Shown in pieces: positions 1 to 64,000 of a stretch of DNA of 64,000 nucleotides. The notes under the pieces are model-generated. The model had not been told where the DNA came from and ran no database searches. It saw only the letters and a program-made list of their open reading frames with translations. A program made the position numbers and the translations under genes. The stretch's first letter is position 1; each line of letters begins with the position of its first letter. Source of the DNA: an uncultured virus (IMG/VR IMGVR_UViG_3300030107_002792) (lineage: Duplodnaviria; Heunggongvirae; Uroviricota; Caudoviricetes; Kyanoviridae); IMG/VR virus record IMGVR_UViG_3300030107_002792; one strand, given 5' to 3'.

Positions 1-114
<114 letters not shown>

Positions 115-140
115 AACCAAAATCACTTTTTGATTCTCAT

Positions 141-172
141 ATACCCCGAAAAAAATTTCGGGGTATTTTTTT
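141..172 (+). terminator. Rho-independent terminator after psbA
   Basis: ATACCCCGAAA-loop-TTTCGGGGTAT followed by a T run. Confidence 0.85.
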
Positions 173-199
173 GTCTATAAGACTTTTCTAAATAGTAGT

Positions 200-457
200 A
201 TGAACCTACCTAAGATTCCCAGTAATCAATTAAGTCCAGAGTTAAAGGAACGATTTGGTGATAAAGATTTAGAATTTGATTCGCTTGTTGACCCTAGAGA
301 TATAATGGACATAGGATTTGATCCCGAAACTCTTCATCGGGAACGTATTCTTATTGGGAAACAAATATTAGAATCTAGAAAAAAACAAGAAGAATATGGA
401 AGAACAACAAAGAAAGGATCTTCGCAGAACAGCGAAGAGATTAATCAAAGTAGCTAA
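200..457 (+). CDS. Hypothetical phage protein
   Basis: 85 aa ORF just after a late-promoter-like CTAAATA. Confidence 0.6.
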   Translation: MNLPKIPSNQLSPELKERFGDKDLEFDSLVDPRDIMDIGFDPETLHRERILIGKQILESRKKQEEYGRTTKKGSSQNSEEINQSS

Positions 458-557
458 GAAACATCCTGAATGGTATTCAGATGATGATGTCAAGTACGCA
501 AAACGTATACGGAAAACCCTAAAGAAATCTAAGGACACCCCTGCAGACAGTTTATAA
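396..557 (+). CDS. Small basic hypothetical protein (53 aa, not in ORF track)
   Basis: Hand-translated MEEQQRKDLRRTAKRLIKVAKKHPEWYSDDDVKYAKRIRKTLKK...; resembles a small protein recalled from cyanomyoviruses. Confidence 0.6.
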   Translation: MEEQQRKDLRRTAKRLIKVAKKHPEWYSDDDVKYAKRIRKTLKKSKDTPADSL

Positions 558-601
558 ACTGGCACACTTGACACTTATGTGAAGTTATGTTATTATAAAT
601 A
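546..601 (+). promoter_or_regulatory. Palindromic motif plus sigma70-type promoter overlapping a T4-type late promoter
   Basis: GACAG-N8-CTGGCAC 546-565; TTGACA 568-573; 17 nt spacer; TATTAT 591-596; TATAAATA 594-601. Confidence 0.75.
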
Positions 602-605
602 AATC

Positions 606-705
606 ATATACAAAGGACTCGAAATAATCGTAACCCTGTGTAGATGCAAACAATTTCCCATGTCGGGGAAGTTATCATCCGCAGGGTTTTTCCCTTGCGA
701 GACAC
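606..705 (+). ncRNA. Structured 5' leader RNA (cis-regulatory candidate)
   Basis: Three consecutive stem-loops plus a possible loop TGTC / downstream GACA pseudoknot between the promoter and the ATG at 718. Confidence 0.55.
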
Positions 706-717
706 TAAAAAACAATC

Positions 718-1110
718 ATGTCTATCAAATCAACAATCGCTGCAGTAGCAGCATCTCCATTCCTTCTCGCTGGTGCAGCTTTTGCTGGTCCTTACGTGAA
801 TGTAGAGAGCAACCTTTCATATCCTGATGGAGATTATTCTTCAGCAGCAACAGATCTTCATATCGGTTATGAAGGAACTGTTTCTGAAGGTAAAGTAGCA
901 TACTACGTACAAGGTGGTCCTTCTCTAAATCATTCTGATTCTACAGATGATACTGAGACAGAACTTTCTGGTAAGATCGGTGCTTCTTTCGCAGTTGCTG
1001 AGTCTACAGACGTATACGGTGAGATCTCTGGTGCTTCTAATGGTGAAGACGCTTCTGGTGACACTGTAGTTGACTGGGGTGCTAAGGTAGGTCTTAAGTT
1101 CGTATTCTAA
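718..1110 (+). CDS. Small outer-membrane beta-barrel-like protein with signal peptide
   Basis: Signal peptide ending AAFA, amphipathic strands, C-terminal KVGLKFVF with terminal Phe. Confidence 0.7.
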   Translation: MSIKSTIAAVAASPFLLAGAAFAGPYVNVESNLSYPDGDYSSAATDLHIGYEGTVSEGKVAYYVQGGPSLNHSDSTDDTETELSGKIGASFAVAESTDVYGEISGASNGEDASGDTVVDWGAKVGLKFVF

Positions 1111-1136
1111 GATACGGTTTTAATACATATCTAAAT

Positions 1137-1162
1137 AAAGGGTGGCAAGTCCACCCTTTTTT
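1137..1162 (+). terminator. Rho-independent terminator
   Basis: AAAGGGTGG-caagt-CCACCCTTT then T run. Confidence 0.85.
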
Positions 1163-1179
1163 ATTGTTCTAAAATGCAT

Positions 1180-1416
1180 ATGAATTTTACGGTTTACTCC
1201 AAGGACGGTTGTCCTTACTGCGAAAAGATCAAGACTGTGCTTGATGGTAAAGGATATAATTATGCAGAGTATAAATTGGGGGTTGACTTTGAAAGCAAAG
1301 CATTCTATGATCAGTTCGGTGAAGGATCTTCATTTCCTCAAGTCGTACTCGGTTCCGAGAATTTGGGTGGATGCACAGATGCTGTCAAATACCTTCGAGC
1401 AAAACAACTGATCTAA
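1180..1416 (+). CDS. nrdC: Glutaredoxin
   Basis: YSKDGCPYC active site, SFPQV and LGGCTD motifs. Confidence 0.92.
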   Translation: MNFTVYSKDGCPYCEKIKTVLDGKGYNYAEYKLGVDFESKAFYDQFGEGSSFPQVVLGSENLGGCTDAVKYLRAKQLI

Positions 1417-1418
1417 AC

Positions 1419-1766
1419 ATGGATGATCTTTATGAATTAGTTGAGAAAGCAGTTGATTGTGCTTTCAAAGATGACAAATATCTATTTAAGTGCTATAATT
1501 ACTTGCAGTCAACCAAGGCTACTCGTTCTTATACTAGAAAATTCATTGAATCTTCTACGGCAGGGAACATTGCCTTGACTATAGCAGACCTAGATGCTTA
1601 CATAAAAGGAGGTTCGGATAACGACCACAAGGTTTTAAGAGAGGCTTATGGTTATCTCGGTAAACCTAGAGCAAGAAAGATAAGATCCTATCTTTATAGT
1701 ATCTTACATGATGCATGGCAATACGAGATTGATCGTAAACCAGGCCGTAAGAAACGTTCTAAATAA
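1419..1766 (+). CDS. Conserved cyanophage hypothetical protein
   Basis: ATG at 1419 (MDDLYELVEK); LREAYGYLGKPRARKI motif; basic tail. Confidence 0.75.
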   Translation: MDDLYELVEKAVDCAFKDDKYLFKCYNYLQSTKATRSYTRKFIESSTAGNIALTIADLDAYIKGGSDNDHKVLREAYGYLGKPRARKIRSYLYSILHDAWQYEIDRKPGRKKRSK

Positions 1767-1821
1767 GTTTAGAGTTCTATAAAGGAGGTTTCTACTGTAA
1801 ACACTATCACGGAGGAAACCA

Positions 1822-2058
1822 ATGGAAATTGCACTTGTTGTACTAACTGTTATCGGTGCTTTTATACTAGGAATAACTGTATCATGGTTAGCAAAAGGAT
1901 ACGTTGAAGATTACATCGAAAACGCTGCCTATGCTAAGTCCGTTACTCACCCAGAAATGCTGGATGAGGAAGGAAACATTATTCATGATGAACTTATCTA
2001 CATCCGACCAGAAAAACGTTACTGGGAGGAGTTTGATACAGAAGATGATGAGGATTAA
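1822..2058 (+). CDS. Hypothetical single-pass membrane protein
   Basis: GGAGG SD, N-terminal TM helix, HPEMLDEEG motif. Confidence 0.75.
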   Translation: MEIALVVLTVIGAFILGITVSWLAKGYVEDYIENAAYAKSVTHPEMLDEEGNIIHDELIYIRPEKRYWEEFDTEDDED

Positions 2059-2060
2059 TT

Positions 2061-2528
2061 ATGCCCACCAAAACACTTGAAAATAGTAACTCACGGTTAC
2101 TTATCAGCGAGATCTTACGCAAGGTCTCCAATGCAAAAACAAAAGCTGAGAAGATTAAACTTCTTAGGGATAATAATAGCGTTGCTTTACGGCAACTTAT
2201 GATTATCAATTTCGATGAGAGTATAATCTCTGAGATACCTGAAGGGGAAGTTCCCTACACACCTAATGATGCACCTGTAGGAACGGATCATACTCGCTTA
2301 GAGTCTGAGTACCGTGGTCTGTATAGGTTCTTTAAAGGTGGTGATAACACCATCAAACCATTGAAGCGAGAGACTATGTTCATTCAATTACTTGAAGGAC
2401 TATCTGCTGAAGAGGCAGAACTCTTATGCTTAGTTAAAGATGGTAACCTTTCTCAAAAGTATAAACGTATTACTAAAGCAGTAATCACTGAAGCATTCCC
2501 TACAATAGAATGGGGTAACAGAAGTTAA
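2061..2528 (+). CDS. Conserved T4-like hypothetical protein
   Basis: PEGEVPY and KRETMFIQLLEGL motifs typical of marine T4-like phages. Confidence 0.8.
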   Translation: MPTKTLENSNSRLLISEILRKVSNAKTKAEKIKLLRDNNSVALRQLMIINFDESIISEIPEGEVPYTPNDAPVGTDHTRLESEYRGLYRFFKGGDNTIKPLKRETMFIQLLEGLSAEEAELLCLVKDGNLSQKYKRITKAVITEAFPTIEWGNRS

Positions 2529-2797
2529 TGCAAGTCATTAAACAAGATTGTAAGAAAGAAGAAGGGAACGATCCTAAACTTCCTTACACATGTTACATAG
2601 TAACATACAAAGTAGATGGTGAAGAAAAGTATGATCTGACTGTTGCCCAAAAGGAAGCAGATCTTTTTGATTATTATTATGATCTATACAAAAAAGATTT
2701 CGTTACTTTTAAACAGTCTGGTGGATTAGCTAATCCTAAGCTATGGAATTATCAATCACCAAAACCAGTAAAACCTAAAGGTAAAAGAAATGAGTAG
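2528..2797 (+). CDS. Hypothetical cyanophage protein
   Basis: 89 aa, TAATG coupling to the upstream gene. Confidence 0.7.
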   Translation: MQVIKQDCKKEEGNDPKLPYTCYIVTYKVDGEEKYDLTVAQKEADLFDYYYDLYKKDFVTFKQSGGLANPKLWNYQSPKPVKPKGKRNE

Positions 2798-3035
2798 TAT
2801 TTACAACGGATACAAAAACCCAGCTAACTTATCAGAAGAAGAGAAGAATCAACAAGCACTAAGAGGTCTTGGTGCTCTCATTACATTCTTTGTTAAACCT
2901 GTTATTGTTAGGTGGTTGTGGAATTGGTTAGGTATTACAGCATTAGGACTTAGTTCTCTTACATACCTACAAGCACTAGCTTTATGCTGGTTGATATCAT
3001 TATTGTTTAGTACCCAAAAGGATGAAAGTAAGTAA
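2790..3035 (+). CDS. Hypothetical membrane protein
   Basis: Two hydrophobic segments, WLWNW motif. Confidence 0.65.
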   Translation: MSSIYNGYKNPANLSEEEKNQQALRGLGALITFFVKPVIVRWLWNWLGITALGLSSLTYLQALALCWLISLLFSTQKDESK

Positions 3036-3654
3036 GGTAACTGTTACCCCTGACGCAGAAAAAACTATAGGATATGTCGCAAGAGTATCCAATCCTAAGA
3101 ACCAAGAGAACCCAAAGGTCTCTGGTCTTTTGTCCTATTGTATTAAGCATGGACATTGGAGTGTTTTTGAACAGGCACATCTTACTCTAGAGATTGAAAC
3201 TACTAGAGGATTAGCAGCACAGATCTTAAGACATAGATCATTTACGTTTCAGGAATTCTCTCAGAGATATGCGGACACTAATCTATTGGCAGATGAGATC
3301 CCTATGTTTGATCTCAGACATCAGGACACTAAGAATAGACAGAATAGTACGGATGATGTACCAGCAAACAAGAAGGCAGACCTTCAGGAAAAGATCGCAG
3401 AACACTTTGTTGAAGCGATGGATCTATACAATGAACTCCTCGCTTCAGGTATTGCGAAGGAGTGTGCGAGATTTGTTCTCCCGTTAGCAACACCTACACG
3501 ATTGTATATGACTGGTAGTATTCGTTCATGGATACACTACATAGATTTACGTTCTGCACATGGTACTCAAAAGGAACACATGGATATAGTAGAACAGTGT
3601 AGGAATATATTTAAGGAAGAGTTTCCAATTACATCAGAGGCACTAGGATGGTAG
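3022..3654 (+). CDS. thyX: Flavin-dependent thymidylate synthase
   Basis: HWSVFEQ and QILRHRSFTFQEFSQRY (RHRx7S) motifs, TQKEH. Confidence 0.96.
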   Translation: MKVSKVTVTPDAEKTIGYVARVSNPKNQENPKVSGLLSYCIKHGHWSVFEQAHLTLEIETTRGLAAQILRHRSFTFQEFSQRYADTNLLADEIPMFDLRHQDTKNRQNSTDDVPANKKADLQEKIAEHFVEAMDLYNELLASGIAKECARFVLPLATPTRLYMTGSIRSWIHYIDLRSAHGTQKEHMDIVEQCRNIFKEEFPITSEALGW

Positions 3655-4331
3655 TAGCATTTTCAAAACAGATTAAGGATGGTACTAAAGAGTCTCATTC
3701 AGCAGCAGAGAATACAAAGTTTGTTGGTGGGTTTCTTCGTGGTGTATTAGATCCAGAAGAGTATCGTAAGTTACTTACTAACTTCTGGTATGTTTATGAC
3801 ACAATGGAACAGAGGATTGAAGAATCTAATGATCCTATTGTAAATGTGTTGAAGAAATGGTCTGTTGATTTGAATCGCACAGCTTCTCTTGAACAAGATC
3901 TTAGATATTTTTATGGTCCTATGTGGAGGGAACAACAGATACCTTCACAAGCTTGTAATACATATTGTTATAGGATCAACGAGGTAGCAGAGAAGGATCC
4001 CTATCTGCTGGTGGCACATCATTATACACGTTATATTGGTGACCTATCTGGTGGACAGATCCTTAAGGGGATAGCAGAGAAGGCATTAAGACCACCTGTA
4101 GGTGAAGGATTAAATTTCTATGACTTCCCTAAGATTGAAGATGCTAAGGCATGGAAAGATAGTTATCGTGAAACTTTAGATGGAATGGGATTCACAGAAC
4201 AGCAAAAGAGTGCTATAATATCAGAAGCAAATCACGCATTCAGTCTTAACATGTATTTGTTTGATGAAATACACGGGAACGCTTTCAAGGGTTTCTTTAA
4301 AGTTATAGTAGGTCTTTTAGGAGGTAAGTAA
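3648..4331 (+). CDS. ho1: Heme oxygenase (biliverdin-producing)
   Basis: TKESHSAAE proximal His; AHHYTRYIGDLSGGQIL signature. Confidence 0.95.
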   Translation: MVVAFSKQIKDGTKESHSAAENTKFVGGFLRGVLDPEEYRKLLTNFWYVYDTMEQRIEESNDPIVNVLKKWSVDLNRTASLEQDLRYFYGPMWREQQIPSQACNTYCYRINEVAEKDPYLLVAHHYTRYIGDLSGGQILKGIAEKALRPPVGEGLNFYDFPKIEDAKAWKDSYRETLDGMGFTEQQKSAIISEANHAFSLNMYLFDEIHGNAFKGFFKVIVGLLGGK

Positions 4332-4561
4332 TGCCAACATATCCAGTAATAAATAAAAATACTCAAGAGAAGAAAGAACTCAACATGAGTATGAAAGATT
4401 ATGATCAGTGGAGAAAGGACAATCCCGACTGGGATAAGGACTGGTCTCAAGGAACTGGTGGTGTCACTTATGGTACACCTAAAGCTGAAGATGGATTTAA
4501 AGAAGTGATGTCTAAAGTCCAACAGCATCATCCAACTGCAAACCTGTCGAGGTTTACTTAA
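4331..4561 (+). CDS. Conserved cyanophage protein upstream of phoH (MPTY start, FmdB-like)
   Basis: MPTYP N-terminus, DGFKEVMSKV motif. Confidence 0.7.
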   Translation: MPTYPVINKNTQEKKELNMSMKDYDQWRKDNPDWDKDWSQGTGGVTYGTPKAEDGFKEVMSKVQQHHPTANLSRFT

Positions 4562-4562
4562 T

Positions 4563-5336
4563 ATGACAAGAGCGAGAAAGAAAACTAATGGGAATGGAAA
4601 CGGTGATAAACCTCTCCAACCTATGTCCAAGAAGCAGATGAAGAGAAAGAAACCTATTGATTCGTCATACATGACAGAGATCAAACCGTTGACTGATAAT
4701 CAAACGGTGGTTTTTGATGCTTATAAAGAAGGTAAGAATATATTATTGCATGGTGCTGCTGGAACAGGTAAGACTTTTATTACACTTTACCTCGCTCTAA
4801 AAGAAGTACTTGACATTACTACACCATATGATAAAATAGTTATTGTAAGGTCATTAGTACCTACGAGAGAAATTGGTTTCCTACCTGGAGATCATGAGGA
4901 TAAATCCTATCTCTATCAGATACCATACAAGAACATGGTTAGATACATGTTTAGTATGCCTGATGATAACTCATTCCAAATGCTATATGATAACCTCCGA
5001 GCACAAGAAACTATTGACTTCTGGTCTACAAGTTTTATTCGCGGTGTTACCCTTGATAGTACTATTGTTATTGTAGATGAGTTTAGTAATTTAAATTTCC
5101 ATGAACTTGATTCAATGATCACTCGCATAGGTGAGGACTCTAAGATCATGTTCTGTGGTGACATTACTCAAACTGATCTTACTCGTGAGCATGAGAAGTC
5201 AGGCATCTCAGACTTCATTAGAATCTTAAACAACATGGATAAAGATTTTAAGTGTGTTGAATTTGGTATAGAAGATATTGTCCGTTCAGGTCTCGTTAGA
5301 TCTTATCTCATATCAAAATATAATTTAGGTTTCTAA
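4563..5336 (+). CDS. phoH: PhoH-family ATPase
   Basis: GAAGTGKT Walker A, REIGFLPG, RGVTLD, VDE, GDITQTD. Confidence 0.96.
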   Translation: MTRARKKTNGNGNGDKPLQPMSKKQMKRKKPIDSSYMTEIKPLTDNQTVVFDAYKEGKNILLHGAAGTGKTFITLYLALKEVLDITTPYDKIVIVRSLVPTREIGFLPGDHEDKSYLYQIPYKNMVRYMFSMPDDNSFQMLYDNLRAQETIDFWSTSFIRGVTLDSTIVIVDEFSNLNFHELDSMITRIGEDSKIMFCGDITQTDLTREHEKSGISDFIRILNNMDKDFKCVEFGIEDIVRSGLVRSYLISKYNLGF

Positions 5337-6017
5337 ATGACTTTTACCTTTGTTGATGTTGACCTCAAAGTTCCAGAGGTTGATCCTGTGAACCAAGATG
5401 GAATTAGATTCTATCCTATACCTGGAGCTGATAAATATTATCCAAGCGTTACCTCAATCACATCGTTTAAGAACGCAGCATTCTTCAAAAATTGGAGAAA
5501 GAAAATAGGTGAAGAAGAGGCGAATCGTATTACCAATAGAGCAACTCAACGAGGAACAGCATTCCATAGTATCACTGAAGATTATGTCAAAGGTGAATTA
5601 AATCTAGACATTTACTTGGCAAATAACCCATTATCTGTTAGAATGTTTCAATCGGCAAGGTCTACACTAGATAGGATCGATAAGATTCATTGTCTAGAGA
5701 CCTTCCTTTACTCACACTATCTTGGTCTCGCTGGTCGGGTGGACTGTATAGGTGAGTTCGACGGAGAGTTGGCGGTAATCGATTTTAAAACTTCTACTAA
5801 AGAGAAACAAGAAAACTACATTGAACATTACTTTGTTCAAGAGACTGCATACGCAGCAATGTTTCTCGAACGTTCAGGAATTGAGGTTAAGAAAATTGTC
5901 ACACTCATTGCAACCGAAGAAGGATCTGTTCAAGTGTTTCAGAAGTACAATCTTGATGACTATTTACAATTACTCAAGTCCTACATTGAAGAATTTGTTA
6001 GGGGAAGAAATGCCTAA
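5337..6017 (+). CDS. PD-(D/E)XK exonuclease (Cas4/RecB-like phage exonuclease)
   Basis: YPSVTS, RGTAFH, AGRVDC...IDFKT, QETAYA. Confidence 0.9.
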   Translation: MTFTFVDVDLKVPEVDPVNQDGIRFYPIPGADKYYPSVTSITSFKNAAFFKNWRKKIGEEEANRITNRATQRGTAFHSITEDYVKGELNLDIYLANNPLSVRMFQSARSTLDRIDKIHCLETFLYSHYLGLAGRVDCIGEFDGELAVIDFKTSTKEKQENYIEHYFVQETAYAAMFLERSGIEVKKIVTLIATEEGSVQVFQKYNLDDYLQLLKSYIEEFVRGRNA

Positions 6018-6264
6018 AGAAAAAGCATTAGATGAAAATTTTTTAACCCCTACGAAATTCTCTCAGGAGATTGAAAGGTTAGTTAAAAAAAGCAACGGTC
6101 TAATCACATACATTGAAGCAGTAGTAACCTACTGTCAAGAGAATGAAGTGGAGATTGAAACCGTTCCAAAATTATTAAACAAACCATTGAAGGAACGATT
6201 GCGTCATGAGGCACAACGTTTAAACTATATGAAAGTCTCGTCTAAAGGAGTCTTGCCATTGTGA
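6010..6264 (+). CDS. gp33: Late promoter transcription coactivator gp33
   Basis: Likely start ATG 6010; FSQEIE...YIEAVVTYC...LKERLRHEA; position before gp59 and gp32. Confidence 0.85.
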   Translation: MPKEKALDENFLTPTKFSQEIERLVKKSNGLITYIEAVVTYCQENEVEIETVPKLLNKPLKERLRHEAQRLNYMKVSSKGVLPL

Positions 6265-6860
6265 CAGGATTTGAAGTGTATAAAACTTATCTTGCTCTCA
6301 AACAACACTTCACTAAACAAAATTATGACTACATAAAGTATAACGGTAAAGTCCGAGCGAATGAAAAATCATTTGAAGAAAGACGAGACCGTTATTTTTT
6401 TAAGAAGTTAGCAGTAAAGTATTCTGATGATGAGATCTTAAAGTATTTTGTTGCTAATTTTATAACAAATCCAAAAGGTTACTTGAGATCATTTAGTGAT
6501 GATATCTACACCGAATGGAAGATACATCAAGAATCATTTGCCTATAAATTTAAACAGGATGTACATTATCTTTTAGATGATTACACAGCACCTTATCAAT
6601 TAGCATTTGATGAGATCTTTACAGTAGATAATGGACAGCATCCTAAACTTCTGAGACATTATCTTGCTGATGATATATCATTAGAAACTCTTGTTGTTTT
6701 TGAAGCATGTCTTGGATTTGTTAAGGATTTTGATAAGGTATTATCAGATCCTATTTGGAAAGATATTAGAATGAAAATCATTAAGTATCTTCCCTTTATT
6801 AAATTAGATTGTAATGTTTATAGAACCAGTATCCTAAGCACTATCAGTAATAAACTATGA
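6261..6860 (+). CDS. gp59: Helicase loader gp59
   Basis: YLALKQHF...YDYIKYNGK...RRDRYFFKKL; ISLETL. Confidence 0.92.
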   Translation: MTGFEVYKTYLALKQHFTKQNYDYIKYNGKVRANEKSFEERRDRYFFKKLAVKYSDDEILKYFVANFITNPKGYLRSFSDDIYTEWKIHQESFAYKFKQDVHYLLDDYTAPYQLAFDEIFTVDNGQHPKLLRHYLADDISLETLVVFEACLGFVKDFDKVLSDPIWKDIRMKIIKYLPFIKLDCNVYRTSILSTISNKL

Positions 6861-7180
6861 CATTCTTTGAATCAGATCAAGTACAAGAAAATTTACAAGA
6901 TATATTTTCTACTTATCAGAATATTGCATCAATGACTGCTCAACTATCTACTATGGATAGGGAAACAAAGTTGGAACATATTGATCAGTGTAAGGGGTTG
7001 GTGGATAAACAGAAAACATTTTATGCAAGGTTGTGTCTTGCCTCTACAACAGGTGATACCGAGGCAGCAGACATGAAGATGAGGATCAATGCCATGTCCA
7101 ATGCATTTGGATATGCTGACCTTTCAGCATGTATGGATGCCATGATAAAGACCTTAGAGAACGCAGCACGTAATGCTTGA
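6857..7180 (+). CDS. DUF1825-like cyanobacterial/cyanophage protein
   Basis: FFESDQVQ start and KQKTFYARL motif; between gp59 and gp32. Confidence 0.7.
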   Translation: MTFFESDQVQENLQDIFSTYQNIASMTAQLSTMDRETKLEHIDQCKGLVDKQKTFYARLCLASTTGDTEAADMKMRINAMSNAFGYADLSACMDAMIKTLENAARNA

Positions 7181-7205
7181 CACCTTATAAATAGTATGCT
7201 ACGAT
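7177..7205 (+). promoter_or_regulatory. Nested sigma70-type and late promoters for gp32
   Basis: TTGACA 7177-7182, 17 nt, TACGAT 7200-7205; TATAAATA 7186-7193 inside the spacer. Confidence 0.7.
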
Positions 7206-7246
7206 TACACAGTAGCATTAATACACTCAATACGGAGAATACGATT

Positions 7247-8158
7247 ATGTCTTTTGCTTCTTTGAAGAAAGCCAGTGGTAGCAATTCACTTGCTAAACTG
7301 ACACAAGAGATAGAAAAACTAAACCAACCTCAACAGACAGGTGCTGATGAGCGTTTATGGAAACCAGAACTTGATAAATCAGGTAATGGTTTTGCTGTTA
7401 TTAGGTTCCTACCAGCACCCGATGGCGAAGAAATGCCTTGGGCAAAGGTCTGGAGTCATGCCTTTAAAGGACCAGCAGGTCAGTGGTACATCGAGAACTC
7501 TCTTACTACATTAGGTAAGGATGATCCCGTTGGAGAACTGAACAGAGAACTCTGGAACAGTGGCAGAGATGAAGACAAAGCAGTTGCTAGAGCACAGAAG
7601 CGTAAGCTTTCTTACTACTCTAACATCTATGTTGTGTCTGATCCAGCACACCCAGAGAATGAAGGAAGAGTCTTCTTATATAAGTATGGTAAGAAAATCT
7701 TTGACAAATTAGTCGAAGCAATGCAACCTGCTTTTGCAGACGAGACTCCTATTGATCCATTTGACTTATGGAAGGGTGCAGATTTTAAACTTAAGATCCG
7801 CAAACTAGACGGTTATTGGAATTATGATAAGTCTGAGTTCGCTAATCCTAGTACTCTAGGTAACTTAGATGATGAAAAGTTAGAGTCCATATGGAAAGGA
7901 TGTTATTCACTCGCTGAGTTTGAAGCTGCTAAGAATTTCAAGTCTTACGAGCAATTAAAAGCACGTTTGACACTTGTTCTTGGAAGACCCTCTGCATCAA
8001 CACCAGTTGATCAAGAGACAGTAGAAAATGAGAGTGAGTCACGAGGAAATTGGGGTCAAGAGGTATCCGAATTCCGTCAGAAAGCAGTTGCTGCTTCTCC
8101 TGTAGAATCTGAAGAAGATACTCTTTCTTACTTTGCTAAACTAGCAGAGGAAGACTGA
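7247..8158 (+). CDS. gp32: Single-stranded DNA-binding protein gp32
   Basis: MSFASLKK start after GGAG; GNGFAVIRFLP, WYIENSLTT, YKYGKKIFDK; acidic tail. Confidence 0.97.
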   Translation: MSFASLKKASGSNSLAKLTQEIEKLNQPQQTGADERLWKPELDKSGNGFAVIRFLPAPDGEEMPWAKVWSHAFKGPAGQWYIENSLTTLGKDDPVGELNRELWNSGRDEDKAVARAQKRKLSYYSNIYVVSDPAHPENEGRVFLYKYGKKIFDKLVEAMQPAFADETPIDPFDLWKGADFKLKIRKLDGYWNYDKSEFANPSTLGNLDDEKLESIWKGCYSLAEFEAAKNFKSYEQLKARLTLVLGRPSASTPVDQETVENESESRGNWGQEVSEFRQKAVAASPVESEEDTLSYFAKLAEED

Positions 8159-8165
8159 TTATAAA

Positions 8166-8209
8166 CTGTCACAAGGGGAGGTTGCAAGACCTTCCCTTTG
8201 TGCTATAAT
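8166..8209 (+). promoter_or_regulatory. Terminator hairpin overlapping an early-type promoter
   Basis: CTGTCAC half-site; AAGGGGAGGT/ACCTTCCCTT hairpin with TTGCAA at the loop; TGnTATAAT 8201-8209. Confidence 0.65.
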
Positions 8210-8231
8210 ATAAACATATTAAAGGAGAATT

Positions 8232-8639
8232 ATGAAAGTTGCACTCGCTGCTGCATTATTACTAGGTTCACTTCCAGTGAACGCAGATGAGTATCAACCA
8301 GGTTACTCTGCTAGTAGAACTTGTGTTAAGACTGAGTACAGAGAAGAATATGTACCTGGATCACAAGAAAACCCTGGTTATGTAAAGAGTTGGTCAGAAC
8401 AAGTTGAAGTTCCATGTGAACCTTGGCAAAGAAGTAGATACCCTTCTGACAGACCAGCATACCGCAGACATGTTACTGTCTATGAAGACACTAATGATTG
8501 TTCAGATGGAGCAGTGCTTGGTGGTATTCTAGGTGGTGGTGCGGGTGCAGCACTGTCTCAAGGTGATGGTCGCTGGTGGGCAATACCATTAGGAATTGTT
8601 GGAGGTTCGATAATCGGTTGCGATATTGATGGGGGATAA
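8232..8639 (+). CDS. Exported protein with C-terminal glycine zipper
   Basis: Signal peptide; GAVLGGILGGGAGAALS...GIVGGSIIG. Confidence 0.75.
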   Translation: MKVALAAALLLGSLPVNADEYQPGYSASRTCVKTEYREEYVPGSQENPGYVKSWSEQVEVPCEPWQRSRYPSDRPAYRRHVTVYEDTNDCSDGAVLGGILGGGAGAALSQGDGRWWAIPLGIVGGSIIGCDIDGG

Positions 8640-8641
8640 GT

Positions 8642-8950
8642 ATGGATCAACATGATATACCCATCTTAGGAAATTTTTATACTAAATCTGAAGTAGATAA
8701 GATGGTTGCTGATGCTCTTGCTGAGGCACGAGCAATCGATGAAGAATCCATGAGGAAACATAACCGAGATGCTACTATCATTAGTATGATTCTTGGTTTT
8801 ACTACGTTGGCACTATTCATTGATGGATTATTAAGAATCCTTGGTATCATCCCTCCTTTTATGGATCTAGATGTAAATGTGATTGATGATATTATAGATA
8901 AGGTTGAGTCAGATATTTTACCTTTAGTAAACAAAATCCCTCGCATCTAA
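8642..8950 (+). CDS. Hypothetical membrane protein
   Basis: TM segment; DGLLRILGIIPPFMDLDV motif. Confidence 0.7.
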   Translation: MDQHDIPILGNFYTKSEVDKMVADALAEARAIDEESMRKHNRDATIISMILGFTTLALFIDGLLRILGIIPPFMDLDVNVIDDIIDKVESDILPLVNKIPRI

Positions 8951-8956
8951 TTTATC

Positions 8957-9037
8957 ATGGTTTATTTTATCGGATTCCTTATGGTTGTTACCATTTGTTT
9001 GTTCGTATATTATCTCGGTCTTTATAATCCGCACTAG
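8957..9037 (+). CDS. Tiny hydrophobic peptide (26 aa)
   Basis: MVYFIGFLMVVTICLFVYYLGLYNPH fills the gap between neighbours. Confidence 0.45.
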   Translation: MVYFIGFLMVVTICLFVYYLGLYNPH

Positions 9038-9040
9038 AAC

Positions 9041-9388
9041 ATGTCACTTTTGTTACCTTTAATATTCATTGCTATAATGCTGTGCCTTACAGGTGCAGCA
9101 TTTGCTTTAATATTTAAAAATCTGAGTGAAATTAATAAGTTAGAAAAGAAACCAATAATCCATCCAGAGCTTGAAGAGTTAAAGGAGGGGGATGAGTTGT
9201 TGGTTGTAAAGTTTAAACCTGATTGGGAAGAAGGTGAAGTTGATATTAAATTCACTCCCGATAATAAATTTACTGATAGGGTGTTGGATAATTCTTTACG
9301 CAAAAGAATACAAGAACTTTCTGACCCTTGGGATGATGAGGATGAAGATGATGGTGATGGTGACGTACCTGCTATTGTAAGAAGGTAG
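9041..9388 (+). CDS. DUF2973-like membrane-anchored protein
   Basis: N-terminal TM; HPEL...GDELLVVKF motif; acidic tail. Confidence 0.65.
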   Translation: MSLLLPLIFIAIMLCLTGAAFALIFKNLSEINKLEKKPIIHPELEELKEGDELLVVKFKPDWEEGEVDIKFTPDNKFTDRVLDNSLRKRIQELSDPWDDEDEDDGDGDVPAIVRR

Positions 9389-9466
9389 ACCCCATATATT
9401 ATTCAACTTTTTATTACCAGGAAACCGCCAAAAAAACTCGGCACATTTTTTGCCCCTTTAGGTTTT

Positions 9467-10213
9467 TTAAGTTACTGTAGTAGTTGTAGATCCAGGTCCA
9501 TTATCATATGAAGTAACTGTTCCTACATTATCTGTTACTGTAACACTACCAGCAGCATTACCAGACTTATCTAAGAATCTAGCACTACTATTAAGTAGTG
9601 TTTTTTTATTGCCTTCACGATCTATCTCATCATTTGGTTCATACGCAATTAACTCTTCAAACTCATTTTGTATTAATTCCATTATTGGTGGAGTTGGGAG
9701 TTTTATGTTTCTTTTCAATTCATTCTGATAATCTTCATATTCGTAATTTGTCACTGGGTAGATAGACTCGTTTTCAGTCTTAGTTGTCCCATCTGGCAAA
9801 ATTGCCCTAAAAGTGTTATTTACTTGAGTTCCCTTTTGGATGAAAATCTCTTCATTGTATAAAATTTCATTTGTTTCATAATGATGGATATCGTCAGGTT
9901 TATCGTATTTGTTAGCAACGTAAGTTTGGAGCTCATTTACGTTTTTAGGCCATTCCTCGTAAATATCCGTAATATTGTTAACTAGTAAAATAATCCAATC
10001 GAGGTATATATCACCGTACATTTCTCCAGCAAGTAATGCAGCAGTTTCATGGTCACCTATTGAATATGGTTCTAATAAGGTAATATACTTATCTAAGTCT
10101 AATCTTGTTACGGTTCTTCGGAACAGATTTTTTACAAGGCGATATTTAAATCCTTCATCGTCTGTTATCCCTTCTCCAACGTAAATATTTGGTAATTGTG
10201 AAAAATATGCCAT
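9467..10213 (-). CDS. gp53: Baseplate wedge subunit gp53
   Basis: YFSQLPNI start; YGD..LDWIILLVNNI...WP; HHYET; TNYEYE...NELKRNI. Confidence 0.9.
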   Translation of the reverse strand: MAYFSQLPNIYVGEGITDDEGFKYRLVKNLFRRTVTRLDLDKYITLLEPYSIGDHETAALLAGEMYGDIYLDWIILLVNNITDIYEEWPKNVNELQTYVANKYDKPDDIHHYETNEILYNEEIFIQKGTQVNNTFRAILPDGTTKTENESIYPVTNYEYEDYQNELKRNIKLPTPPIMELIQNEFEELIAYEPNDEIDREGNKKTLLNSSARFLDKSGNAAGSVTVTDNVGTVTSYDNGPGSTTTTVT

Positions 10214-11277
10214 TAGTAACCTGCTGCTGCGTCTGTTTGTGTTACTAGTCTTGTTTCAGTAAAAGTAACTGTCATAACAATAGCTGGATTATCAATACCT
10301 GCTTGTGGTAGATACTTAAAAGATTGATATTGGTTATCTGGTGTGTAGTTAATGTTAATACCTGTGCAAACAGAAGGATACATCTTGAACATTAAATCTC
10401 TTCTAGTAGATTCACTCATATTCTCTGTTCCATTAGGAGTATCATTATTAGTACCAAAACGAACGAAACGTAATTGGAATCTATCTGGAATCTCGAAGAA
10501 TCTGTTTTGACCACTATAGTTAGTAGTTCCCTTCATTTTTTTGAAGAAATCTTTGTCGAATATGTTCTTATGATCACTGTGCCTCTCTTTCTTACCACCA
10601 GGAACATCGAATTTTTTCTTATCGTTAACATATTTGGTAACAAATTCACCACTTCTAATTCTAGGTAATGAACCAATTTTAATATAATTGATTATATTCC
10701 ATATTTCATTTGAATCAGCTAAATTCTTCGCAAAGAACTTAAATGCAAAGTTATGAGTTCTAAAACTCATACCTTGGAACATTTGTTCGGAATATGGGTT
10801 AAAAACTTGACCACTTTGTAATTGTCTAACTGTATTAATATCTAATTGTCCTTGTAATCCAACAAATTGGTTAAATCCATTGATCATTGACAAAACAGCA
10901 GATGTTGAGAATTCTGGTAATGCTGATTTTGCTGCATCTTGCAATTTTTCAGACATATCACCGAAATCCATTGATTTCATCATACCCATTGCTCCAACAC
11001 CACCTACACCAATATCTGCTCTTCTGTACGCAGGACTATATTGAGTTGCAATTTGTGGAGGTATTGCAATATAAACTCTATCTGGGTGCTGTAAAACTTT
11101 TTGCTGATTACCTGGACTACTTCTTTTATAGAAGTTAGGAACATCTGAATCATTATATGAAAATCTTTCACGACGTAGCATTAAATAATCAGTAGCCTCG
11201 GTAGCACCATCAGCTATTCTTGGTCCTGCTTGCGTCCTACTTGCAGGAGCTCTTAATGGATATTTGAAGATTGCCAA
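10213..11277 (-). CDS. gp48: Baseplate tail-tube cap gp48
   Basis: FNPYSEQMFQGMSFRTHNFAFKF; INYTPD; TFTE; coupled to gp53. Confidence 0.85.
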   Translation of the reverse strand: MAIFKYPLRAPASRTQAGPRIADGATEATDYLMLRRERFSYNDSDVPNFYKRSSPGNQQKVLQHPDRVYIAIPPQIATQYSPAYRRADIGVGGVGAMGMMKSMDFGDMSEKLQDAAKSALPEFSTSAVLSMINGFNQFVGLQGQLDINTVRQLQSGQVFNPYSEQMFQGMSFRTHNFAFKFFAKNLADSNEIWNIINYIKIGSLPRIRSGEFVTKYVNDKKKFDVPGGKKERHSDHKNIFDKDFFKKMKGTTNYSGQNRFFEIPDRFQLRFVRFGTNNDTPNGTENMSESTRRDLMFKMYPSVCTGININYTPDNQYQSFKYLPQAGIDNPAIVMTVTFTETRLVTQTDAAAGY

Positions 11278-11313
11278 TTTCTACCTAAATAATATCGTGA
11301 TCTCTATGTATTT

Positions 11314-11736
11314 ATGCGTTATAAGCAGGGAAAGTACATTCCTAGGCTTCCAAAGAAGTATAAAGGTGATTATCGGAACATAGTTTACCGATCATCTTGG
11401 GAATACAAATTCATGCAGTGGTGTGATACCACCCCTTCAGTCCTTGAATGGGGTAGTGAAGAGATTGCTATACCCTATATATCCCCTGTTGATGGTAAAC
11501 GCCATAAGTATTATCCAGACTTTTATTTAAAGGTTGGTAATAAAAAATATATGGTTGAGGTGAAACCCAATAAACAAACAAAGGAACCTAAAACTCAGAG
11601 AAAAATAACTAAACGTTATGTTACTGAGGTTGTTACATATAGTGTTAATAAAGCTAAATGGAAGGCAGCAGAAGACTTTTGTAAAGATTATGGTTGGGAG
11701 TTTATGTTAATTACAGAAAAAGAACTTAAAGTATAA
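11314..11736 (+). CDS. gp4: Head completion nuclease gp4
   Basis: KYKGD..NIVYRSSWE; WGSEE; YYPDF...EVKP; LITEKEL. Confidence 0.93.
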   Translation: MRYKQGKYIPRLPKKYKGDYRNIVYRSSWEYKFMQWCDTTPSVLEWGSEEIAIPYISPVDGKRHKYYPDFYLKVGNKKYMVEVKPNKQTKEPKTQRKITKRYVTEVVTYSVNKAKWKAAEDFCKDYGWEFMLITEKELKV

Positions 11737-12596
11737 TGTTTGCAAGTATTTTCGCAGCGATAAATCAAATTGCTGGTGCTGTTTATAGTAATCAGACAGT
11801 TGATCCTGGTGTGCCAAATTGGGCTCAAGGAAGAAATTCTTCATTACAAGAGTTTAGTTCATTTTTTAGAAAGCAAGCTAATCATCCTTCATATACAAAC
11901 CTATATTCAGTACACTTCGCAACTCCTCCTCGTTTAAGTGGACTTCCTGATTGGGGATTTGAAAGTGCTAATAGATCAACGAATTTATTATTAGATTATT
12001 ATTGTGATACTGTAAACCTACCAAGTAAGCAAATATCTACAGGTCAGATTGTAAATATAGGTTCCTCATATAAGTATCCAACTGGAACTGCATTTAGTCA
12101 GATCAATATGACTTTTAAAATGCCTCAAACTCAATATACTAGAATGTTATTTGAGAGATGGATTACTTTTATGAGAAATGATGCAGATCAATATGTAGAT
12201 TATTATGATGATATTGTTTCACCTACTGTAAGAATTTTAAAATGGGAAAGAGGTGGTGGAGATGCCGTTCATACCTTAAACTCTAATGGTGCTCTTAGAC
12301 AGCAAGATCCTAATGCTAATGTAACTCCAGATAATTATAGAAAGAATCGTGTAACAGCATGTTGGGAATTACGTTCAGTTTTTCCATATAATATTGGATC
12401 TATACAGTTGAATAATATGGAATCTAGAGTAATGACTATAACAGTTGGATTCTATTATGAACGATATAGATTCTATGGAAAGAACGTTCTAGATATACAA
12501 GATGGTAATATTGGACAACTGGTTCCTTCCAATCCAGATAAAACTCATAGATTGAACTTATTAGAACCAGATAATGCATATATTGCCTCCTCATAG
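11736..12596 (+). CDS. gp54: Baseplate tail-tube initiator (gp54-like)
   Basis: Tube-fold motifs CDTVNLPSKQ, FERW, VFPYNIGSIQL, VGFYYERY; synteny. Confidence 0.7.
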   Translation: MFASIFAAINQIAGAVYSNQTVDPGVPNWAQGRNSSLQEFSSFFRKQANHPSYTNLYSVHFATPPRLSGLPDWGFESANRSTNLLLDYYCDTVNLPSKQISTGQIVNIGSSYKYPTGTAFSQINMTFKMPQTQYTRMLFERWITFMRNDADQYVDYYDDIVSPTVRILKWERGGGDAVHTLNSNGALRQQDPNANVTPDNYRKNRVTACWELRSVFPYNIGSIQLNNMESRVMTITVGFYYERYRFYGKNVLDIQDGNIGQLVPSNPDKTHRLNLLEPDNAYIASS

Positions 12597-12628
12597 TCCC
12601 CTAAATACTTACACTGAATTGAAGTACT

Positions 12629-13342
12629 ATGGTATTACCTACATTAAACACACCGAAATTTAAGACAAAACTGCCTTCTGATGGTAGAACAGTTAACTTT
12701 AGACCTTTTCTAGTAAAAGAAGAGAAGATTCTTCTAGTTGCTACAGAAACTGGAGACCAAAATAGTATGGTTTCTGCGATTAAAGATATTATTGGTGCTT
12801 GCACTGATATAACAGACTGTGAAACCCTTTCGACATTTGATATTGAATTTATTTTCTTACAAATCCGCACGAAATCTGTTGGTGAGTCTGTAGATGTTAC
12901 GGTGCTTTGTCCTGATGATGAAGAAACTGAAGTAAGTGTGAAAATTCCTTTAAACACGATTAAAATTAAAAGAACTAAAGGACATACTAATGAAATCAAA
13001 GTTAGTGATGAGGTAGTTCTTACACTGAACTATCCTACATTAGAAACCTTTGTGAAGATGAACTTTGTTCCTGATGAAACACCTGGTGTCGATCAAGTAT
13101 TTGATATGGCAGCTAGTTGTATAGGATCTATTACTGATCCAGAACAGGTTTATGACGCACAGGATTTACCAAAACAAGAAATACTTGATTTCTTAGATCA
13201 GATGACATCTGAGCAATTTAAGAAGATCCAAGATTTCTTTGAAACTATGCCGAAACTTCAGCATACAGTTAAGGTAACAAATCCTAAAACTAAGGTTGTG
13301 TCAGATGTTGTTCTTGAAGGATTAGCAGCTTTTTTCGGATAG
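12629..13342 (+). CDS. gp26: Baseplate hub assembly protein gp26
   Basis: FRPFLVKEEKILL; FDIEFIFLQIRTKSVGE; FFETMPKL; ends EGLAAFFG. Confidence 0.92.
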   Translation: MVLPTLNTPKFKTKLPSDGRTVNFRPFLVKEEKILLVATETGDQNSMVSAIKDIIGACTDITDCETLSTFDIEFIFLQIRTKSVGESVDVTVLCPDDEETEVSVKIPLNTIKIKRTKGHTNEIKVSDEVVLTLNYPTLETFVKMNFVPDETPGVDQVFDMAASCIGSITDPEQVYDAQDLPKQEILDFLDQMTSEQFKKIQDFFETMPKLQHTVKVTNPKTKVVSDVVLEGLAAFFG

Positions 13343-13530
13343 CCCTTCTTCATAACAGCCTGAAGAATTATTATGACACTAATTTTGCGTTAATGCATCA
13401 TCATAAGTGGAATATTGAGTACATCGATAATCTTATGCCTTGGGAAAAGGAGGTTTATATAAATCTCTTAACCGAATTCCTTAAGGAAGAGGAACGTAGA
13501 ATGAAGGAGCAAGAAGCGAATAGTGGCTAA
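13336..13530 (+). CDS. gp51: Baseplate hub assembly catalyst gp51, probably reached by -1 frameshift from gp26 (first ATG only at 13393)
   Basis: -1 frame reads RIALLHNSLKNYYDTNFALMHHHKWNIEYIDNLMPWEKEVYINLL...; not in ORF track. Confidence 0.8.
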   Translation, partial: RIALLHNSLKNYYDTNFALMHHHKWNIEYIDNLMPWEKEVYINLLTEFLKEEERRMKEQEANSG

Positions 13531-16500
13531 AATCCAGCTGTATAAATTTATTAATCCTGGCGGAGCAGGTCAGGATAAGCTGAGCCATAATTTTGGTAGA
13601 TCGAGTCTTTTAGCTATTAATAGATTAGGAAGCACTCTTAATGGTGTTGCTCAAGTCGTTGGTGATATGGGTTCTATTGCAAAGGCAGTAGATAAAGTAG
13701 AAGCAAATCAAGAAAAGAAAGAACGCAGAAGGTTAAAGAGAGAAAGAGACCAAGCTGCTGAGGATGAATTAGAACGTAAAAATGCCCTGATGGGTAAGGG
13801 CATAAAGTGGAAAGGGGCGATAAAAAAACAAGAGAAGGGATTTGGTGAACAGTTCTTTGATAAGATACTAACTCCTTTTGCAAGTTTTCTTAAGATAGTA
13901 GGATCCTTCCTCATTGGACTGGGTGGTAAACTTGCTATGTACGAGGGTCTGAAATGGTTAGCAGATCCTGCCAATAAAGGTAAAATAGAATTATTTTTAC
14001 ATAAACTCCATGTAGTCTGGTCAAAGATTAGTGGATTCTTCATGGGAAGAATTAATAATATAATGGATGGGTTTACCAATTTATTTGGAAGTGGTAATAG
14101 TTTTGGAGATAGATTAAAAGGTTTAGGGCAGCTTATAGTTGGAATTGTTGGATTAGGTGCTTTATTAAATCCATTTGGATTGATGGATATGATCCTATCC
14201 TTATTAGGATGGGATTGGTATAGGGATAAACCAGATGGAAGACGAGGAAAACCAGGAAAACCTGGTTCAACTCAACCAAGGAGAACCCAACCAAGGTGGG
14301 ATGCGAATCGAAGTAATATTAATAGACAGTTTGGTAAGAATGGTCTAAAGGAATATAATAAGTTACGTTCTAGAGGAGCGTCACATAAAAGTGCTTTAAA
14401 ACAACTTAGAAAGTTAAAGGTAAAAAATCCAGAGTTATTTAAAGCACCTAAACCTACAAGTGGATTAAAACCAAGTGGTGCTCCTAAAGGAAAGATAATA
14501 AAACCTGGTGCTAAACCTGGATTAGGGAAGATGGTTAATCGATCAACCCTAAAATTCTTAGGACCTAAAGCATTAAAGGGTGTTAAGGGTGTATTTAAGA
14601 ATGTATTTGGAAGAATACCGTTCTTTGGTGCTGCTTTAACTACTCTATTCTCTCTAATGATGGGAGAACCTTTAGATCAGGCATTATTTAAAGGTGGTGG
14701 TAGTGCCATTGGTGGTGCATTAGGAACTCTTATTCCTATACCAGGAGTAGGTAGTTTAGTTGGTATGCTCGTTGGTGAGTATGTCGGTGACTTGATGTAC
14801 GTAATGTTTAAGGGTGGTGGAATAAAGGCAGTTGGTGATAGGTTAAAATCAGATATAGCAGGTATATTTAATCAAGTTGGTAATTTAATCAACTGGGTTA
14901 AAAAAGGATTTGTTAGATTATATGAGGGATTACCTAAATGGAAGATTCCTGAACTTCCAAAATGGGTTCCTAGACGAGAATGGATAAGTAAATGGATGTT
15001 AATGGGTCTCCCAGGAACGGAGATCCCAAATCCCATATGGTTAGCTAACCCACTCAATCTCTGGCCTAAAGCTAAGTTATTTGCGTCTGCTTTCTTTGGT
15101 GATAGTGCTGTTCCTAAAGGTTCGGTTCAGGCTGGACAGAATGCTCCACCTGAAACTGAGGAAGAGAAAAAGAAAAGAGAGGAAAAAGAAAAGGCAAGAC
15201 TTGAGAAAGTTTCTAAGGCTACTTCTGGTGTTAATGCAAGAGAAAGAGCAAAACTTGAAGGTAAAACACCAATTACCAATAAGCGTGGGAGAATTACTGG
15301 TTGGAAAGATAATGAAACTGGTGAGGTTACAAAAGAAGAAACTAAGTACGAGCATGATCCTAATAAAAGGCAGATGGGCAGAAGTGCTGCCAAGAATAGG
15401 TCTAAAGTTAATGCGTCAAATTTAGTTAATAGCACGGTTACTCCTGATCCATCAGAACCTAAGAACCAGTGGTGGGATTTTCTTGATTTATTCCCTAATC
15501 AGAGCAAACAAGAAAGAGCATTAGAAGCTGGTAAGGTAGAGCGAGAAGAGAATGAATGGGGACCAGGTGGTCAACCTTCTGCAAGTGAACAGATAAAGAA
15601 ATCTGGTAAGAAGGGTAATTGGTGGAACCCATTTAGTTGGGGTAAAGAGTCTGGTGGTAAGGTATTAGGTTTAGGAGCAGTTCCTCCTAGACTAATGAGG
15701 AAGCAATATTTCCTTGGTAAGATATTTAAAGGTATTAGCAAAGGAATTGGTAGCGTAGTTAAAGGTGTAGGTAATGCAATTAGTTCTATTGCAAAGTCTC
15801 CTATCCTTAACACGATATTACAAGTCGCACCTATAATATTCCCGCCAGCAGCACCTTTCATATATGGTGCTCAGGCTGTTATGTCTTTGGCACAAGGAAA
15901 TATAATGGGTGCTATTGCACCTGCTATGGGTGCATTAGGTGGATTCTTCCCAGGTACATTTGGACCAACATCTGCATTTGGTAAGTTCATGGATGGTCCA
16001 ATCGGTAAGATTGGAATGGGATTCCTTGACGGTGGTATTGGAGGTGCAATTAGTGCTGGAATGGGTGTTCTTGGCGGTAGTGACATGTTCAAGAACAGTA
16101 AGTTGGGTGGATTCCTCCAAGGAAATATGGGTAAGATGATCGGAAGTGCTGCAGCAGCATTAATACCAGGTGTTGCTAACGTACCAGGATTGTCTCAATT
16201 ATTTGGAATGGATTCATTTATGACTCCAATGGGTATGATGCAGACCTTTGCTGATAATATGGGTGTAGGTGGTATGTTTAAAGCCATATCAGGTATGATG
16301 TCTGGTGGTGACTTTATAACGGGTCTTCGTGAACTTGCACCAGAATTGGGTATTGACCCTAGAGTCTTAGGTATATTTGATAGAACCTCTAGTATGTTTA
16401 GTGCTTCTTCAGGAGGTAGTAGGCAAAGACAATTATCAAATGAATATGCTTTACAAACAGCAATCGAATTTGTTCAAGTTCCTCTAATAATTGAAAAGTT

Positions 16501-16567
16501 GGTTGAGATTCCTAAGCCAGTTCCAATAAATAATCCTATACCTGTACCGCAACCTCAGAGAAAATAA
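13523..16567 (+). CDS. Tape-measure/baseplate-hub-like tail protein 1
   Basis: 1014 aa; coiled coil and Gly/Ala-rich hydrophobic repeats (GGALGTLIPIPGVG); follows gp26/gp51. Confidence 0.7.
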   Translation: MAKIQLYKFINPGGAGQDKLSHNFGRSSLLAINRLGSTLNGVAQVVGDMGSIAKAVDKVEANQEKKERRRLKRERDQAAEDELERKNALMGKGIKWKGAIKKQEKGFGEQFFDKILTPFASFLKIVGSFLIGLGGKLAMYEGLKWLADPANKGKIELFLHKLHVVWSKISGFFMGRINNIMDGFTNLFGSGNSFGDRLKGLGQLIVGIVGLGALLNPFGLMDMILSLLGWDWYRDKPDGRRGKPGKPGSTQPRRTQPRWDANRSNINRQFGKNGLKEYNKLRSRGASHKSALKQLRKLKVKNPELFKAPKPTSGLKPSGAPKGKIIKPGAKPGLGKMVNRSTLKFLGPKALKGVKGVFKNVFGRIPFFGAALTTLFSLMMGEPLDQALFKGGGSAIGGALGTLIPIPGVGSLVGMLVGEYVGDLMYVMFKGGGIKAVGDRLKSDIAGIFNQVGNLINWVKKGFVRLYEGLPKWKIPELPKWVPRREWISKWMLMGLPGTEIPNPIWLANPLNLWPKAKLFASAFFGDSAVPKGSVQAGQNAPPETEEEKKKREEKEKARLEKVSKATSGVNARERAKLEGKTPITNKRGRITGWKDNETGEVTKEETKYEHDPNKRQMGRSAAKNRSKVNASNLVNSTVTPDPSEPKNQWWDFLDLFPNQSKQERALEAGKVEREENEWGPGGQPSASEQIKKSGKKGNWWNPFSWGKESGGKVLGLGAVPPRLMRKQYFLGKIFKGISKGIGSVVKGVGNAISSIAKSPILNTILQVAPIIFPPAAPFIYGAQAVMSLAQGNIMGAIAPAMGALGGFFPGTFGPTSAFGKFMDGPIGKIGMGFLDGGIGGAISAGMGVLGGSDMFKNSKLGGFLQGNMGKMIGSAAAALIPGVANVPGLSQLFGMDSFMTPMGMMQTFADNMGVGGMFKAISGMMSGGDFITGLRELAPELGIDPRVLGIFDRTSSMFSASSGGSRQRQLSNEYALQTAIEFVQVPLIIEKLVEIPKPVPINNPIPVPQPQRK

Positions 16568-16570
16568 TAA

Positions 16571-19500
16571 ATGGCTGATATAGCGAAAAGCAGAAAAATT
16601 AATATGTATAAGATGGTGTCTCCAGCAGCAGCTGCAGCATCAGCAGAAAATCCAGCCATGGCAGAATTAGCTGGGAAAACTATACAAGGAATTAATAATT
16701 TAGGTAATATAGTAAACAGTATTGCTAGTCTTGCAAATGATCTTAGAAATATACAACTTGCCAATTTAAATCAGTTAAAGAAGAAGAAAGTATTTAAAGC
16801 AAAATTTGACAAACCTGAAACGGGTAAGTTTACTGGATTTGTTAATGATTTCATAGGAAGGGGTGCTCCTAAGTTCTGGGAAGCGTTACTTAATATGTTC
16901 TCTGGTCTTCTTAAATTGATGATCATTCGACCAATTCTAAAATGGTTGGCCAATGAAGAAAATCAGAAAAAGATAGAGAAGACTTTAAAGACTCTTGATA
17001 CTATATTCAGGTTCCTTAAAGCGTTCGTTGGGACAAATGTCACTCGAATACTCGATGGATTGTACGATCTATTACGAGATGATGCTACGTTGTGGCAGAG
17101 GATAGGTGGATTTGTTAAGACGATGGTAGCGTTAGGAACGCTATTAGCACCATTAATGATTCTTAGAAATCCAAGAGGGACTATAATACTCTTAAGGAAT
17201 TCTCTAAGAGCATTCCAAACTGGACTTCTTAAGTTCCATAAAGGACTTAAGATGCGTAAGATGGGTCGTATCGGTAAGATAGCGACTATAGCAACTGCTG
17301 TTGGTGGAACTGCTTACGTTGCTAAAAAGGGTTTTGATACAGCTCAGCAATATGCTGATGCAATGGAACCATCTAGGTTCGGTGATAGTAGTGATGGAAC
17401 CTTAACTCTTGCTGAATTTACAGGTGGATTTAATCTTGATGATCTTAAAGGTGAAGGTCAAACCGTCATTGGTGAGATGGTTGATCGAATTGGTAATCTT
17501 GAGAGAGCATATGGTGGGTTAGTTCCTAAGCATAAAGAATTACCACAGAGAGCAACAGGTGGATGGATTAATGGACCTGATTCTGGTTATCCTGTATCAT
17601 TAGGTCGTAAAGGTGGACAAGCAGACTTTATTGGTCATGGTTTAGAGTACGTATCAAAGAATAATAAAGGTGAAGACTTTGTTATTCCTATCAATAACTT
17701 TGCAACTAGAGCAGTACCTGGATTGGTATCTGCTAATATGAGGATGGCACATGCTCAGGGATTTGATATTCCTGGTGAACTACCAAGAGGTAAAGAGAAT
17801 TTCTTCTGGGGTAGTGTTAAGAAATGGGCAAGTAATAAATTTAGCGATAATCATGGTATAAGTTCTCTGTGGAGTAATAAACCTAAGAATCAGGGTGCTA
17901 AAGAGGGCTCTGGTTGGTGGGGTAAAACTATGAACTGGGGTAAAAACCTATTAGGTTTTGGTAAACCCGAAGAGAAGAAAACATCTTGGATGGATCGTCT
18001 GTTAGGTAATGCTGGACAGATAGGTTCAATGTTTGGAAATAAAGGTGGTGCTATTGGTGGTGCTATTCAAACTATCTTTGGTGGAGGAGGTAGTGGTAAG
18101 GATGGTAAGGCGACTGGATGGGATATAGCAAAAGCAATTGGTGGAGTTGCTGGTCAGTTCTTAGATCCAAGTAGTAAAGCTGCTGGATTATTAAGTAAAG
18201 GGATGGGTATTGGTAATGCATTCTTTGGACCTGGTTCTGAAGACATGACATTTGGCCAAAAACTTGGTGGTGCTCTTGGTCATATATTCCCAGGAGGTGT
18301 TCCAGGAGTAGGTGGAGGCGGTGGTCTAACTGGTGCTCCTACTGGATGGGCAGACCAAGGATCCATGCGTGTTGGTGAAGGTGGTATTGCTACTGGAGGT
18401 GGAGGTGGACCTAAACGTGGTCCTGATGGAGTTGTACGATCTCCTAACGGTGGTATTCAAGCTTCAATTAGAGCTGGAAGAGCAGCATTATCTAGAGGAT
18501 TTACAGTATATAATCATCCTAATTTTAGAAATAATAAGTGGAAGAAAGAAGGTGCTAATAGAAGAGGTGAGGATACTTCAGGTCGTCAACCAGTAAGAGG
18601 AGGTAAACTTCATAAGAGAGGTTTAGCTATTGATATTTCTGACTTTAGAAAGGGTCAAAATGGTGAGGCAAATCTTAGAGCATATGCTGATGAGTTGTTC
18701 GGACAAAGAAAGGGTTCAGGAATTGCTCTAATTGCAAATAATAAATGGGGAACATGGCAATCTGGTGGTAGTAAGAAAGGACCAGGTTCTCATACTAGAC
18801 CTAATACCACTACAATAGGTTTTGCTGATAGACAGATTGCTGGATCAGGTGCTACTGGAATGGGTGAGAGTGATCTAAGAATACTTAAGAAAGCTATTGT
18901 TTCTGAACATGGCGAAGGTGATATGACAGGAGGAGCATTATCTGCTCGTACTATTTGGAATGCAGCAAATATGATTGATAGTGGATCTTCTGATTCAACT
19001 TTAGGTGGAGCAAAAACAACTACTCAACTTATAGAGCATCTATTCCCTAATACAAAGACTTATTGGGATAAGAATCTAACATCTAGTCAATCAAAGATGG
19101 CAGATAAGATGATTAATCTATCTTTTGATACTGAAAATTTAGGAGGTATCTTAGCGAATGATGGTATAGGATATCCAGCTATAAATGCTATGTTAAGTGC
19201 TTCTACTAAAGGTAAGGGAACGCCATTTGGTATTGGTAGTAATGATTCAATGTTCTCATGGAAGAATATGAATTACGGTGTTGTTGATGGACTTGATAAA
19301 CATGGTGATGATGCAAAAGTTGGTGGTGATGGTAAAAAGTCAAAAAGGCAGATGGGTAGAAGTGCTGCCAAGAATAGGAATACCGCTAAGGGTGGTAAAT
19401 CCAGTAATACATCTTATGGTGGTGGAGGAGTAGCATCATCCTCAAAGACTGGAGGAAGTGGTAGTATTTTAGGTGGTGGTAAGAACCAGTTAAAGAATAA

Positions 19501-19825
19501 AGCAGGTGGAGATGGTAATGGTGCTGAGGACGGAAGAAACCAAGCTATGATGAAGAAGGTTACTGAGCAAAGGACAAGAGCTCAGCAACAGATGAGGGCA
19601 AGTCAGAGCACTATGGTACAAGCAGCCATAGAAGCAGTTCAAACTAGTAATTCTGCAGTTCGTGCTTCAGTTGCTGCTGCACAATCTGCTATAGCAGAGA
19701 TGATTGCTAAATCACATGGGGGAGGAGGTTCTCCTGCAGCAAGAGCAGGAGCTATTAAGAGTTCTCAAGCACAGATTCAAAATAGCAATTTCCAAAGCTT
19801 AAACATACTTTCGGGGTGGGGTTAA
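16571..19825 (+). CDS. Tape-measure/baseplate-hub-like tail protein 2, with possible muralytic domains
   Basis: 1084 aa; N-terminus similar to the previous gene; HxxGLAID and AIVSExGE motifs. Confidence 0.65.
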   Translation: MADIAKSRKINMYKMVSPAAAAASAENPAMAELAGKTIQGINNLGNIVNSIASLANDLRNIQLANLNQLKKKKVFKAKFDKPETGKFTGFVNDFIGRGAPKFWEALLNMFSGLLKLMIIRPILKWLANEENQKKIEKTLKTLDTIFRFLKAFVGTNVTRILDGLYDLLRDDATLWQRIGGFVKTMVALGTLLAPLMILRNPRGTIILLRNSLRAFQTGLLKFHKGLKMRKMGRIGKIATIATAVGGTAYVAKKGFDTAQQYADAMEPSRFGDSSDGTLTLAEFTGGFNLDDLKGEGQTVIGEMVDRIGNLERAYGGLVPKHKELPQRATGGWINGPDSGYPVSLGRKGGQADFIGHGLEYVSKNNKGEDFVIPINNFATRAVPGLVSANMRMAHAQGFDIPGELPRGKENFFWGSVKKWASNKFSDNHGISSLWSNKPKNQGAKEGSGWWGKTMNWGKNLLGFGKPEEKKTSWMDRLLGNAGQIGSMFGNKGGAIGGAIQTIFGGGGSGKDGKATGWDIAKAIGGVAGQFLDPSSKAAGLLSKGMGIGNAFFGPGSEDMTFGQKLGGALGHIFPGGVPGVGGGGGLTGAPTGWADQGSMRVGEGGIATGGGGGPKRGPDGVVRSPNGGIQASIRAGRAALSRGFTVYNHPNFRNNKWKKEGANRRGEDTSGRQPVRGGKLHKRGLAIDISDFRKGQNGEANLRAYADELFGQRKGSGIALIANNKWGTWQSGGSKKGPGSHTRPNTTTIGFADRQIAGSGATGMGESDLRILKKAIVSEHGEGDMTGGALSARTIWNAANMIDSGSSDSTLGGAKTTTQLIEHLFPNTKTYWDKNLTSSQSKMADKMINLSFDTENLGGILANDGIGYPAINAMLSASTKGKGTPFGIGSNDSMFSWKNMNYGVVDGLDKHGDDAKVGGDGKKSKRQMGRSAAKNRNTAKGGKSSNTSYGGGGVASSSKTGGSGSILGGGKNQLKNKAGGDGNGAEDGRNQAMMKKVTEQRTRAQQQMRASQSTMVQAAIEAVQTSNSAVRASVAAAQSAIAEMIAKSHGGGGSPAARAGAIKSSQAQIQNSNFQSLNILSGWG

Positions 19826-21214
19826 ATGGTAGTAGGAAGACAGACCGTTGGTGAAATAGAATATCGTATTACTATTCATAGAGATGGTAAAAGGATAGAA
19901 AATGCTGAAGGTGCATTTAACTTTAAGACCTTTTGTTCAGGATGGGAAATACGGGAAGATTTTGCATTAGCAACAATGGAAGCATCCTTCATGTTTGAAG
20001 ATAATGCTGGTTTAATTGCTGTATTAAGTGGTGCAGAAGAAATTAGATTACAAGCATCAACTTCTACTTTAAATAGAGTTTATAAATTTAGAGTTTGTAG
20101 AGTTCATTCTCGTACTAGAGCAGCACAAACTACAGATTTCTTTATAGTTGACTGTGTTAGTGATGAGTTTGTGAGGAATGAAGGTCTATCTGTTTTTGGT
20201 AATTCTGATGTTTTATTCAAGAAAACTAGAACAGCAGAATCTATGGTTGATACTTTAATCAGAAGTGATAGGTTCCTTAATACAAATAAGAATGTTTATC
20301 TAGAAGAAACAGTTAATAAGCATTCATTTGTTGCAGTTAATTGGAGACCATTGGATACAATATACTGGATTGCCAAACGTAGTATAAGGAAGTCAAAGTT
20401 ATCTGGTGGATTACAAAATGGATTTACTTTTTATGAGAATGCTTTAGGTTATCATTTTAAATCTATTGATAGATTGATTGATGATATTAATAATCAACCA
20501 AGAAGTGAAAAAACTAATTTTACCACAGGTGTACCTAGATTATACACATATTCATATAGTCCTAAAGGAATGGATGATGAAGTGATGGATCCTTATACTT
20601 TCCGTGGTGTTGCTTTTCCTGAAGAAAAGAATGTTTTAAGAAGTATGAGGCATGGTGCATGGTCTGGATATACTGTTGGATTTGACCCAGTTAATATTTC
20701 ATCTTCTAAGATGGGATTAAGTAAAGATACAACAACTGATGATACTAAGTATAATATTGAAGATGTATGGTCTAAGATGTCACACCTTAATGGTAAGATG
20801 ACTGTTGATCCTATTACACAAATGGATGTTAGCGTTCAAGAACAAGTGTTGAAACCTAGAAGAGTTCGATATACAATGTTACCGAACCAAGCATTTGATC
20901 CTAAATTCAGTAACAATGCTCAACCAAATTATCAGCAATTAGCTGATTTAGAAGCATATCAATATATGAGGATAGAAACCCTTAGCAATACTCAACTTAG
21001 AGTAAATGTACCAGGTAATCTTGATTTATATGCTGGTTGTGGGGTTGAAGTTGCTTTACCTGGAACTTTTAGAATCGGACAAAAGGTTCAATTAGATAAA
21101 AGGTATAGTGGTAAATACCTTATCCATAAGGTAACTCATCAGACTGCTGCTGATAACACCACATTTAATACTACCCTGACATTACTCAAAGACTCTATTA
21201 TTAGAGATAAATAG
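19826..21214 (+). CDS. Baseplate hub protein (gp27/GpD-like)
   Basis: FTFYENALGYHFKSID; VPGNLDLYAG...YSGKYLIHKVTH; lies between tape measure and gp5. Confidence 0.7.
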   Translation: MVVGRQTVGEIEYRITIHRDGKRIENAEGAFNFKTFCSGWEIREDFALATMEASFMFEDNAGLIAVLSGAEEIRLQASTSTLNRVYKFRVCRVHSRTRAAQTTDFFIVDCVSDEFVRNEGLSVFGNSDVLFKKTRTAESMVDTLIRSDRFLNTNKNVYLEETVNKHSFVAVNWRPLDTIYWIAKRSIRKSKLSGGLQNGFTFYENALGYHFKSIDRLIDDINNQPRSEKTNFTTGVPRLYTYSYSPKGMDDEVMDPYTFRGVAFPEEKNVLRSMRHGAWSGYTVGFDPVNISSSKMGLSKDTTTDDTKYNIEDVWSKMSHLNGKMTVDPITQMDVSVQEQVLKPRRVRYTMLPNQAFDPKFSNNAQPNYQQLADLEAYQYMRIETLSNTQLRVNVPGNLDLYAGCGVEVALPGTFRIGQKVQLDKRYSGKYLIHKVTHQTAADNTTFNTTLTLLKDSIIRDK

Positions 21215-21244
21215 TAATGACGTACCGTAAGGAGTCTTTAAATC

Positions 21245-21472
21245 ATGAAAACTATAGAACAACACATCGAAAAGGATAGAGCAATCCTTGACGATCCCCA
21301 AACTAATCCTGCTGCACGTAGGCATTATAAAGAAGAATTACATGAACTAGAAGTTTATGAATCTCATCATCATGATGAGATAGTAGCTGGAGATCATCAC
21401 GATCCTAATGCATTAGAATTATTCTGTGAAATGCATCCTGATGAACCAGAATGTTTAGTATATGACGATTGA
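21245..21472 (+). CDS. cp12: CP12 Calvin-cycle inhibitor
   Basis: C-terminal LELFCEMHPDEPECLVYDD; AAGGAG SD; late promoter ATAAATA upstream. Confidence 0.95.
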   Translation: MKTIEQHIEKDRAILDDPQTNPAARRHYKEELHELEVYESHHHDEIVAGDHHDPNALELFCEMHPDEPECLVYDD

Positions 21473-21908
21473 TGACTATTTGTTAGGTCATTGGTCGAAT
21501 AGACAACAAGCACAATCAAACCCTCACTCCTTTGCTCAGACAGAGATTATCTGGGAAAAGGAGGATGGATGGTATAAATCAAAAAATTTTTATCGTGTAG
21601 ATGGTCCCGAAAAACCTTATAGACAGAAAAGACATAAGATAAGAGTCTTGGAAGATAAGGTGATTATGGAGAACTATCGCTTAGACTTGACAAGGAATGA
21701 AGAATGTGATATGTTATTCCTCTTTGAGGGTGATTCTTGGCATGGCAAATTGGATAGTGAACGATGCAGGGGAGAAAGAGGAAACCGTATCGTTTCAGAA
21801 ATTCATTTGTATGGTGACAAACTCCATTGTAAGGATCAGGGATTTGACTCCAACAACAACGTTGTATGGGGGTCTCCTTATTTGTACCGTTTTATTAGGG
21901 CAAGTTAA
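21462..21908 (+). CDS. cpeT: T-type phycobiliprotein lyase
   Basis: GHWSNRQQAQSNP; PYRQ; CDMLF; DQGFD...VWG. Confidence 0.9.
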   Translation: MTIDDYLLGHWSNRQQAQSNPHSFAQTEIIWEKEDGWYKSKNFYRVDGPEKPYRQKRHKIRVLEDKVIMENYRLDLTRNEECDMLFLFEGDSWHGKLDSERCRGERGNRIVSEIHLYGDKLHCKDQGFDSNNNVVWGSPYLYRFIRAS

Positions 21909-22010
21909 GGAAATATAAGGACAACCTTTAGATATGACCAAAAGTAGCTAGAAATACTTGCTTTTCCTGACATTCTATTATAAAATAGTCTGAAGCATCA
22001 AATCGAATCA

Positions 22011-22190
22011 ATGACTTACAAGCACCCTGAGAGAGTTTTGGAGAAACTCACTGATGAGGAATGGGTAGAAATGATTGCTATCAAGCAGGCCATAGCAGAA
22101 AATCCTTCATCAGTTCATCCGAGAAAAATGGAATACTTTACCGAACTACTAGTCCGTTCGGATACCATTTATACAAGGAGAGTATCATGA
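22011..22190 (+). CDS. Small hypothetical protein (59 aa)
   Basis: MTYKHPERVLEKLTDEEWVEMIAIKQAIAENPSSVHPRKMEYFTELLVRS...; CTGACA...TAAAAT promoter upstream. Confidence 0.65.
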   Translation: MTYKHPERVLEKLTDEEWVEMIAIKQAIAENPSSVHPRKMEYFTELLVRSDTIYTRRVS

Positions 22191-22345
22191 GTGGGGATAC
22201 AGGAATAGAAGAGCAACCACTTGTTTTTTATTCCAATGAAATGACCGAAGCTAAGAGAATTTTAATTAATAAGCATCGGATGTTAAAAATTAGTGGAGTT
22301 TATGTAAAAGAAAGGTGGAGAACAGGTAGTCCTATGCAGGGATAA
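22187..22345 (+). CDS. Small hypothetical protein (52 aa)
   Basis: AAGGAG SD and ATGA overlap give start MSGDTGIEEQ. Confidence 0.55.
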   Translation: MSGDTGIEEQPLVFYSNEMTEAKRILINKHRMLKISGVYVKERWRTGSPMQG

Positions 22346-22367
22346 ATAATAAAAAAGCCTGACGGAA

Positions 22368-24680
22368 ATGAAGCTTGTTGATGGAATTATTAATGAGAAC
22401 GGTACGTCCTTTGTAGGGAAGGACGGTTTCTTTTGGTGGGTAGGAGAAGTTGAAGACAACGAAGACCCTATGGAATTGGGTCGTGTAAAAGTTCGTGTTC
22501 TTGGATACTATACCAGTTTTGATGGTGGTACTACTTCAGATCTACCTACAACTGGATTGCCTTGGGCAACAGTATTACAGCATACTTCTCAAGCAGGAAA
22601 TAATGGTCAAGGTGAAAGTTCAGGACAATTACAACCTGGAGCAATAGTTTTAGGATTCTTCTTAGATGGTGAGATGGCACAGATGCCTATGGTATTGGGT
22701 GTCATGCGTGTTAATAAGTCAGAAATTACCAAAAATCAATCTTCCTTTGCATTTACAGATCAGGATATAGTTCCTGGAACCTCTATTAATAATTCTGCTG
22801 TTCATCCCGCAGAAAGAAATACTATTAAACCTACTGCACCATTAAGGCAGTCGGATAATAATTCTGTTGCAATACCTGGAAATAAATTAAGTAATGTTGG
22901 TGGTAGTGGATCACCTAAGAATGTTGGATTGGGTATATTAGGTGGAACAACTAATCCTATTAAACCTTCCACACCCACTAAACTTATACCTGCTGCTCAT
23001 GGTGTTGGTGGTCCTTGGAAGACATTAGAATATAAATTATCATATTTAATAGAAGATCTTGCTAATACCTCAGCAAATTTAGTTAAGATTGACAAAGATA
23101 CTTACTTAGATATTGTTATTGGTTCTTATATTAAGAAATCCGATTTAACTAAAAAGATTGATGACTACTTGAATGTTATATTCACTCAAGTAATATCTGC
23201 TATGCGTCAATCCTTAGCAAATCTAGCAACTAATTTGAAGGTTGATAATATTCTGAAGAACTCTTCGGGATTACCATTTGCTGCATATAATGTTATTCAA
23301 CCAGAGGTTACTAAGATATTAACTTCATTGTGTGCTTTAGATGCTAACATTGCTACGTACAAAGCAGCACCAATGTCAACGATTAATACCTATCTGGATA
23401 GTTTCCTAGCAGGTGTTGATGATAAACCAACTTTAGTTAAGAAGACAGTTAATACTGTTGTTGCAGATATTGTTAAAGATTCAGCGAAGATCATAACTGG
23501 TGTTGGTGATATTGCTAAGAGTGTTAAGACAACTGTTAGTGGTATTGGAGAAGCAACTAAGATTATTGATGAGTGGGAGAAAGGAAGTGGAATATATGAA
23601 TTAAATACAAATCTCTTTGAAACAGTAAATACAAATCTTACTGGGTTGATGAAACTACTGACCAAATTTACAAGTAGTAACTGTAATAGGTCTTCAGCGA
23701 CAACATCGTCCGTTGGGTGGTATCCTTTATATGGTATTACTACTACAGTGAAGGATGTGTATGGTACTATGTTTGATCAGGCAGATCCATATCTTACTTC
23801 TTCTAAGAACCATATTAATGGTTCATATGAATTATATCTTGGAACACCTGGTCGTCAGGGTGAAGTCCATAAGAAATCAAATGGAACAACTCATACATCA
23901 ATTGCTTTTAATGATGCTCATTATTATGAGAAGAAGATTAGAGATGATTTAAGAAGTCAAATACCAGAGGAAGAGTATGCTGCTATTAGTTCTGATGTTA
24001 TTGAAGCAAAAGTAAAAGAATATGTTGATAAGAATACTAATAATAAAGGGGATATTGGTGGTTTAATTGCAGATCATGTTTCTTATGCTGGAGCATTAAC
24101 TCAAGAAGTTCATGGTGATGATTGTAAATTGGTTAATGGTTCTTATGTTAGGACTATTGACGGTGACTATCATTTAAAGATAACTGGTAACTGTCATATA
24201 GAAGTTGGTGGAGGTTTCTTCCTTAGTGCTGAAGGTGCTGGATCTACTACACCACAGAAGAATACTATTAAATTTGGATCTGATACTGATATGAATGTTG
24301 TTGGTGCTAAGTTTGAATTACAAGGTGCAGAGTGTAATGTGGCATCTATTTCTACTAAGATAACAGGACATTTATTTGAGAATTCTTCTTATCAACAGAC
24401 TATGAGTGCGGTAGAACTATCACTTACTGCTGATAATTCAATTGAAATGGTAACACCTCATTTATTACAACTAATCAATATTGAAGAAAATGCAACACCT
24501 AAGAAACTGACTGGTATCCGTACCATTGTTTCTGGTGGGTGGGATACTCAGATCAATCCATCAGATGTTAAGGGATATAGAATTTCCTTGACTTCTACAC
24601 GATCTTCCTATAACCTGCCAGTGACGGACAATCTATTTACTGTCACAGTGGCAGACGCAGTTCGGTTGACAACCGCATAG
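22368..24680 (+). CDS. gp5: Baseplate hub/central spike gp5 (no lysozyme domain recognised)
   Basis: FFWWVGEVEDNEDPMELGRVKVR, LPWA, VLGFFLDG OB-fold; C-terminal beta-helix repeats. Confidence 0.9.
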   Translation: MKLVDGIINENGTSFVGKDGFFWWVGEVEDNEDPMELGRVKVRVLGYYTSFDGGTTSDLPTTGLPWATVLQHTSQAGNNGQGESSGQLQPGAIVLGFFLDGEMAQMPMVLGVMRVNKSEITKNQSSFAFTDQDIVPGTSINNSAVHPAERNTIKPTAPLRQSDNNSVAIPGNKLSNVGGSGSPKNVGLGILGGTTNPIKPSTPTKLIPAAHGVGGPWKTLEYKLSYLIEDLANTSANLVKIDKDTYLDIVIGSYIKKSDLTKKIDDYLNVIFTQVISAMRQSLANLATNLKVDNILKNSSGLPFAAYNVIQPEVTKILTSLCALDANIATYKAAPMSTINTYLDSFLAGVDDKPTLVKKTVNTVVADIVKDSAKIITGVGDIAKSVKTTVSGIGEATKIIDEWEKGSGIYELNTNLFETVNTNLTGLMKLLTKFTSSNCNRSSATTSSVGWYPLYGITTTVKDVYGTMFDQADPYLTSSKNHINGSYELYLGTPGRQGEVHKKSNGTTHTSIAFNDAHYYEKKIRDDLRSQIPEEEYAAISSDVIEAKVKEYVDKNTNNKGDIGGLIADHVSYAGALTQEVHGDDCKLVNGSYVRTIDGDYHLKITGNCHIEVGGGFFLSAEGAGSTTPQKNTIKFGSDTDMNVVGAKFELQGAECNVASISTKITGHLFENSSYQQTMSAVELSLTADNSIEMVTPHLLQLINIEENATPKKLTGIRTIVSGGWDTQINPSDVKGYRISLTSTRSSYNLPVTDNLFTVTVADAVRLTTA

Positions 24681-24694
24681 GACTCTGCTATACT
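24626..24694 (+). promoter_or_regulatory. Early-type promoter inside the gp5 3' end
   Basis: GGACAA-N8-CTGTCAC; TTGACA 24666-24671, 17 nt, TATACT 24689-24694. Confidence 0.75.
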
Positions 24695-24719
24695 ATGAAA
24701 GTAAACAACGAGGCATACC

Positions 24720-24929
24720 ATGTCTAACGCATTAAAAGGAGCACCATCTGAGGTTCTTGAGCATGTATTCGTAAACCTATCTAAAAGACAGGTTACCTTG
24801 CTAGACGAAGAGGGTTACACACAAGATGTGAACTTTAAGTTTGATGATGAGGGAGCAGAAGGATTCGCTGAGGTAGTTTCTACTCTCAATGAGAATCTAA
24901 CAGAAGAAACATTGACAATATATGACTGA
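24720..24929 (+). CDS. Hypothetical acidic protein
   Basis: GAGG SD; 69 aa. Confidence 0.65.
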   Translation: MSNALKGAPSEVLEHVFVNLSKRQVTLLDEEGYTQDVNFKFDDEGAEGFAEVVSTLNENLTEETLTIYD

Positions 24930-25167
24930 TATTCAAGATATAACAGAAGAGGAGGCAGTTTCAAACCTGCCTTTTCTTTTGGCTATGACTCAAAGAAATC
25001 GTACTGTTTGGAGAATTAAAAGTCCTAACGGTGCGATTGCTTTACTATCACCAGTTTTACAATCTGGACCTCCTGTAGATAAGGAAGTCTTGGAGACTGT
25101 TGAGGACTTCAGGAAAGGTTTTATGGAGAACACTCCTGAAGATGCAAAAGTTGACACTACGGCATAA
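24922..25167 (+). CDS. Phd/YefM-like small protein
   Basis: ITEEEAVSNLPFLL...VWRIKSPNGAIALLSP pattern. Confidence 0.5.
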   Translation: MTDIQDITEEEAVSNLPFLLAMTQRNRTVWRIKSPNGAIALLSPVLQSGPPVDKEVLETVEDFRKGFMENTPEDAKVDTTA

Positions 25168-25202
25168 ATATCTTATAATATGCTAGTGAACGAGGCAGAC
25201 CA

Positions 25203-25337
25203 ATGCGTCTTAAACGCCATGAAACTCCTAGAAAGCAAGGACGCAACTTAAAATCTAAGTTAGCGTCTGCTCGTTTGCGTCAACTCAAAAAACAAACCAA
25301 GATGTTTATTAAGAAACTCTATGAAAAGGACATTTGA
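25203..25337 (+). CDS. Small highly basic protein (44 aa)
   Basis: MRLKRHETPRKQGRNLKSKLASARLRQLKK...; TTGACA..TATAAT promoter and GAGG SD upstream. Confidence 0.6.
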   Translation: MRLKRHETPRKQGRNLKSKLASARLRQLKKQTKMFIKKLYEKDI

Positions 25338-25452
25338 GTCTATAGACAAAAAAGGTCGTCAAACGACTTGGGAATGGGAGGAAACTCCTGAAGTTCTAGC
25401 AGCACTAGAACGATTACACAATGACATTAAGGAGGAAAAATCCAATGACTGA
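25321..25452 (+). CDS. Small hypothetical protein (43 aa)
   Basis: MKRTFESIDKKGRQTTWEWEETPE... Confidence 0.55.
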   Translation: MKRTFESIDKKGRQTTWEWEETPEVLAALERLHNDIKEEKSND

Positions 25453-25687
25453 TTTGAGAGTAGTTCCATCTATCGATCCTGTAGGAGTGGATAGAAGAGA
25501 AAGGTTGTACGAAATTTTTGGGGATTATATTAACGATAAAAACGTTAGTCCCAATGAAGCATATGAAGAGTTATTGTCAGAAGTTGAAGGTTGGATTAAA
25601 TTCCATAGTGATAGTTTAGAGAAAGCGAGTGATCTGTATAATTTACTTTTAAATCAACAGAGACAAAAGGTAGGTTTATCAGACTGA
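25445..25687 (+). CDS. Hypothetical protein
   Basis: AGGAGG SD before ATG 25445. Confidence 0.65.
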   Translation: MTDLRVVPSIDPVGVDRRERLYEIFGDYINDKNVSPNEAYEELLSEVEGWIKFHSDSLEKASDLYNLLLNQQRQKVGLSD

Positions 25688-25693
25688 TTCCCT

Positions 25694-25701
25694 TATAAAT
25701 A
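25694..25701 (+). promoter_or_regulatory. T4-type late promoter
   Basis: TATAAATA upstream of the fibre/structural cluster; also at 35420 and 36903. Confidence 0.8.
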
Positions 25702-25729
25702 GACAAGTAGCCAATAGTGTGATTATTCC

Positions 25730-27061
25730 GTGGGAACTAAAAAGATATCTCAGTTAGAGACAATATCAGACGCTAATTTGTCGGGAGAAGCGATTCTTCC
25801 AGTGGTTGTGTCTGATCCATTGATACCCAATAGAAAAGCAAAAGTAAATCAATTATTCAAAGGAGTTGCTCAGGGAACCAAAGCGTCCCCTGGTCTCTCC
25901 TTTGACCTTGATAGGGACAGTGGATTGTACCAATCAGCATATGACCAATTAGGTATTGCGTTTGGTGATGGTGGATTCTATATGTCTAGAATCGTCAATA
26001 GTGCAACGAGTACATCATTGTATATTGCTGCTGTTGATGATGTGGCAGATAATGCTGATATAGTATTCTCACCAAAAGGATCTGGATCTGTTAAAGTAAC
26101 AGGACAATTTGAAATTGATGACTCAGCATTTGTTTTGACAGATGCACAAGGTCCGAAAGCAAGATTTGAAGTAAGTAACGTAGGAACTGGAACGGCTACA
26201 AGAATTTTCACATTCCCCGCAATTACTTCTGGTAATGGAACAACAGTTGTTGGATCGGATACTACACAAACTTTAACTAATAAGACTATCCTTATTGATG
26301 AGGATAATTTTGTTATAACTGATAATACTGAGGAAGCAATATTTCAGATTAATTGGTCAATCACTTCTGGCACTAGGAGATCATATTTCTTACCTGATGC
26401 TGGTACAGTAACTACAACTTCTGAACCAACTGCAACTGTATCTACATTACTTGATACAAAAGCAGAGCAAACTACTTTAAATAAGACTCTTGTTAGTCCT
26501 AAGTTTGCTGCAACTGCTGACTCTACGTTTAAGGCAACAGTTGATGCTTCTGCTCTGACTGCAAATAGAAATGTTACACTTCCTGATACCAATGTTACTG
26601 TCGTAGGAACTGATTCAACTCAGATTTTAGAAAACAAAACAATTAAAAATTTAATTCTTGCTGATGATACAGATATCACTAAGAAATTAAACTTTGATTT
26701 ATCTAATCTTAACACAACTACTAATAGACAATTAACTTTCCCTGATACTAATAACCTAAATACTACTGCTAGTGAAAGTAACGAAATTACTCTTGCTAAA
26801 GCAACTCAAACTTTAGAGAATAAGTTTTTAGTTAATTCAGGTTTCCAAAAACCTGCAGCAGGTGGTGGACAACAATCTAAAGTTACTATAGATACTAGTA
26901 ATATAACTGCTGATAGGAGTATTAAGTTCCCAGATGCAGATGCTACACTACTATCAACACAAAACGTTGCTCTTGAAGATGTCACCTTTGGTGCTGGTAT
27001 TGGAGCTAACAACCTAACGGGGCAAACTCGTTTACAACAATTCTTTTACGCAGGATTCTAA
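25730..27061 (+). CDS. Virion structural/tail fibre protein
   Basis: KKISQL start; repeated R.xTFPD...T.QTL.NK modules; Thr-rich. Confidence 0.75.
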   Translation: MGTKKISQLETISDANLSGEAILPVVVSDPLIPNRKAKVNQLFKGVAQGTKASPGLSFDLDRDSGLYQSAYDQLGIAFGDGGFYMSRIVNSATSTSLYIAAVDDVADNADIVFSPKGSGSVKVTGQFEIDDSAFVLTDAQGPKARFEVSNVGTGTATRIFTFPAITSGNGTTVVGSDTTQTLTNKTILIDEDNFVITDNTEEAIFQINWSITSGTRRSYFLPDAGTVTTTSEPTATVSTLLDTKAEQTTLNKTLVSPKFAATADSTFKATVDASALTANRNVTLPDTNVTVVGTDSTQILENKTIKNLILADDTDITKKLNFDLSNLNTTTNRQLTFPDTNNLNTTASESNEITLAKATQTLENKFLVNSGFQKPAAGGGQQSKVTIDTSNITADRSIKFPDADATLLSTQNVALEDVTFGAGIGANNLTGQTRLQQFFYAGF

Positions 27062-27070
27062 TTATTCAAA

Positions 27071-28552
27071 ATGGCAGACCAAGGACTTTTAGGACAATCG
27101 AAACCAGCGGCCACTACGAATACGATACTGTATTCTGCGCCGATCAACTCATCAGCTAGTGCGGTACTTAATATCGCAAATGATGGAACTGGAGCAGCAT
27201 ATGATGTTGCAATTAAAGACTATGATCAAGATTTAACACTTGATGCATCGACTTATAAATTACATCCAGGTGATTTAATCACAAGTTATAGAGTTACATT
27301 AAATACAGCATTACCATTATCTGCTGACCTTTTTGCAGGAACGAAACTTACATCAACAGATGGTGAGAAAAGTTTTAATTTTGAATCATTTTATGTTCCA
27401 CCAACTACTGAGATTGATGTTAAGTCAGTTGCAATTAGACAGGTAGCAGTTGAATCTGTTACAGGAACTTTTGCTGTTGGTGAAACAATTACAAAAGGAA
27501 CTGGTGGTAATACTACAACAACTATACTTTACGGTGCTCTTATTGGACAGGGTGGTGTAACTCTTTATGTTGGACCTTCTACTCTAAACGGATCAGGATC
27601 AGAATTTGCTGATGGTGATTCTGTAACATCAACTGGTGGTGCTACTGCAACAGTATCAACTGGTGGTGTTGGAACAGCAGGTAATGATTTTGTTCTATCA
27701 ACAAATGGTACATTATTCAACCTGTTCATTAATGATGGTATTTCAGGTAGTGGTGGTCAAGATATTACAGTATTTGGAGATCGAGTTTATAAGTTTGATG
27801 TATCTGATTCATCAATGTCAGGTTTAGACTTTAGTCTATCTACAACTGTCAATGGAGAGTGGGGTCCTGATGGAACTGCTGGTAACTCTGATGATGGAAC
27901 AGAATATACTACTGGTAGAACAACAAGTGGAACTGCTGGATCTGGTGGTGCTTATGTTCAATATGACTTTACTGCTAATTCAAGTTTACCAGGTCAGTTA
28001 TACTTCTATGAAGGAACAACTGGAACTGCTGCTAACTCAGCATATGGTGGAGCTAATCGTCTATTGAATACTTCTTCATCATATACTTACACAGAATTGT
28101 ATATCTATGATAAAGAGGGAACATGGGTGAACTCTACTGATGGATTTACTTTTGGTGGAGCAACTTATACTGTAACTGCTCAAACTGCTGGACCTTATGG
28201 ATGGGTTCGTAGTTATTCAGGAACAAGTCTTAAGGTAATTTTAGGAACTGGATCTGCTGCCTTTGCAGGAACAGATACATTTAGAGATGTTCCTAAATTA
28301 AACACTGGAACTCGTACTACTGCAACAGTAAGTAGTGTAACAACTGCTCAAACTGCTTTGGCAGGAACTGAATACATCGCTAAAGATGTAACTAATGCAA
28401 GTAACGCTGTTGCTAAATTAACATCTATCGTCATTGGACCTGGTGAGAATCTCATAGTAGAAAGTGCAACTCAGAATAATGTCTTCAGTCTTATTGGATT
28501 TGAAGATGCTTCTACTGCATTTACAACTAGAGTATTTGGTGCTACATCATAA
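27071..28552 (+). CDS. Virion structural protein
   Basis: Thr/Gly/Ser-rich beta protein; YKFDVSDSS...GAYVQ cupredoxin-like module. Confidence 0.7.
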   Translation: MADQGLLGQSKPAATTNTILYSAPINSSASAVLNIANDGTGAAYDVAIKDYDQDLTLDASTYKLHPGDLITSYRVTLNTALPLSADLFAGTKLTSTDGEKSFNFESFYVPPTTEIDVKSVAIRQVAVESVTGTFAVGETITKGTGGNTTTTILYGALIGQGGVTLYVGPSTLNGSGSEFADGDSVTSTGGATATVSTGGVGTAGNDFVLSTNGTLFNLFINDGISGSGGQDITVFGDRVYKFDVSDSSMSGLDFSLSTTVNGEWGPDGTAGNSDDGTEYTTGRTTSGTAGSGGAYVQYDFTANSSLPGQLYFYEGTTGTAANSAYGGANRLLNTSSSYTYTELYIYDKEGTWVNSTDGFTFGGATYTVTAQTAGPYGWVRSYSGTSLKVILGTGSAAFAGTDTFRDVPKLNTGTRTTATVSSVTTAQTALAGTEYIAKDVTNASNAVAKLTSIVIGPGENLIVESATQNNVFSLIGFEDASTAFTTRVFGATS

Positions 28553-28592
28553 AGCACAGAGATAAATAACCATATAGGAAAGCGAATAGGTA

Positions 28593-31500
28593 ATGTCACT
28601 AACTAGACTCAAGAATATTATTACGTCCAGAACAGGACGTATCATATATGTTAACCCTGACGATTTCGATGCTTCTGATGCTATTGATAACAGGGGAAAC
28701 TCAGCATTGCGTCCTTTTAAGACATTGCAACGAGCATTTCTTGAGGTAGCAAGATTCTCATATAGAGTTGGATTAGCAAACGACGAATTTGATGCCTTCA
28801 GCATCATGCTATATCCTGCAGAATATATTATTGATAATCGTCCTGGTGAAGTTCTTTATACTAATATTCCCCCTATAGATGCTAACTCTAACTTAGATTT
28901 AACATCTGCTAATAATGTCCTATACAAATATAACTCAGTCGAAGGTGGTGTTATTGTACCTAGAGGTTGCTCTGTTGTTGGTACAGACCTTAGAAGAACT
29001 AAAATAATTCCAAAATATATACCATATCCTACTACCTTTACTCAAGGTGGTATTCTTAACGAAGCACAAGTTCCACCTAGAACAGCAATCTTCAAGGTAA
29101 CTGGTGGTACTTACTTCTGGCAATTCTCATTCTTTGATGGTGCAGAAGAAGGTGTATACTACAAACCAGATTCTACAGACACACTCGCTCCTAAGTTCTC
29201 TCATCATAGACTTACATGTTTTGAGTTTGCTGATGGTTTAAATCCATTATCATCTCTTATATCCGATGGTAATGTTCCTAATGCAGATTATTCTGCTGTT
29301 CCTAATATACTTTCAAGAACTGACCTAGACATATACTATCAGAAAGTATCTAAAGCATTCGCAACAATTCCTGATACATCTGGTGATCCATCTGCTGACC
29401 AAATTCAGGCAAGGGTAGAAGAAAATAGAATCGTTGGTCCTATATCTGATGAATATAAAGTTTCTACTATTATTAGAAATGGACAAACTGCTACAGCATA
29501 TACTGTAGATGAGGCGGGTGGTGCAAGAGCACACGGATTCTCTGTTGGTGTTAATATTAATATTTCTGGTGTTACTGGTTCACAAGGTCCATCTTCCGAA
29601 CTTGATGCTGGACTTTATAATGGTTCATTCACTGTTACATCTGCAACGAATAGCACATTCACATATCAGATGTCAGCAGAACCTTCTGGTACTGCTAGTG
29701 GAACTAATATATCAGTTAAGACTGAGATTGATACTGTTGACTCAGCATCACCTTATGCTTTCAACCTATCACTAAGAAGTGTATGGGGTATGAATGGTAT
29801 GCACGCTGATGGTGCGAAATCAACTGGTTTCAAATCAATGGTTGTGGCACAGTTTACTGGACTATCACTACAGAAAGATGATAGAGCATTTGTAAGATAT
29901 AACGCATCAACTGGTAACTATGACGTAGCAACTGATGGAGATGGTGCTCACTTAGATGGATTTGCTGAGTATAGAAAGGGATGGGGTCATAGACATATAT
30001 TAGCATCTAATGACGCATTTATTCAGGCAGTTTCTGTGTTCGCTGTTGGATTCCAAGGACACTTTACAGCACTTAATGGTGCTGACATGTCAATTACTAA
30101 CAGTAATAGTAACTTTGGTAGTATTGCACTTAGATCTGCTGGATTTAAGAAGAAGTCATTCTCTAAAGATAAGGCAGGTACACTAACTCACGTTATACCA
30201 CCTAAAGCACTTAATGTTATTTCAACAACTGCTACAGGAGTAAGTGGTGGTAACTCAATTACACTTACTAATGATGGTAGTGTTAATGGTGTGATTGAAG
30301 GAATGGTTGTTTCAGGAGTAGGAGTTGCTGCTGGAACGTTAGTTCAAAACATTAATGTAAATACAAGGGTTATAACTTTATCTACTACTAACACTGCAAC
30401 TGTTAATGGTAATGTTATCTTTGGTGAAGAGACTTCTATTAACTGGGTTAACGTTGATATTCAAAGAACTAGAACTATTAACCAACAGTTAGGACAGGTT
30501 GGTGGAACTCCTGGAACTAGATTGTATCTATATGGTTATACTGTAGAAGCATCTCCACCTACAACTAGAGTTCAGGGTTATACAGTTGGTGCTAGACAAG
30601 ATGGTGTCGGAGCAAGTGCTGTGGCAGATAAAATTAACTGTCTATTGATTCCATCTCAAGGTTCAGAAGCAGAAATTAAATCAGCAAGTATTACACCTTA
30701 TGGTCCTAGTGTATCTGGTGTTGCTGCTGGTACTTCTGGATCACCATTACAATTTGATAGTTCAACATATACTATTAATGGTGTTGCAGGAACTGTTGGT
30801 GGTTGGTATCTATCTGTTAGTGCAACTAACAATGGAATATATAATGTTCTTGATACTAATACAACAACTTATCAGAATGTTAACTTTACACCTACTACAT
30901 TCCTTAAGAGAATACCTGACCCAAGAGACTTACAAGATAGAACATATCGTGTTCGCTTAGAAATTGATAAAGATAAGACTAATCCATTACCAAGAGATCC
31001 TATTTCTGGTTATGTATTACAACCATTGAATAGTGATACTACAGCATATTCATTAGATAAGTGTTTCTATGTTTATGATATTGAAGTAGTTCAAGTATGG
31101 GAGCGAGGTGTTAAGAATGGTATCTATTACATAACACTTCTTTGTGCATCTATCGCACCTTCAACTTCTAACTTCAATGATAGGAAGTTCTCTCAGAATG
31201 TTAATGAGGTTTATCCTACATTTGATAGAGATAATCCAATCGCAGACCCAACAGAAGCAGTATCTGTTGCTGATAATGAAACTATTGGATTGGTTAATGC
31301 AACTGATGGTGCTACACCTACACCTAATTTGGATCCAAAACTTTCTATCACTAAGGAAGCAACTAAATTCTTGCTAGGTGATAGTGGATGGACAAATCCA
31401 GGTACTACTCCAAACTATGACTCTGTAAACAATAGATTATCTAGTGTAGAACTTACTGCTCGTGCTGGTGATGAAGAGACAAGAAAGATTAATATAAGAG

Positions 31501-32576
31501 AAAATAATGATGGAACGGTTAATCCTATTGCTGTTGAGTTTAGACGACACTCAATTCTAAGATCAGGTAACCATACGTTTGAGTATCTCGGTTTTGGTCC
31601 AGGTAACTATTCAACTGCATTCCCTCAGACTCAAGTTGAGACTTTATCAAGTAATCAGGTTAAGTTCTCTCAGTCTATTAAAGAAGAAGCAGGTGTTGCT
31701 TTCTACTCTGGTCTTAACTCTAATGGTGACCTATTCATTGGTAACCAGGTTATTAACCCAGTTACAGGTCAGGTTACAAACGAAGATATTGCACAGTTGA
31801 ATGTTATTGGTGAAGAAAACACAACTATCGAAACATTCTCTGAGGTTGTTCTTACTGATAAACTAACTGTAATTGGTGGAGCATCCAACCAGTTAGAATC
31901 TATCTTTGCTGGTCCTGTTACATTCCAAGGTTTAACAACCTTTACAAGTAACTTACAGTCTAAGAAGATCTCATACTTTAACCAAGATGGTACTGTTATT
32001 AAGCAGACATTACTTGCACCTAGACTTGCGAATGGTTTACCTGACTTCTCTAATATCACAGGGTATGATACTCCTGCTGATGGTGACTTAGTTTATGATA
32101 TTAATTGGCAACCAGGTTTATCTCTTGGATGGATATATTATGGGCAAGCATGGAAAGAATTTGGTTTAACTGATACTGGTAATATTAATATTGCTACAGA
32201 TGGCACAGGTAATATTGGTTTAGGTGAAGCAGCACAATCAGGAGAAAGAGTAAGAGTTAATGGTAATGTAAGAGTTGACGGTGACTTAGTTGTTACTGGT
32301 CGAGGTGGTGTTTCTGCTGATAAGTATGTCACTAGGAGATACGTTGGTGATGGAACAACTCTTAACTTCGCTGTTACCACTTATACAGGTGGTGTAGCAC
32401 ATACCGCAAGTTCAGTATTAGTATTCTTAAATGGTGTTGCACAAATTGGTGGAACTACTGCTCAAGTTACTGCTTCTACTGCTAACTACTCATGTAGTGG
32501 TACTAATGTAACATTTGGATCAGGTGATGCTCCTTTAGCAGCAGACACTGTTCACATTGTTGAGTTACCTATCTAA
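28593..32576 (+). CDS. Large tail fibre/tailspike-like structural protein
   Basis: 1327 aa; GNS.LRPFKTLQRA; SGNHTFEYLGFGPGNYSTAFP; C-terminal VFLNGVAQ fibre module. Confidence 0.8.
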   Translation: MSLTRLKNIITSRTGRIIYVNPDDFDASDAIDNRGNSALRPFKTLQRAFLEVARFSYRVGLANDEFDAFSIMLYPAEYIIDNRPGEVLYTNIPPIDANSNLDLTSANNVLYKYNSVEGGVIVPRGCSVVGTDLRRTKIIPKYIPYPTTFTQGGILNEAQVPPRTAIFKVTGGTYFWQFSFFDGAEEGVYYKPDSTDTLAPKFSHHRLTCFEFADGLNPLSSLISDGNVPNADYSAVPNILSRTDLDIYYQKVSKAFATIPDTSGDPSADQIQARVEENRIVGPISDEYKVSTIIRNGQTATAYTVDEAGGARAHGFSVGVNINISGVTGSQGPSSELDAGLYNGSFTVTSATNSTFTYQMSAEPSGTASGTNISVKTEIDTVDSASPYAFNLSLRSVWGMNGMHADGAKSTGFKSMVVAQFTGLSLQKDDRAFVRYNASTGNYDVATDGDGAHLDGFAEYRKGWGHRHILASNDAFIQAVSVFAVGFQGHFTALNGADMSITNSNSNFGSIALRSAGFKKKSFSKDKAGTLTHVIPPKALNVISTTATGVSGGNSITLTNDGSVNGVIEGMVVSGVGVAAGTLVQNINVNTRVITLSTTNTATVNGNVIFGEETSINWVNVDIQRTRTINQQLGQVGGTPGTRLYLYGYTVEASPPTTRVQGYTVGARQDGVGASAVADKINCLLIPSQGSEAEIKSASITPYGPSVSGVAAGTSGSPLQFDSSTYTINGVAGTVGGWYLSVSATNNGIYNVLDTNTTTYQNVNFTPTTFLKRIPDPRDLQDRTYRVRLEIDKDKTNPLPRDPISGYVLQPLNSDTTAYSLDKCFYVYDIEVVQVWERGVKNGIYYITLLCASIAPSTSNFNDRKFSQNVNEVYPTFDRDNPIADPTEAVSVADNETIGLVNATDGATPTPNLDPKLSITKEATKFLLGDSGWTNPGTTPNYDSVNNRLSSVELTARAGDEETRKINIRENNDGTVNPIAVEFRRHSILRSGNHTFEYLGFGPGNYSTAFPQTQVETLSSNQVKFSQSIKEEAGVAFYSGLNSNGDLFIGNQVINPVTGQVTNEDIAQLNVIGEENTTIETFSEVVLTDKLTVIGGASNQLESIFAGPVTFQGLTTFTSNLQSKKISYFNQDGTVIKQTLLAPRLANGLPDFSNITGYDTPADGDLVYDINWQPGLSLGWIYYGQAWKEFGLTDTGNINIATDGTGNIGLGEAAQSGERVRVNGNVRVDGDLVVTGRGGVSADKYVTRRYVGDGTTLNFAVTTYTGGVAHTASSVLVFLNGVAQIGGTTAQVTASTANYSCSGTNVTFGSGDAPLAADTVHIVELPI

Positions 32577-32604
32577 ATATAAGGGAGGGTCTTTTTAATA
32601 CGCT

Positions 32605-33027
32605 ATGGCAATATCAAGGATTAGTGGAAATCAGATCTCCACTTCAACAGCAGCAATTATTACAACTTTGAGTTTTTTAAGCACTAACAGTGTTTTTAGA
32701 TTACCTGCAGGTACTACTGCTCAAAGACCAACAAGTGTTAGTATAGGAACACTAAGGTTTAATACTACATTAGACGCTGCAGAAATATACAAAGCAGATG
32801 ATGGCACTGGAAGTGCTGGATGGGCATCTGTATCTGGTGGAGGTCCAGCTATAGGAACTGATAGTGTTGTTAGGACAAATCCTAACACTATAGGAGAAAA
32901 TCTTACAATTGGTCCTACAGCAAATAATGGTAATGAATACGCAAATGGAATGACGGCAGGTCCAATAACGGTGAGCACAGGTTTCACGGTCACCGTAGAG
33001 TCAGGGGCTTCCTGGAGTATAGTATAA
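32605..33027 (+). CDS. Short tail-fibre-associated protein
   Basis: LPAGTTAQRP...LRFNT module; C-terminal AGPITV...VTVESGASWSIV. Confidence 0.7.
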   Translation: MAISRISGNQISTSTAAIITTLSFLSTNSVFRLPAGTTAQRPTSVSIGTLRFNTTLDAAEIYKADDGTGSAGWASVSGGGPAIGTDSVVRTNPNTIGENLTIGPTANNGNEYANGMTAGPITVSTGFTVTVESGASWSIV

Positions 33028-34076
33028 TGGAATTAAAAGTAAACACTATTCGTGGTCTGTCTCCTAATTTCAGAACCGACGTAGTGGATACTCTTGAGAT
33101 GGGTGCTGAAGTAAAGTTACTCAATCAACAGTATCTTCCCGTACCTGCAGGTGGTGGAGGAACTAGACCACCAGCAGCACAAGATGGTGCTATACGTTTT
33201 AATACCGACAGTAATAAGATGGAATATTATGTTGGTAATGGATGGCAAGTAGTAACGGATATTGATACTTCTGATCCTGGTGGTGGATCATCTGGTCCAT
33301 ATGTTTCTGTTGATGCTCCTACTAATAGAGTAGAATGTTTCTGGGATGGTGCTCCTGCAAATGTTTCTGGTAATACATGGGCATCATCACAAGCACACCC
33401 CAATGTATCTAATGCTGACTGCGTAATGCAGAATAGTCCTACTTGGAACTCATCAATTACTGGTGGTGATGGAACTATGGGATATTGGAACTTTAATGGA
33501 TCTAGTCATTATGGTTACATTAGAGAACTTAACTATAGTCAAGGTGGACAACATGGACCTAATAACAATGGTCAGTTGTCAGAATTTACTATGGGAACTT
33601 GGTTTAGAACTACTTACGGTTCACCAGGTGGTAATAGTTGGGACTCTGGAAACTGGTCATGGTTAGACTGGGATAGATCAGAAGTTCTATCATGGAACAT
33701 TGGAACAACTGGAAAGGTACAGTTCTCTGGTTATAGTAATGCTGGTGGTTATTATGATATAACTGGTAATACATCATGTAATGATGGTAACTGGCACTTT
33801 GGTGCTTGCACTGTATCATCTGCTGATGGTCAAATAAGATTTTATGTTGATGGACAACCTGATGGTAGTCATAGTCATAGTTTCTCATACTTTGGGGCAA
33901 GAACTAGACGTTGGGGATTCATTGGAGATGGTTCAGAAGCAGGTGGAGAAAATGGTTCTAGAAACAATGTTTACTATGAAGGTGACATAGCACAGCAATT
34001 CTTATTATCAGTTAAGTGGACTGATGCACAAGTATTAGATCATTACACTAAAACTAGAACAAGGGTAGGTGTATAA
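33027..34076 (+). CDS. Fibre/adhesin with LamG (concanavalin A-like) domain, copy 1
   Basis: RP...IRFNT module; FTMGTWF, DGNWHF, RFYVDG, FIG, YEGDIA. Confidence 0.8.
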   Translation: MELKVNTIRGLSPNFRTDVVDTLEMGAEVKLLNQQYLPVPAGGGGTRPPAAQDGAIRFNTDSNKMEYYVGNGWQVVTDIDTSDPGGGSSGPYVSVDAPTNRVECFWDGAPANVSGNTWASSQAHPNVSNADCVMQNSPTWNSSITGGDGTMGYWNFNGSSHYGYIRELNYSQGGQHGPNNNGQLSEFTMGTWFRTTYGSPGGNSWDSGNWSWLDWDRSEVLSWNIGTTGKVQFSGYSNAGGYYDITGNTSCNDGNWHFGACTVSSADGQIRFYVDGQPDGSHSHSFSYFGARTRRWGFIGDGSEAGGENGSRNNVYYEGDIAQQFLLSVKWTDAQVLDHYTKTRTRVGV

Positions 34077-34333
34077 TGAGTCAGATTAAACTTGGAAAAT
34101 TACAGGGAACAGCAACGAATCTTAATCAGATTACTATTGAACCTGGGTATACACTAAGAATAGCATCTGAAGGTACTATAGATATGGTAGGAACTGGTGC
34201 ATTTCAGTTACCTAGTGGCACTACTGCTCAACGTCCTGCTTCACCACAGGCAGGTTACATGCGTTGGAATACAACTACTACTGAAGCAGAATTTTGGGAT
34301 GGTAGTAACTGGAAGAATTTATCTGAAGAATGA
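34076..34333 (+). CDS. Short fibre-module protein
   Basis: LPSGTTAQRP...MRWNT...EFWDGSNW only. Confidence 0.65.
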   Translation: MSQIKLGKLQGTATNLNQITIEPGYTLRIASEGTIDMVGTGAFQLPSGTTAQRPASPQAGYMRWNTTTTEAEFWDGSNWKNLSEE

Positions 34334-35424
34334 GCACTATTAACGTCAACGAACTAAGAGGACACGAGACCACTGATTTTAGGGTTCAGATGCCTAGTGA
34401 TGCTTATATTAATGTTACTGGGACACTTGAAGTTGAGTCTGGGTCATCACAATTTTGTTTACCAAAAGGAAATACTGGTCAAAGACCAACTAGTCCTGCT
34501 GCTGGTATGATAAGATATAATACTGATACATCTCAATTAGAATGGTATAACGGAACAGAATGGAAAGTAAAGGGTGGACCTGTTGCTGCTCCAGATGATG
34601 AGGGTGATGGTGGAGGAGAAGAAGAACCCGCAGCACCATATACTGATCTTGATACAGCAGATAGTAATATACAATGTTTTTGGGATGGTGCTTCTGATCA
34701 AGTTAGTGGTAGTACATGGTTATCTAAGAAAGCTCATCCTAATTTAAGTAATGCTAATTGTGAAATGGTTAATAGTCCTACCTTTACTTCAACAGTAAGT
34801 GGTGGTGATGGATCTATTGGATATTGGAACTTTAATGGATCTAACCAGTATGGTTGGATAAGAGACTTAAATTTTGGTAGTAGTGGATCACATGGTCCTA
34901 ATAATAATGGTCGGTTATATCAATTTACACAAGGTTGTTGGTTTAGAACTTCATATGGATCACCAAACTCAGGTGGAGGTTATGACTTTGATAACTGGTC
35001 ATGGTATGACTGGGATAGATCTGAAGTTATAGGTTGGAACATTGGTCAGCATGGCAAACTACAATTTGCTGGTAGTTCTAACAGCACTTGTTGTTATGAT
35101 ATTGTAAGTAACACACCTGCAAATGATGGTAGTTGGCATTTTGGTGTTTGTACTGTTAATAATGCTAGTAGTAGTAACAACATAAGATTTTATCTTGATG
35201 GTGTTTTAGATGGAACCCATAGTTATAGTTTCTCATACTTTGGAAATGGTTCAAGACGTTGGGGATTTATAGGAGATGGTTCTGAAGCAACAAGTAATAA
35301 TGGTAGTAGAAACAGTATTTACTATGAGGGTGATATTGCTCAACTTTTCTTGTTTGAAGAAGTGTGGAGTGATGCAAAAGTATTAGAACATTATACTAAG
35401 ACGAGAACTCGTTTCGGAGTATAA
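34330..35424 (+). CDS. Fibre/adhesin with LamG domain, copy 2
   Basis: Paralog of 33027..34076 (shares HGPNNNG, DWDRSEV, RRWGFIGDGSEA, HYTKTRTR). Confidence 0.8.
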   Translation: MSTINVNELRGHETTDFRVQMPSDAYINVTGTLEVESGSSQFCLPKGNTGQRPTSPAAGMIRYNTDTSQLEWYNGTEWKVKGGPVAAPDDEGDGGGEEEPAAPYTDLDTADSNIQCFWDGASDQVSGSTWLSKKAHPNLSNANCEMVNSPTFTSTVSGGDGSIGYWNFNGSNQYGWIRDLNFGSSGSHGPNNNGRLYQFTQGCWFRTSYGSPNSGGGYDFDNWSWYDWDRSEVIGWNIGQHGKLQFAGSSNSTCCYDIVSNTPANDGSWHFGVCTVNNASSSNNIRFYLDGVLDGTHSYSFSYFGNGSRRWGFIGDGSEATSNNGSRNSIYYEGDIAQLFLFEEVWSDAKVLEHYTKTRTRFGV

Positions 35425-35451
35425 ATATAAGCATAGGAGTTATAGTATAAC

Positions 35452-36285
35452 ATGGCATCTGGTAAATTAACTATAGAAACCGCAAGTTCAACCGTAGGTA
35501 TTAATTTACCATTACATCCTGCTGAGAACTTACCTCAAGGAACAGTGGGTGATATTTGTTATGTTAAATCAACTAACACTGCTGGTAGTTTGTATGTTTA
35601 CACACCAAATGCTGATGCTTCTGCTAATAATTGGGTAAGCACTGCTGGAGGAACTGCAGCAGTACCAGGAACTGCTGCTAACCCTGCTTCTTCTCCTAAA
35701 GCTCTTAGAGATGCTGGTATAACTAGTGACGGGATATATTATATTGATACGGGTTCATTAGGAGTCCAACAAGTATATGTTAAGTTTGATTCGTTTGCTG
35801 GTGGTAGTATAGGTTCTACTAATGCTTGGGCATTGGTAAGTAGACACAACTCATATTCATATGGTAGTTACAATCAATATGGATACTTAGATTCTATTGA
35901 GACAACAACCTTTGGAACTAATAGTACAAGTGGTTGGTGGATAGATCAAAATGTATCTGGTAGAGGGTGGTTGAATGATGTCAACTGGGTTTGTTATGAA
36001 GATACTGATTTAGGACAATGGGCAACTGAAGCACAATCTGCTACATTATGGCAGACTTCATTTATTAATACAACTTCATCTGGTTATCCATCTAATATAA
36101 GTTATACATTTAACTCATCATCTTGGGATGCTAGTGGTGGTGCTGTTGTATGTTGGTGTGAAGGTACTGGATGCACAGAACACATAGAAGATAATAATGG
36201 TGGTGCATGTAGTGGAACGGATAGAATTAGAAATGATAATTATGGTGGAACTTCTCTTTTAAGGTATTGGGTAGCAGTAATATAA
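35452..36285 (+). CDS. Fibre protein with fibrinogen-C-like adhesin domain
   Basis: ANPASS...DGIYYID...QQVY...WALV; Cys-rich C-terminus. Confidence 0.65.
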   Translation: MASGKLTIETASSTVGINLPLHPAENLPQGTVGDICYVKSTNTAGSLYVYTPNADASANNWVSTAGGTAAVPGTAANPASSPKALRDAGITSDGIYYIDTGSLGVQQVYVKFDSFAGGSIGSTNAWALVSRHNSYSYGSYNQYGYLDSIETTTFGTNSTSGWWIDQNVSGRGWLNDVNWVCYEDTDLGQWATEAQSATLWQTSFINTTSSGYPSNISYTFNSSSWDASGGAVVCWCEGTGCTEHIEDNNGGACSGTDRIRNDNYGGTSLLRYWVAVI

Positions 36286-36289
36286 TGTA

Positions 36290-36670
36290 ATGGATTTTGC
36301 GAATTTATCTGAGGATATGCTATATTCTGGCATACCTATTGACTTGGTGGCAAAAGAAATCAGAATGCTTGCTTATAATCATATGATAGACCAAGGTATT
36401 ATGGAAAGTAATGCTGAGGCATTTGCTGAAGATATGCGTCAGAGTGTTTATAGGTTACAGGAGAATAAACTCGAAAAAATTACGCAGAAAAAAATTGACT
36501 CCTTAGAGTCACAGTTTGCTATAGATGTTGCAACCAAGAAGGCAATTTGTATGAATTGTAAGTTTCTTATGAAACCTGACAGCATATATAAAAAGTGTCA
36601 GAAATGTGGATGTTACATGGAACTTAAATGGAGAGTACCAGGAATGAAATGTCCTATTGATCTATGGTAA
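36290..36670 (+). CDS. DUF6171-like Cys-rich protein
   Basis: C-terminal CxxC...CxxCGCxMxxK...CPxxxW. Confidence 0.7.
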   Translation: MDFANLSEDMLYSGIPIDLVAKEIRMLAYNHMIDQGIMESNAEAFAEDMRQSVYRLQENKLEKITQKKIDSLESQFAIDVATKKAICMNCKFLMKPDSIYKKCQKCGCYMELKWRVPGMKCPIDLW

Positions 36671-36697
36671 TAAATAACTTTATATTGGTAGAATAAA

Positions 36698-36898
36698 ATG
36701 CCCTATTTCGCTTATAAAAAATCAGGTGCTGCTGCAAATACTGGATCATCTGCTCCCGACCATGATGTTTACTGTTGTGGCAACGGAGTCTGGAGTGATG
36801 TCTATGCAGATAGAAAACTACATGACTATGCACATTCTGCAGAATTTGATGGTGGAGAAGGATGTTTAGTTGTTGAAGACTCATCATACACTCCATAA
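36698..36898 (+). CDS. Small Cys-containing late protein
   Basis: 66 aa ORF directly after ATAAATA (36670) and before TATAAATA (36903). Confidence 0.6.
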   Translation: MPYFAYKKSGAAANTGSSAPDHDVYCCGNGVWSDVYADRKLHDYAHSAEFDGGEGCLVVEDSSYTP

Positions 36899-36944
36899 TC
36901 CTTATAAATACAACAGAACCAGAGACCATATTTGATGCCTAACT

Positions 36945-37994
36945 ATGTCTACAGTAAATGCTGGAACGCTTAATGTCACAAGTACGCTAAATCTCCCGTC
37001 TTATACAAAGACACAACGGGATGCTTTATCGCCTACTGCGGGACAAATGATTTATAACTCAACTGATGGATCAGTTGATGTTTGGGATGGAACTCAATGG
37101 AAATCTGCTATTGGATCATCTGAGGCATTTATTCAAGCGTCAGGTGGAACTGAGTCTACGAGTGGAAATTATAAAATCCATACCTTTAATAATACTGCAA
37201 CATTTGCAGTCACTGGTGCAGGTGATGAAGCAAATGGTAAAGTTGATTACCTAGTCGTTGCTGGTGGAGGAGGTGGAGGCGGTTTCGCTTCTGGTGACTT
37301 CAACAACTTTGGATCTGGTGGAGGTGGTGGTGCTGGTGGTATGCTTGCTGCTGGTGGATATAATTATACTGTTAATGCTACATCATACCCTGTAAGTGTT
37401 GGTGGTGGAGGAACTGGAGGAACTGGTAACTCTGCTGGACAACCTGGTGGAAATAGTACTTTTGGATCTGCTGTTACTGCTACTGGCGGTGGTGGTGGAG
37501 GTCAACAGGATAAACCAGGACAACCTGGTGGATCTGGTGGTGGATCTGGAACTGATGGTGACGGATATAACCAACCTAGAGGAACAGGAGTACCTGGTCA
37601 AGGGTATCCTGGTGGTAGAGGTGCATCTTCACAGAACGGAACTTCTGGTGGTGGAGGTGGTAACTCACAAGCAGGAGAAGATGGATATACACGACCAAAC
37701 TCCAGACCTGCAAATGGAGGAAATGGAACTGCAAACTCAATTAGCGGTTCTGCGGTAACTTATGCAGGTGGTGGCGGTGGTGCTAATTATCCAGGTGGTC
37801 CTCACAACCCTAATGGTGGATCAGGTGGTGGCGGTAATGGTGCGTTGTCTCCTACTGAAAGTGGTTATGCAGGTACTGACGGTCTCGGTGGAGGCGGTGG
37901 CGGTGCTGCTGACCAAGATCCTCGTCAATATCCAGAACCAAAAGGCGGTAATGGTGGTAAGGGTATTGTAATTGTTAAGTATAAGTATCAGTAA
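36945..37994 (+). CDS. Glycine-rich tail fibre protein
   Basis: YKIHTF...DYLVVAGGGGGG...GGKGIVIVKY glycine-rich domain; N-terminal GQMIYNST module. Confidence 0.85.
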   Translation: MSTVNAGTLNVTSTLNLPSYTKTQRDALSPTAGQMIYNSTDGSVDVWDGTQWKSAIGSSEAFIQASGGTESTSGNYKIHTFNNTATFAVTGAGDEANGKVDYLVVAGGGGGGGFASGDFNNFGSGGGGGAGGMLAAGGYNYTVNATSYPVSVGGGGTGGTGNSAGQPGGNSTFGSAVTATGGGGGGQQDKPGQPGGSGGGSGTDGDGYNQPRGTGVPGQGYPGGRGASSQNGTSGGGGGNSQAGEDGYTRPNSRPANGGNGTANSISGSAVTYAGGGGGANYPGGPHNPNGGSGGGGNGALSPTESGYAGTDGLGGGGGGAADQDPRQYPEPKGGNGGKGIVIVKYKYQ

Positions 37995-37999
37995 AAACT

Positions 38000-38566
38000 A
38001 TGGCACATTTCGCAAAAATCGAGAAAAGAACTGGCACAGTCGTAGATGTTGTTGCTGTTGCTGATAGTGATACATCTACAGCAGCAGGAGTAGAGAAGGA
38101 ATACATTGGTATTGATTTCCTTCAGAAAATATTCCCTGACACTGCTGCATTATATGATTGGAGACAAACATCATATAATGCTTATAAAGGTAGGCATAGA
38201 AAAGAAGTTGATGGATCCCTTGTGTGGGATCAGAAAGCATGTCTAAGAAAGAATTATGCTTCTATTGGTGGTAAGTATGATTATATGAGAGATGCTTTTA
38301 TTGCACCACCTATTAATCCTAATAATCAAGTCTTGAATGAGGATACCTGTCATTGGGATACCATAACACAGGCAAATCAAACTACAACAAATGATGGTGG
38401 ACCCCTTGACTATACGGACACTTCCGACTATAGTGATAACTCTAAGATGACTCCTGCCACATGGGAGTGGACTAATGAGACAAAAACTTATGTCTCTAAA
38501 ACTGCTCAAGTTGTAAAACCAGCAGTATATCAGTACAACTCTTCCTCTAAAACTTGGGAAGCATGA
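38000..38566 (+). CDS. Partner of the glycine-rich fibre (possible chaperone)
   Basis: MAHFAKI start; WRQTSYN...RKNYASIG..YD..RDAFIAP; this gene pair is common in phages. Confidence 0.7.
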   Translation: MAHFAKIEKRTGTVVDVVAVADSDTSTAAGVEKEYIGIDFLQKIFPDTAALYDWRQTSYNAYKGRHRKEVDGSLVWDQKACLRKNYASIGGKYDYMRDAFIAPPINPNNQVLNEDTCHWDTITQANQTTTNDGGPLDYTDTSDYSDNSKMTPATWEWTNETKTYVSKTAQVVKPAVYQYNSSSKTWEA

Positions 38567-38581
38567 ACCCCCTAATGTATT

Positions 38582-39094
38582 ATGATTACATCATGGTTTG
38601 CGAAAGCAATCTACTTTGAACCGAATTTACTACTAGAAAAACTACCAGACTACGAAAGAAATATCAAGCAAGCACTTGAGAAGGTAGGAACTATTCGTAC
38701 TGATATTCTGAATGTAGATTCTACATGCGGTATTAGAAAGAATTTATTTGAAGTGGTTGAACTTGATGGTTTAAGACCATTAATATTTGACCATTCACAA
38801 GCATTTGCAAGACAAGTTGGATATAAAGAAGATATTACATTTAAAAATATTTGGACTGAAATAAGTAAGAAAGGAGATTATACATTTCCTAGAAGTTTTC
38901 CTAGATCTGTTGTATCTGGGATTTTTTGTGTCAAAGCATGTATGGATGATTCTATTAAATTTTTCCAAGGTGATAATTTTCAAGAGGTTAAACTGTTTAC
39001 TGGATCAATTATATTATTCCCTAGTGATGTTAAATATGGTATGACATCACAATTAGGTGATGAAAATATTCTCATACATTTTACGTTAGCATGA
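38582..39094 (+). CDS. 2OG-Fe(II) oxygenase-like protein lacking iron ligands
   Basis: Fold motifs present (IW...GDYxFP...SG..C; ILFPS) but no HxH/D and no distal His. Confidence 0.6.
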   Translation: MITSWFAKAIYFEPNLLLEKLPDYERNIKQALEKVGTIRTDILNVDSTCGIRKNLFEVVELDGLRPLIFDHSQAFARQVGYKEDITFKNIWTEISKKGDYTFPRSFPRSVVSGIFCVKACMDDSIKFFQGDNFQEVKLFTGSIILFPSDVKYGMTSQLGDENILIHFTLA

Positions 39095-39702
39095 AAGAGC
39101 ATATAATACCATCTAATAGTTTTATTGCTGGATGGTATATTGAAGATAACGTTTGTGATGGATTGATCTCGTACTTTAATGACAGTCCAGATCAAGGACC
39201 AGGACAAGTTGGGCAAGGAATTAATGAAGAGTATAAAGTTTCAACTGATGTAGCAGTTATACCAAGGGTTAAGGATGAGAGGATACAAATATATCTTGAC
39301 AGGTTAGGAAAAGTATGCGATAATTATACCGAACGTTATCCTTGGAGTTCTACTAATCACAGTTCTTGGGGTTTAAATACCAATTTTAATATACAAAAGT
39401 ATAAACCTGATGAAGGATTTTTTGGTTGGCATACTGAAAGATCAACTTATAAAAATTTAGTAGGAACTAGACATCTAACATTTATGACATATCTAAATGA
39501 TGTAACTGATGGTGGTGAAACTGAATGGTATCATCAAGGTCTAAAGATACAACCACAAAAAGGATTAACTGTCATTTGGCCCTGTGATTGGACACATACA
39601 CATAGAGGTATACCATCACCAACTCAAGTTAAGTATATAACTACAGGGTGGTATACTTATAAGGTACCAGGATTTGATTACACAGAGTTTAATGGAGGTT
39701 AA
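39091..39702 (+). CDS. 2OG-Fe(II) oxygenase
   Basis: WHTE; MTYLNDV..GGET; THTHRG; KYITTGW. Confidence 0.9.
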   Translation: MKEHIIPSNSFIAGWYIEDNVCDGLISYFNDSPDQGPGQVGQGINEEYKVSTDVAVIPRVKDERIQIYLDRLGKVCDNYTERYPWSSTNHSSWGLNTNFNIQKYKPDEGFFGWHTERSTYKNLVGTRHLTFMTYLNDVTDGGETEWYHQGLKIQPQKGLTVIWPCDWTHTHRGIPSPTQVKYITTGWYTYKVPGFDYTEFNGG

Positions 39703-40320
39703 ATGAACTTAAATTACACTTATTGGTATTTTCAGGGCATTATAAAACCTGAGATATGTGATCGTATTATTGATATAGGAAAGGATCTTAATATTAGACA
39801 AGGTGAAGTTAATAGAGCAGATACTAAGGGAACAGACAATTATACTGAAGAGGAGATGAATGATCTCTTAAAGGTTAGAAATTCACATATTTCATGGATA
39901 GATGAACCTTGGGTTCATAATTTAATTAAACCACTCATTCAACAAGCAAATGAGTCAGCAGGTTGGAATTTTCAGTGGGATTATACTGAGAATATGCAGT
40001 TTACCATTTATAATGAAGGACAGTTTTATGAATGGCATCCAGACCAACATCATTATGTGTACGGTGATGATGAACATGAAAATATGAAGGGTAAGTATAG
40101 GAAACTATCATCTACATTACTATTAAATGATCCTAATGAGTTTGAAGGTGGTGATCTTGAATTCCATTATAATAGGAAAGATCAATGTATTGCTAAAGAA
40201 TTGAATACACAAGGATCATTAGTTGTATTCCCATCATTTGTATATCATAGAGTACTACCTGTTACTAAAGGAACAAGGTATTCTCTTGTTAGTTGGAATT
40301 TAGGAGATCCATTCAGATGA
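39703..40320 (+). CDS. 2OG-Fe(II) oxygenase (prolyl-4-hydroxylase/PKHD type)
   Basis: WHPD; RKLS; FEGGDL; FPSFVYHRVLPVTKGTRYSLV. Confidence 0.92.
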   Translation: MNLNYTYWYFQGIIKPEICDRIIDIGKDLNIRQGEVNRADTKGTDNYTEEEMNDLLKVRNSHISWIDEPWVHNLIKPLIQQANESAGWNFQWDYTENMQFTIYNEGQFYEWHPDQHHYVYGDDEHENMKGKYRKLSSTLLLNDPNEFEGGDLEFHYNRKDQCIAKELNTQGSLVVFPSFVYHRVLPVTKGTRYSLVSWNLGDPFR

Positions 40321-40835
40321 TTTATATCTCACAAGTTGTAATACCATGTGAAGAAGAGATTATTCAGTTCTTTAAGGATAATCTTCTTAAAACATATGTC
40401 TGGGATGAAACAAGAGTTCTTAGTATGGATAGAGGTGGTATTGGAGTTAAGACAGAATGTGATACTTATAAAAAGATATATGAATTAGTAAAAGATGTTA
40501 AGAGGAGAGTATACCATGACAATAGATTTTCTGTACTGCAGAATGTAGAGATAGTTAAGTATCCTTGTGGTGCATGTAAGGGATTTCATCACGATAGGGC
40601 AAGACCTACAACAACTGGTGCATCAATTACATATATCAATGATGATTATATTGGTGGGCATACTATAGTTGAAGGTGTAGATGTTCAACCATTATCAGGT
40701 AGGACAGTATATTTTGATGGAATGGAATTTAGACATGGGGTAAGTAATGTTTTGAAACGGGATAGATATACTATATCAATGTGGTATGGTAAAGATAAAT
40801 CTATGCCACTCAATGATGAATTTCTGGAGATTTAA
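40317..40835 (+). CDS. 2OG-Fe(II) oxygenase
   Basis: ATG 40317; FHHD; YINDDYIGG; HGV; RYTISMW. Confidence 0.85.
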   Translation: MIYISQVVIPCEEEIIQFFKDNLLKTYVWDETRVLSMDRGGIGVKTECDTYKKIYELVKDVKRRVYHDNRFSVLQNVEIVKYPCGACKGFHHDRARPTTTGASITYINDDYIGGHTIVEGVDVQPLSGRTVYFDGMEFRHGVSNVLKRDRYTISMWYGKDKSMPLNDEFLEI

Positions 40836-40837
40836 CA

Positions 40838-41314
40838 ATGGAATGTGTAAATGACTTCTTAGATAAGGAATTATTTAAGAAAATACAAGATGATATTTTT
40901 GATAAGGATTCAACTCCTTGGTTTTGTATACCAGATATATCTGGTGAGGGTGAAGAAAAGGATGCTTACTTCTGCCATATGCTTTATGACCAAGAGAGAC
41001 CATGTAGTAATAAGTATTGGATTGCTGAAGCATTGAAGTTTGTTATTAATGCAAGATCATTAATTAGAGTAAAGGTAAATCTATATCCTAGAACAGATAC
41101 TTTAGTTCATCATACACCACATACTGATTATGATTTCGATCATAAAGCAGCAGTATTATCTCTGAATACATGTGATGGACATACTAGCATTAAAGGTATG
41201 AAAGTGGAATCAAGAGCAAATAGAATAGTATTCTTTAATCCTCAAGATCCTCATAATAGTACTAATTGCACTGACCAACAATTTAGAGCAAATATTAATA
41301 TTAATTATTTCTAA
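40838..41314 (+). CDS. 2OG-Fe(II) oxygenase-like protein
   Basis: PHTD; NR.VFF...HNS; R.NININY. Confidence 0.8.
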   Translation: MECVNDFLDKELFKKIQDDIFDKDSTPWFCIPDISGEGEEKDAYFCHMLYDQERPCSNKYWIAEALKFVINARSLIRVKVNLYPRTDTLVHHTPHTDYDFDHKAAVLSLNTCDGHTSIKGMKVESRANRIVFFNPQDPHNSTNCTDQQFRANININYF

Positions 41315-41676
41315 TGCAATTAATTAATCCCAGAGAATTATATACATTTGAACAGTTCTTTGATACTGATATTGAAAAGGTATCATTGACAGATATGGCA
41401 GTATCTATTCAGAATATATTGAAAGATGAGTTTGGGATTGTATGTGAATTAGAACATGCTAGTGAAATATTTGATTGTGAGATAGAGGCACACAATGATT
41501 TTGTATCATGTGTATGTCAAGAGACAGGTAATTTATATCATTACTGTCTTGAAGTTGTTAATCGTGAAGGTAAATTTAAATTTGATTTAAGACCAAAGAA
41601 GATGAGGTTCTTTAGAGCATACGTCTTTAGATGGTCTAATACTATGGAAATAGATAATGTCAAATATATTTTTTGA
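41314..41676 (+). CDS. Hypothetical protein within the oxygenase array
   Basis: 120 aa, translationally coupled on both sides. Confidence 0.6.
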   Translation: MQLINPRELYTFEQFFDTDIEKVSLTDMAVSIQNILKDEFGIVCELEHASEIFDCEIEAHNDFVSCVCQETGNLYHYCLEVVNREGKFKFDLRPKKMRFFRAYVFRWSNTMEIDNVKYIF

Positions 41677-42265
41677 TACACCTTCTGGGTTACCAGTTAT
41701 ATTAATACCTAATTTTTACTCAGATATAGAATTGAGTTCAATATTTGATGAGTTGAGATTTTTATCATCTATTGATAGATTTAAAGATCCAACAGATCCA
41801 GATGGACCTGGTACTGCAATAGCAAATGGTGTAGTATTAAAATCTGGTAAAGGTATGCACTTAGATGTTGTATATAAGGATCGATCTGAGTCTGACATAT
41901 TAAAACTAAATCGTAAGTTGTTTAAGAAAGAGACTACTGATTTATTAGAGTGTTATCACTCTATGTTTAGATATGTAAGAAGATCTAATTCAGATAATAC
42001 TAAACTACATTATTATACTAATGGTGATTACTATAAATCACATGTAGATGATTGTGTTATAACAGCAATTACTTTCTTCTATGAAGAACCAAAAGGATAT
42101 ACTGGTGGTGATTTAATATTAGAACATAGACTTAGAATACCTTGTCTAAATAATTCGCTGGTGGTATTTCCATCAATTATGTGGCATGAAGTCACACCCA
42201 TAGTTATGAAAGACTTTAATCCTGGTATGGGTAGATACTCAATGAGTCAATTCTTGGCAATGTAA
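41657..42265 (+). CDS. 2OG-Fe(II) oxygenase (P4H-like)
   Basis: YKSHVD; GGDL; FPSIMWHEVTP; GRYS. Confidence 0.9.
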   Translation: MSNIFFDTPSGLPVILIPNFYSDIELSSIFDELRFLSSIDRFKDPTDPDGPGTAIANGVVLKSGKGMHLDVVYKDRSESDILKLNRKLFKKETTDLLECYHSMFRYVRRSNSDNTKLHYYTNGDYYKSHVDDCVITAITFFYEEPKGYTGGDLILEHRLRIPCLNNSLVVFPSIMWHEVTPIVMKDFNPGMGRYSMSQFLAM

Positions 42266-42267
42266 TT

Positions 42268-42909
42268 ATGCAAATTATTAACTTTGAAAATGAAGAACCT
42301 AAGACAAGGTTTGCACCTATATTTAATTTTAACATCTATGAGAATAATGTAGATGTAAGGAATATTAAGGATATAATATTATCAAAAGAACAAGAGATTA
42401 TAAACACTAATCCATATACAAGTGATTGGAATACTGGATTAGGATGTAATAGTATGACTTCTAGATCTAATTGTTATAATGTAATTAAATGGAAAGAAGC
42501 ATATTTTTTAAAAGAAGTAATAAGATCATCACATGATAATTTTATAACAACTCTTGGATATGATTGGGAAGATAAAATATATGTTCAATGTTGGGCAAAT
42601 GTTATGAGAAAAGGTGAGAAGATAAAACAACATCAACATTGGACAAGTGAATACACATATCTTGGTGGACATATACAATTAGATGATATAGAAACTAGTA
42701 CTCATTATGTAAATCCATATAATCAAAAGTTATATTCATCCTCAAATGATAAAGGTAAGGTAACACTATTTCCTAATTGGTTGGAACATTATACTGACAC
42801 ATATGATGGTAATGATTTTAGAGTATCAATAGCATTTGACATTATTACTGAGATAGTATATAATGAGGACATTTACGAGGATAGAAAGGAACACTGGGTT
42901 CAATTATGA
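42268..42909 (+). CDS. 2OG-Fe(II) oxygenase (HxH type)
   Basis: CWANV; HQH; LFPNWLEHYT; RVSIAFD. Confidence 0.88.
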   Translation: MQIINFENEEPKTRFAPIFNFNIYENNVDVRNIKDIILSKEQEIINTNPYTSDWNTGLGCNSMTSRSNCYNVIKWKEAYFLKEVIRSSHDNFITTLGYDWEDKIYVQCWANVMRKGEKIKQHQHWTSEYTYLGGHIQLDDIETSTHYVNPYNQKLYSSSNDKGKVTLFPNWLEHYTDTYDGNDFRVSIAFDIITEIVYNEDIYEDRKEHWVQL

Positions 42910-43616
42910 AACTCGAATATATTCGAGATGTAATTGATAATGTAATAGGTGATATACCTTTCATATATGATCTGTCAGTAACTACACCACCACCTGAATT
43001 AGTTACACAAAGAGCACAAGATCATTTTAATAGAGGTAAACCAGAATCATTAAATCAGACTTACCAATTAGATAATACTTGTAAGTCTGTTATTGTATGG
43101 AATGTTTTTAGTCGTGTTGCATATGATTACCACTATAAGAATAACTTCTTACCAGAGATCATTAGACGATTAAATACAATATATGATTATAATTTTGGGT
43201 ATGATGATTACCTATTAAATAGAAAACAGTTTGCTATTAGATCAGGTGCAGCAACATTAGCAAAAACATCATTAGCATTTCATAAAAGATTTGGAATGAA
43301 TTATAAGATTGATCTAATCTTTACTGATGCTAAATTTGATGATACTATTGTTATTGATGGTGAACCTCACTATAGTAATTGTATTGGGTGTGATGCACCT
43401 TGCGAATATAAATGTCCTATGGGATGTACAATGAACTTTGATCTTGTTGATTGGGAGAAGTGTTCTAATTTTGTAGATGTTCCTGAAGCATTTAAAGATC
43501 TTGATAGTATTTGTAGGATATGTCAAGACAGTTGCCCTTATTCACAGGAGTTGACTAAAAGAATCCTCGAAATTAACCCTCGTTACGGAGAACGTATTCA
43601 TGCCACATTTACATAG
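42906..43616 (+). CDS. QueG/reductive-dehalogenase-like 4Fe-4S protein
   Basis: KQFAIRSG...AKTSL...FG....DLIFTD; CIGCDAPCEYKCP; C...CRICQDSCP. Confidence 0.75.
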   Translation: MKLEYIRDVIDNVIGDIPFIYDLSVTTPPPELVTQRAQDHFNRGKPESLNQTYQLDNTCKSVIVWNVFSRVAYDYHYKNNFLPEIIRRLNTIYDYNFGYDDYLLNRKQFAIRSGAATLAKTSLAFHKRFGMNYKIDLIFTDAKFDDTIVIDGEPHYSNCIGCDAPCEYKCPMGCTMNFDLVDWEKCSNFVDVPEAFKDLDSICRICQDSCPYSQELTKRILEINPRYGERIHATFT

Positions 43617-44253
43617 ATGGAATCAACCTAAAGGTAATAATCCATTTGCACCTGAATTTGATATATCTTTATGGGTTGATGAATTACCTGATGTTTTAAT
43701 TGATGAGTTATTAGGTTTAGTTAAGAAACATGAGGAAGAAGGATTATTTGATAATGATAGATGGGAACATTATAATATATTTCAATGGGAAGGGTTTGCT
43801 GTAAAAGAATTACAAGAGATGATACTAACATCTTATGAAGCATTTTGTAATTCTCTACACATAGAGAAAGAAGAAAGAATATGGGTTAGAGGTTGGGTAT
43901 ATCCTCAGAAACCAGAGATAAAAGTTAAACGAAGAATGAATATAGGTAGACACCAACACGCAATGCACGAGAACGCATTTCTAAGTGGTGTGTTAAATAT
44001 GCAAGATCATTTTATTGGTACTGATTATGATATACCTTATGTTGGATGGACAGGTATAGGTAGTAAGAAAGGTAGATTAACACTTGCACCATCATCATTA
44101 CCTCATGCAGTTAAAGCATTAAGATATGAAGATACTGATAGATATACTATTGCATTTGATTTAATAACACAGAAAGGAATGGATCATTTCTGGTTCTCTA
44201 AGTTAGATAAAGATACATCAAAAGATCCTTTGAATTTAGCGATTGAGTTGTGA
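43600..44253 (+). CDS. 2OG-Fe(II) oxygenase (HxH type)
   Basis: HQH...FLSG; PSSLPHAV; RYTIAFD. Confidence 0.85.
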   Translation: MPHLHRWNQPKGNNPFAPEFDISLWVDELPDVLIDELLGLVKKHEEEGLFDNDRWEHYNIFQWEGFAVKELQEMILTSYEAFCNSLHIEKEERIWVRGWVYPQKPEIKVKRRMNIGRHQHAMHENAFLSGVLNMQDHFIGTDYDIPYVGWTGIGSKKGRLTLAPSSLPHAVKALRYEDTDRYTIAFDLITQKGMDHFWFSKLDKDTSKDPLNLAIEL

Positions 44254-44870
44254 ACACACAGTTATTAGATAATGGATTCTTATTAGTTAAGAACTTTGTT
44301 CATGTTGACTTAGCAAATAGTCTGTATCGTGAGTTAGTTGATACTGGTCAGACTAGATTGCATTTCTTAGACAATGAATTTCATGGACCTTGTTATAACT
44401 ATCAGTCACCAAAAGCATCACAAGAGTTATTATTCTATCTCTTACATAACATGGTAGATATAGTTGGAGAATCATTATTTCCAACTTATTCATACATGAG
44501 ATTATATAAACATAATGCTTTTTTAAATCCTCATACAGATAGACCTGCATGTGAGGTATCATTAACTGTACATCTAGGATCAGATAAAGAGTGGGAGTTT
44601 GGTATAAGAAACTATCGTAATAATAATGAGTTTAATGTAGTATTAGATCAAGGAGATGCACTGATATATCTGGGATGTGTAGCACCACACTGGAGAAATG
44701 GTAAGTATAGTGGTGAGAATTTTGCACAGTGTTTTTTACATTACGTTAGAAGTAGAGGTCCAATGTCGTGGTGTATTAATGATATTAATAGATCATTACC
44801 AGAGGGTAATTGGGAGGATGAATTGAAGAAGGAGTATGACAATATACTAGGTGGCACACAACCGTCCTAA
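44250..44870 (+). CDS. 2OG-Fe(II) oxygenase
   Basis: PTYSYMRLY; HTDRPACEVS; GDALIY; HWR; FLHYV. Confidence 0.88.
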   Translation: MNTQLLDNGFLLVKNFVHVDLANSLYRELVDTGQTRLHFLDNEFHGPCYNYQSPKASQELLFYLLHNMVDIVGESLFPTYSYMRLYKHNAFLNPHTDRPACEVSLTVHLGSDKEWEFGIRNYRNNNEFNVVLDQGDALIYLGCVAPHWRNGKYSGENFAQCFLHYVRSRGPMSWCINDINRSLPEGNWEDELKKEYDNILGGTQPS

Positions 44871-44913
44871 TCCCTAAAAATTGTGATAGACTACATGGGT
44901 CACAGTAATTATC

Positions 44914-45168
44914 ATGCCATCTTTTACACTAACATGCACAGATGAAGACTCTACGGTAACAACTAAGGAGTTTAAGTCTGCATACCTACAAGAAGTTGTA
45001 GAAAAAACAGGAGACTTCCTTAGAGGAGTTGGATACTATTTTGATGATTTAACTATCGTTAAAGTAGATGAGGAGACTATTGAAGATGATGATGAATCTT
45101 ATGAGGAGTATGATCCTATTACAAGTACACATTCTATCATTGATCCGTCATACCTTAATAAAGACTAA
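44914..45168 (+). CDS. Early hypothetical acidic protein
   Basis: Follows an early-promoter motif; DFLRGVGY motif. Confidence 0.7.
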   Translation: MPSFTLTCTDEDSTVTTKEFKSAYLQEVVEKTGDFLRGVGYYFDDLTIVKVDEETIEDDDESYEEYDPITSTHSIIDPSYLNKD

Positions 45169-45174
45169 AGATCT

Positions 45175-45216
45175 ATAGGGGATTCGTTGACAGAAATGAG
45201 TCCCCTATGCTAATAT
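45175..45216 (+). promoter_or_regulatory. Hairpin with -35 box in its loop (terminator/promoter unit)
   Basis: ATAGGGGATTC/GAGTCCCCTAT stem; TTGACA 45187-45192; TAATAT 45211-45216. Confidence 0.6.
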
Positions 45217-45251
45217 ATACAGATGTAGTTCAGTAATACTGAAGAGTATCA

Positions 45252-45443
45252 ATGGGTAAGACTTTTCGCCGAGGTGGTAACGAACGAGGTTACTATTCTC
45301 CAGGAAAATCATTACGGGACAAGCGTCAAAAAGGAACAAATCGCACATCTAAATGGGAGGAATCTTATGACTACAATCAACCCAAAGGACATAATCACCC
45401 TAAAAAAAGAGCAACCAACACCGAGGAATTCGGTGATGTTTGA
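45252..45443 (+). CDS. Small basic hypothetical protein
   Basis: MGKTFRRGG...KSLRDKRQ. Confidence 0.65.
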   Translation: MGKTFRRGGNERGYYSPGKSLRDKRQKGTNRTSKWEESYDYNQPKGHNHPKKRATNTEEFGDV

Positions 45444-45527
45444 AGATGATGGGTTAGATTATGAAGATCAGATGTATGATGACGCTTCATTTGATGGAGT
45501 AGAAATTGAGTACACAGCAACATACTA

Positions 45528-45722
45528 ATGAAAGACCAAGGATCAATAGCAGATAACGAGTCCAAAGACCAGAAATGGAACCGAGGACTTGATATTTGTA
45601 TCGAATCAATCCATAAAGCAGATCCCGCTTTGCGTGGATGTGCTCATAATCAGAAGTGTTTCCATGAAATGATGGAAATACGTGATAAAATACTAGAGTA
45701 TACACATTCGTTGAGGAGATGA
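45528..45722 (+). CDS. Hypothetical cyanophage protein
   Basis: KWNRGLD...LRGCAHNQKC. Confidence 0.7.
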   Translation: MKDQGSIADNESKDQKWNRGLDICIESIHKADPALRGCAHNQKCFHEMMEIRDKILEYTHSLRR

Positions 45723-45922
45723 TTGGTCTTTACTCTCAACTATTAAACAAGGATCAAAAAATGATCGTAAAAGATGCTCTAATCATGTATGTCTGTCAAT
45801 TACAGAAACAATACTTTAGAGACAATGTTATTCCTATGGAAGAGTATCAACGTAGGATGGCAGAAATAGACGATCTAACTGACAAATTACACCTTAAGGA
45901 TCTTTATAAACATGACCGTTGA
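45719..45922 (+). CDS. Hypothetical protein
   Basis: GAGGAG SD, ATGA overlap. Confidence 0.65.
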   Translation: MIGLYSQLLNKDQKMIVKDALIMYVCQLQKQYFRDNVIPMEEYQRRMAEIDDLTDKLHLKDLYKHDR

Positions 45923-46556
45923 AATGTTTTCTCCTCGTTGGTATTATAAGGGTAAAATTACCTTAGAAAACCAACAGGAAATTGAACGTAGTTTTTCTGA
46001 GTTTATGGACTTAGAAAAGAACTTTATTAATCCTGATAACATTAATGGTGAACTATTAACATCATATAGTTTACCAACTAATGATACAGCACCTTGGGAA
46101 AGGTGGTTAGAATTTATTAAACCATGTCTATCTGAACTGGTAGAAGAATTAAAACCTAAGAGAGATATAGAAATAGTTCCTCAAGAGGCATGGATTAATC
46201 GTTATCAAAGAGGACACTATCAAGAGTATCATTGTCATTCTGTTCAGCATTGTAATCTTGCAGCAGTATATTTTTATAGATTAGAAGGTGGATGTACTAA
46301 CTTCAAATTCTATAATAATCAACATGCAGCATATAAAGCATGTGGATTAGATGATATGTTTGATATACCAACAGCAGCAACTATAACACCTAAAGTACAA
46401 CAAGGTGATATAATTATATTCCCTGCACATTATCCTCATTTAGTATCACCTAATAAGAGTGATTTTGAACGTGTAACATTTAGTGCAAACTTTGATGTCG
46501 TGCCAGCACGTAATGTGTCACATGGTGCAGTAGGAAAGGACTTAGATCTGATATAA
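45912..46556 (+). CDS. 2OG-Fe(II) oxygenase (HxH type)
   Basis: AWINRY..GHYQEYHCH; IFPAHYPHLV; RVTFSANF. Confidence 0.88.
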   Translation: MTVEMFSPRWYYKGKITLENQQEIERSFSEFMDLEKNFINPDNINGELLTSYSLPTNDTAPWERWLEFIKPCLSELVEELKPKRDIEIVPQEAWINRYQRGHYQEYHCHSVQHCNLAAVYFYRLEGGCTNFKFYNNQHAAYKACGLDDMFDIPTAATITPKVQQGDIIIFPAHYPHLVSPNKSDFERVTFSANFDVVPARNVSHGAVGKDLDLI

Positions 46557-46579
46557 TAGGATTGAGTTCAAAGATAGTT

Positions 46580-47044
46580 ATGAAATTGCGACCAACTAAG
46601 CAAGATGTGATCTTGAATCATACTTATACTTTCGAGTGTGATGCTACATTTGGTACACTATCTCAAGAGAGAGTTTATAAACTATTCACAGATGGTAGGA
46701 GAGCATCAGGATTCTTAGAATTACAATTAGAAGATTGGTTTGAAGGTCTTGAATTTGTAGATGGTAAAGGATATGACCATATCAATCATTTGGTAGAGGG
46801 TCAACTGTATGATGCTAAATGTTTTACTAGACATGGTGCTAAATTCTGTCCTAGTGTTATGTTAGGTGCAGGTAGATCAGTTGATGAAGAGAAACTATGG
46901 GAACATGCTATGGATATGATTTATATCTTTACAGATGTAGTATCATTTCCTGAAGTAAGAGTTAGATTTGTTAAAGGATCTGATCTTACACAATATACAA
47001 ACGGATCAATTCCATTCGGAGATCGTGATGATTTATTTGGATGA
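46580..47044 (+). CDS. Putative PD-(D/E)XK endonuclease
   Basis: Helix Glu (GFLE), then GYDH...LYDAKCF; overlaps the downstream MTase. Confidence 0.6.
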   Translation: MKLRPTKQDVILNHTYTFECDATFGTLSQERVYKLFTDGRRASGFLELQLEDWFEGLEFVDGKGYDHINHLVEGQLYDAKCFTRHGAKFCPSVMLGAGRSVDEEKLWEHAMDMIYIFTDVVSFPEVRVRFVKGSDLTQYTNGSIPFGDRDDLFG

Positions 47045-47816
47045 TTGTATTGATGGTATGAAACAATTAGCAGATCAATCTGTTGATGCTGTTGTTACAT
47101 CACCACCTTATAATTTAAACATTAAGTATAACAAATACAATGATAAAAAACCAAGAGATAAGTATATCTCATGGATAGAAGATGTGTTTGTTGAATGTAA
47201 ACGTGTACTGAAAGATAATGGTCACCTATTTGTTAATATGGGATACTCAAATGTAGATCCTACGATAGGGTTAGAGGTCATGTTTGCAATTAAAAATACA
47301 TATAATTTACAAAATAATATAGTTTGGGTTAAGTCTATTCATGTAAATAACAAGACGAGTGGACATTTTAAACCTATCAATAGTAAACGCTATTTGTGTC
47401 CTACTTGGGAGAATTTGTTTCACTTTACCAAAGATGGTAATGTAGAAATAGATAGACTATCTGTTGGTGTTAAGTATGAATATTATGAAGCAAATATTCG
47501 TGGTAATAATACGATTGAGAACAAACCTAATTTAAGGGACAAAGGTAATACTTGGTTCATACCATATGAGACTATTAATAGTAAAGAATTGCGTGGTAAA
47601 CATCCTGCTACTTTTCCAGTTAAATTAGCAGAGGATTGTATTAAACTAACAGGCATAGATTGTGGTGTAGTTCTTGATCCTTTCATGGGAACAGGTAGTA
47701 CTGGATTAGCAGCAAATAATTTAGGTTGGAGTTACATAGGGTATGAAATAGATGAAGATTATGTTAAGTTTGCTGAAAATAGGATAAATGGAGGGTTGAC
47801 TTCTATATTAAAATGA
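47028..47816 (+). CDS. DNA methyltransferase, N4-C/N6-A, beta class
   Basis: VTSPPY (motif IV); HPATFP; VLDPFMGTGST (motif I); GYEID. Confidence 0.93.
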   Translation: MIYLDDCIDGMKQLADQSVDAVVTSPPYNLNIKYNKYNDKKPRDKYISWIEDVFVECKRVLKDNGHLFVNMGYSNVDPTIGLEVMFAIKNTYNLQNNIVWVKSIHVNNKTSGHFKPINSKRYLCPTWENLFHFTKDGNVEIDRLSVGVKYEYYEANIRGNNTIENKPNLRDKGNTWFIPYETINSKELRGKHPATFPVKLAEDCIKLTGIDCGVVLDPFMGTGSTGLAANNLGWSYIGYEIDEDYVKFAENRINGGLTSILK

Positions 47817-47824
47817 TATATAAT
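47796..47824 (+). promoter_or_regulatory. Sigma70-type promoter
   Basis: TTGACT, 17 nt, TATAAT. Confidence 0.7.
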
Positions 47825-47901
47825 ACTACCAATGAGATTCGTGGAAGTTACACCAAACGGAAGCAATTTCAGAAGTTAAAACAAACTTATCGAGGACTAT
47901 T

Positions 47902-49020
47902 ATGTCGAAAGCACTAGAGGTGGGACAATGGTATACTTTACCTGGAATCCCAGATATAGAAATAGCGGTATTAATTACCAAAGCATTTTTAAAGTATCCT
48001 GAGTGGATAACTCAGAGAGATACAGAGAACAGACTTAAGAAGAAAGGTGTTATAGATCACCTAAGAAAACTATTCCCTACTCATCATATTGTAGCAGTTG
48101 GAGAATTAACTGAAGAGGATGATTGGGAAGATAAAGTATATGAAGCAGGTCATACTTGGAGACTTGATGCTAACACAAGAGCAAAAGTGTGGGAAAGAGG
48201 TTTAGTTAATGAACTTCCTAAAGGTGTATTAGCAGTTAAGTTTAAGGGTAAAACTTTAAAAGATATAAGGAATATTTACTGGGCATTTGATAACCCAACA
48301 GCAGCAGAAGTAGCAGCAGAAGTTGTTACTGGATGTCTTAAATCTCTTGGTATAGAGTTACTTACTAAGAAGTTTAGGGATGGGCAATTTGTTACTTCTC
48401 TATCATATTGTTGTAAATTTGATGCACCAGATGTATATGGTACTAAAGGATTATGGTCGGAACCTGATGATGATTCAGTAACTATAACTGAATACAAAAG
48501 GACTCAGACTTTACATGCAGTTAGACATTATGCTGATACAATTAGTGCAGTTGATGAACTGTTAAGTAAGACAGGTATAATATCATATTTCGATCAAACA
48601 TTTATAACAGCACTATTCTTATTCCATAGAAAGTACGGTTGCTTTGATGATAACGTAACTAACCTATGTTTAAACCTTACAGGTAGACTTAAGGATGAAG
48701 ATGGTGAACAGGCATTAATAGCAACTGCACCTAATAAGGATGCTAAATTAAATGCTACTGCATGGATTGATAGGGAGAATAACAAATCATTCTCTAATTA
48801 TCAAGATCAATGTATTATTCAAGACAGAGGAAAAATGGAAGGTTTCTATCAAGGAGTGCCATTCTTTACCTACTGGTTATCAATCGCATCACAAAATGGT
48901 CTTAAGCATAGACAAAATAAAGGTGCAAAAGGCGGTTATACCAACTGGTTTGAAGGTACATTCCTTAAGACCAATAAAAGAGCAGCAGTTGAAAGACTAG
49001 AGAAATCACTGTCAATCTAG
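47902..49020 (+). CDS. Hypothetical protein with a possible ParB/DndB-like N-terminal domain
   Basis: QRD...RLDANTR resembles the DG(Q/N)HR motif; GAGG SD. Confidence 0.55.
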   Translation: MSKALEVGQWYTLPGIPDIEIAVLITKAFLKYPEWITQRDTENRLKKKGVIDHLRKLFPTHHIVAVGELTEEDDWEDKVYEAGHTWRLDANTRAKVWERGLVNELPKGVLAVKFKGKTLKDIRNIYWAFDNPTAAEVAAEVVTGCLKSLGIELLTKKFRDGQFVTSLSYCCKFDAPDVYGTKGLWSEPDDDSVTITEYKRTQTLHAVRHYADTISAVDELLSKTGIISYFDQTFITALFLFHRKYGCFDDNVTNLCLNLTGRLKDEDGEQALIATAPNKDAKLNATAWIDRENNKSFSNYQDQCIIQDRGKMEGFYQGVPFFTYWLSIASQNGLKHRQNKGAKGGYTNWFEGTFLKTNKRAAVERLEKSLSI

Positions 49021-49086
49021 AAACTGTCCACTAAATGCCCCATTTCATCCTGATCTGGGGTATATTAATATTGTTGAGAAATTCCT

Positions 49087-49272
49087 ATGAAATTCTTTTC
49101 TGCCAAGACACAAATCTATGGCATTAAAAAAGCACTCAAAGCGAGTGAACGTGATCCATTTCTTTATAATGAAGAAGAGATCATTAAATTAAAAACTTCT
49201 CTTCGCAAATTGCGTGAAGAGCAAGAACAAACCCGACAAATTCAAAACGGAGGATTTGGTTATGACGTTTAA
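49087..49272 (+). CDS. Early hypothetical protein
   Basis: First ORF after an early-promoter motif. Confidence 0.65.
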   Translation: MKFFSAKTQIYGIKKALKASERDPFLYNEEEIIKLKTSLRKLREEQEQTRQIQNGGFGYDV

Positions 49273-49392
49273 AAAGATTAATGTCGAATACGATCAAGAT
49301 TTTGACAACTGTCAAGAACAAGAAGATGATTGGGTTTCTTCAGTAATAGGAACTGAAGATGATGCAATTTATGATGTTCTTGCGGAGATTAA

Positions 49393-49587
49393 ATGACAAC
49401 AATTCCACGCAAATTGAAGATGCTACTTGACTCTTATGATGAGGGTATTCTTGATTCAGATGGTCAAGTAGAAATGGCACAGTTCTTAATAGATTGTGAC
49501 CTACACAATGAGTTATTACAGTATCAGAAACTATGTGATTATTTGATCGCTGAAGGTTACTGTTATGATGTACATCAGGAGGCATAA
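49393..49587 (+). CDS. Hypothetical protein
   Basis: GGAG SD; coupled to neighbours. Confidence 0.65.
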   Translation: MTTIPRKLKMLLDSYDEGILDSDGQVEMAQFLIDCDLHNELLQYQKLCDYLIAEGYCYDVHQEA

Positions 49588-49949
49588 TGAATACTTACGA
49601 AGTCCTATTACAACGTGAAATTGGTATTAATAAGACCGTATTTGTTCACGATTGTTATTATGAAGATGAAGCAAGATTGCTTGCTGAATCTCAATATGGA
49701 CTTCCAGTATTAAGAGTATTGTATAAAGGACAATCTAATAATAGCAGTGTTAATGATGTTCCTGAACCCTATTATGGTGGCACTTGGTTATCAACAATAG
49801 GGTCAGGAAATAGTTCTATTACTAATATATTAGCATTACCATTTGGTATCTTAATTATTATATTATTAATAGAATTTTGGTGGTGGTTTGTTGCTATAAC
49901 TTGCATAGGAGTTGGGTGGAGAACATATCAATATATCAAAGACGACTAG
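49587..49949 (+). CDS. Hypothetical membrane protein
   Basis: C-terminal hydrophobic hairpin; AGGAGG SD. Confidence 0.65.
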   Translation: MNTYEVLLQREIGINKTVFVHDCYYEDEARLLAESQYGLPVLRVLYKGQSNNSSVNDVPEPYYGGTWLSTIGSGNSSITNILALPFGILIIILLIEFWWWFVAITCIGVGWRTYQYIKDD

Positions 49950-50077
49950 GCATTTATTTTTGTTAATTAAGTGTCGATATTCTAACAAAAATATGATAAA
50001 TAGTGGTAGAATTAAGGTCAACAAAGATGAACTGAAATCTCATACATTATGAGTCAATAGTTTACAAGGAGGTCTAA

Positions 50078-50242
50078 TTGTCTAACAGTTTAATTTCATT
50101 CAATCATTTGGCACATTGGAAACATAGTATTAATCAATCATCACAAGATGATAAAATAGATGAGTACTTTGAATGTCTAATTGATTGCGATACACACGAC
50201 CAAAATAGTTGTAGGAGGGTATGTTCAGAGTTATTAGTTTAA
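50078..50242 (+). CDS. Small Cys-rich protein (54 aa, TTG start)
   Basis: AAGGAGG SD; ...DEYFECLIDCDTHDQNSCRRVCSELLV; late promoter ATAAATA upstream. Confidence 0.75.
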   Translation: MSNSLISFNHLAHWKHSINQSSQDDKIDEYFECLIDCDTHDQNSCRRVCSELLV

Positions 50243-50266
50243 GGGACAATTAGTAAGAATTAAGTT

Positions 50267-50304
50267 AAAAGAGGGTTTACATACCCTCTTTTTTATGGTA
50301 TAAT
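50267..50304 (+). terminator. Terminator hairpin overlapping a sigma70 promoter
   Basis: AAAAGAGGGT/ACCCTCTTTT plus T run; TTTACA 50276-50281, 17 nt, TATAAT 50299-50304. Confidence 0.75.
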
Positions 50305-50326
50305 GTATTTGAATAATATCATTATT

Positions 50327-50398
50327 ATGTGGTACATTATTTTCTGGACAGCAATTACTATGTTCATACTTGTTAAAGTAGGTGCATTTAAGAAATGA
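50327..50398 (+). CDS. Tiny membrane peptide (23 aa)
   Basis: MWYIIFWTAITMFILVKVGAFKK; ATGA overlap with the MTase. Confidence 0.45.
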   Translation: MWYIIFWTAITMFILVKVGAFKK

Positions 50399-51363
50399 AA
50401 GATACAATATTATTTGGAGATTGTCGCAAGACATTATCAGCATTTCTACCAAATAGTGCTCGTATGTGTGTAACAAGTCCACCATATTACGGACTAAGAG
50501 ATTATGGTGGAGAAGATAATCAAATAGGTTTAGAACAATCACCAGAAGAATATGTTAATGAAATGGTGAATGTGTTCAGAGAAGTTAGAAATGTATTAAC
50601 TGAAGATGGAACACTATGGTTAAACATAGGTGATAGTTATTACAACTATCGTCCTGGTAAGGGTGCTAATTACCCTAAGCAAAGTGTTAGTGAGACTAGA
50701 CAAGATTTACCTACTAATAGTAACAAACGTGCTAACAAATTAGAGGGACTAAAAGAGAAAGATTTAATTGGTATTCCTTGGATGTTAGCATTTGCATTAC
50801 GAGCAGATGGATGGTACTTAAGGCAAGATATTATATGGCATAAACCTAATCCAATGCCTGAAAGTGTAAGAGATAGATGCACTAAAGCACATGAATATAT
50901 GTTCCTCTTAAGTAAGAATAAGCATTACTATTATGATAATGATGCTATTAAAGAACCAGCAAAAGATTGGGGAACCAGAGATAGAACTAACGGCAAATAT
51001 CATAATGAGGGAACAGGATTACAACCTCATTCTGGTCTCACTAAATCATATCCAAAGAAGAATAAACGTAGTGTATGGAGTATAACTAAGAAACCATATA
51101 AGGGTGCTCATTTTGCTACTTTCCCACCTGAATTAATCATCCCATGTATTAAAGCAGGTTCAGCACTAAATGATACTATCATTGACCCATTTATGGGATC
51201 TGGAACTACTGCAATGGTAGCAAAATCATTAGGTAGGTATTACTTAGGGTGCGAATTACACGAGGATTATGGTCATTTAATAGAGCAGAGAGTGAGAGAA
51301 TATCATGTGCCAACTGACAAAGTGGTACATAATGGACTGACAACCCTCTTGGATCGTGTATAA
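50395..51363 (+). CDS. DNA methyltransferase, N4-C/N6-A, beta class (solitary)
   Basis: VTSPPYYGLRDY; WHKPNPMPES; AHFATFP; DPFMGSGTT. Confidence 0.94.
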   Translation: MKDTILFGDCRKTLSAFLPNSARMCVTSPPYYGLRDYGGEDNQIGLEQSPEEYVNEMVNVFREVRNVLTEDGTLWLNIGDSYYNYRPGKGANYPKQSVSETRQDLPTNSNKRANKLEGLKEKDLIGIPWMLAFALRADGWYLRQDIIWHKPNPMPESVRDRCTKAHEYMFLLSKNKHYYYDNDAIKEPAKDWGTRDRTNGKYHNEGTGLQPHSGLTKSYPKKNKRSVWSITKKPYKGAHFATFPPELIIPCIKAGSALNDTIIDPFMGSGTTAMVAKSLGRYYLGCELHEDYGHLIEQRVREYHVPTDKVVHNGLTTLLDRV

Positions 51364-51364
51364 T
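51307..51364 (+). promoter_or_regulatory. Early-type promoter for the structured RNA
   Basis: GTGCCAA-N8-GTGGTAC; CTGACA; TATAAT 51359-51364. Confidence 0.65.
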
Positions 51365-51368
51365 AGAA

Positions 51369-51740
51369 GAGCGAAACAGTTAAGGGTTCAACTACTCTAA
51401 CAGTTTTGAGAATGGGCAAACGCAAGGCAGGGGTGAGTAACAATTCAGGAGTCTCTTAGATGACACACTGTGGACAACTGCTCTTTATGTTTGGAGACCT
51501 CTTGTACTGCTGATGTCCTCGGACATCTGAAAAGACAGTTTTGAAGTTGTAAGTCCCACTCTCAAACAAGAAGTAGAGACATGACGTTGAATTAAAATTA
51601 CATTACCCTTAATGTTTCGCTCACCAATTAGGCAAGGATCTATGGTTGTCTCAATTCAGTTGAGAAATTACGTCCTGTAAGTCCTGTTCGAGGAGATGGA
51701 TGTGCCTCTCGGTTCGCAACCGAAGAAAGAACTAACATCC
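51369..51740 (+). ncRNA. Large multi-domain structured RNA (uncharacterised)
   Basis: 17 bp closing stem 51369-51386/51606-51622 with nested stems; two further hairpin domains; no ORF of 60 aa or more. Confidence 0.75.
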
Positions 51741-51766
51741 CTATAGTTTACTTACTAATTAACACT

Positions 51767-52045
51767 ATGCCAACTGCATCTACAGCGAAGAAAGTAACAA
51801 CACCTCGCAAAAGACGCACTCGCAAAGCAACAACAACTACAAAGAAAGTTGCTCCACTAAATACAACAGTCGCTAGACCAATCGTGTCCGAAACTGTTAA
51901 GGAACAACCTAAAGTTCAAGAAGTTGTTACTATTAAGTCACTTAAAGATTATCCTCGTGATGGATTATCTCTTGTAATTCTTCCTCTATTATATCTCGAA
52001 GCATTTACAAAAGAGATCCTTAAAGCAACAGGGACAATCAAGTAA
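51767..52045 (+). CDS. Basic protein with Arg/Lys-rich N-terminus and hydrophobic C-terminal segment
   Basis: KKVTTPRKRRTRKATTTTKK; GLSLVILPLLYL. Confidence 0.7.
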   Translation: MPTASTAKKVTTPRKRRTRKATTTTKKVAPLNTTVARPIVSETVKEQPKVQEVVTIKSLKDYPRDGLSLVILPLLYLEAFTKEILKATGTIK

Positions 52046-52054
52046 CTGTCCACT

Positions 52055-52077
52055 AAACCCCCACAAGGGGGTTTTTT
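52055..52077 (+). terminator. Rho-independent terminator embedded in the next promoter
   Basis: AAACCCCC-acaa-GGGGGTTTTTT. Confidence 0.8.
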
Positions 52078-52143
52078 ATTGCTATATTATAAATGTTGAG
52101 GCATCAACACTTATTAAATTTACATTATGAAGGAGATTTCCAT

Positions 52144-53391
52144 TTGAAAGACACATTGAGACCTCACCAGTTGCGTGCCTATAACTCAATGAGTCAGGCA
52201 AATCATGGTCAAATTGTAATACCTACTGGTGGTGGTAAAACATATATTATGATAGCAGATTGCGATAGGATACTATCAACTAATGGAAGACCTCACAAGA
52301 CATTTGTTGTAGTTGCACCTCGCATATTACTTGCTAATCAGTTATCTGATGAGTTTGAATCTGCTCTTAATAATGTTAGTATTGCACACGTACATAGTGG
52401 TGAAACACATCATTTTAGCACCACAGATCACAGATTTTTAACACACTGGGATAGCACAACTATCAGTGATAAGATTATATTTACTACCTATCATTCACTT
52501 CACAGAGTATTAGATAGTATGGTAGATATTGATAGAATATATTTTGATGAAGCACATAATGGCACTGGTAAATCATTCTTTAAGCAGATAAAGAGAGTTG
52601 CTGATTTACAAATATCACGTTTCTTTTTTACTGCTACTCCTCGTATTGCACGCTCTAAGAATAACATTAGTGCGGAAAGAGGTATGAATAATGCGGAAGT
52701 TTGGGGTAATGTATTAGAGCAAACAACAGCACAAGAGTTAATAGATAGTGGCACTATCTTATACCCTAAAGTTATACCATTTGAGAACGATAGAGAGAGA
52801 ACTAAGTTAAACGCACATGAAGTAGATAGTGATAACTTAAAGGACATACTTACCAACATAACTGATAACAATCCAAAGGTACTTGTGAGTGCTCCAACAA
52901 CAAGAATACTATGGAATATGCTCTCACAAACTGATATTAAAGATTGGTTACATGAGAGAGAATATAACATTTTACACATCACATCTAAGCATGGTGCTAT
53001 CATTAATGGTAAGAAAGTTGGTAGAGAAGAGTTCTTCAAATTGCTTACAAAATGGGGTAAAGATGATACTAAGAAGATGATAGTCTTCCATTATAGTATA
53101 CTATCAGAGGGCATAAATGTTCCTGGTTTGACTCATTCAGTGATGCTAAGAAATCTACCTAATATTGAAATGGCACAGACAATAGGTAGAATAATTAGAA
53201 TACATGAGAAGGACAAAGTTGCAATGAAAGAGGGTAAAATACCTGCTGGTCAGTATAACTTATACCATAAAAGTCATGGTCAAATATGTGTTCCAGTATC
53301 AGGTAAATACGGTCAAAGAATAGCAAAAAGGTTGCAATCTGTCGTTTCATATATCTTTATAGAGGGTATTCCACCAGTTGCATATGTTTAG
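52144..53391 (+). CDS. SF2 DExH helicase (restriction-subunit-like)
   Basis: TTG start after AGGAG; LRPHQ, PTGGGKT, FDEAH, TATP, LSEGINVP, QTIGR. Confidence 0.9.
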   Translation: MKDTLRPHQLRAYNSMSQANHGQIVIPTGGGKTYIMIADCDRILSTNGRPHKTFVVVAPRILLANQLSDEFESALNNVSIAHVHSGETHHFSTTDHRFLTHWDSTTISDKIIFTTYHSLHRVLDSMVDIDRIYFDEAHNGTGKSFFKQIKRVADLQISRFFFTATPRIARSKNNISAERGMNNAEVWGNVLEQTTAQELIDSGTILYPKVIPFENDRERTKLNAHEVDSDNLKDILTNITDNNPKVLVSAPTTRILWNMLSQTDIKDWLHEREYNILHITSKHGAIINGKKVGREEFFKLLTKWGKDDTKKMIVFHYSILSEGINVPGLTHSVMLRNLPNIEMAQTIGRIIRIHEKDKVAMKEGKIPAGQYNLYHKSHGQICVPVSGKYGQRIAKRLQSVVSYIFIEGIPPVAYV

Positions 53392-53592
53392 TGTGACAGT
53401 ACGAGTAGTGTCTACTATTTTCCCCATTGTCCCTAAAATCGACTATTATATAAGAGTAAACCAAATAACGGAGTTTATGACCACACTTTCCAAAGAAGTT
53501 TATCAACAGTTGGTTAATCCAACTCCAGTCATTAAGTATTACTTTTTGACTCCTCAGAGTGTTACTAACCCTAAGAATACTAGGAGGACAAA

Positions 53593-53802
53593 ATGAAAAC
53601 ATTTATCTATTCATTTCGCATAGTATGTGAAAACAATGATGAACCAAATCCTGTTCATTTATGTGAAGAAATACAAGCATATTTGAACAGTAATTTATCA
53701 TATTATGATGATGCAATGGATCAACATATTAATGCTGAGGTTGTGGGTTATAATGTAGAAGTAGATCAATTTAATCCATTTATTGCAGAGGAGGAGTATT
53801 AA
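53593..53802 (+). CDS. Early hypothetical protein
   Basis: AGGAGG SD. Confidence 0.7.
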   Translation: MKTFIYSFRIVCENNDEPNPVHLCEEIQAYLNSNLSYYDDAMDQHINAEVVGYNVEVDQFNPFIAEEEY

Positions 53803-53978
53803 TGAACAATCTTGATTTCCTATCACAAGTATTAGAAGATTTCTGCCTTAATTATGACTTAGAGTTTATGAGTGCAGATGATATTTTATACGGTGATTGT
53901 GATAATAAACTAGATGATAACCAGAAAGATTGGTTGAGAAACTATATCGAAGTCTGGGATACTATTGTGAACTTATGA
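53802..53978 (+). CDS. Early hypothetical protein (58 aa)
   Basis: GAGGAGG SD; MNNLDFLSQVLEDFC... Confidence 0.6.
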   Translation: MNNLDFLSQVLEDFCLNYDLEFMSADDILYGDCDNKLDDNQKDWLRNYIEVWDTIVNL

Positions 53979-54196
53979 TAGTATTACGCATACATGAGAA
54001 TAACACTGGAACGATTAATTTCGATTCAGAAGAACAATTAGAGGCATGGATTGATGCTCCTAATTATGAACAAGTACAATGGGAATACACTAATGAAGAT
54101 GTATTTCATAGGACGTATTTTGTAGAACGTAACATTAACTCTTTCACCCCAACTTCGGAGGACATTTCTAATGCAATCTGGAACAAATATGCGTAG
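53975..54196 (+). CDS. Early hypothetical protein
   Basis: ATGA coupling; MIVLRIHENN. Confidence 0.55.
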   Translation: MIVLRIHENNTGTINFDSEEQLEAWIDAPNYEQVQWEYTNEDVFHRTYFVERNINSFTPTSEDISNAIWNKYA

Positions 54197-54404
54197 CAAT
54201 CTAATCATCACACCAAAGACTTCAGCATCTATTGAGTTAGATAGCGACCAAATTAGCACTCTATTGTATATCATAGAGGGATATTGTCAAGGTGATGATT
54301 ACATTGAAGGAACTGATTTTGGTAATGATTGTGATAAGTTAGTGGAGATATTAGAGCACGCAAGTGAAACAATACCACTAGAAGATGATCCATGTTGGCA
54401 ATAG
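54189..54404 (+). CDS. Early hypothetical protein
   Basis: MRSNLIIT...; overlaps the upstream stop. Confidence 0.55.
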   Translation: MRSNLIITPKTSASIELDSDQISTLLYIIEGYCQGDDYIEGTDFGNDCDKLVEILEHASETIPLEDDPCWQ

Positions 54405-54491
54405 TGTGACAGTACAATTACTGTCTACTTTTTTCCCATTTGACTCTATTATGCCTTATTATAATAGAGTAAACAACAAAACTTTTATTTT

Positions 54492-54971
54492 ATGACTCTT
54501 ACATCAGTTGAATTCAGAGAAGAACTTCAGGGTAAACTTGAAGACAATGTATTACTTTGGACTGAAGGATTATGTGATGCTCTTGAAAAGAATTACTTTG
54601 ATTATCACCTTAGAATGATAACAAATAACTCTACAAGATACACTGAAGGAGAGTTATCAGAGTATGCACAATCTCAGTTAGATGCTATTAACAATGGCAC
54701 TGCTAATTTGATGAAGTTTAAGATAGTTACTGGACGTAAGTATCACAAAATTATACAACAAGACTACGATACATTTCAAGATAGAAATGAATATAGGGAT
54801 GGCAGTGTTCATGCCTTTGTTGATAAGAAAACTGGTGAAGTTTATAAACCAGCAAGTTGGAAATCTCCCGCAAAACATGTTAGATATGATATGAGAATTA
54901 TCAAACATAGGGAGTATTTACATAACTCACAGAATACAGGTTGGGCAGGTGGTTATCTCTATATGAGATAA
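54492..54971 (+). CDS. Conserved early phage protein
   Basis: GRKYHKI...SVHAFVDKKTGEVYKPASWKSPAK...WAGGYLY. Confidence 0.8.
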   Translation: MTLTSVEFREELQGKLEDNVLLWTEGLCDALEKNYFDYHLRMITNNSTRYTEGELSEYAQSQLDAINNGTANLMKFKIVTGRKYHKIIQQDYDTFQDRNEYRDGSVHAFVDKKTGEVYKPASWKSPAKHVRYDMRIIKHREYLHNSQNTGWAGGYLYMR

Positions 54972-55009
54972 TCTTCCCCCTCTAAGTATCATTCATTCAC
55001 CCTAATTAC

Positions 55010-55153
55010 ATGTCTACATTAACAATCACCGACTACGAATCAAATCTACTATTTGATATGTTGTACACAACAATTTCAGAGTTTAATGATGGAGAATATC
55101 CTGTAGAACTTGACACATTGTTCACCAAATTACAGGATGCAAAGTTACAATGA
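55010..55153 (+). CDS. Early hypothetical protein (47 aa)
   Basis: Hand-translated; coupled to the next ORF. Confidence 0.5.
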   Translation: MSTLTITDYESNLLFDMLYTTISEFNDGEYPVELDTLFTKLQDAKLQ

Positions 55154-55332
55154 AACTCTTTATTTCAGACGGTAAATGTTATCGTAATCACAAGTATCAG
55201 AAGAGAAGATTAAGTAAAGCAGATCACATCTATCTAATTAAAACAACAAATTGGAAGGATATTATCTGGACATACTTCTCAGAAATCGAAGACGATTTCA
55301 GACTCTTAAATTCACCTTACTCCCCTAATTAA
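55150..55332 (+). CDS. Early hypothetical protein
   Basis: ORF track; ATGA overlap. Confidence 0.55.
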   Translation: MKLFISDGKCYRNHKYQKRRLSKADHIYLIKTTNWKDIIWTYFSEIEDDFRLLNSPYSPN

Positions 55333-55333
55333 C

Positions 55334-55717
55334 ATGACTAATTATCAACAATCAGCAAATCCAAATGCAACTAATAGTGAATTAGATGCTAAGGTTATTG
55401 TTAAACAACCTAAACTAAATTCATTCCAATTAGATGAAGTTGTAGAGCAATATGCAGAGTTAGTTCTTGATAGAATGGACATGAAAGATTTAGAGCAATA
55501 TGTATATGATTCTCTATCAGATTACTACGGTAAAATGTCACAAACTGAACTAAGAGAACATATCATTGAAATGGAAAATAGTGGTGATCCCACTGATAAC
55601 TTATTTGATGAATTAGCAGAGAATGTAACAATTACAGATTTGATGAAAGAGAAAGATAGTGATGAAGATACCAGATCTTTTGGTATGCAAACATTTATTC
55701 CAGGATTCCATGACTAA
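55334..55717 (+). CDS. Early hypothetical protein
   Basis: 127 aa, acidic. Confidence 0.7.
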   Translation: MTNYQQSANPNATNSELDAKVIVKQPKLNSFQLDEVVEQYAELVLDRMDMKDLEQYVYDSLSDYYGKMSQTELREHIIEMENSGDPTDNLFDELAENVTITDLMKEKDSDEDTRSFGMQTFIPGFHD

Positions 55718-55910
55718 ACTAACATATAGTGACTCTCCATTCTTCTCAAATTGGAGTCAAAGTTACTTCACTAATTTAACATTAGATCAGCACATTGCTA
55801 ACAACAACTGGTTTATGAATACACTCACTATGTTAAAAGATGATGGTGTATTATATGTCCCAGTTCTTGATAAGAACTTCAACAGATTAGGGGAGGAAAT
55901 TAATGACTAA
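55710..55910 (+). CDS. Early hypothetical protein
   Basis: ATG 55710; LKDDGVLYVP...FN..GEE. Confidence 0.65.
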   Translation: MTKLTYSDSPFFSNWSQSYFTNLTLDQHIANNNWFMNTLTMLKDDGVLYVPVLDKNFNRLGEEIND

Positions 55911-56064
55911 CGTCACAAAGTACACTCGTGCAGGTGTTAGTGGGAAACAAATAGTATGCCCACAATGTAACAACGAAGCAAGAGTATTTCACTTCAGTTG
56001 GAGTGCATTAACCTGTCAATCTTGCAAACAAAGTATTAACAAACCCGATTGGATTCTTACCTAA
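55903..56064 (+). CDS. Small zinc-ribbon protein (53 aa)
   Basis: GGAGG SD; CPQC...VFHFSWSALTCQSC. Confidence 0.7.
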   Translation: MTNVTKYTRAGVSGKQIVCPQCNNEARVFHFSWSALTCQSCKQSINKPDWILT

Positions 56065-56270
56065 AATGACATACTACACAGTCGAAACTGACCTATTTAC
56101 TGTTGACTTTAAGGATGAATATACATACCTTAATTGTCTATTAGCAGCAAAAGATTTAGGTGTCAATTTAGATCATTACCTACTAGAATTTCAACTAGAA
56201 GATGATGATTAACCATGATATTTGACTCACTAAATGTTGTCAACTGGTCTTGTGTCACTCTTCAAACAGG

Positions 56271-56536
56271 CACAAGATCGCTTGATTTTTGCCCCATTTT
56301 ATGAGATCATAATAGTATAAAGAAATTTGATTTAAACTATTATGAGATATTCAGTTCACTGCCCATCCGCACCATTTGAGAATTCCTCATTTGTTGACCT
56401 TGCCGACTGTTGGGGTTTATGCCTCGATTTATCCGAAGAGTATGGATATGCTGAGGTCAGATATGGTGCTTGCGTCATGGGATCCTACACTAATGGACAG
56501 TAGACAAACTGCCACAAGATCGCTTGATTTTTGCCC
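56271..56536 (+). repeat. 24 bp exact direct repeat (promoter units) flanking one gene
   Basis: CACAAGATCGCTTGATTTTTGCCC at 56271-56294 and 56513-56536. Confidence 0.9.
56342..56503 (+). CDS. Small early protein (53 aa)
   Basis: MRYSVHCPSAPFENSSFVDLADCWGLCLDLSEEYGYAEVRYG...; follows a promoter. Confidence 0.7.
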   Translation: MRYSVHCPSAPFENSSFVDLADCWGLCLDLSEEYGYAEVRYGACVMGSYTNGQ

Positions 56537-56587
56537 AAATCTGTGCTATATTAAGAACATAATCAAGGACAACACAATTTTAATTTT

Positions 56588-56896
56588 ATGACTACTATGA
56601 CTAAATCTTTATTTTCACAATCTATCAATCTATGTGATGATTATCTCGGATTTGAGTGGACTCAATCCACTCGTACTTCTATGTTTGATGTATATCGTAG
56701 AGAGAACGATTTAGACGGTTCTCTTGCTATCTACCACTATGGTAATGATGTCTTCAAAGTAAGAACAATGTCTTACACTTATGACGGTTGCACTAAAGGT
56801 GACCAGATTGATTTAGGCACTTTCGATAACATTTTAGATGCACAAGATTGTGCAGAAGATTATCTTAAAGATCTTCTAATGTCTCAAGGTGTTTAA
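56588..56896 (+). CDS. Early hypothetical protein
   Basis: First ORF after the repeat promoter. Confidence 0.7.
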   Translation: MTTMTKSLFSQSINLCDDYLGFEWTQSTRTSMFDVYRRENDLDGSLAIYHYGNDVFKVRTMSYTYDGCTKGDQIDLGTFDNILDAQDCAEDYLKDLLMSQGV

Positions 56897-56929
56897 CACC
56901 TTCCCAGTAAACTTTCATTTCTTTTTATT

Positions 56930-57178
56930 ATGCAATTAACTTCAATCGGTGGATCTATGGTAATAGATTACTACCCAACAAAATCAATCTTCACTAATAA
57001 GATTATTGATGAAGTCTTCCTTAAGGTAGTAACATTTAAGGGTAAGACTATGAAAAAAAGTGTTATCGAAGGTCAGGCATATACTGACGAGTTAGTATCA
57101 TATAAGGATCACGATTATGCGATCACAATTAACACTAAACGTCCCGCACAGTTTATATCAGATAGACGATATGCGTGA
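56930..57178 (+). CDS. Early hypothetical protein
   Basis: MQLTS..GSMVIDYYP. Confidence 0.65.
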   Translation: MQLTSIGGSMVIDYYPTKSIFTNKIIDEVFLKVVTFKGKTMKKSVIEGQAYTDELVSYKDHDYAITINTKRPAQFISDRRYA

Positions 57179-57257
57179 CAGTGTACAAAGTGTCCACATT
57201 TTCCCCTAAACTATCATTTTAACCCTTATAATAAAGTATACCAAACAAATCAGACTT

Positions 57258-57539
57258 ATGACCAAAACTTCAAAGATAATGCAGAGAATTCTGCAAGTTG
57301 AGAATTTCCAGAATGTCGCATGTGTATGTGCTAACTGGCAAGAATTCGTTCAAGAATTAAGCGAGTGGGGTGTATATGGGTGTGCTAAAATAGATTTTGA
57401 TGATGAAGATCTTGACGTTTCATTATTAGATAGATTCATCAAATCTGAAAATGGATATGAAAGAACTGGTGACGATTGGAACCTTATCTATGACAATGGT
57501 AAAACACTTGTTAATAACTATGGAGGTATCTTCGCATGA
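57258..57539 (+). CDS. Early hypothetical protein
   Basis: First ORF after an early-promoter motif. Confidence 0.65.
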   Translation: MTKTSKIMQRILQVENFQNVACVCANWQEFVQELSEWGVYGCAKIDFDDEDLDVSLLDRFIKSENGYERTGDDWNLIYDNGKTLVNNYGGIFA

Positions 57540-57784
57540 ATAGTTTACAAGAATTCGTTGACTATGTTTGGTCATTCTATGGTGAACATAGTGACACAAT
57601 CTACCCGATTAAAGGTTTATCTAAGCAAGATATATTTGATGCCTTTTATGTATATAAACACCGATTATTAAAGGCATCAAATACACCTAACAACAATTTT
57701 ACTTGGGGTTACGGTGATAGTTTAGACAGAGAAAGAGTAAGAGATATTATACTAGAATTACCACAATTTACATGGAGTCATTAA
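57536..57784 (+). CDS. Early hypothetical protein
   Basis: FVDYVWSFYG...GDSLDRERVRD. Confidence 0.7.
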   Translation: MNSLQEFVDYVWSFYGEHSDTIYPIKGLSKQDIFDAFYVYKHRLLKASNTPNNNFTWGYGDSLDRERVRDIILELPQFTWSH

Positions 57785-57786
57785 CA

Positions 57787-57969
57787 ATGAGCACACTACA
57801 TCACGAGACAATTCTTGAAACTTTACATGATGAAGTTTGGGAAGAGTTTAGAATACATAACAAACTAACTGATGACCAATTAAATGAACTTTGTTGGGCA
57901 AATGAGTCAGGCACGTTATTAGCAATCGAAAAAGAAGTTGAAAAGCGTTTTGAGGATTTATGCCAATGA
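57787..57969 (+). CDS. Early hypothetical protein
   Basis: MSTLHHETILET...RFEDLCQ. Confidence 0.65.
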   Translation: MSTLHHETILETLHDEVWEEFRIHNKLTDDQLNELCWANESGTLLAIEKEVEKRFEDLCQ

Positions 57970-58126
57970 TTAACACAAAAGAAACAAAGTACGACCTCTA
58001 CGATATATTCACACCAGATGAATTGCAACAGGTTACTGACATTTTTCTTGAAGCATATTGCAGGAAAAGTGGTATTGAACCAGAGGTATTTGAAATTGAA
58101 ACTAACATTATTGTGGAGGATTAACC

Positions 58127-58354
58127 ATGTATAAAAGTGAACAATTCGGGCGAATCTTCTGGATAGATGATAACAATGATTTCAAATCATGCCCACTAAA
58201 TGTAGATGGAACTGGTGATTTTACATGCGAAGATTATGTATGTGAATGGACAGAATGGGAGGGAGTTAATTATGAAATTCTCTTTAATATCCATCAGTCA
58301 TGTGTACTTAACAAGAACAATTACTCAGGTTCATTAACAATTAATGGAGTATAA
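58127..58354 (+). CDS. Early hypothetical protein
   Basis: GGAGG SD; SCPLNVDGTGDF. Confidence 0.7.
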   Translation: MYKSEQFGRIFWIDDNNDFKSCPLNVDGTGDFTCEDYVCEWTEWEGVNYEILFNIHQSCVLNKNNYSGSLTINGV

Positions 58355-58514
58355 CTATCTACCACGATATAACATAGATAGAGAAGATTCTGCTCTATTT
58401 GTGGATCGCCGCCGATATTTTTTACACTATGTCACTACATCCCCATCTAATTGTCTGGAACTTAATGACAACGGCATACGACAGTTTACGTTATGAAGAG
58501 TTAAACAAACCTAC

Positions 58515-58668
58515 TATGACTTACCTCGATTTGTTAAAACAATTACATGAACTTCCAAAAGAAAAGTTACAACAAACCGTCACAATCTACGACAAAGATT
58601 GTGAAGAATTCATCCCCACAGATAGCACACTATATGTCAAGAATGACAGGGCATATTTACAAATCTAA
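58515..58668 (+). CDS. Early hypothetical protein (start uncertain)
   Basis: MTYLDLLKQL...QTVTIYD...EEF. Confidence 0.5.
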
Positions 58669-58689
58669 TTATTACTCAGGGGTGATAAT

Positions 58690-58947
58690 ATGAGCAAGAA
58701 ATATGATTTTAAACGAGGTGAACTTATCACTGTTAATGGTGAACAAGGGAGGATAAATTGCATTAATAAAGAATATTTTACCCTAACGATTAGAGAGTGG
58801 AAAGATGAAAACAAGTTAGGAGGATTAGGGCAAGTTAATTTATTAGTTTATCGTTCATATTGGGATGATATTGTTTATCACGAACGAGAGAATGTAGAGG
58901 GCAATTCTTATCACTCACAGCAATACAGATATGAGGATGTACAATGA
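58690..58947 (+). CDS. Early hypothetical protein
   Basis: ORF track; AGGGG SD. Confidence 0.65.
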   Translation: MSKKYDFKRGELITVNGEQGRINCINKEYFTLTIREWKDENKLGGLGQVNLLVYRSYWDDIVYHERENVEGNSYHSQQYRYEDVQ

Positions 58948-59084
58948 AACAATTACCAGACGATTACAACTATAAAAATGTTACTCACGGAGAACAGATT
59001 AACTACGTCTGGATAACATTAAAGGAACTCGTAATTATGCAATGGGAGTATATACGAAAAGAAGGATTATGGAGGAGTTATTAA
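58944..59084 (+). CDS. Small hypothetical protein (46 aa)
   Basis: GAGG SD, ATGA overlap; MKQLPDDYNY... Confidence 0.5.
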   Translation: MKQLPDDYNYKNVTHGEQINYVWITLKELVIMQWEYIRKEGLWRSY

Positions 59085-59090
59085 CAACTA

Positions 59091-59180
59091 TGTGGAAAAC
59101 TTACGTTAATTTGTGGAAACAATTAAATGGTAATATAAATCTAGTAGTGTTTACTTTAGTGTGGAAAAACCTGTGGAGAA
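59091..59180. promoter_or_regulatory. Cluster of DnaA-box-like 9-mers
   Basis: TGTGGAAAA 59091 and 59160; TGTGGAAAC 59112; TGTGGAGAA 59172. Confidence 0.5.
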
Positions 59181-59409
59181 AGTGTTGCCTTAGCACGCAG
59201 ATTACCGACTTGTCAATAACATTTAATAAACTGCAATATTCTGGGAGTTACTAACACAAACTGCCGAGAAGTATTGCCACAGTTAGTATAAAGAAATAGG
59301 CAGGGGTCTCTCAGGGGGGTTATGTGACAGTGGGGAAAGTGTCCACTAGTTACTGACAACAACCTCAAAATACTGTATTATAATAGTATAAACAAACAAA
59401 GGTTAATTT

Positions 59410-59727
59410 ATGAGAGTTATTGAAAAGAACATGTGCAGAGCGATTTCTAACAAGAAACCCTTCTCATCTTCCAACACTTCAGTAACATTTTCCGCAGACA
59501 ATTCTCAAGCATTTGTTTATCTTCACGGCAACCACATTGCAACGGTAAGTGATAACAATCTCCAGATATTTGATGGGGGTTGGCAATCAAATACCACGAA
59601 AAGTAGGTTGAACTCGTTATTAGAAACCTTCACAGGATTAGGAAGAGGTTTGTATCAACGAAACTGGGAATGGTTCGTACAAAGTAACAACAACCCCTTC
59701 TATTCTGGAATGATTCTTAATACTTGA
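59410..59727 (+). CDS. Conserved early phage protein
   Basis: VYLHGNHIA...DGGWQSNTTKSRLN...YQRNWEWF. Confidence 0.8.
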   Translation: MRVIEKNMCRAISNKKPFSSSNTSVTFSADNSQAFVYLHGNHIATVSDNNLQIFDGGWQSNTTKSRLNSLLETFTGLGRGLYQRNWEWFVQSNNNPFYSGMILNT

Positions 59728-59778
59728 CAAGATAAACAGTTAGTGTTATAATAGAGGGGTAAATAACCCCTCTTTTTT
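59724..59778 (+). promoter_or_regulatory. Consensus sigma70 promoter immediately followed by a terminator hairpin
   Basis: TTGACA 59724-59729, 17 nt, TGnTATAAT 59744-59752; AGAGGGGT/ACCCCTCT plus T run. Confidence 0.75.
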
Positions 59779-59977
59779 AATGTAAACTAACAAATAGTCA
59801 CCCACTATATGTAAAGAAAGCAGGTCAAATCGCAGTCCTGGTGGGGGTTTTCGCCTTTCTTGGCGGCCCTTAATATAAAACCGATAGAGACCCTAACCTA
59901 CAAAGGTTCCCCAGAGAGAGATATATTATGAACTATTCATGTCTTCTCTATATAAAAAAATCCCCCAGTAAAAAAAG

Positions 59978-60190
59978 ATGTCCTTAGAGTTTTCACAAAC
60001 ATTCCAAGATGATCGCACTAGATGCCTTGAGCATCTTGTACGTAAGGAAGGTTGTTTAGATACGAGAATGTATGAATGTTCCCAACAAGCCGTTGAAAGT
60101 GGTGTATGTAAAGATGTTGAGGCACTATATACCTTGTGGGATGAATGGAAAGTAAAATTCCCTACCCCACAAGTAGTAAATCGCCTTTGA
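59978..60190 (+). CDS. Hypothetical protein
   Basis: ORF track. Confidence 0.6.
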   Translation: MSLEFSQTFQDDRTRCLEHLVRKEGCLDTRMYECSQQAVESGVCKDVEALYTLWDEWKVKFPTPQVVNRL

Positions 60191-60195
60191 ATATA

Positions 60196-60366
60196 ATGAG
60201 TAAAAGATTCACAACACAGTTGGATGAAGACGATTACGGCGATCTTGTTCTTACGATTCCATACGATATTTGTGAAGAGTTAGGTTGGAATACAGAAACA
60301 CCTCTACAATATGATGTCAATGAACAGGGGTTCCATCTTAAGAAACAAGAAGAAGAGAAGCAGTAA
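60196..60366 (+). CDS. AbrB/MazE/SpoVT-like DNA-binding protein
   Basis: GDLVLTIPYDICEELGWNTETPLQY. Confidence 0.7.
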   Translation: MSKRFTTQLDEDDYGDLVLTIPYDICEELGWNTETPLQYDVNEQGFHLKKQEEEKQ

Positions 60367-60368
60367 TC

Positions 60369-60551
60369 ATGATCTATGTACTATACAATGATCAACATGA
60401 ACAGCAAGGAGAGTTTTCCACAGTCGAAACATTAGAGACTTATATGGATAACATTCGTGAACATCGTGATGAACGTTGGCCTAAGACACCAAGGATGACT
60501 TGTTTTGATTATATTAAGTCAATTGGTTGGTCATTTGATATCAAAGTATAA
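60369..60551 (+). CDS. Hypothetical protein
   Basis: ORF track; TAATG coupling. Confidence 0.6.
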   Translation: MIYVLYNDQHEQQGEFSTVETLETYMDNIREHRDERWPKTPRMTCFDYIKSIGWSFDIKV

Positions 60552-61147
60552 TGAATATCTTCCCTAGTATTATTCATCGTATCGATATTCCTGATTACGG
60601 TGATATAAAAGGCAGCCTTATAGGTCAATGTTTGAAGGAGCGTGCCTTGGATCCACAAGGAATAAAGAAATCAAATTGTGGCGGGTGGCATTCGAGGACT
60701 GATATACATCAAGACGATAATAATATAATAAAAGATACTATATTTGACCATGTTGCATGGTATTTCTCTAGTAATAAGATTCTTAAGGAAGATACTAGAC
60801 TAGAATTTACTGCTATGTGGACTATGATTAATGGAAAGAATAGTTATAATGAGTACCATATGCATTCTGGATCTGATATAGCAGGTGTGTTTTGGATTAA
60901 AGCACCTGAAGGTTCTGGAAATCTATATTTTACTTCTCCACAGGCATATGCTTACTTTGCTGAAGAGAGACATTATAGTGAAGAGTATAAAGAAAAGAAT
61001 AATTTTTATTCAGGTTATTGGTTTCCTCCTACTGAAGGACGTATTATAATGTTCCCATCAGCCCTTTATCATTCAGTTAAACCAAATACACAAGATTTAG
61101 ATCGTATATCAGTATCCTTTAATATTACATTATCAACTGATACATAA
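60551..61147 (+). CDS. 2OG-Fe(II) oxygenase (TIGR02466-like)
   Basis: KSNCGGWHS; HMH...AGVFW; FPSALYHSV; RISVSFN. Confidence 0.9.
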   Translation: MNIFPSIIHRIDIPDYGDIKGSLIGQCLKERALDPQGIKKSNCGGWHSRTDIHQDDNNIIKDTIFDHVAWYFSSNKILKEDTRLEFTAMWTMINGKNSYNEYHMHSGSDIAGVFWIKAPEGSGNLYFTSPQAYAYFAEERHYSEEYKEKNNFYSGYWFPPTEGRIIMFPSALYHSVKPNTQDLDRISVSFNITLSTDT

Positions 61148-61170
61148 TATAGTATCTTGCAATACAACTT

Positions 61171-61467
61171 ATGGCAACCTTTAATGTTACGCTGATTGAT
61201 AAGGAAGGTGAATCTACTACGTTCGAGTGTGCAGAAGACGAATATATACTAGACAAGGCAGATGATGCAGGTGTTGATGCTCCTTACTCATGTCGTGCTG
61301 GTGCATGTTCTACATGTGCAGGTAAGGTATTAGAGGGTACTGTTAATCAAGAGGAACAATCTTTCCTCGATGATGATCAAGTAGAAGAAGGATTTGTATT
61401 AACATGTGTTGCATATCCAACTTCTGATGTTATAATACGTTTAGGCGAGGAGGAAAACATTTACTAA
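61171..61467 (+). CDS. petF: Plant-type 2Fe-2S ferredoxin
   Basis: [14 protein letters not shown]...QSFLDDDQ...LTCVAYP. Confidence 0.97.
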
Positions 61468-61694
61468 TGGCAATCCACATGAGAGAACAGTTACTTAGAG
61501 CAGTTTTAGCACATGCTCAAGGTGAAATTGAAAAACATAAGGTAAACGTCAATGTTTACTTAGAAAATCCTGCTGGTATTGGAGAACATTCCGATATTAC
61601 AGAGGCAATACAGACAGAATTAGACAAAATTGCTCGTTATCATGACCAGATAGAGGTAATTAACAAGTATTTTAGGTCACCTTCGAGTAATTGA
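61467..61694 (+). CDS. Conserved phage hypothetical protein
   Basis: YLENPAGIGEHSDI motif. Confidence 0.75.
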   Translation: MAIHMREQLLRAVLAHAQGEIEKHKVNVNVYLENPAGIGEHSDITEAIQTELDKIARYHDQIEVINKYFRSPSSN

Positions 61695-61819
61695 AGTTCC
61701 CATTCTGCAAATCCTACTGTCTGGTCATAGGAGGTAAAGTGAAACGCTGGTTCCCTCCTATCGATCTGGCAACTACTCAGGATAAAATTGACAATTTAAC
61801 ACGAAGAGGTTATTGGTAA
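61691..61819 (+). CDS. Possible small protein (42 aa, TTG start)
   Basis: MKFPFCKSYCLVIGG...RRGYW; coupled to both neighbours. Confidence 0.45.
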   Translation: MKFPFCKSYCLVIGGKVKRWFPPIDLATTQDKIDNLTRRGYW

Positions 61820-61965
61820 TGGATAAAGGTGAGATTATAAGTGAGTTACTTACACTTACTGCACTATTAGGTGGTACTATGCAGAGAAGAGAGGTATTCG
61901 ATTCCACTGGTAGAACATCTAAGAAAATTATTATTGAGTATGATGTCGAACAAACAAAACGTTGA
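61819..61965 (+). CDS. Small hypothetical protein (48 aa)
   Basis: GAGG SD; ...LLGG...DSTGRTSKKIIIEYD. Confidence 0.6.
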   Translation: MDKGEIISELLTLTALLGGTMQRREVFDSTGRTSKKIIIEYDVEQTKR

Positions 61966-62182
61966 TCCTTGGCAAGATAATCAAGAAGCACATGATGCAA
62001 TTAACATGTGTCTTGAAGCAATCGCTGGTAGGTTAGTAGAGATAGAAAAAAGGATCCAAGAGATGCCTACACCAGATAAAACCTACTATAAACCATCAGA
62101 TGAGGACAAAGATCTCGATTTATTCCAAAATTTCACTAAAATTTACGAAAAACTAGACAAAATTGAGAAAAAAGTGCTATAA
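61940..62182 (+). CDS. Hypothetical coiled-coil protein
   Basis: Likely start MMSNKQ. Confidence 0.6.
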   Translation: MMSNKQNVDPWQDNQEAHDAINMCLEAIAGRLVEIEKRIQEMPTPDKTYYKPSDEDKDLDLFQNFTKIYEKLDKIEKKVL

Positions 62183-62234
62183 TAAGCATATATGTGGCGA
62201 GCGATCCACAAATTAACGTAATTTAAGGTATTTT

Positions 62235-62381
62235 ATGGCAAAATCCGTTGCTTGGGGCTCAGATAAGAACTATATTGAGCCTATACCCAAGAAAACCCGT
62301 CAAGGACGTTCTGCAAGAACAAAACTTGCAGCGACTTCACGAAACCATGCACAAAAGAAGTATAGAGGACAAGGAAAATGA
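62235..62381 (+). CDS. Small basic protein with YRGQG C-terminus (48 aa)
   Basis: PKKTRQG...TSRN...KKYRGQGK; a similar protein is recalled upstream of gp25 in marine T4-like phages. Confidence 0.7.
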   Translation: MAKSVAWGSDKNYIEPIPKKTRQGRSARTKLAATSRNHAQKKYRGQGK

Positions 62382-62581
62382 TTCATTTTGCAGCAGCATC
62401 ACTAGATCTTAACGAGGCATGGAACCTCTCTTGGGGAGAAGGTATCCAATTCATACTAGTACTTGCTTTTGTCTATTGGTTGAAGGTAAAAATTGATACA
62501 CGAGCTGGTCTCGGAAAGAAGAAGCTAAGACAATTAAAAGGTGTTATAATAGAGGCAATTAAAGAAGCCAACAATGAGTGA
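62378..62581 (+). CDS. Small membrane protein
   Basis: One TM segment. Confidence 0.65.
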   Translation: MIHFAAASLDLNEAWNLSWGEGIQFILVLAFVYWLKVKIDTRAGLGKKKLRQLKGVIIEAIKEANNE

Positions 62582-62723
62582 AGAATTTAATCGAATTGCT
62601 AATGCACTTGAAAGAATTGCTAATTCTTTAGAACATTTGCATATTGAACAGATCGATCATGCTCACATAGATGACATCGGTGAGATACATGGTGATGTTA
62701 TTACTCATCCTAAGCAATTTTGA
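62574..62723 (+). CDS. Small His-rich protein (49 aa)
   Basis: MSEEFNRIANALERIANSLEHLHIEQIDHAHIDDIGEIHGDVITHPKQF. Confidence 0.65.
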   Translation: MSEEFNRIANALERIANSLEHLHIEQIDHAHIDDIGEIHGDVITHPKQF

Positions 62724-63346
62724 GACCAAATAAGACCGATTTTAACCTTTTTCCCACTCCAGTAACCCATTGGAGGGGATTATTAAAGACTATAGAGGTT
62801 CAACCTATAGTCGATTTTTGTAAGGACTACCAATCAGGTCAACATAATATGTTAGAAGGGGACGCAGTATGCTCTAGTGGCAGTACACGTCCTCTTTCTC
62901 ATACAGACAGTATTTTAAATGAGATAGATAAAACCCTTGGTCTAGACCTTTCTGAGGCATTAGAGGACGTTTTAAACAGGTATGCGAAGCAATACGGCAT
63001 ACAACCAGTAACTTTGACTAATAGTTGGTTTAACCTCCAATCTGAAGGGAGTGTCTTAAGACAACATAATCACCCCTTTAGTGTAATATCTGCTGCATTA
63101 TTTGTTAATGCACCTAAGAATTGTAGTAAATTATATTTTGAAAATCCAAATCCTCATATAGAGTTTAATTATAGGTTGGATGAGAAGGGAAGAGATGAAA
63201 GTTTATATGAATATTGGCATTTTGAACCAGAATCAGGAGATTTAGTGATATTTCCATCATGGTTAAAGCATGGATCAATGTATGAAAAGAATAATAGTAC
63301 TGATCGACTAGTCATAAGCGTGAACGCAGTTAGGAAAACCGACTAA
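62720..63346 (+). CDS. 2OG-Fe(II) oxygenase (TIGR02466-like)
   Basis: SWFN; HNH...ISAA; IFPSWLKHGS; RLVISVN. Confidence 0.88.
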   Translation: MRPNKTDFNLFPTPVTHWRGLLKTIEVQPIVDFCKDYQSGQHNMLEGDAVCSSGSTRPLSHTDSILNEIDKTLGLDLSEALEDVLNRYAKQYGIQPVTLTNSWFNLQSEGSVLRQHNHPFSVISAALFVNAPKNCSKLYFENPNPHIEFNYRLDEKGRDESLYEYWHFEPESGDLVIFPSWLKHGSMYEKNNSTDRLVISVNAVRKTD

Positions 63347-63371
63347 ATAGTAAGATAGTTATAATGTAGTT

Positions 63372-63656
63372 GTGATGTATAAGGCACTGCCCGATGGATT
63401 ATTCATCAATGAAAGTTCTATTGCTGGTCAAGGTATCTTTACCCGTGTAGCAATAGATGTTGGCACTGAACTTGGTATGTCTCATCTTATTATTGATAAT
63501 GAGATTATTAGGACACCGTTAGGAGGGTTTATTAACCATTCTGACCATCCAAATTGTGAAAAATATCTGATAGATAATCGATATTATGTGCGAGTGATTA
63601 GACCAGTTGTTCCAATGGAAGAATTGTTTCTTAAGTACACATTTTATACTGTTTAA
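63372..63656 (+). CDS. Minimal SET-domain protein
   Basis: SSIAGQGIF; GFINHSDHPNC; EELFLKY. Confidence 0.85.
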   Translation: MMYKALPDGLFINESSIAGQGIFTRVAIDVGTELGMSHLIIDNEIIRTPLGGFINHSDHPNCEKYLIDNRYYVRVIRPVVPMEELFLKYTFYTV

Positions 63657-64000
63657 TGGCATTAAAAGAAGTTTCTGGTAAGAAAGTAAACTTATCCCGT
63701 GCATTTAAAGATATTGCATTTGGGTTAAAACGTAATAGTATTACGAAGGATAGTGGTGTCGTTAAGAATGAGAATGCTATTAAACAAGCAATAAGGTGTT
63801 TAGTTCTTACACAAAAGGGAGAAAGATTGTTTCAACCCGATATTGGGTGTGCAGTATTTGAACTCTTGTTTGAACCCTTAGATCTTATGACTGCTGATGC
63901 AGTTAGAGATGAGATAATAAATACTCTTAATCAGTATGAGCCTAGAATTAGTCTAATCGATGTTACTGTTAACGTATCAGAAGTCTATAGTAGATTTGAT
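63656..64000 (+). CDS. gp25: Baseplate wedge subunit gp25 (partial, runs off the window)
   Basis: FKDI...KNENAIKQAIRCLVLTQKGERLFQPDIGC...YEPRI. Confidence 0.93.
   Translation, partial: MALKEVSGKKVNLSRAFKDIAFGLKRNSITKDSGVVKNENAIKQAIRCLVLTQKGERLFQPDIGCAVFELLFEPLDLMTADAVRDEIINTLNQYEPRISLIDVTVNVSEVYSRFD

Follow-up and report, generated by a model that had tools for sequence, protein, structure and literature searches.

A gene-free gap of 403 nt (51364-51766) in the genome of a T4-like cyanophage, analysed here within a window of 64,000 nt, is a mosaic of four portable RNA modules, S, A, B, and C. The initial annotation had described a single multi-domain RNA of approx. 370 nt at this position; instead, the four modules recur independently of one another. 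They are separately conserved, their helices are kept by compensatory changes, selection acts on the + strand, and the modules are portable between phages and placed before open reading frames (ORFs). We tentatively read the gap as a cis-acting mosaic 5′ leader that would shield or tune an early message, a reading to which we assign a probability of approx. 0.45.

Layout and folding of the gap

The gap is preceded by a DNA methyltransferase gene, whose stop codon is overlapped by a sigma-70-type promoter, and is followed by the gene for a 92-aa basic protein. Among cultured phages, P-SSM7 is the closest relative at this locus. On the minus strand, the gap contains only ORFs of 32-46 aa. Within the window, modules are found at 51369-51745 only, and the features of the locus are as follows.

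50395-51363: N6/N4 DNA methyltransferase, 322 aa, 5′ neighbour of the gap (Pfam, 5.7e-55)
51337-51364, + strand: sigma-70-type promoter; CTGACA (51337-51342), 16-nt spacer, TATAAT (51359-51364); score 11/12
51369-51404, + strand: module S, 5′ half; P1 5′ arm (51369-51386), P2 5′ arm TTCAAC (51387-51392), P3 5′ arm CTCTA (51395-51399), and the beginning of the P3 loop (insertion point)
51405-51566, + strand: module A, nested in the S P3 loop; connecting/closing stem (51405-51416 with 51555-51566), invariant core (51420-51552), variable hairpins (51446-51468 and 51509-51540)
51567-51625, + strand: module S, 3′ half; AGAAG (51569-51573), P3 3′ arm TAGAG (51574-51578), ACATGA (51579-51584), P2 3′ arm GTTGAA (51586-51591), P1 3′ arm (51606-51622), tail ACC
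51630-51685, + strand: module B, an irregular hairpin of 56 nt whose internal loop is CAA // UGUAAGU
51688-51740, + strand: module C, an invariant outer helix enclosing a covarying inner hairpin (51709-51723)
51741-51746, + strand: 6-nt palindrome CTATAG, directly 3′ of module C
51747-51766, + strand: A/U-rich, weakly structured linker to the start codon, with no Shine-Dalgarno sequence seen
51767-52045, + strand: ORF of the 92-aa basic protein with PRKRRTRK, a hypothetical protein conserved among marine phages
52055-52074, + strand: intrinsic terminator of 8 pairs (5 G-C) followed by a T run, which closes the transcription unit

The ORF-free gap, the TATAAT box, the helix, the hairpins, the gene encoding PRKRRTRK, and the terminator at 52055 all lie where the initial annotation had placed them. 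The 92-aa protein matched no Pfam family and no PHROG family, and its homologues fall into 78 clusters, all of them unnamed. No terminator-like site occurs within 51365-51766, and the one at 52055 is the only such site on the + strand. DNA methyltransferases are found in the neighbourhood of the modules, and at another locus (L003) an anti-restriction protein lies near them (PHROG, 8.4e-30). For the neighbouring helicase (ResIII/DEAD), no PDB sequence was matched at E ≤ 0.001. The idea that the gap specifies a replication-origin primer is unsupported, since GC skew is positive across the window and does not turn near 51.4 kb, a result that is not decisive.

The closing helix (S P1) pairs 51369-51386 with 51606-51622 in 17 bp with one bulged G and is present in both the MFE and the centroid structures. 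The fold of 51369-51625 has a z of -2.95 (1 of 200 shuffles equally stable) and that of the whole gap a z of -2.65 (3 of 100 shuffles). Because the 64-kb window holds 15 inverted repeats of at least 16 nt within 400 nt, the closing helix alone is indecisive, and it is the homologues that decide. The gap folds as had been proposed, and homologues support the TTCAAC/GTTGAA and TTTGAGAATGGG/CCCACTCTCAAA pairings, the hairpin GATGTC..GACATC, and both of the hairpin domains on the 3′ side. A third helix, previously read as CTACT/AGTAG, exists but in a different register, the one used by the family being CTCTA (51395-51399) with TAGAG (51574-51578). Homologues do not preserve the proposed GTCTC/GAGAC helix: GGAGAC never changes, whereas its partner region varies.

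Module S in the window is matched by a model, R1, with 42.2 bits (E 3.9e-8). A second R1 match at 56136-56263 (19 bits, E 0.047) is too weak and was not counted. Thermodynamically, modules B and C are unremarkable (z of -1.49 and -1.45, respectively), and the start region (51746-51800) folds with -5.0 kcal/mol (z -0.37). The register of the outer helix of C is ambiguous, and a pseudoknot, GAGG..CCUC, is possible. Small ORFs in A (ATG 51486) and C (ATG 51696/51700), read by eye only, were not taken as leader peptides because their lengths and residues shift with the covarying stems and because one A variant has no ATG.

Conservation and covariation of the modules

In marine cyanomyovirus contigs, S, A, B, C, and D are found in approx. 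70 different co-oriented orders, and C is nearly always last. Module S, a scaffold of approx. 105 nt, occurs once per genome in several cyanomyovirus genera. In particular, P-SSM2, P-SSM5, G001, G002, and G003 each hold a single S and no more than one B signature, and the R1 model finds one S each in S-SSM4, P-SSM7, and P-SSM2; the number of modules per genome is about 1-3. The order in P-SSM2 is S-B-C, and in the close relatives G001 and P-SSM7 the same basic-protein gene is preceded by a minimal S and no other module. Copies of S with mismatched P1 arms (L064, L134, L142, L192) resemble fresh recombinants, and terminator-plus-promoter joints are common upstream. In 185,579 prokaryote species genomes, neither an exact B 22-mer nor an exact S 22-mer was found, a search that diverged copies would escape.

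Module S is represented by 62 unique copies with both anchors, A by approx. 40 distinct cores, and C by 54 distinct copies; B was found at 70 viral loci, from which 39 distinct copies were aligned. The A core also stands alone behind promoters in other contigs. The counts for A and S were obtained after chance matches in unrelated GC-rich contigs had been dropped (approx. half of the A 15-mer and some of the S 16-mer matches), and three false A matches (L232, L248, and L286 (coding gene)) were removed.

Covariation among homologues, which had been named as a check on the proposed RNA, is seen as compensatory changes in helices of S, A, and B and in the inner hairpin of C. In S P2/P3, 98.1% of cells pair, as opposed to 78.4% in shuffles and 34-42% in slid controls, and double changes occur in 9 of 13 pairs, which none of 500 shuffles reached. 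The arms of P1 also belong together: own arms of S P1 give -17.0 and swapped arms -12.4 kcal/mol, and for A P1 the values are -9.8 and -6.2. Compensatory changes affect 4 of 18 pairs in A and 5 of 20 in B, which has 4 invariant G-U pairs in addition, and the inner hairpin of C exists in at least five complementary variants. Neither the main helices of A nor the outer helix of C show any variation, which leaves covariation nothing to test there. In A, approx. 60 invariant core nucleotides, many of them unpaired, lie in junctions, and the tips and stems of its hairpins vary and covary. Summed over the alignments of S, A, and B, G-U cells far exceed A-C cells (283 vs 9, counts from close relatives that are not independent events), which indicates that the + strand RNA is under selection. 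Folding of B is likewise more favourable for the + strand (-13.3) than for the - strand (-8.1).

Module C is directly followed by a palindrome in 54 of 54 copies, and seven different palindromes occur. An intramolecular partner for the palindrome was rejected, as a second nearby copy is present in only 3 of 56 cases.

Candidate roles of the modules

Promoter-like sites are not enriched as a class around the gap (9 in 50300-53500 vs 13.0 expected). Upstream of S copies, promoter sites scoring at least 10 occur in 34 of 105 cases, compared with 22 of 525 random pieces from the same loci, and in S-SSM4 a perfect TTGACA-17-TATAAT stands directly 5′ of S P1, in the same place as here. The type of promoter suggests early expression. 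Contigs from marine RNA libraries (4 studies) cover S plus A, B, and C, a coverage that cannot prove transcription; parts of the stretch are uncovered, and some contigs extend upstream of the predicted start, with loose ends before 51345 and 51359. Those running upstream may represent DNA carry-over or read-through. As the contigs have no starts or ends, they are silent on transcript boundaries and abundance. Since no terminator-like site separates the modules from the ORF, the gap reads as the 5′ leader of an mRNA. Thus, of the large phage ncRNA with its own promoter that had been proposed, the conserved structured + strand RNA behind a sigma-70-type promoter stands, whereas its status as a separate ncRNA gene does not.

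Measured to the next ATG-ORF, the distance has a median of 26 nt behind C, 19 nt behind S, and 28.5 nt behind B; from the end of C to the ATG it is 22-28 nt (10-90% range, n=43). Among 128 module clusters with a downstream ORF, 16 are followed by the basic-protein family, 31 by phrog_1987-like proteins, 14 by an acidic peptide of 36-42 aa, and 3 by ArdA-like proteins. A downstream ORF is missing from 35 distinct clusters, 31 of which are located no more than 200 nt from the locus end. Behind S, the gene differs by genus (the basic protein, a phrog_1987 protein, or a 41-aa ORF plus tRNA-Val), and in S-SSM4 it is an unannotated 41-aa basic ORF.

If the gap is a cis-acting leader, the host-type promoter at 51337-51364 would drive an early mRNA that carries the ORF of the 92-aa basic protein and is terminated at 52055. 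P1 of S would pair the first nucleotides of the transcript (approx. +1) with a distal strand, A would sit in the tolerant S P3 loop, B and C would follow S in tandem, and C would stop at its fixed 22-28 nt before the start codon. Acting in cis on the RNA, the modules would hide the 5′ end, and their compact folds would slow 5′-end-dependent decay by host RNase E or RNase J; the linker would offer a defined, unstructured ribosome landing pad without a Shine-Dalgarno sequence. The outcome would be dependable expression of an immediate-early gene in a methylase/anti-restriction neighbourhood. A, B, and C would be dispensable accessories, given that G001 and P-SSM7 keep a minimal S. A simple stabiliser does not explain the approx. 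60 invariant nucleotides of the A core or the obligatory C palindrome. Moreover, S is kept while the downstream gene changes, and phages can lack A, B, and C; both observations suit a role residing in the RNA itself no less well than a gene-specific cis function.

Such a role might be exerted in trans, by RNAs that are produced in bulk at the start of infection, are perhaps cut from the leader, and bind a host factor or serve as decoys for it (for example a nuclease, a defence sensor, or RNA polymerase), with the C palindrome pairing them into dimers or larger assemblies. The persistence of single-copy S across genera despite a varying downstream gene, the turnover of accessory modules between close relatives (as expected of an arms race), the DNA methyltransferases nearby and the anti-restriction protein at L003, the many invariant unpaired nucleotides in A, and the palindrome at the end of every C copy are all in line with this idea, and homo-oligomers are described for phage-associated ornate RNAs in PMC12286853. 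We consider it rather unlikely, however, because neither a terminator nor a recognisable processing site precedes the ORF, the spacing to the start codon is fixed, an ORF stands behind nearly all leaders (the clusters that have none being mostly those near a locus end), and no target is known. It is more doubtful still that the modules form a population-wide kit of marine cyanomyoviruses, with at least five portable RNAs nested and stacked in one immediate-early leader next to methylase and anti-restriction genes and carried as a payload, in which shields or decoys would act against host nucleases or defence sensors, the C palindrome would join RNAs, and turnover would reflect an arms race.

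Conservation could also act on the DNA, the blocks being recombination linkers for the swapping of gene cassettes and RNA folding being incidental, as in the PeSL cassettes of T4-type coliphages. PeSLs (promoter-early stem-loops) are described in Arbiol et al. 2010 (PMC2839356) as elements of approx. 50-100 bp with many copies per genome, concentrated in hyperplastic regions, whose stem-loop is a terminator around or before the promoter. The gap resembles them in joining a sigma-70-type early promoter (here CTGACA-16-TATAAT) to a structured element and in its hypervariable setting before small ORFans, with mosaic differences between related T4-like phages. The mosaic locus and its presence/absence differences between close relatives, the mismatched S P1 arms, the common terminator-plus-promoter joints, the C palindrome (which could be a symmetric DNA site), and RNA-library contigs that break at module borders would all suit such linkers. 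In contrast to PeSLs, the folds here measure 55-260 nt, lie 3′ of the -10 box, downstream of the start site and inside the leader, have no T run and are not terminators, show RNA-level covariation, and occupy about one locus per genome; a genome holds only the few modules counted above, as opposed to the dense repeats of PMC2839356. Helices preserved by compensatory double changes, variable hairpin tips next to invariant cores, and the excess of G-U over A-C cells, which is unexpected for DNA hairpins or plain homology blocks, make linkers an improbable explanation. Comeau et al. 2014 (PMC4122927), likewise on PeSLs, make no mention of cyanophages.

It is very unlikely that the leader is controlled or processed by one or more modules working as a ligand-sensing riboswitch or as a self-cleaving ribozyme, for which A or C would be the most probable candidate. 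Conservation in A is aptamer-like, its invariant junction nucleotides being flanked by variable covarying stems, and an H-type pseudoknot may be formed by C a short distance 5′ of the start region. However, no Rfam match was obtained, all curated riboswitch and small ribozyme classes included, no expression platform (a terminator or a start-site-sequestering helix) was found, and the downstream genes are functionally unrelated. The dedicated ribonucleoprotein of the RNA with the Arg-rich 92-aa protein, proposed initially, can hardly be upheld: a very basic protein directly follows the RNA in the window, P-SSM7, and G001, and S precedes a 41-aa basic ORF in S-SSM4, but the family stands behind only 16 of 128 clusters, and A, B, and C are missing in G001 and P-SSM7, where the protein follows a minimal S alone.

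Known elements and biological meaning

At the gathering threshold, Rfam 15 has no match in the 64-kb window, in agreement with the initial impression that no described family is present; at E up to 10, the region 51200-52200 gave 4 weak matches, none of them inside 51365-51766. The set included GOLLD, ROOL, OLE, the cyanophage motifs manA, wcaG, PhotoRC, and glnA, and small ribozymes. Short structured modules in varying orders are also known from BIMEs (E. coli) and BOX elements (pneumococci), of which each genome holds tens to hundreds of dispersed copies; the modules share the varying orders but occupy one locus per phage genome.

The main text of PMC10690425 reports 8,495 candidate structured viral RNAs from IMG/VR, of 29-151 nt and many within 25 nt of start codons; intergenic IMG/VR source, size range, and start-codon proximity are common to these candidates and the modules. 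That text refers to cyanophage in its introduction only, and S, A, B, or C may be among its candidates. In the literature searched, which included the main text of PMC10690425, no paper describing S, A, B, or C was found.

Coremin/xrRNA-C elements, which belong to the exoribonuclease-resistant or 5′-protective viral RNA structures and stall 5′-3′ exoribonucleases in vitro, are defined in PMC6546385 and PMC10520033 by a 5′ hairpin, hp1, whose stem has 3-4 bp and whose loop is YGAD or YGNNAD, with a conserved spacer containing AACUA behind it. The modules resemble them in being compact folds that a 5′-to-3′ or 5′-end-dependent nuclease would meet first, in their portability between unrelated viral contexts (PMC6546385, PMC10520033), and in an AACUA string, which occurs in C (GAACUAAC) and before S P3 (UAACUAC). 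Membership was rejected, as the hp1 pattern is absent from the gap and module loci yield only scattered coding singletons (at most 2 copies each); a likeness in function is speculation only. Cyanobacterial sRNAs of the Yfr1/Yfr10 type carry, according to PMC2190773, the unpaired undecamer ACUCCUCACAC. Mimicry of Yfr1 was also rejected: within one edit, the undecamer occurs 8 times in sense and 6 times in antisense among 248 oriented loci. In the gap, no match lies within 1 edit, and the only match within 2 edits, at 51558, was dismissed.

Four or more RNA folds absent from the Rfam catalogue are thus carried by cultured phages, with a minimal S in P-SSM7, S-B-C in P-SSM2, and S in S-SSM4. T4-like cyanophages are among the most abundant marine viruses, and, to our knowledge, how they secure the first minutes of gene expression is poorly known. 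The modules indicate that structured RNA can evolve like gene cassettes, in separately folding blocks that are exchanged, come to nest in one another's loops, and disappear. Should the modules protect messages against RNase E or RNase J, or act as decoys for host factors, they would constitute a new layer of phage-host conflict, and they could serve cyanobacterial engineering as compact stabilising leaders.

Locus and modules

The ORF-free gap at 51364-51766 belongs to a T4-like cyanophage of the Kyanoviridae, for which Prochlorococcus phage P-SSM7 is the best cultured match over 46000-58000 (79.1% identity in the methylase-to-helicase part). The initial annotation described the gap as a single multi-domain RNA. 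Its 17-bp closing helix and nested helices are recovered in both the MFE and the centroid fold; judged by recurrence in separate places and orders, however, the gap is a mosaic of modules, here named S, A, B and C.

Features in and around the gap
upstream of 51364-51766: N6/N4 DNA methyltransferase gene, 322 aa (Pfam 5.7e-55)
end at 51364: promoter-like site CTGACA-16-TATAAT, 11/12 matches
51369-51404 and 51567-51625: module S (scaffold; helices P1-P3)
51405-51566: module A
51630-51685: module B
51688-51740: module C
51741-51746: palindrome CTATAG, directly after C
downstream of 51364-51766: basic ORF, 92 aa, without Pfam or PHROG family
52055-52074: intrinsic terminator, 3' of the basic ORF
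3' of 52055-52074: ResIII/DEAD helicase gene

Folding z-scores are -2.65 for the whole gap, -2.95 for 51369-51625 and -2.55 for the opposite strand. By itself this thermodynamic evidence is modest, and 15 long-range inverted repeats of nominally similar size occur in the window, so homologues have to carry the argument. In BLAST searches of phage records, P-SSM2 and P-SSM5 also have the 3' third of the gap (51629-51761), likewise directly after the methyltransferase gene, and the inner core (51413-51560) recurs, placed elsewhere, in an uncultured marine virus. Pattern scans of IMG/VR place a 22-mer of the first 3' hairpin (module B) at 70 loci, a scaffold 16-mer (S) at at least 120 loci, partly chance matches, and an inner-core 15-mer (A) at 108 loci, about half of them chance matches, which leaves 40 distinct true cores. 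A fuzzy-signature census of 306 loci yielded approx. 70 different module orders, always co-oriented and with C nearly always last; in P-SSM5, B sits within the closing helix of S, not 3' of it. Among the virus records compared, the nearest one (G001; 57% of the window's sampled words shared) agrees with the window in methylase, promoter, closing helix and basic-protein gene. Its S, however, carries a 2-nt loop where the window has A, and G001 lacks B and C. P-SSM7 matches G001 here (2-nt loop in S, no A, B or C). A fifth block, D, and several more hairpin types occur in relatives and are absent from the window's gap; D is lacking from the whole window.

Module D (..GGTTCTACTGCCC..GGGGTTCAGGTGTAAGCGATTCCCAGTAGG..GGTGAAACC..) has covarying hairpins of its own, is found in marine virus AG-345-L05 (L003 3130-3365), P-SSM2 (L001 3229-3290) and many other loci, and often lies 5' of an acidic peptide of 36-42 aa (MSPNFAEFLLD...). 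B, one variant of A and a number of further inserted hairpins are closed by a shared motif, GG(G)CA(A/U).. with ..(U)GUAAGUCC(C), which makes the internal loop CAA // UGUAAGU; it is present in the window (51414-51421 with 51548-51559; 51631-51637 with 51675-51685) and at many loci, and may be a recurrent site for protein binding or tertiary contact. At 52088-52108, 3' of the terminator, a -10-like TATAAAT is followed by a tiny hairpin, GTTGAGGCATCAAC (52095-52108). The corresponding hairpin after the next promoter of G001 (L004, about 1955-2095) contains an A-like module of ~120 nt, and from the two sequences these look like the empty and filled site of one promoter-proximal hairpin. The helicase ORF as listed (52093-53391) has its ATG inside this hairpin; the Pfam-matching part starts after the ATG at 52126 and the P-SSM7 homologue starts further downstream. 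Translation probably begins no earlier than 52126.

Covariation and strand

In 24 minimal copies of S, 98.1% of the cells in P2 and P3 are paired, compared with 78.4% in column shuffles and 34-42% in slid control registers; both sides change in 9 of 13 pairs, and no measure was reached in any of 500 shuffles. Versions of P3 include CTCTG/CAGAG, GTCTG/CAGAC, CCTTG/CAAGG and GACTG/CAGTC, that of the window being CTCTA/TAGAG. P1 varies too much to be handled by the aligner, and the pairing energy of each copy's own arms was compared with that of arms swapped between copies (62 unique copies): -17.0 versus -12.4 kcal/mol for P1, and -5.8 versus -2.1 kcal/mol for P2. The P3 loop has 2 nt in 23 of these copies; the remaining 39 carry an insert there of 15-273 nt (167 nt in the window).

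Module A (34 copies) has predicted helices GCAGGGGU/ACC-UCUUGU and GAGNA/UNCUC. The N pair of the latter is C-G in 23 copies, U-A in 4, U-G in 3 and A-U in 2, CAG/CUG becomes CGG/CCG in 3, and overall 4 of 18 pairs are compensatory, the remainder being invariant. For its closing stem, at least six complementary versions unrelated to one another were seen (own arms -9.8, swapped -6.2; 33 distinct pairs). Module B is a rod-like hairpin with 5 of 20 pairs compensatory and four invariant G-U pairs (39 distinct copies), whereas in C variation is confined to the inner hairpin, which covaries (54 distinct copies). Across the three alignments, G-U cells outnumber A-C cells by 283 to 9, counts of cells in related sequences rather than of independent events; this bias points to an RNA of the + strand. 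Module B folds at -13.3 kcal/mol on the + strand versus -8.1 on the - strand.

A 6-nt palindrome, CTATAG in the window, follows C immediately in all 54 distinct copies, in seven versions. Since just 3 of 56 cases have the same hexamer again close by, no intramolecular partner is evident; the readings left are a putative site for dimerisation through RNA self-pairing, or a site with symmetry at the DNA level.

Distribution and position relative to genes

The cultured phages that carry module S belong to several genera (P-SSM7, S-SSM4, S-SSM6b, P-SSM2/5), with one copy per genome by its covariance model; a weak match in the window at 56136-56263 (19 bits, E 0.047) is probably due to chance. Within a set of 50,697 phage records, A is confined to uncultured marine viruses; B and C occur in these and in P-SSM2 and P-SSM5, and in no others. 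Neither B nor S was matched by exact pattern in any of 185,579 prokaryote species genomes. Marine RNA libraries from four studies contain contigs covering S+A, B and C; these break off at module borders and run on into other module combinations, which is compatible with transcription of the modules but is not proof of it.

An ATG-initiated ORF of at least 30 aa begins within 200 nt downstream of 128 of 167 module clusters; 35 distinct clusters lack such an ORF, and for 31 of them the locus ends within 200 nt. The end of C and the start codon are separated by 22-28 nt (10-90%, n=43), over unrelated linkers and genes, and the median distance is 19 nt after S and 28.5 nt after B. In the window, the ORF start region is weakly folded, and no terminator-like site was found between promoter and 92-aa ORF. 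Of 105 S copies, 34 have a promoter-like site scoring at least 10 on their 5' side, in most cases at a constant spacing, versus 22 of 525 random pieces. In Synechococcus phage S-SSM4, TTGACA-17-TATAAT is followed by S, a 41-aa ORF and tRNA-Val; this ORF (L307 1384-1509; MRLKNHESPRK...) is very basic and unannotated.

A proposed modular 5' leader and its alternatives

The reading with the best support is that the gap forms a modular 5' leader acting in cis on an early mRNA; the modules would shield the 5' end and fix a ribosome landing pad. In the main alternative the modules would function as RNAs in trans; this agrees with S staying conserved in front of changing genes and with A, B and C coming and going. 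A purely DNA-level role in recombination, like that of the promoter-early stem-loop (PeSL) cassettes of T4-type coliphages (PMC2839356), is disfavoured by the compensatory changes in the helices and by the G-U bias. Also disfavoured is the ribonucleoprotein with the basic protein proposed in the initial annotation, as that protein's family stands behind only 16 of the 128 clusters with a downstream ORF.

No Rfam family matched; the gap does not show the feature set of coremin (xrRNA-C), and the Yfr1 motif is absent. No description of S, A, B or C turned up in the literature searched, which covered the main text of the IMG/VR candidate catalogue (PMC10690425).

The other downstream ORFs comprise 31 phrog_1987-like proteins, 14 acidic peptides of 36-42 aa, 3 ArdA-like proteins, 1 helicase and 63 others. 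The gene after the leader encodes a phrog_1987 protein with an HHWDGYP motif in P-SSM2 (L001 2640-3089) and an ArdA-like anti-restriction protein in AG-345-L05 (L003 2703-3107; PHROG 8.4e-30). In this it resembles a hotspot for early counter-defence genes.
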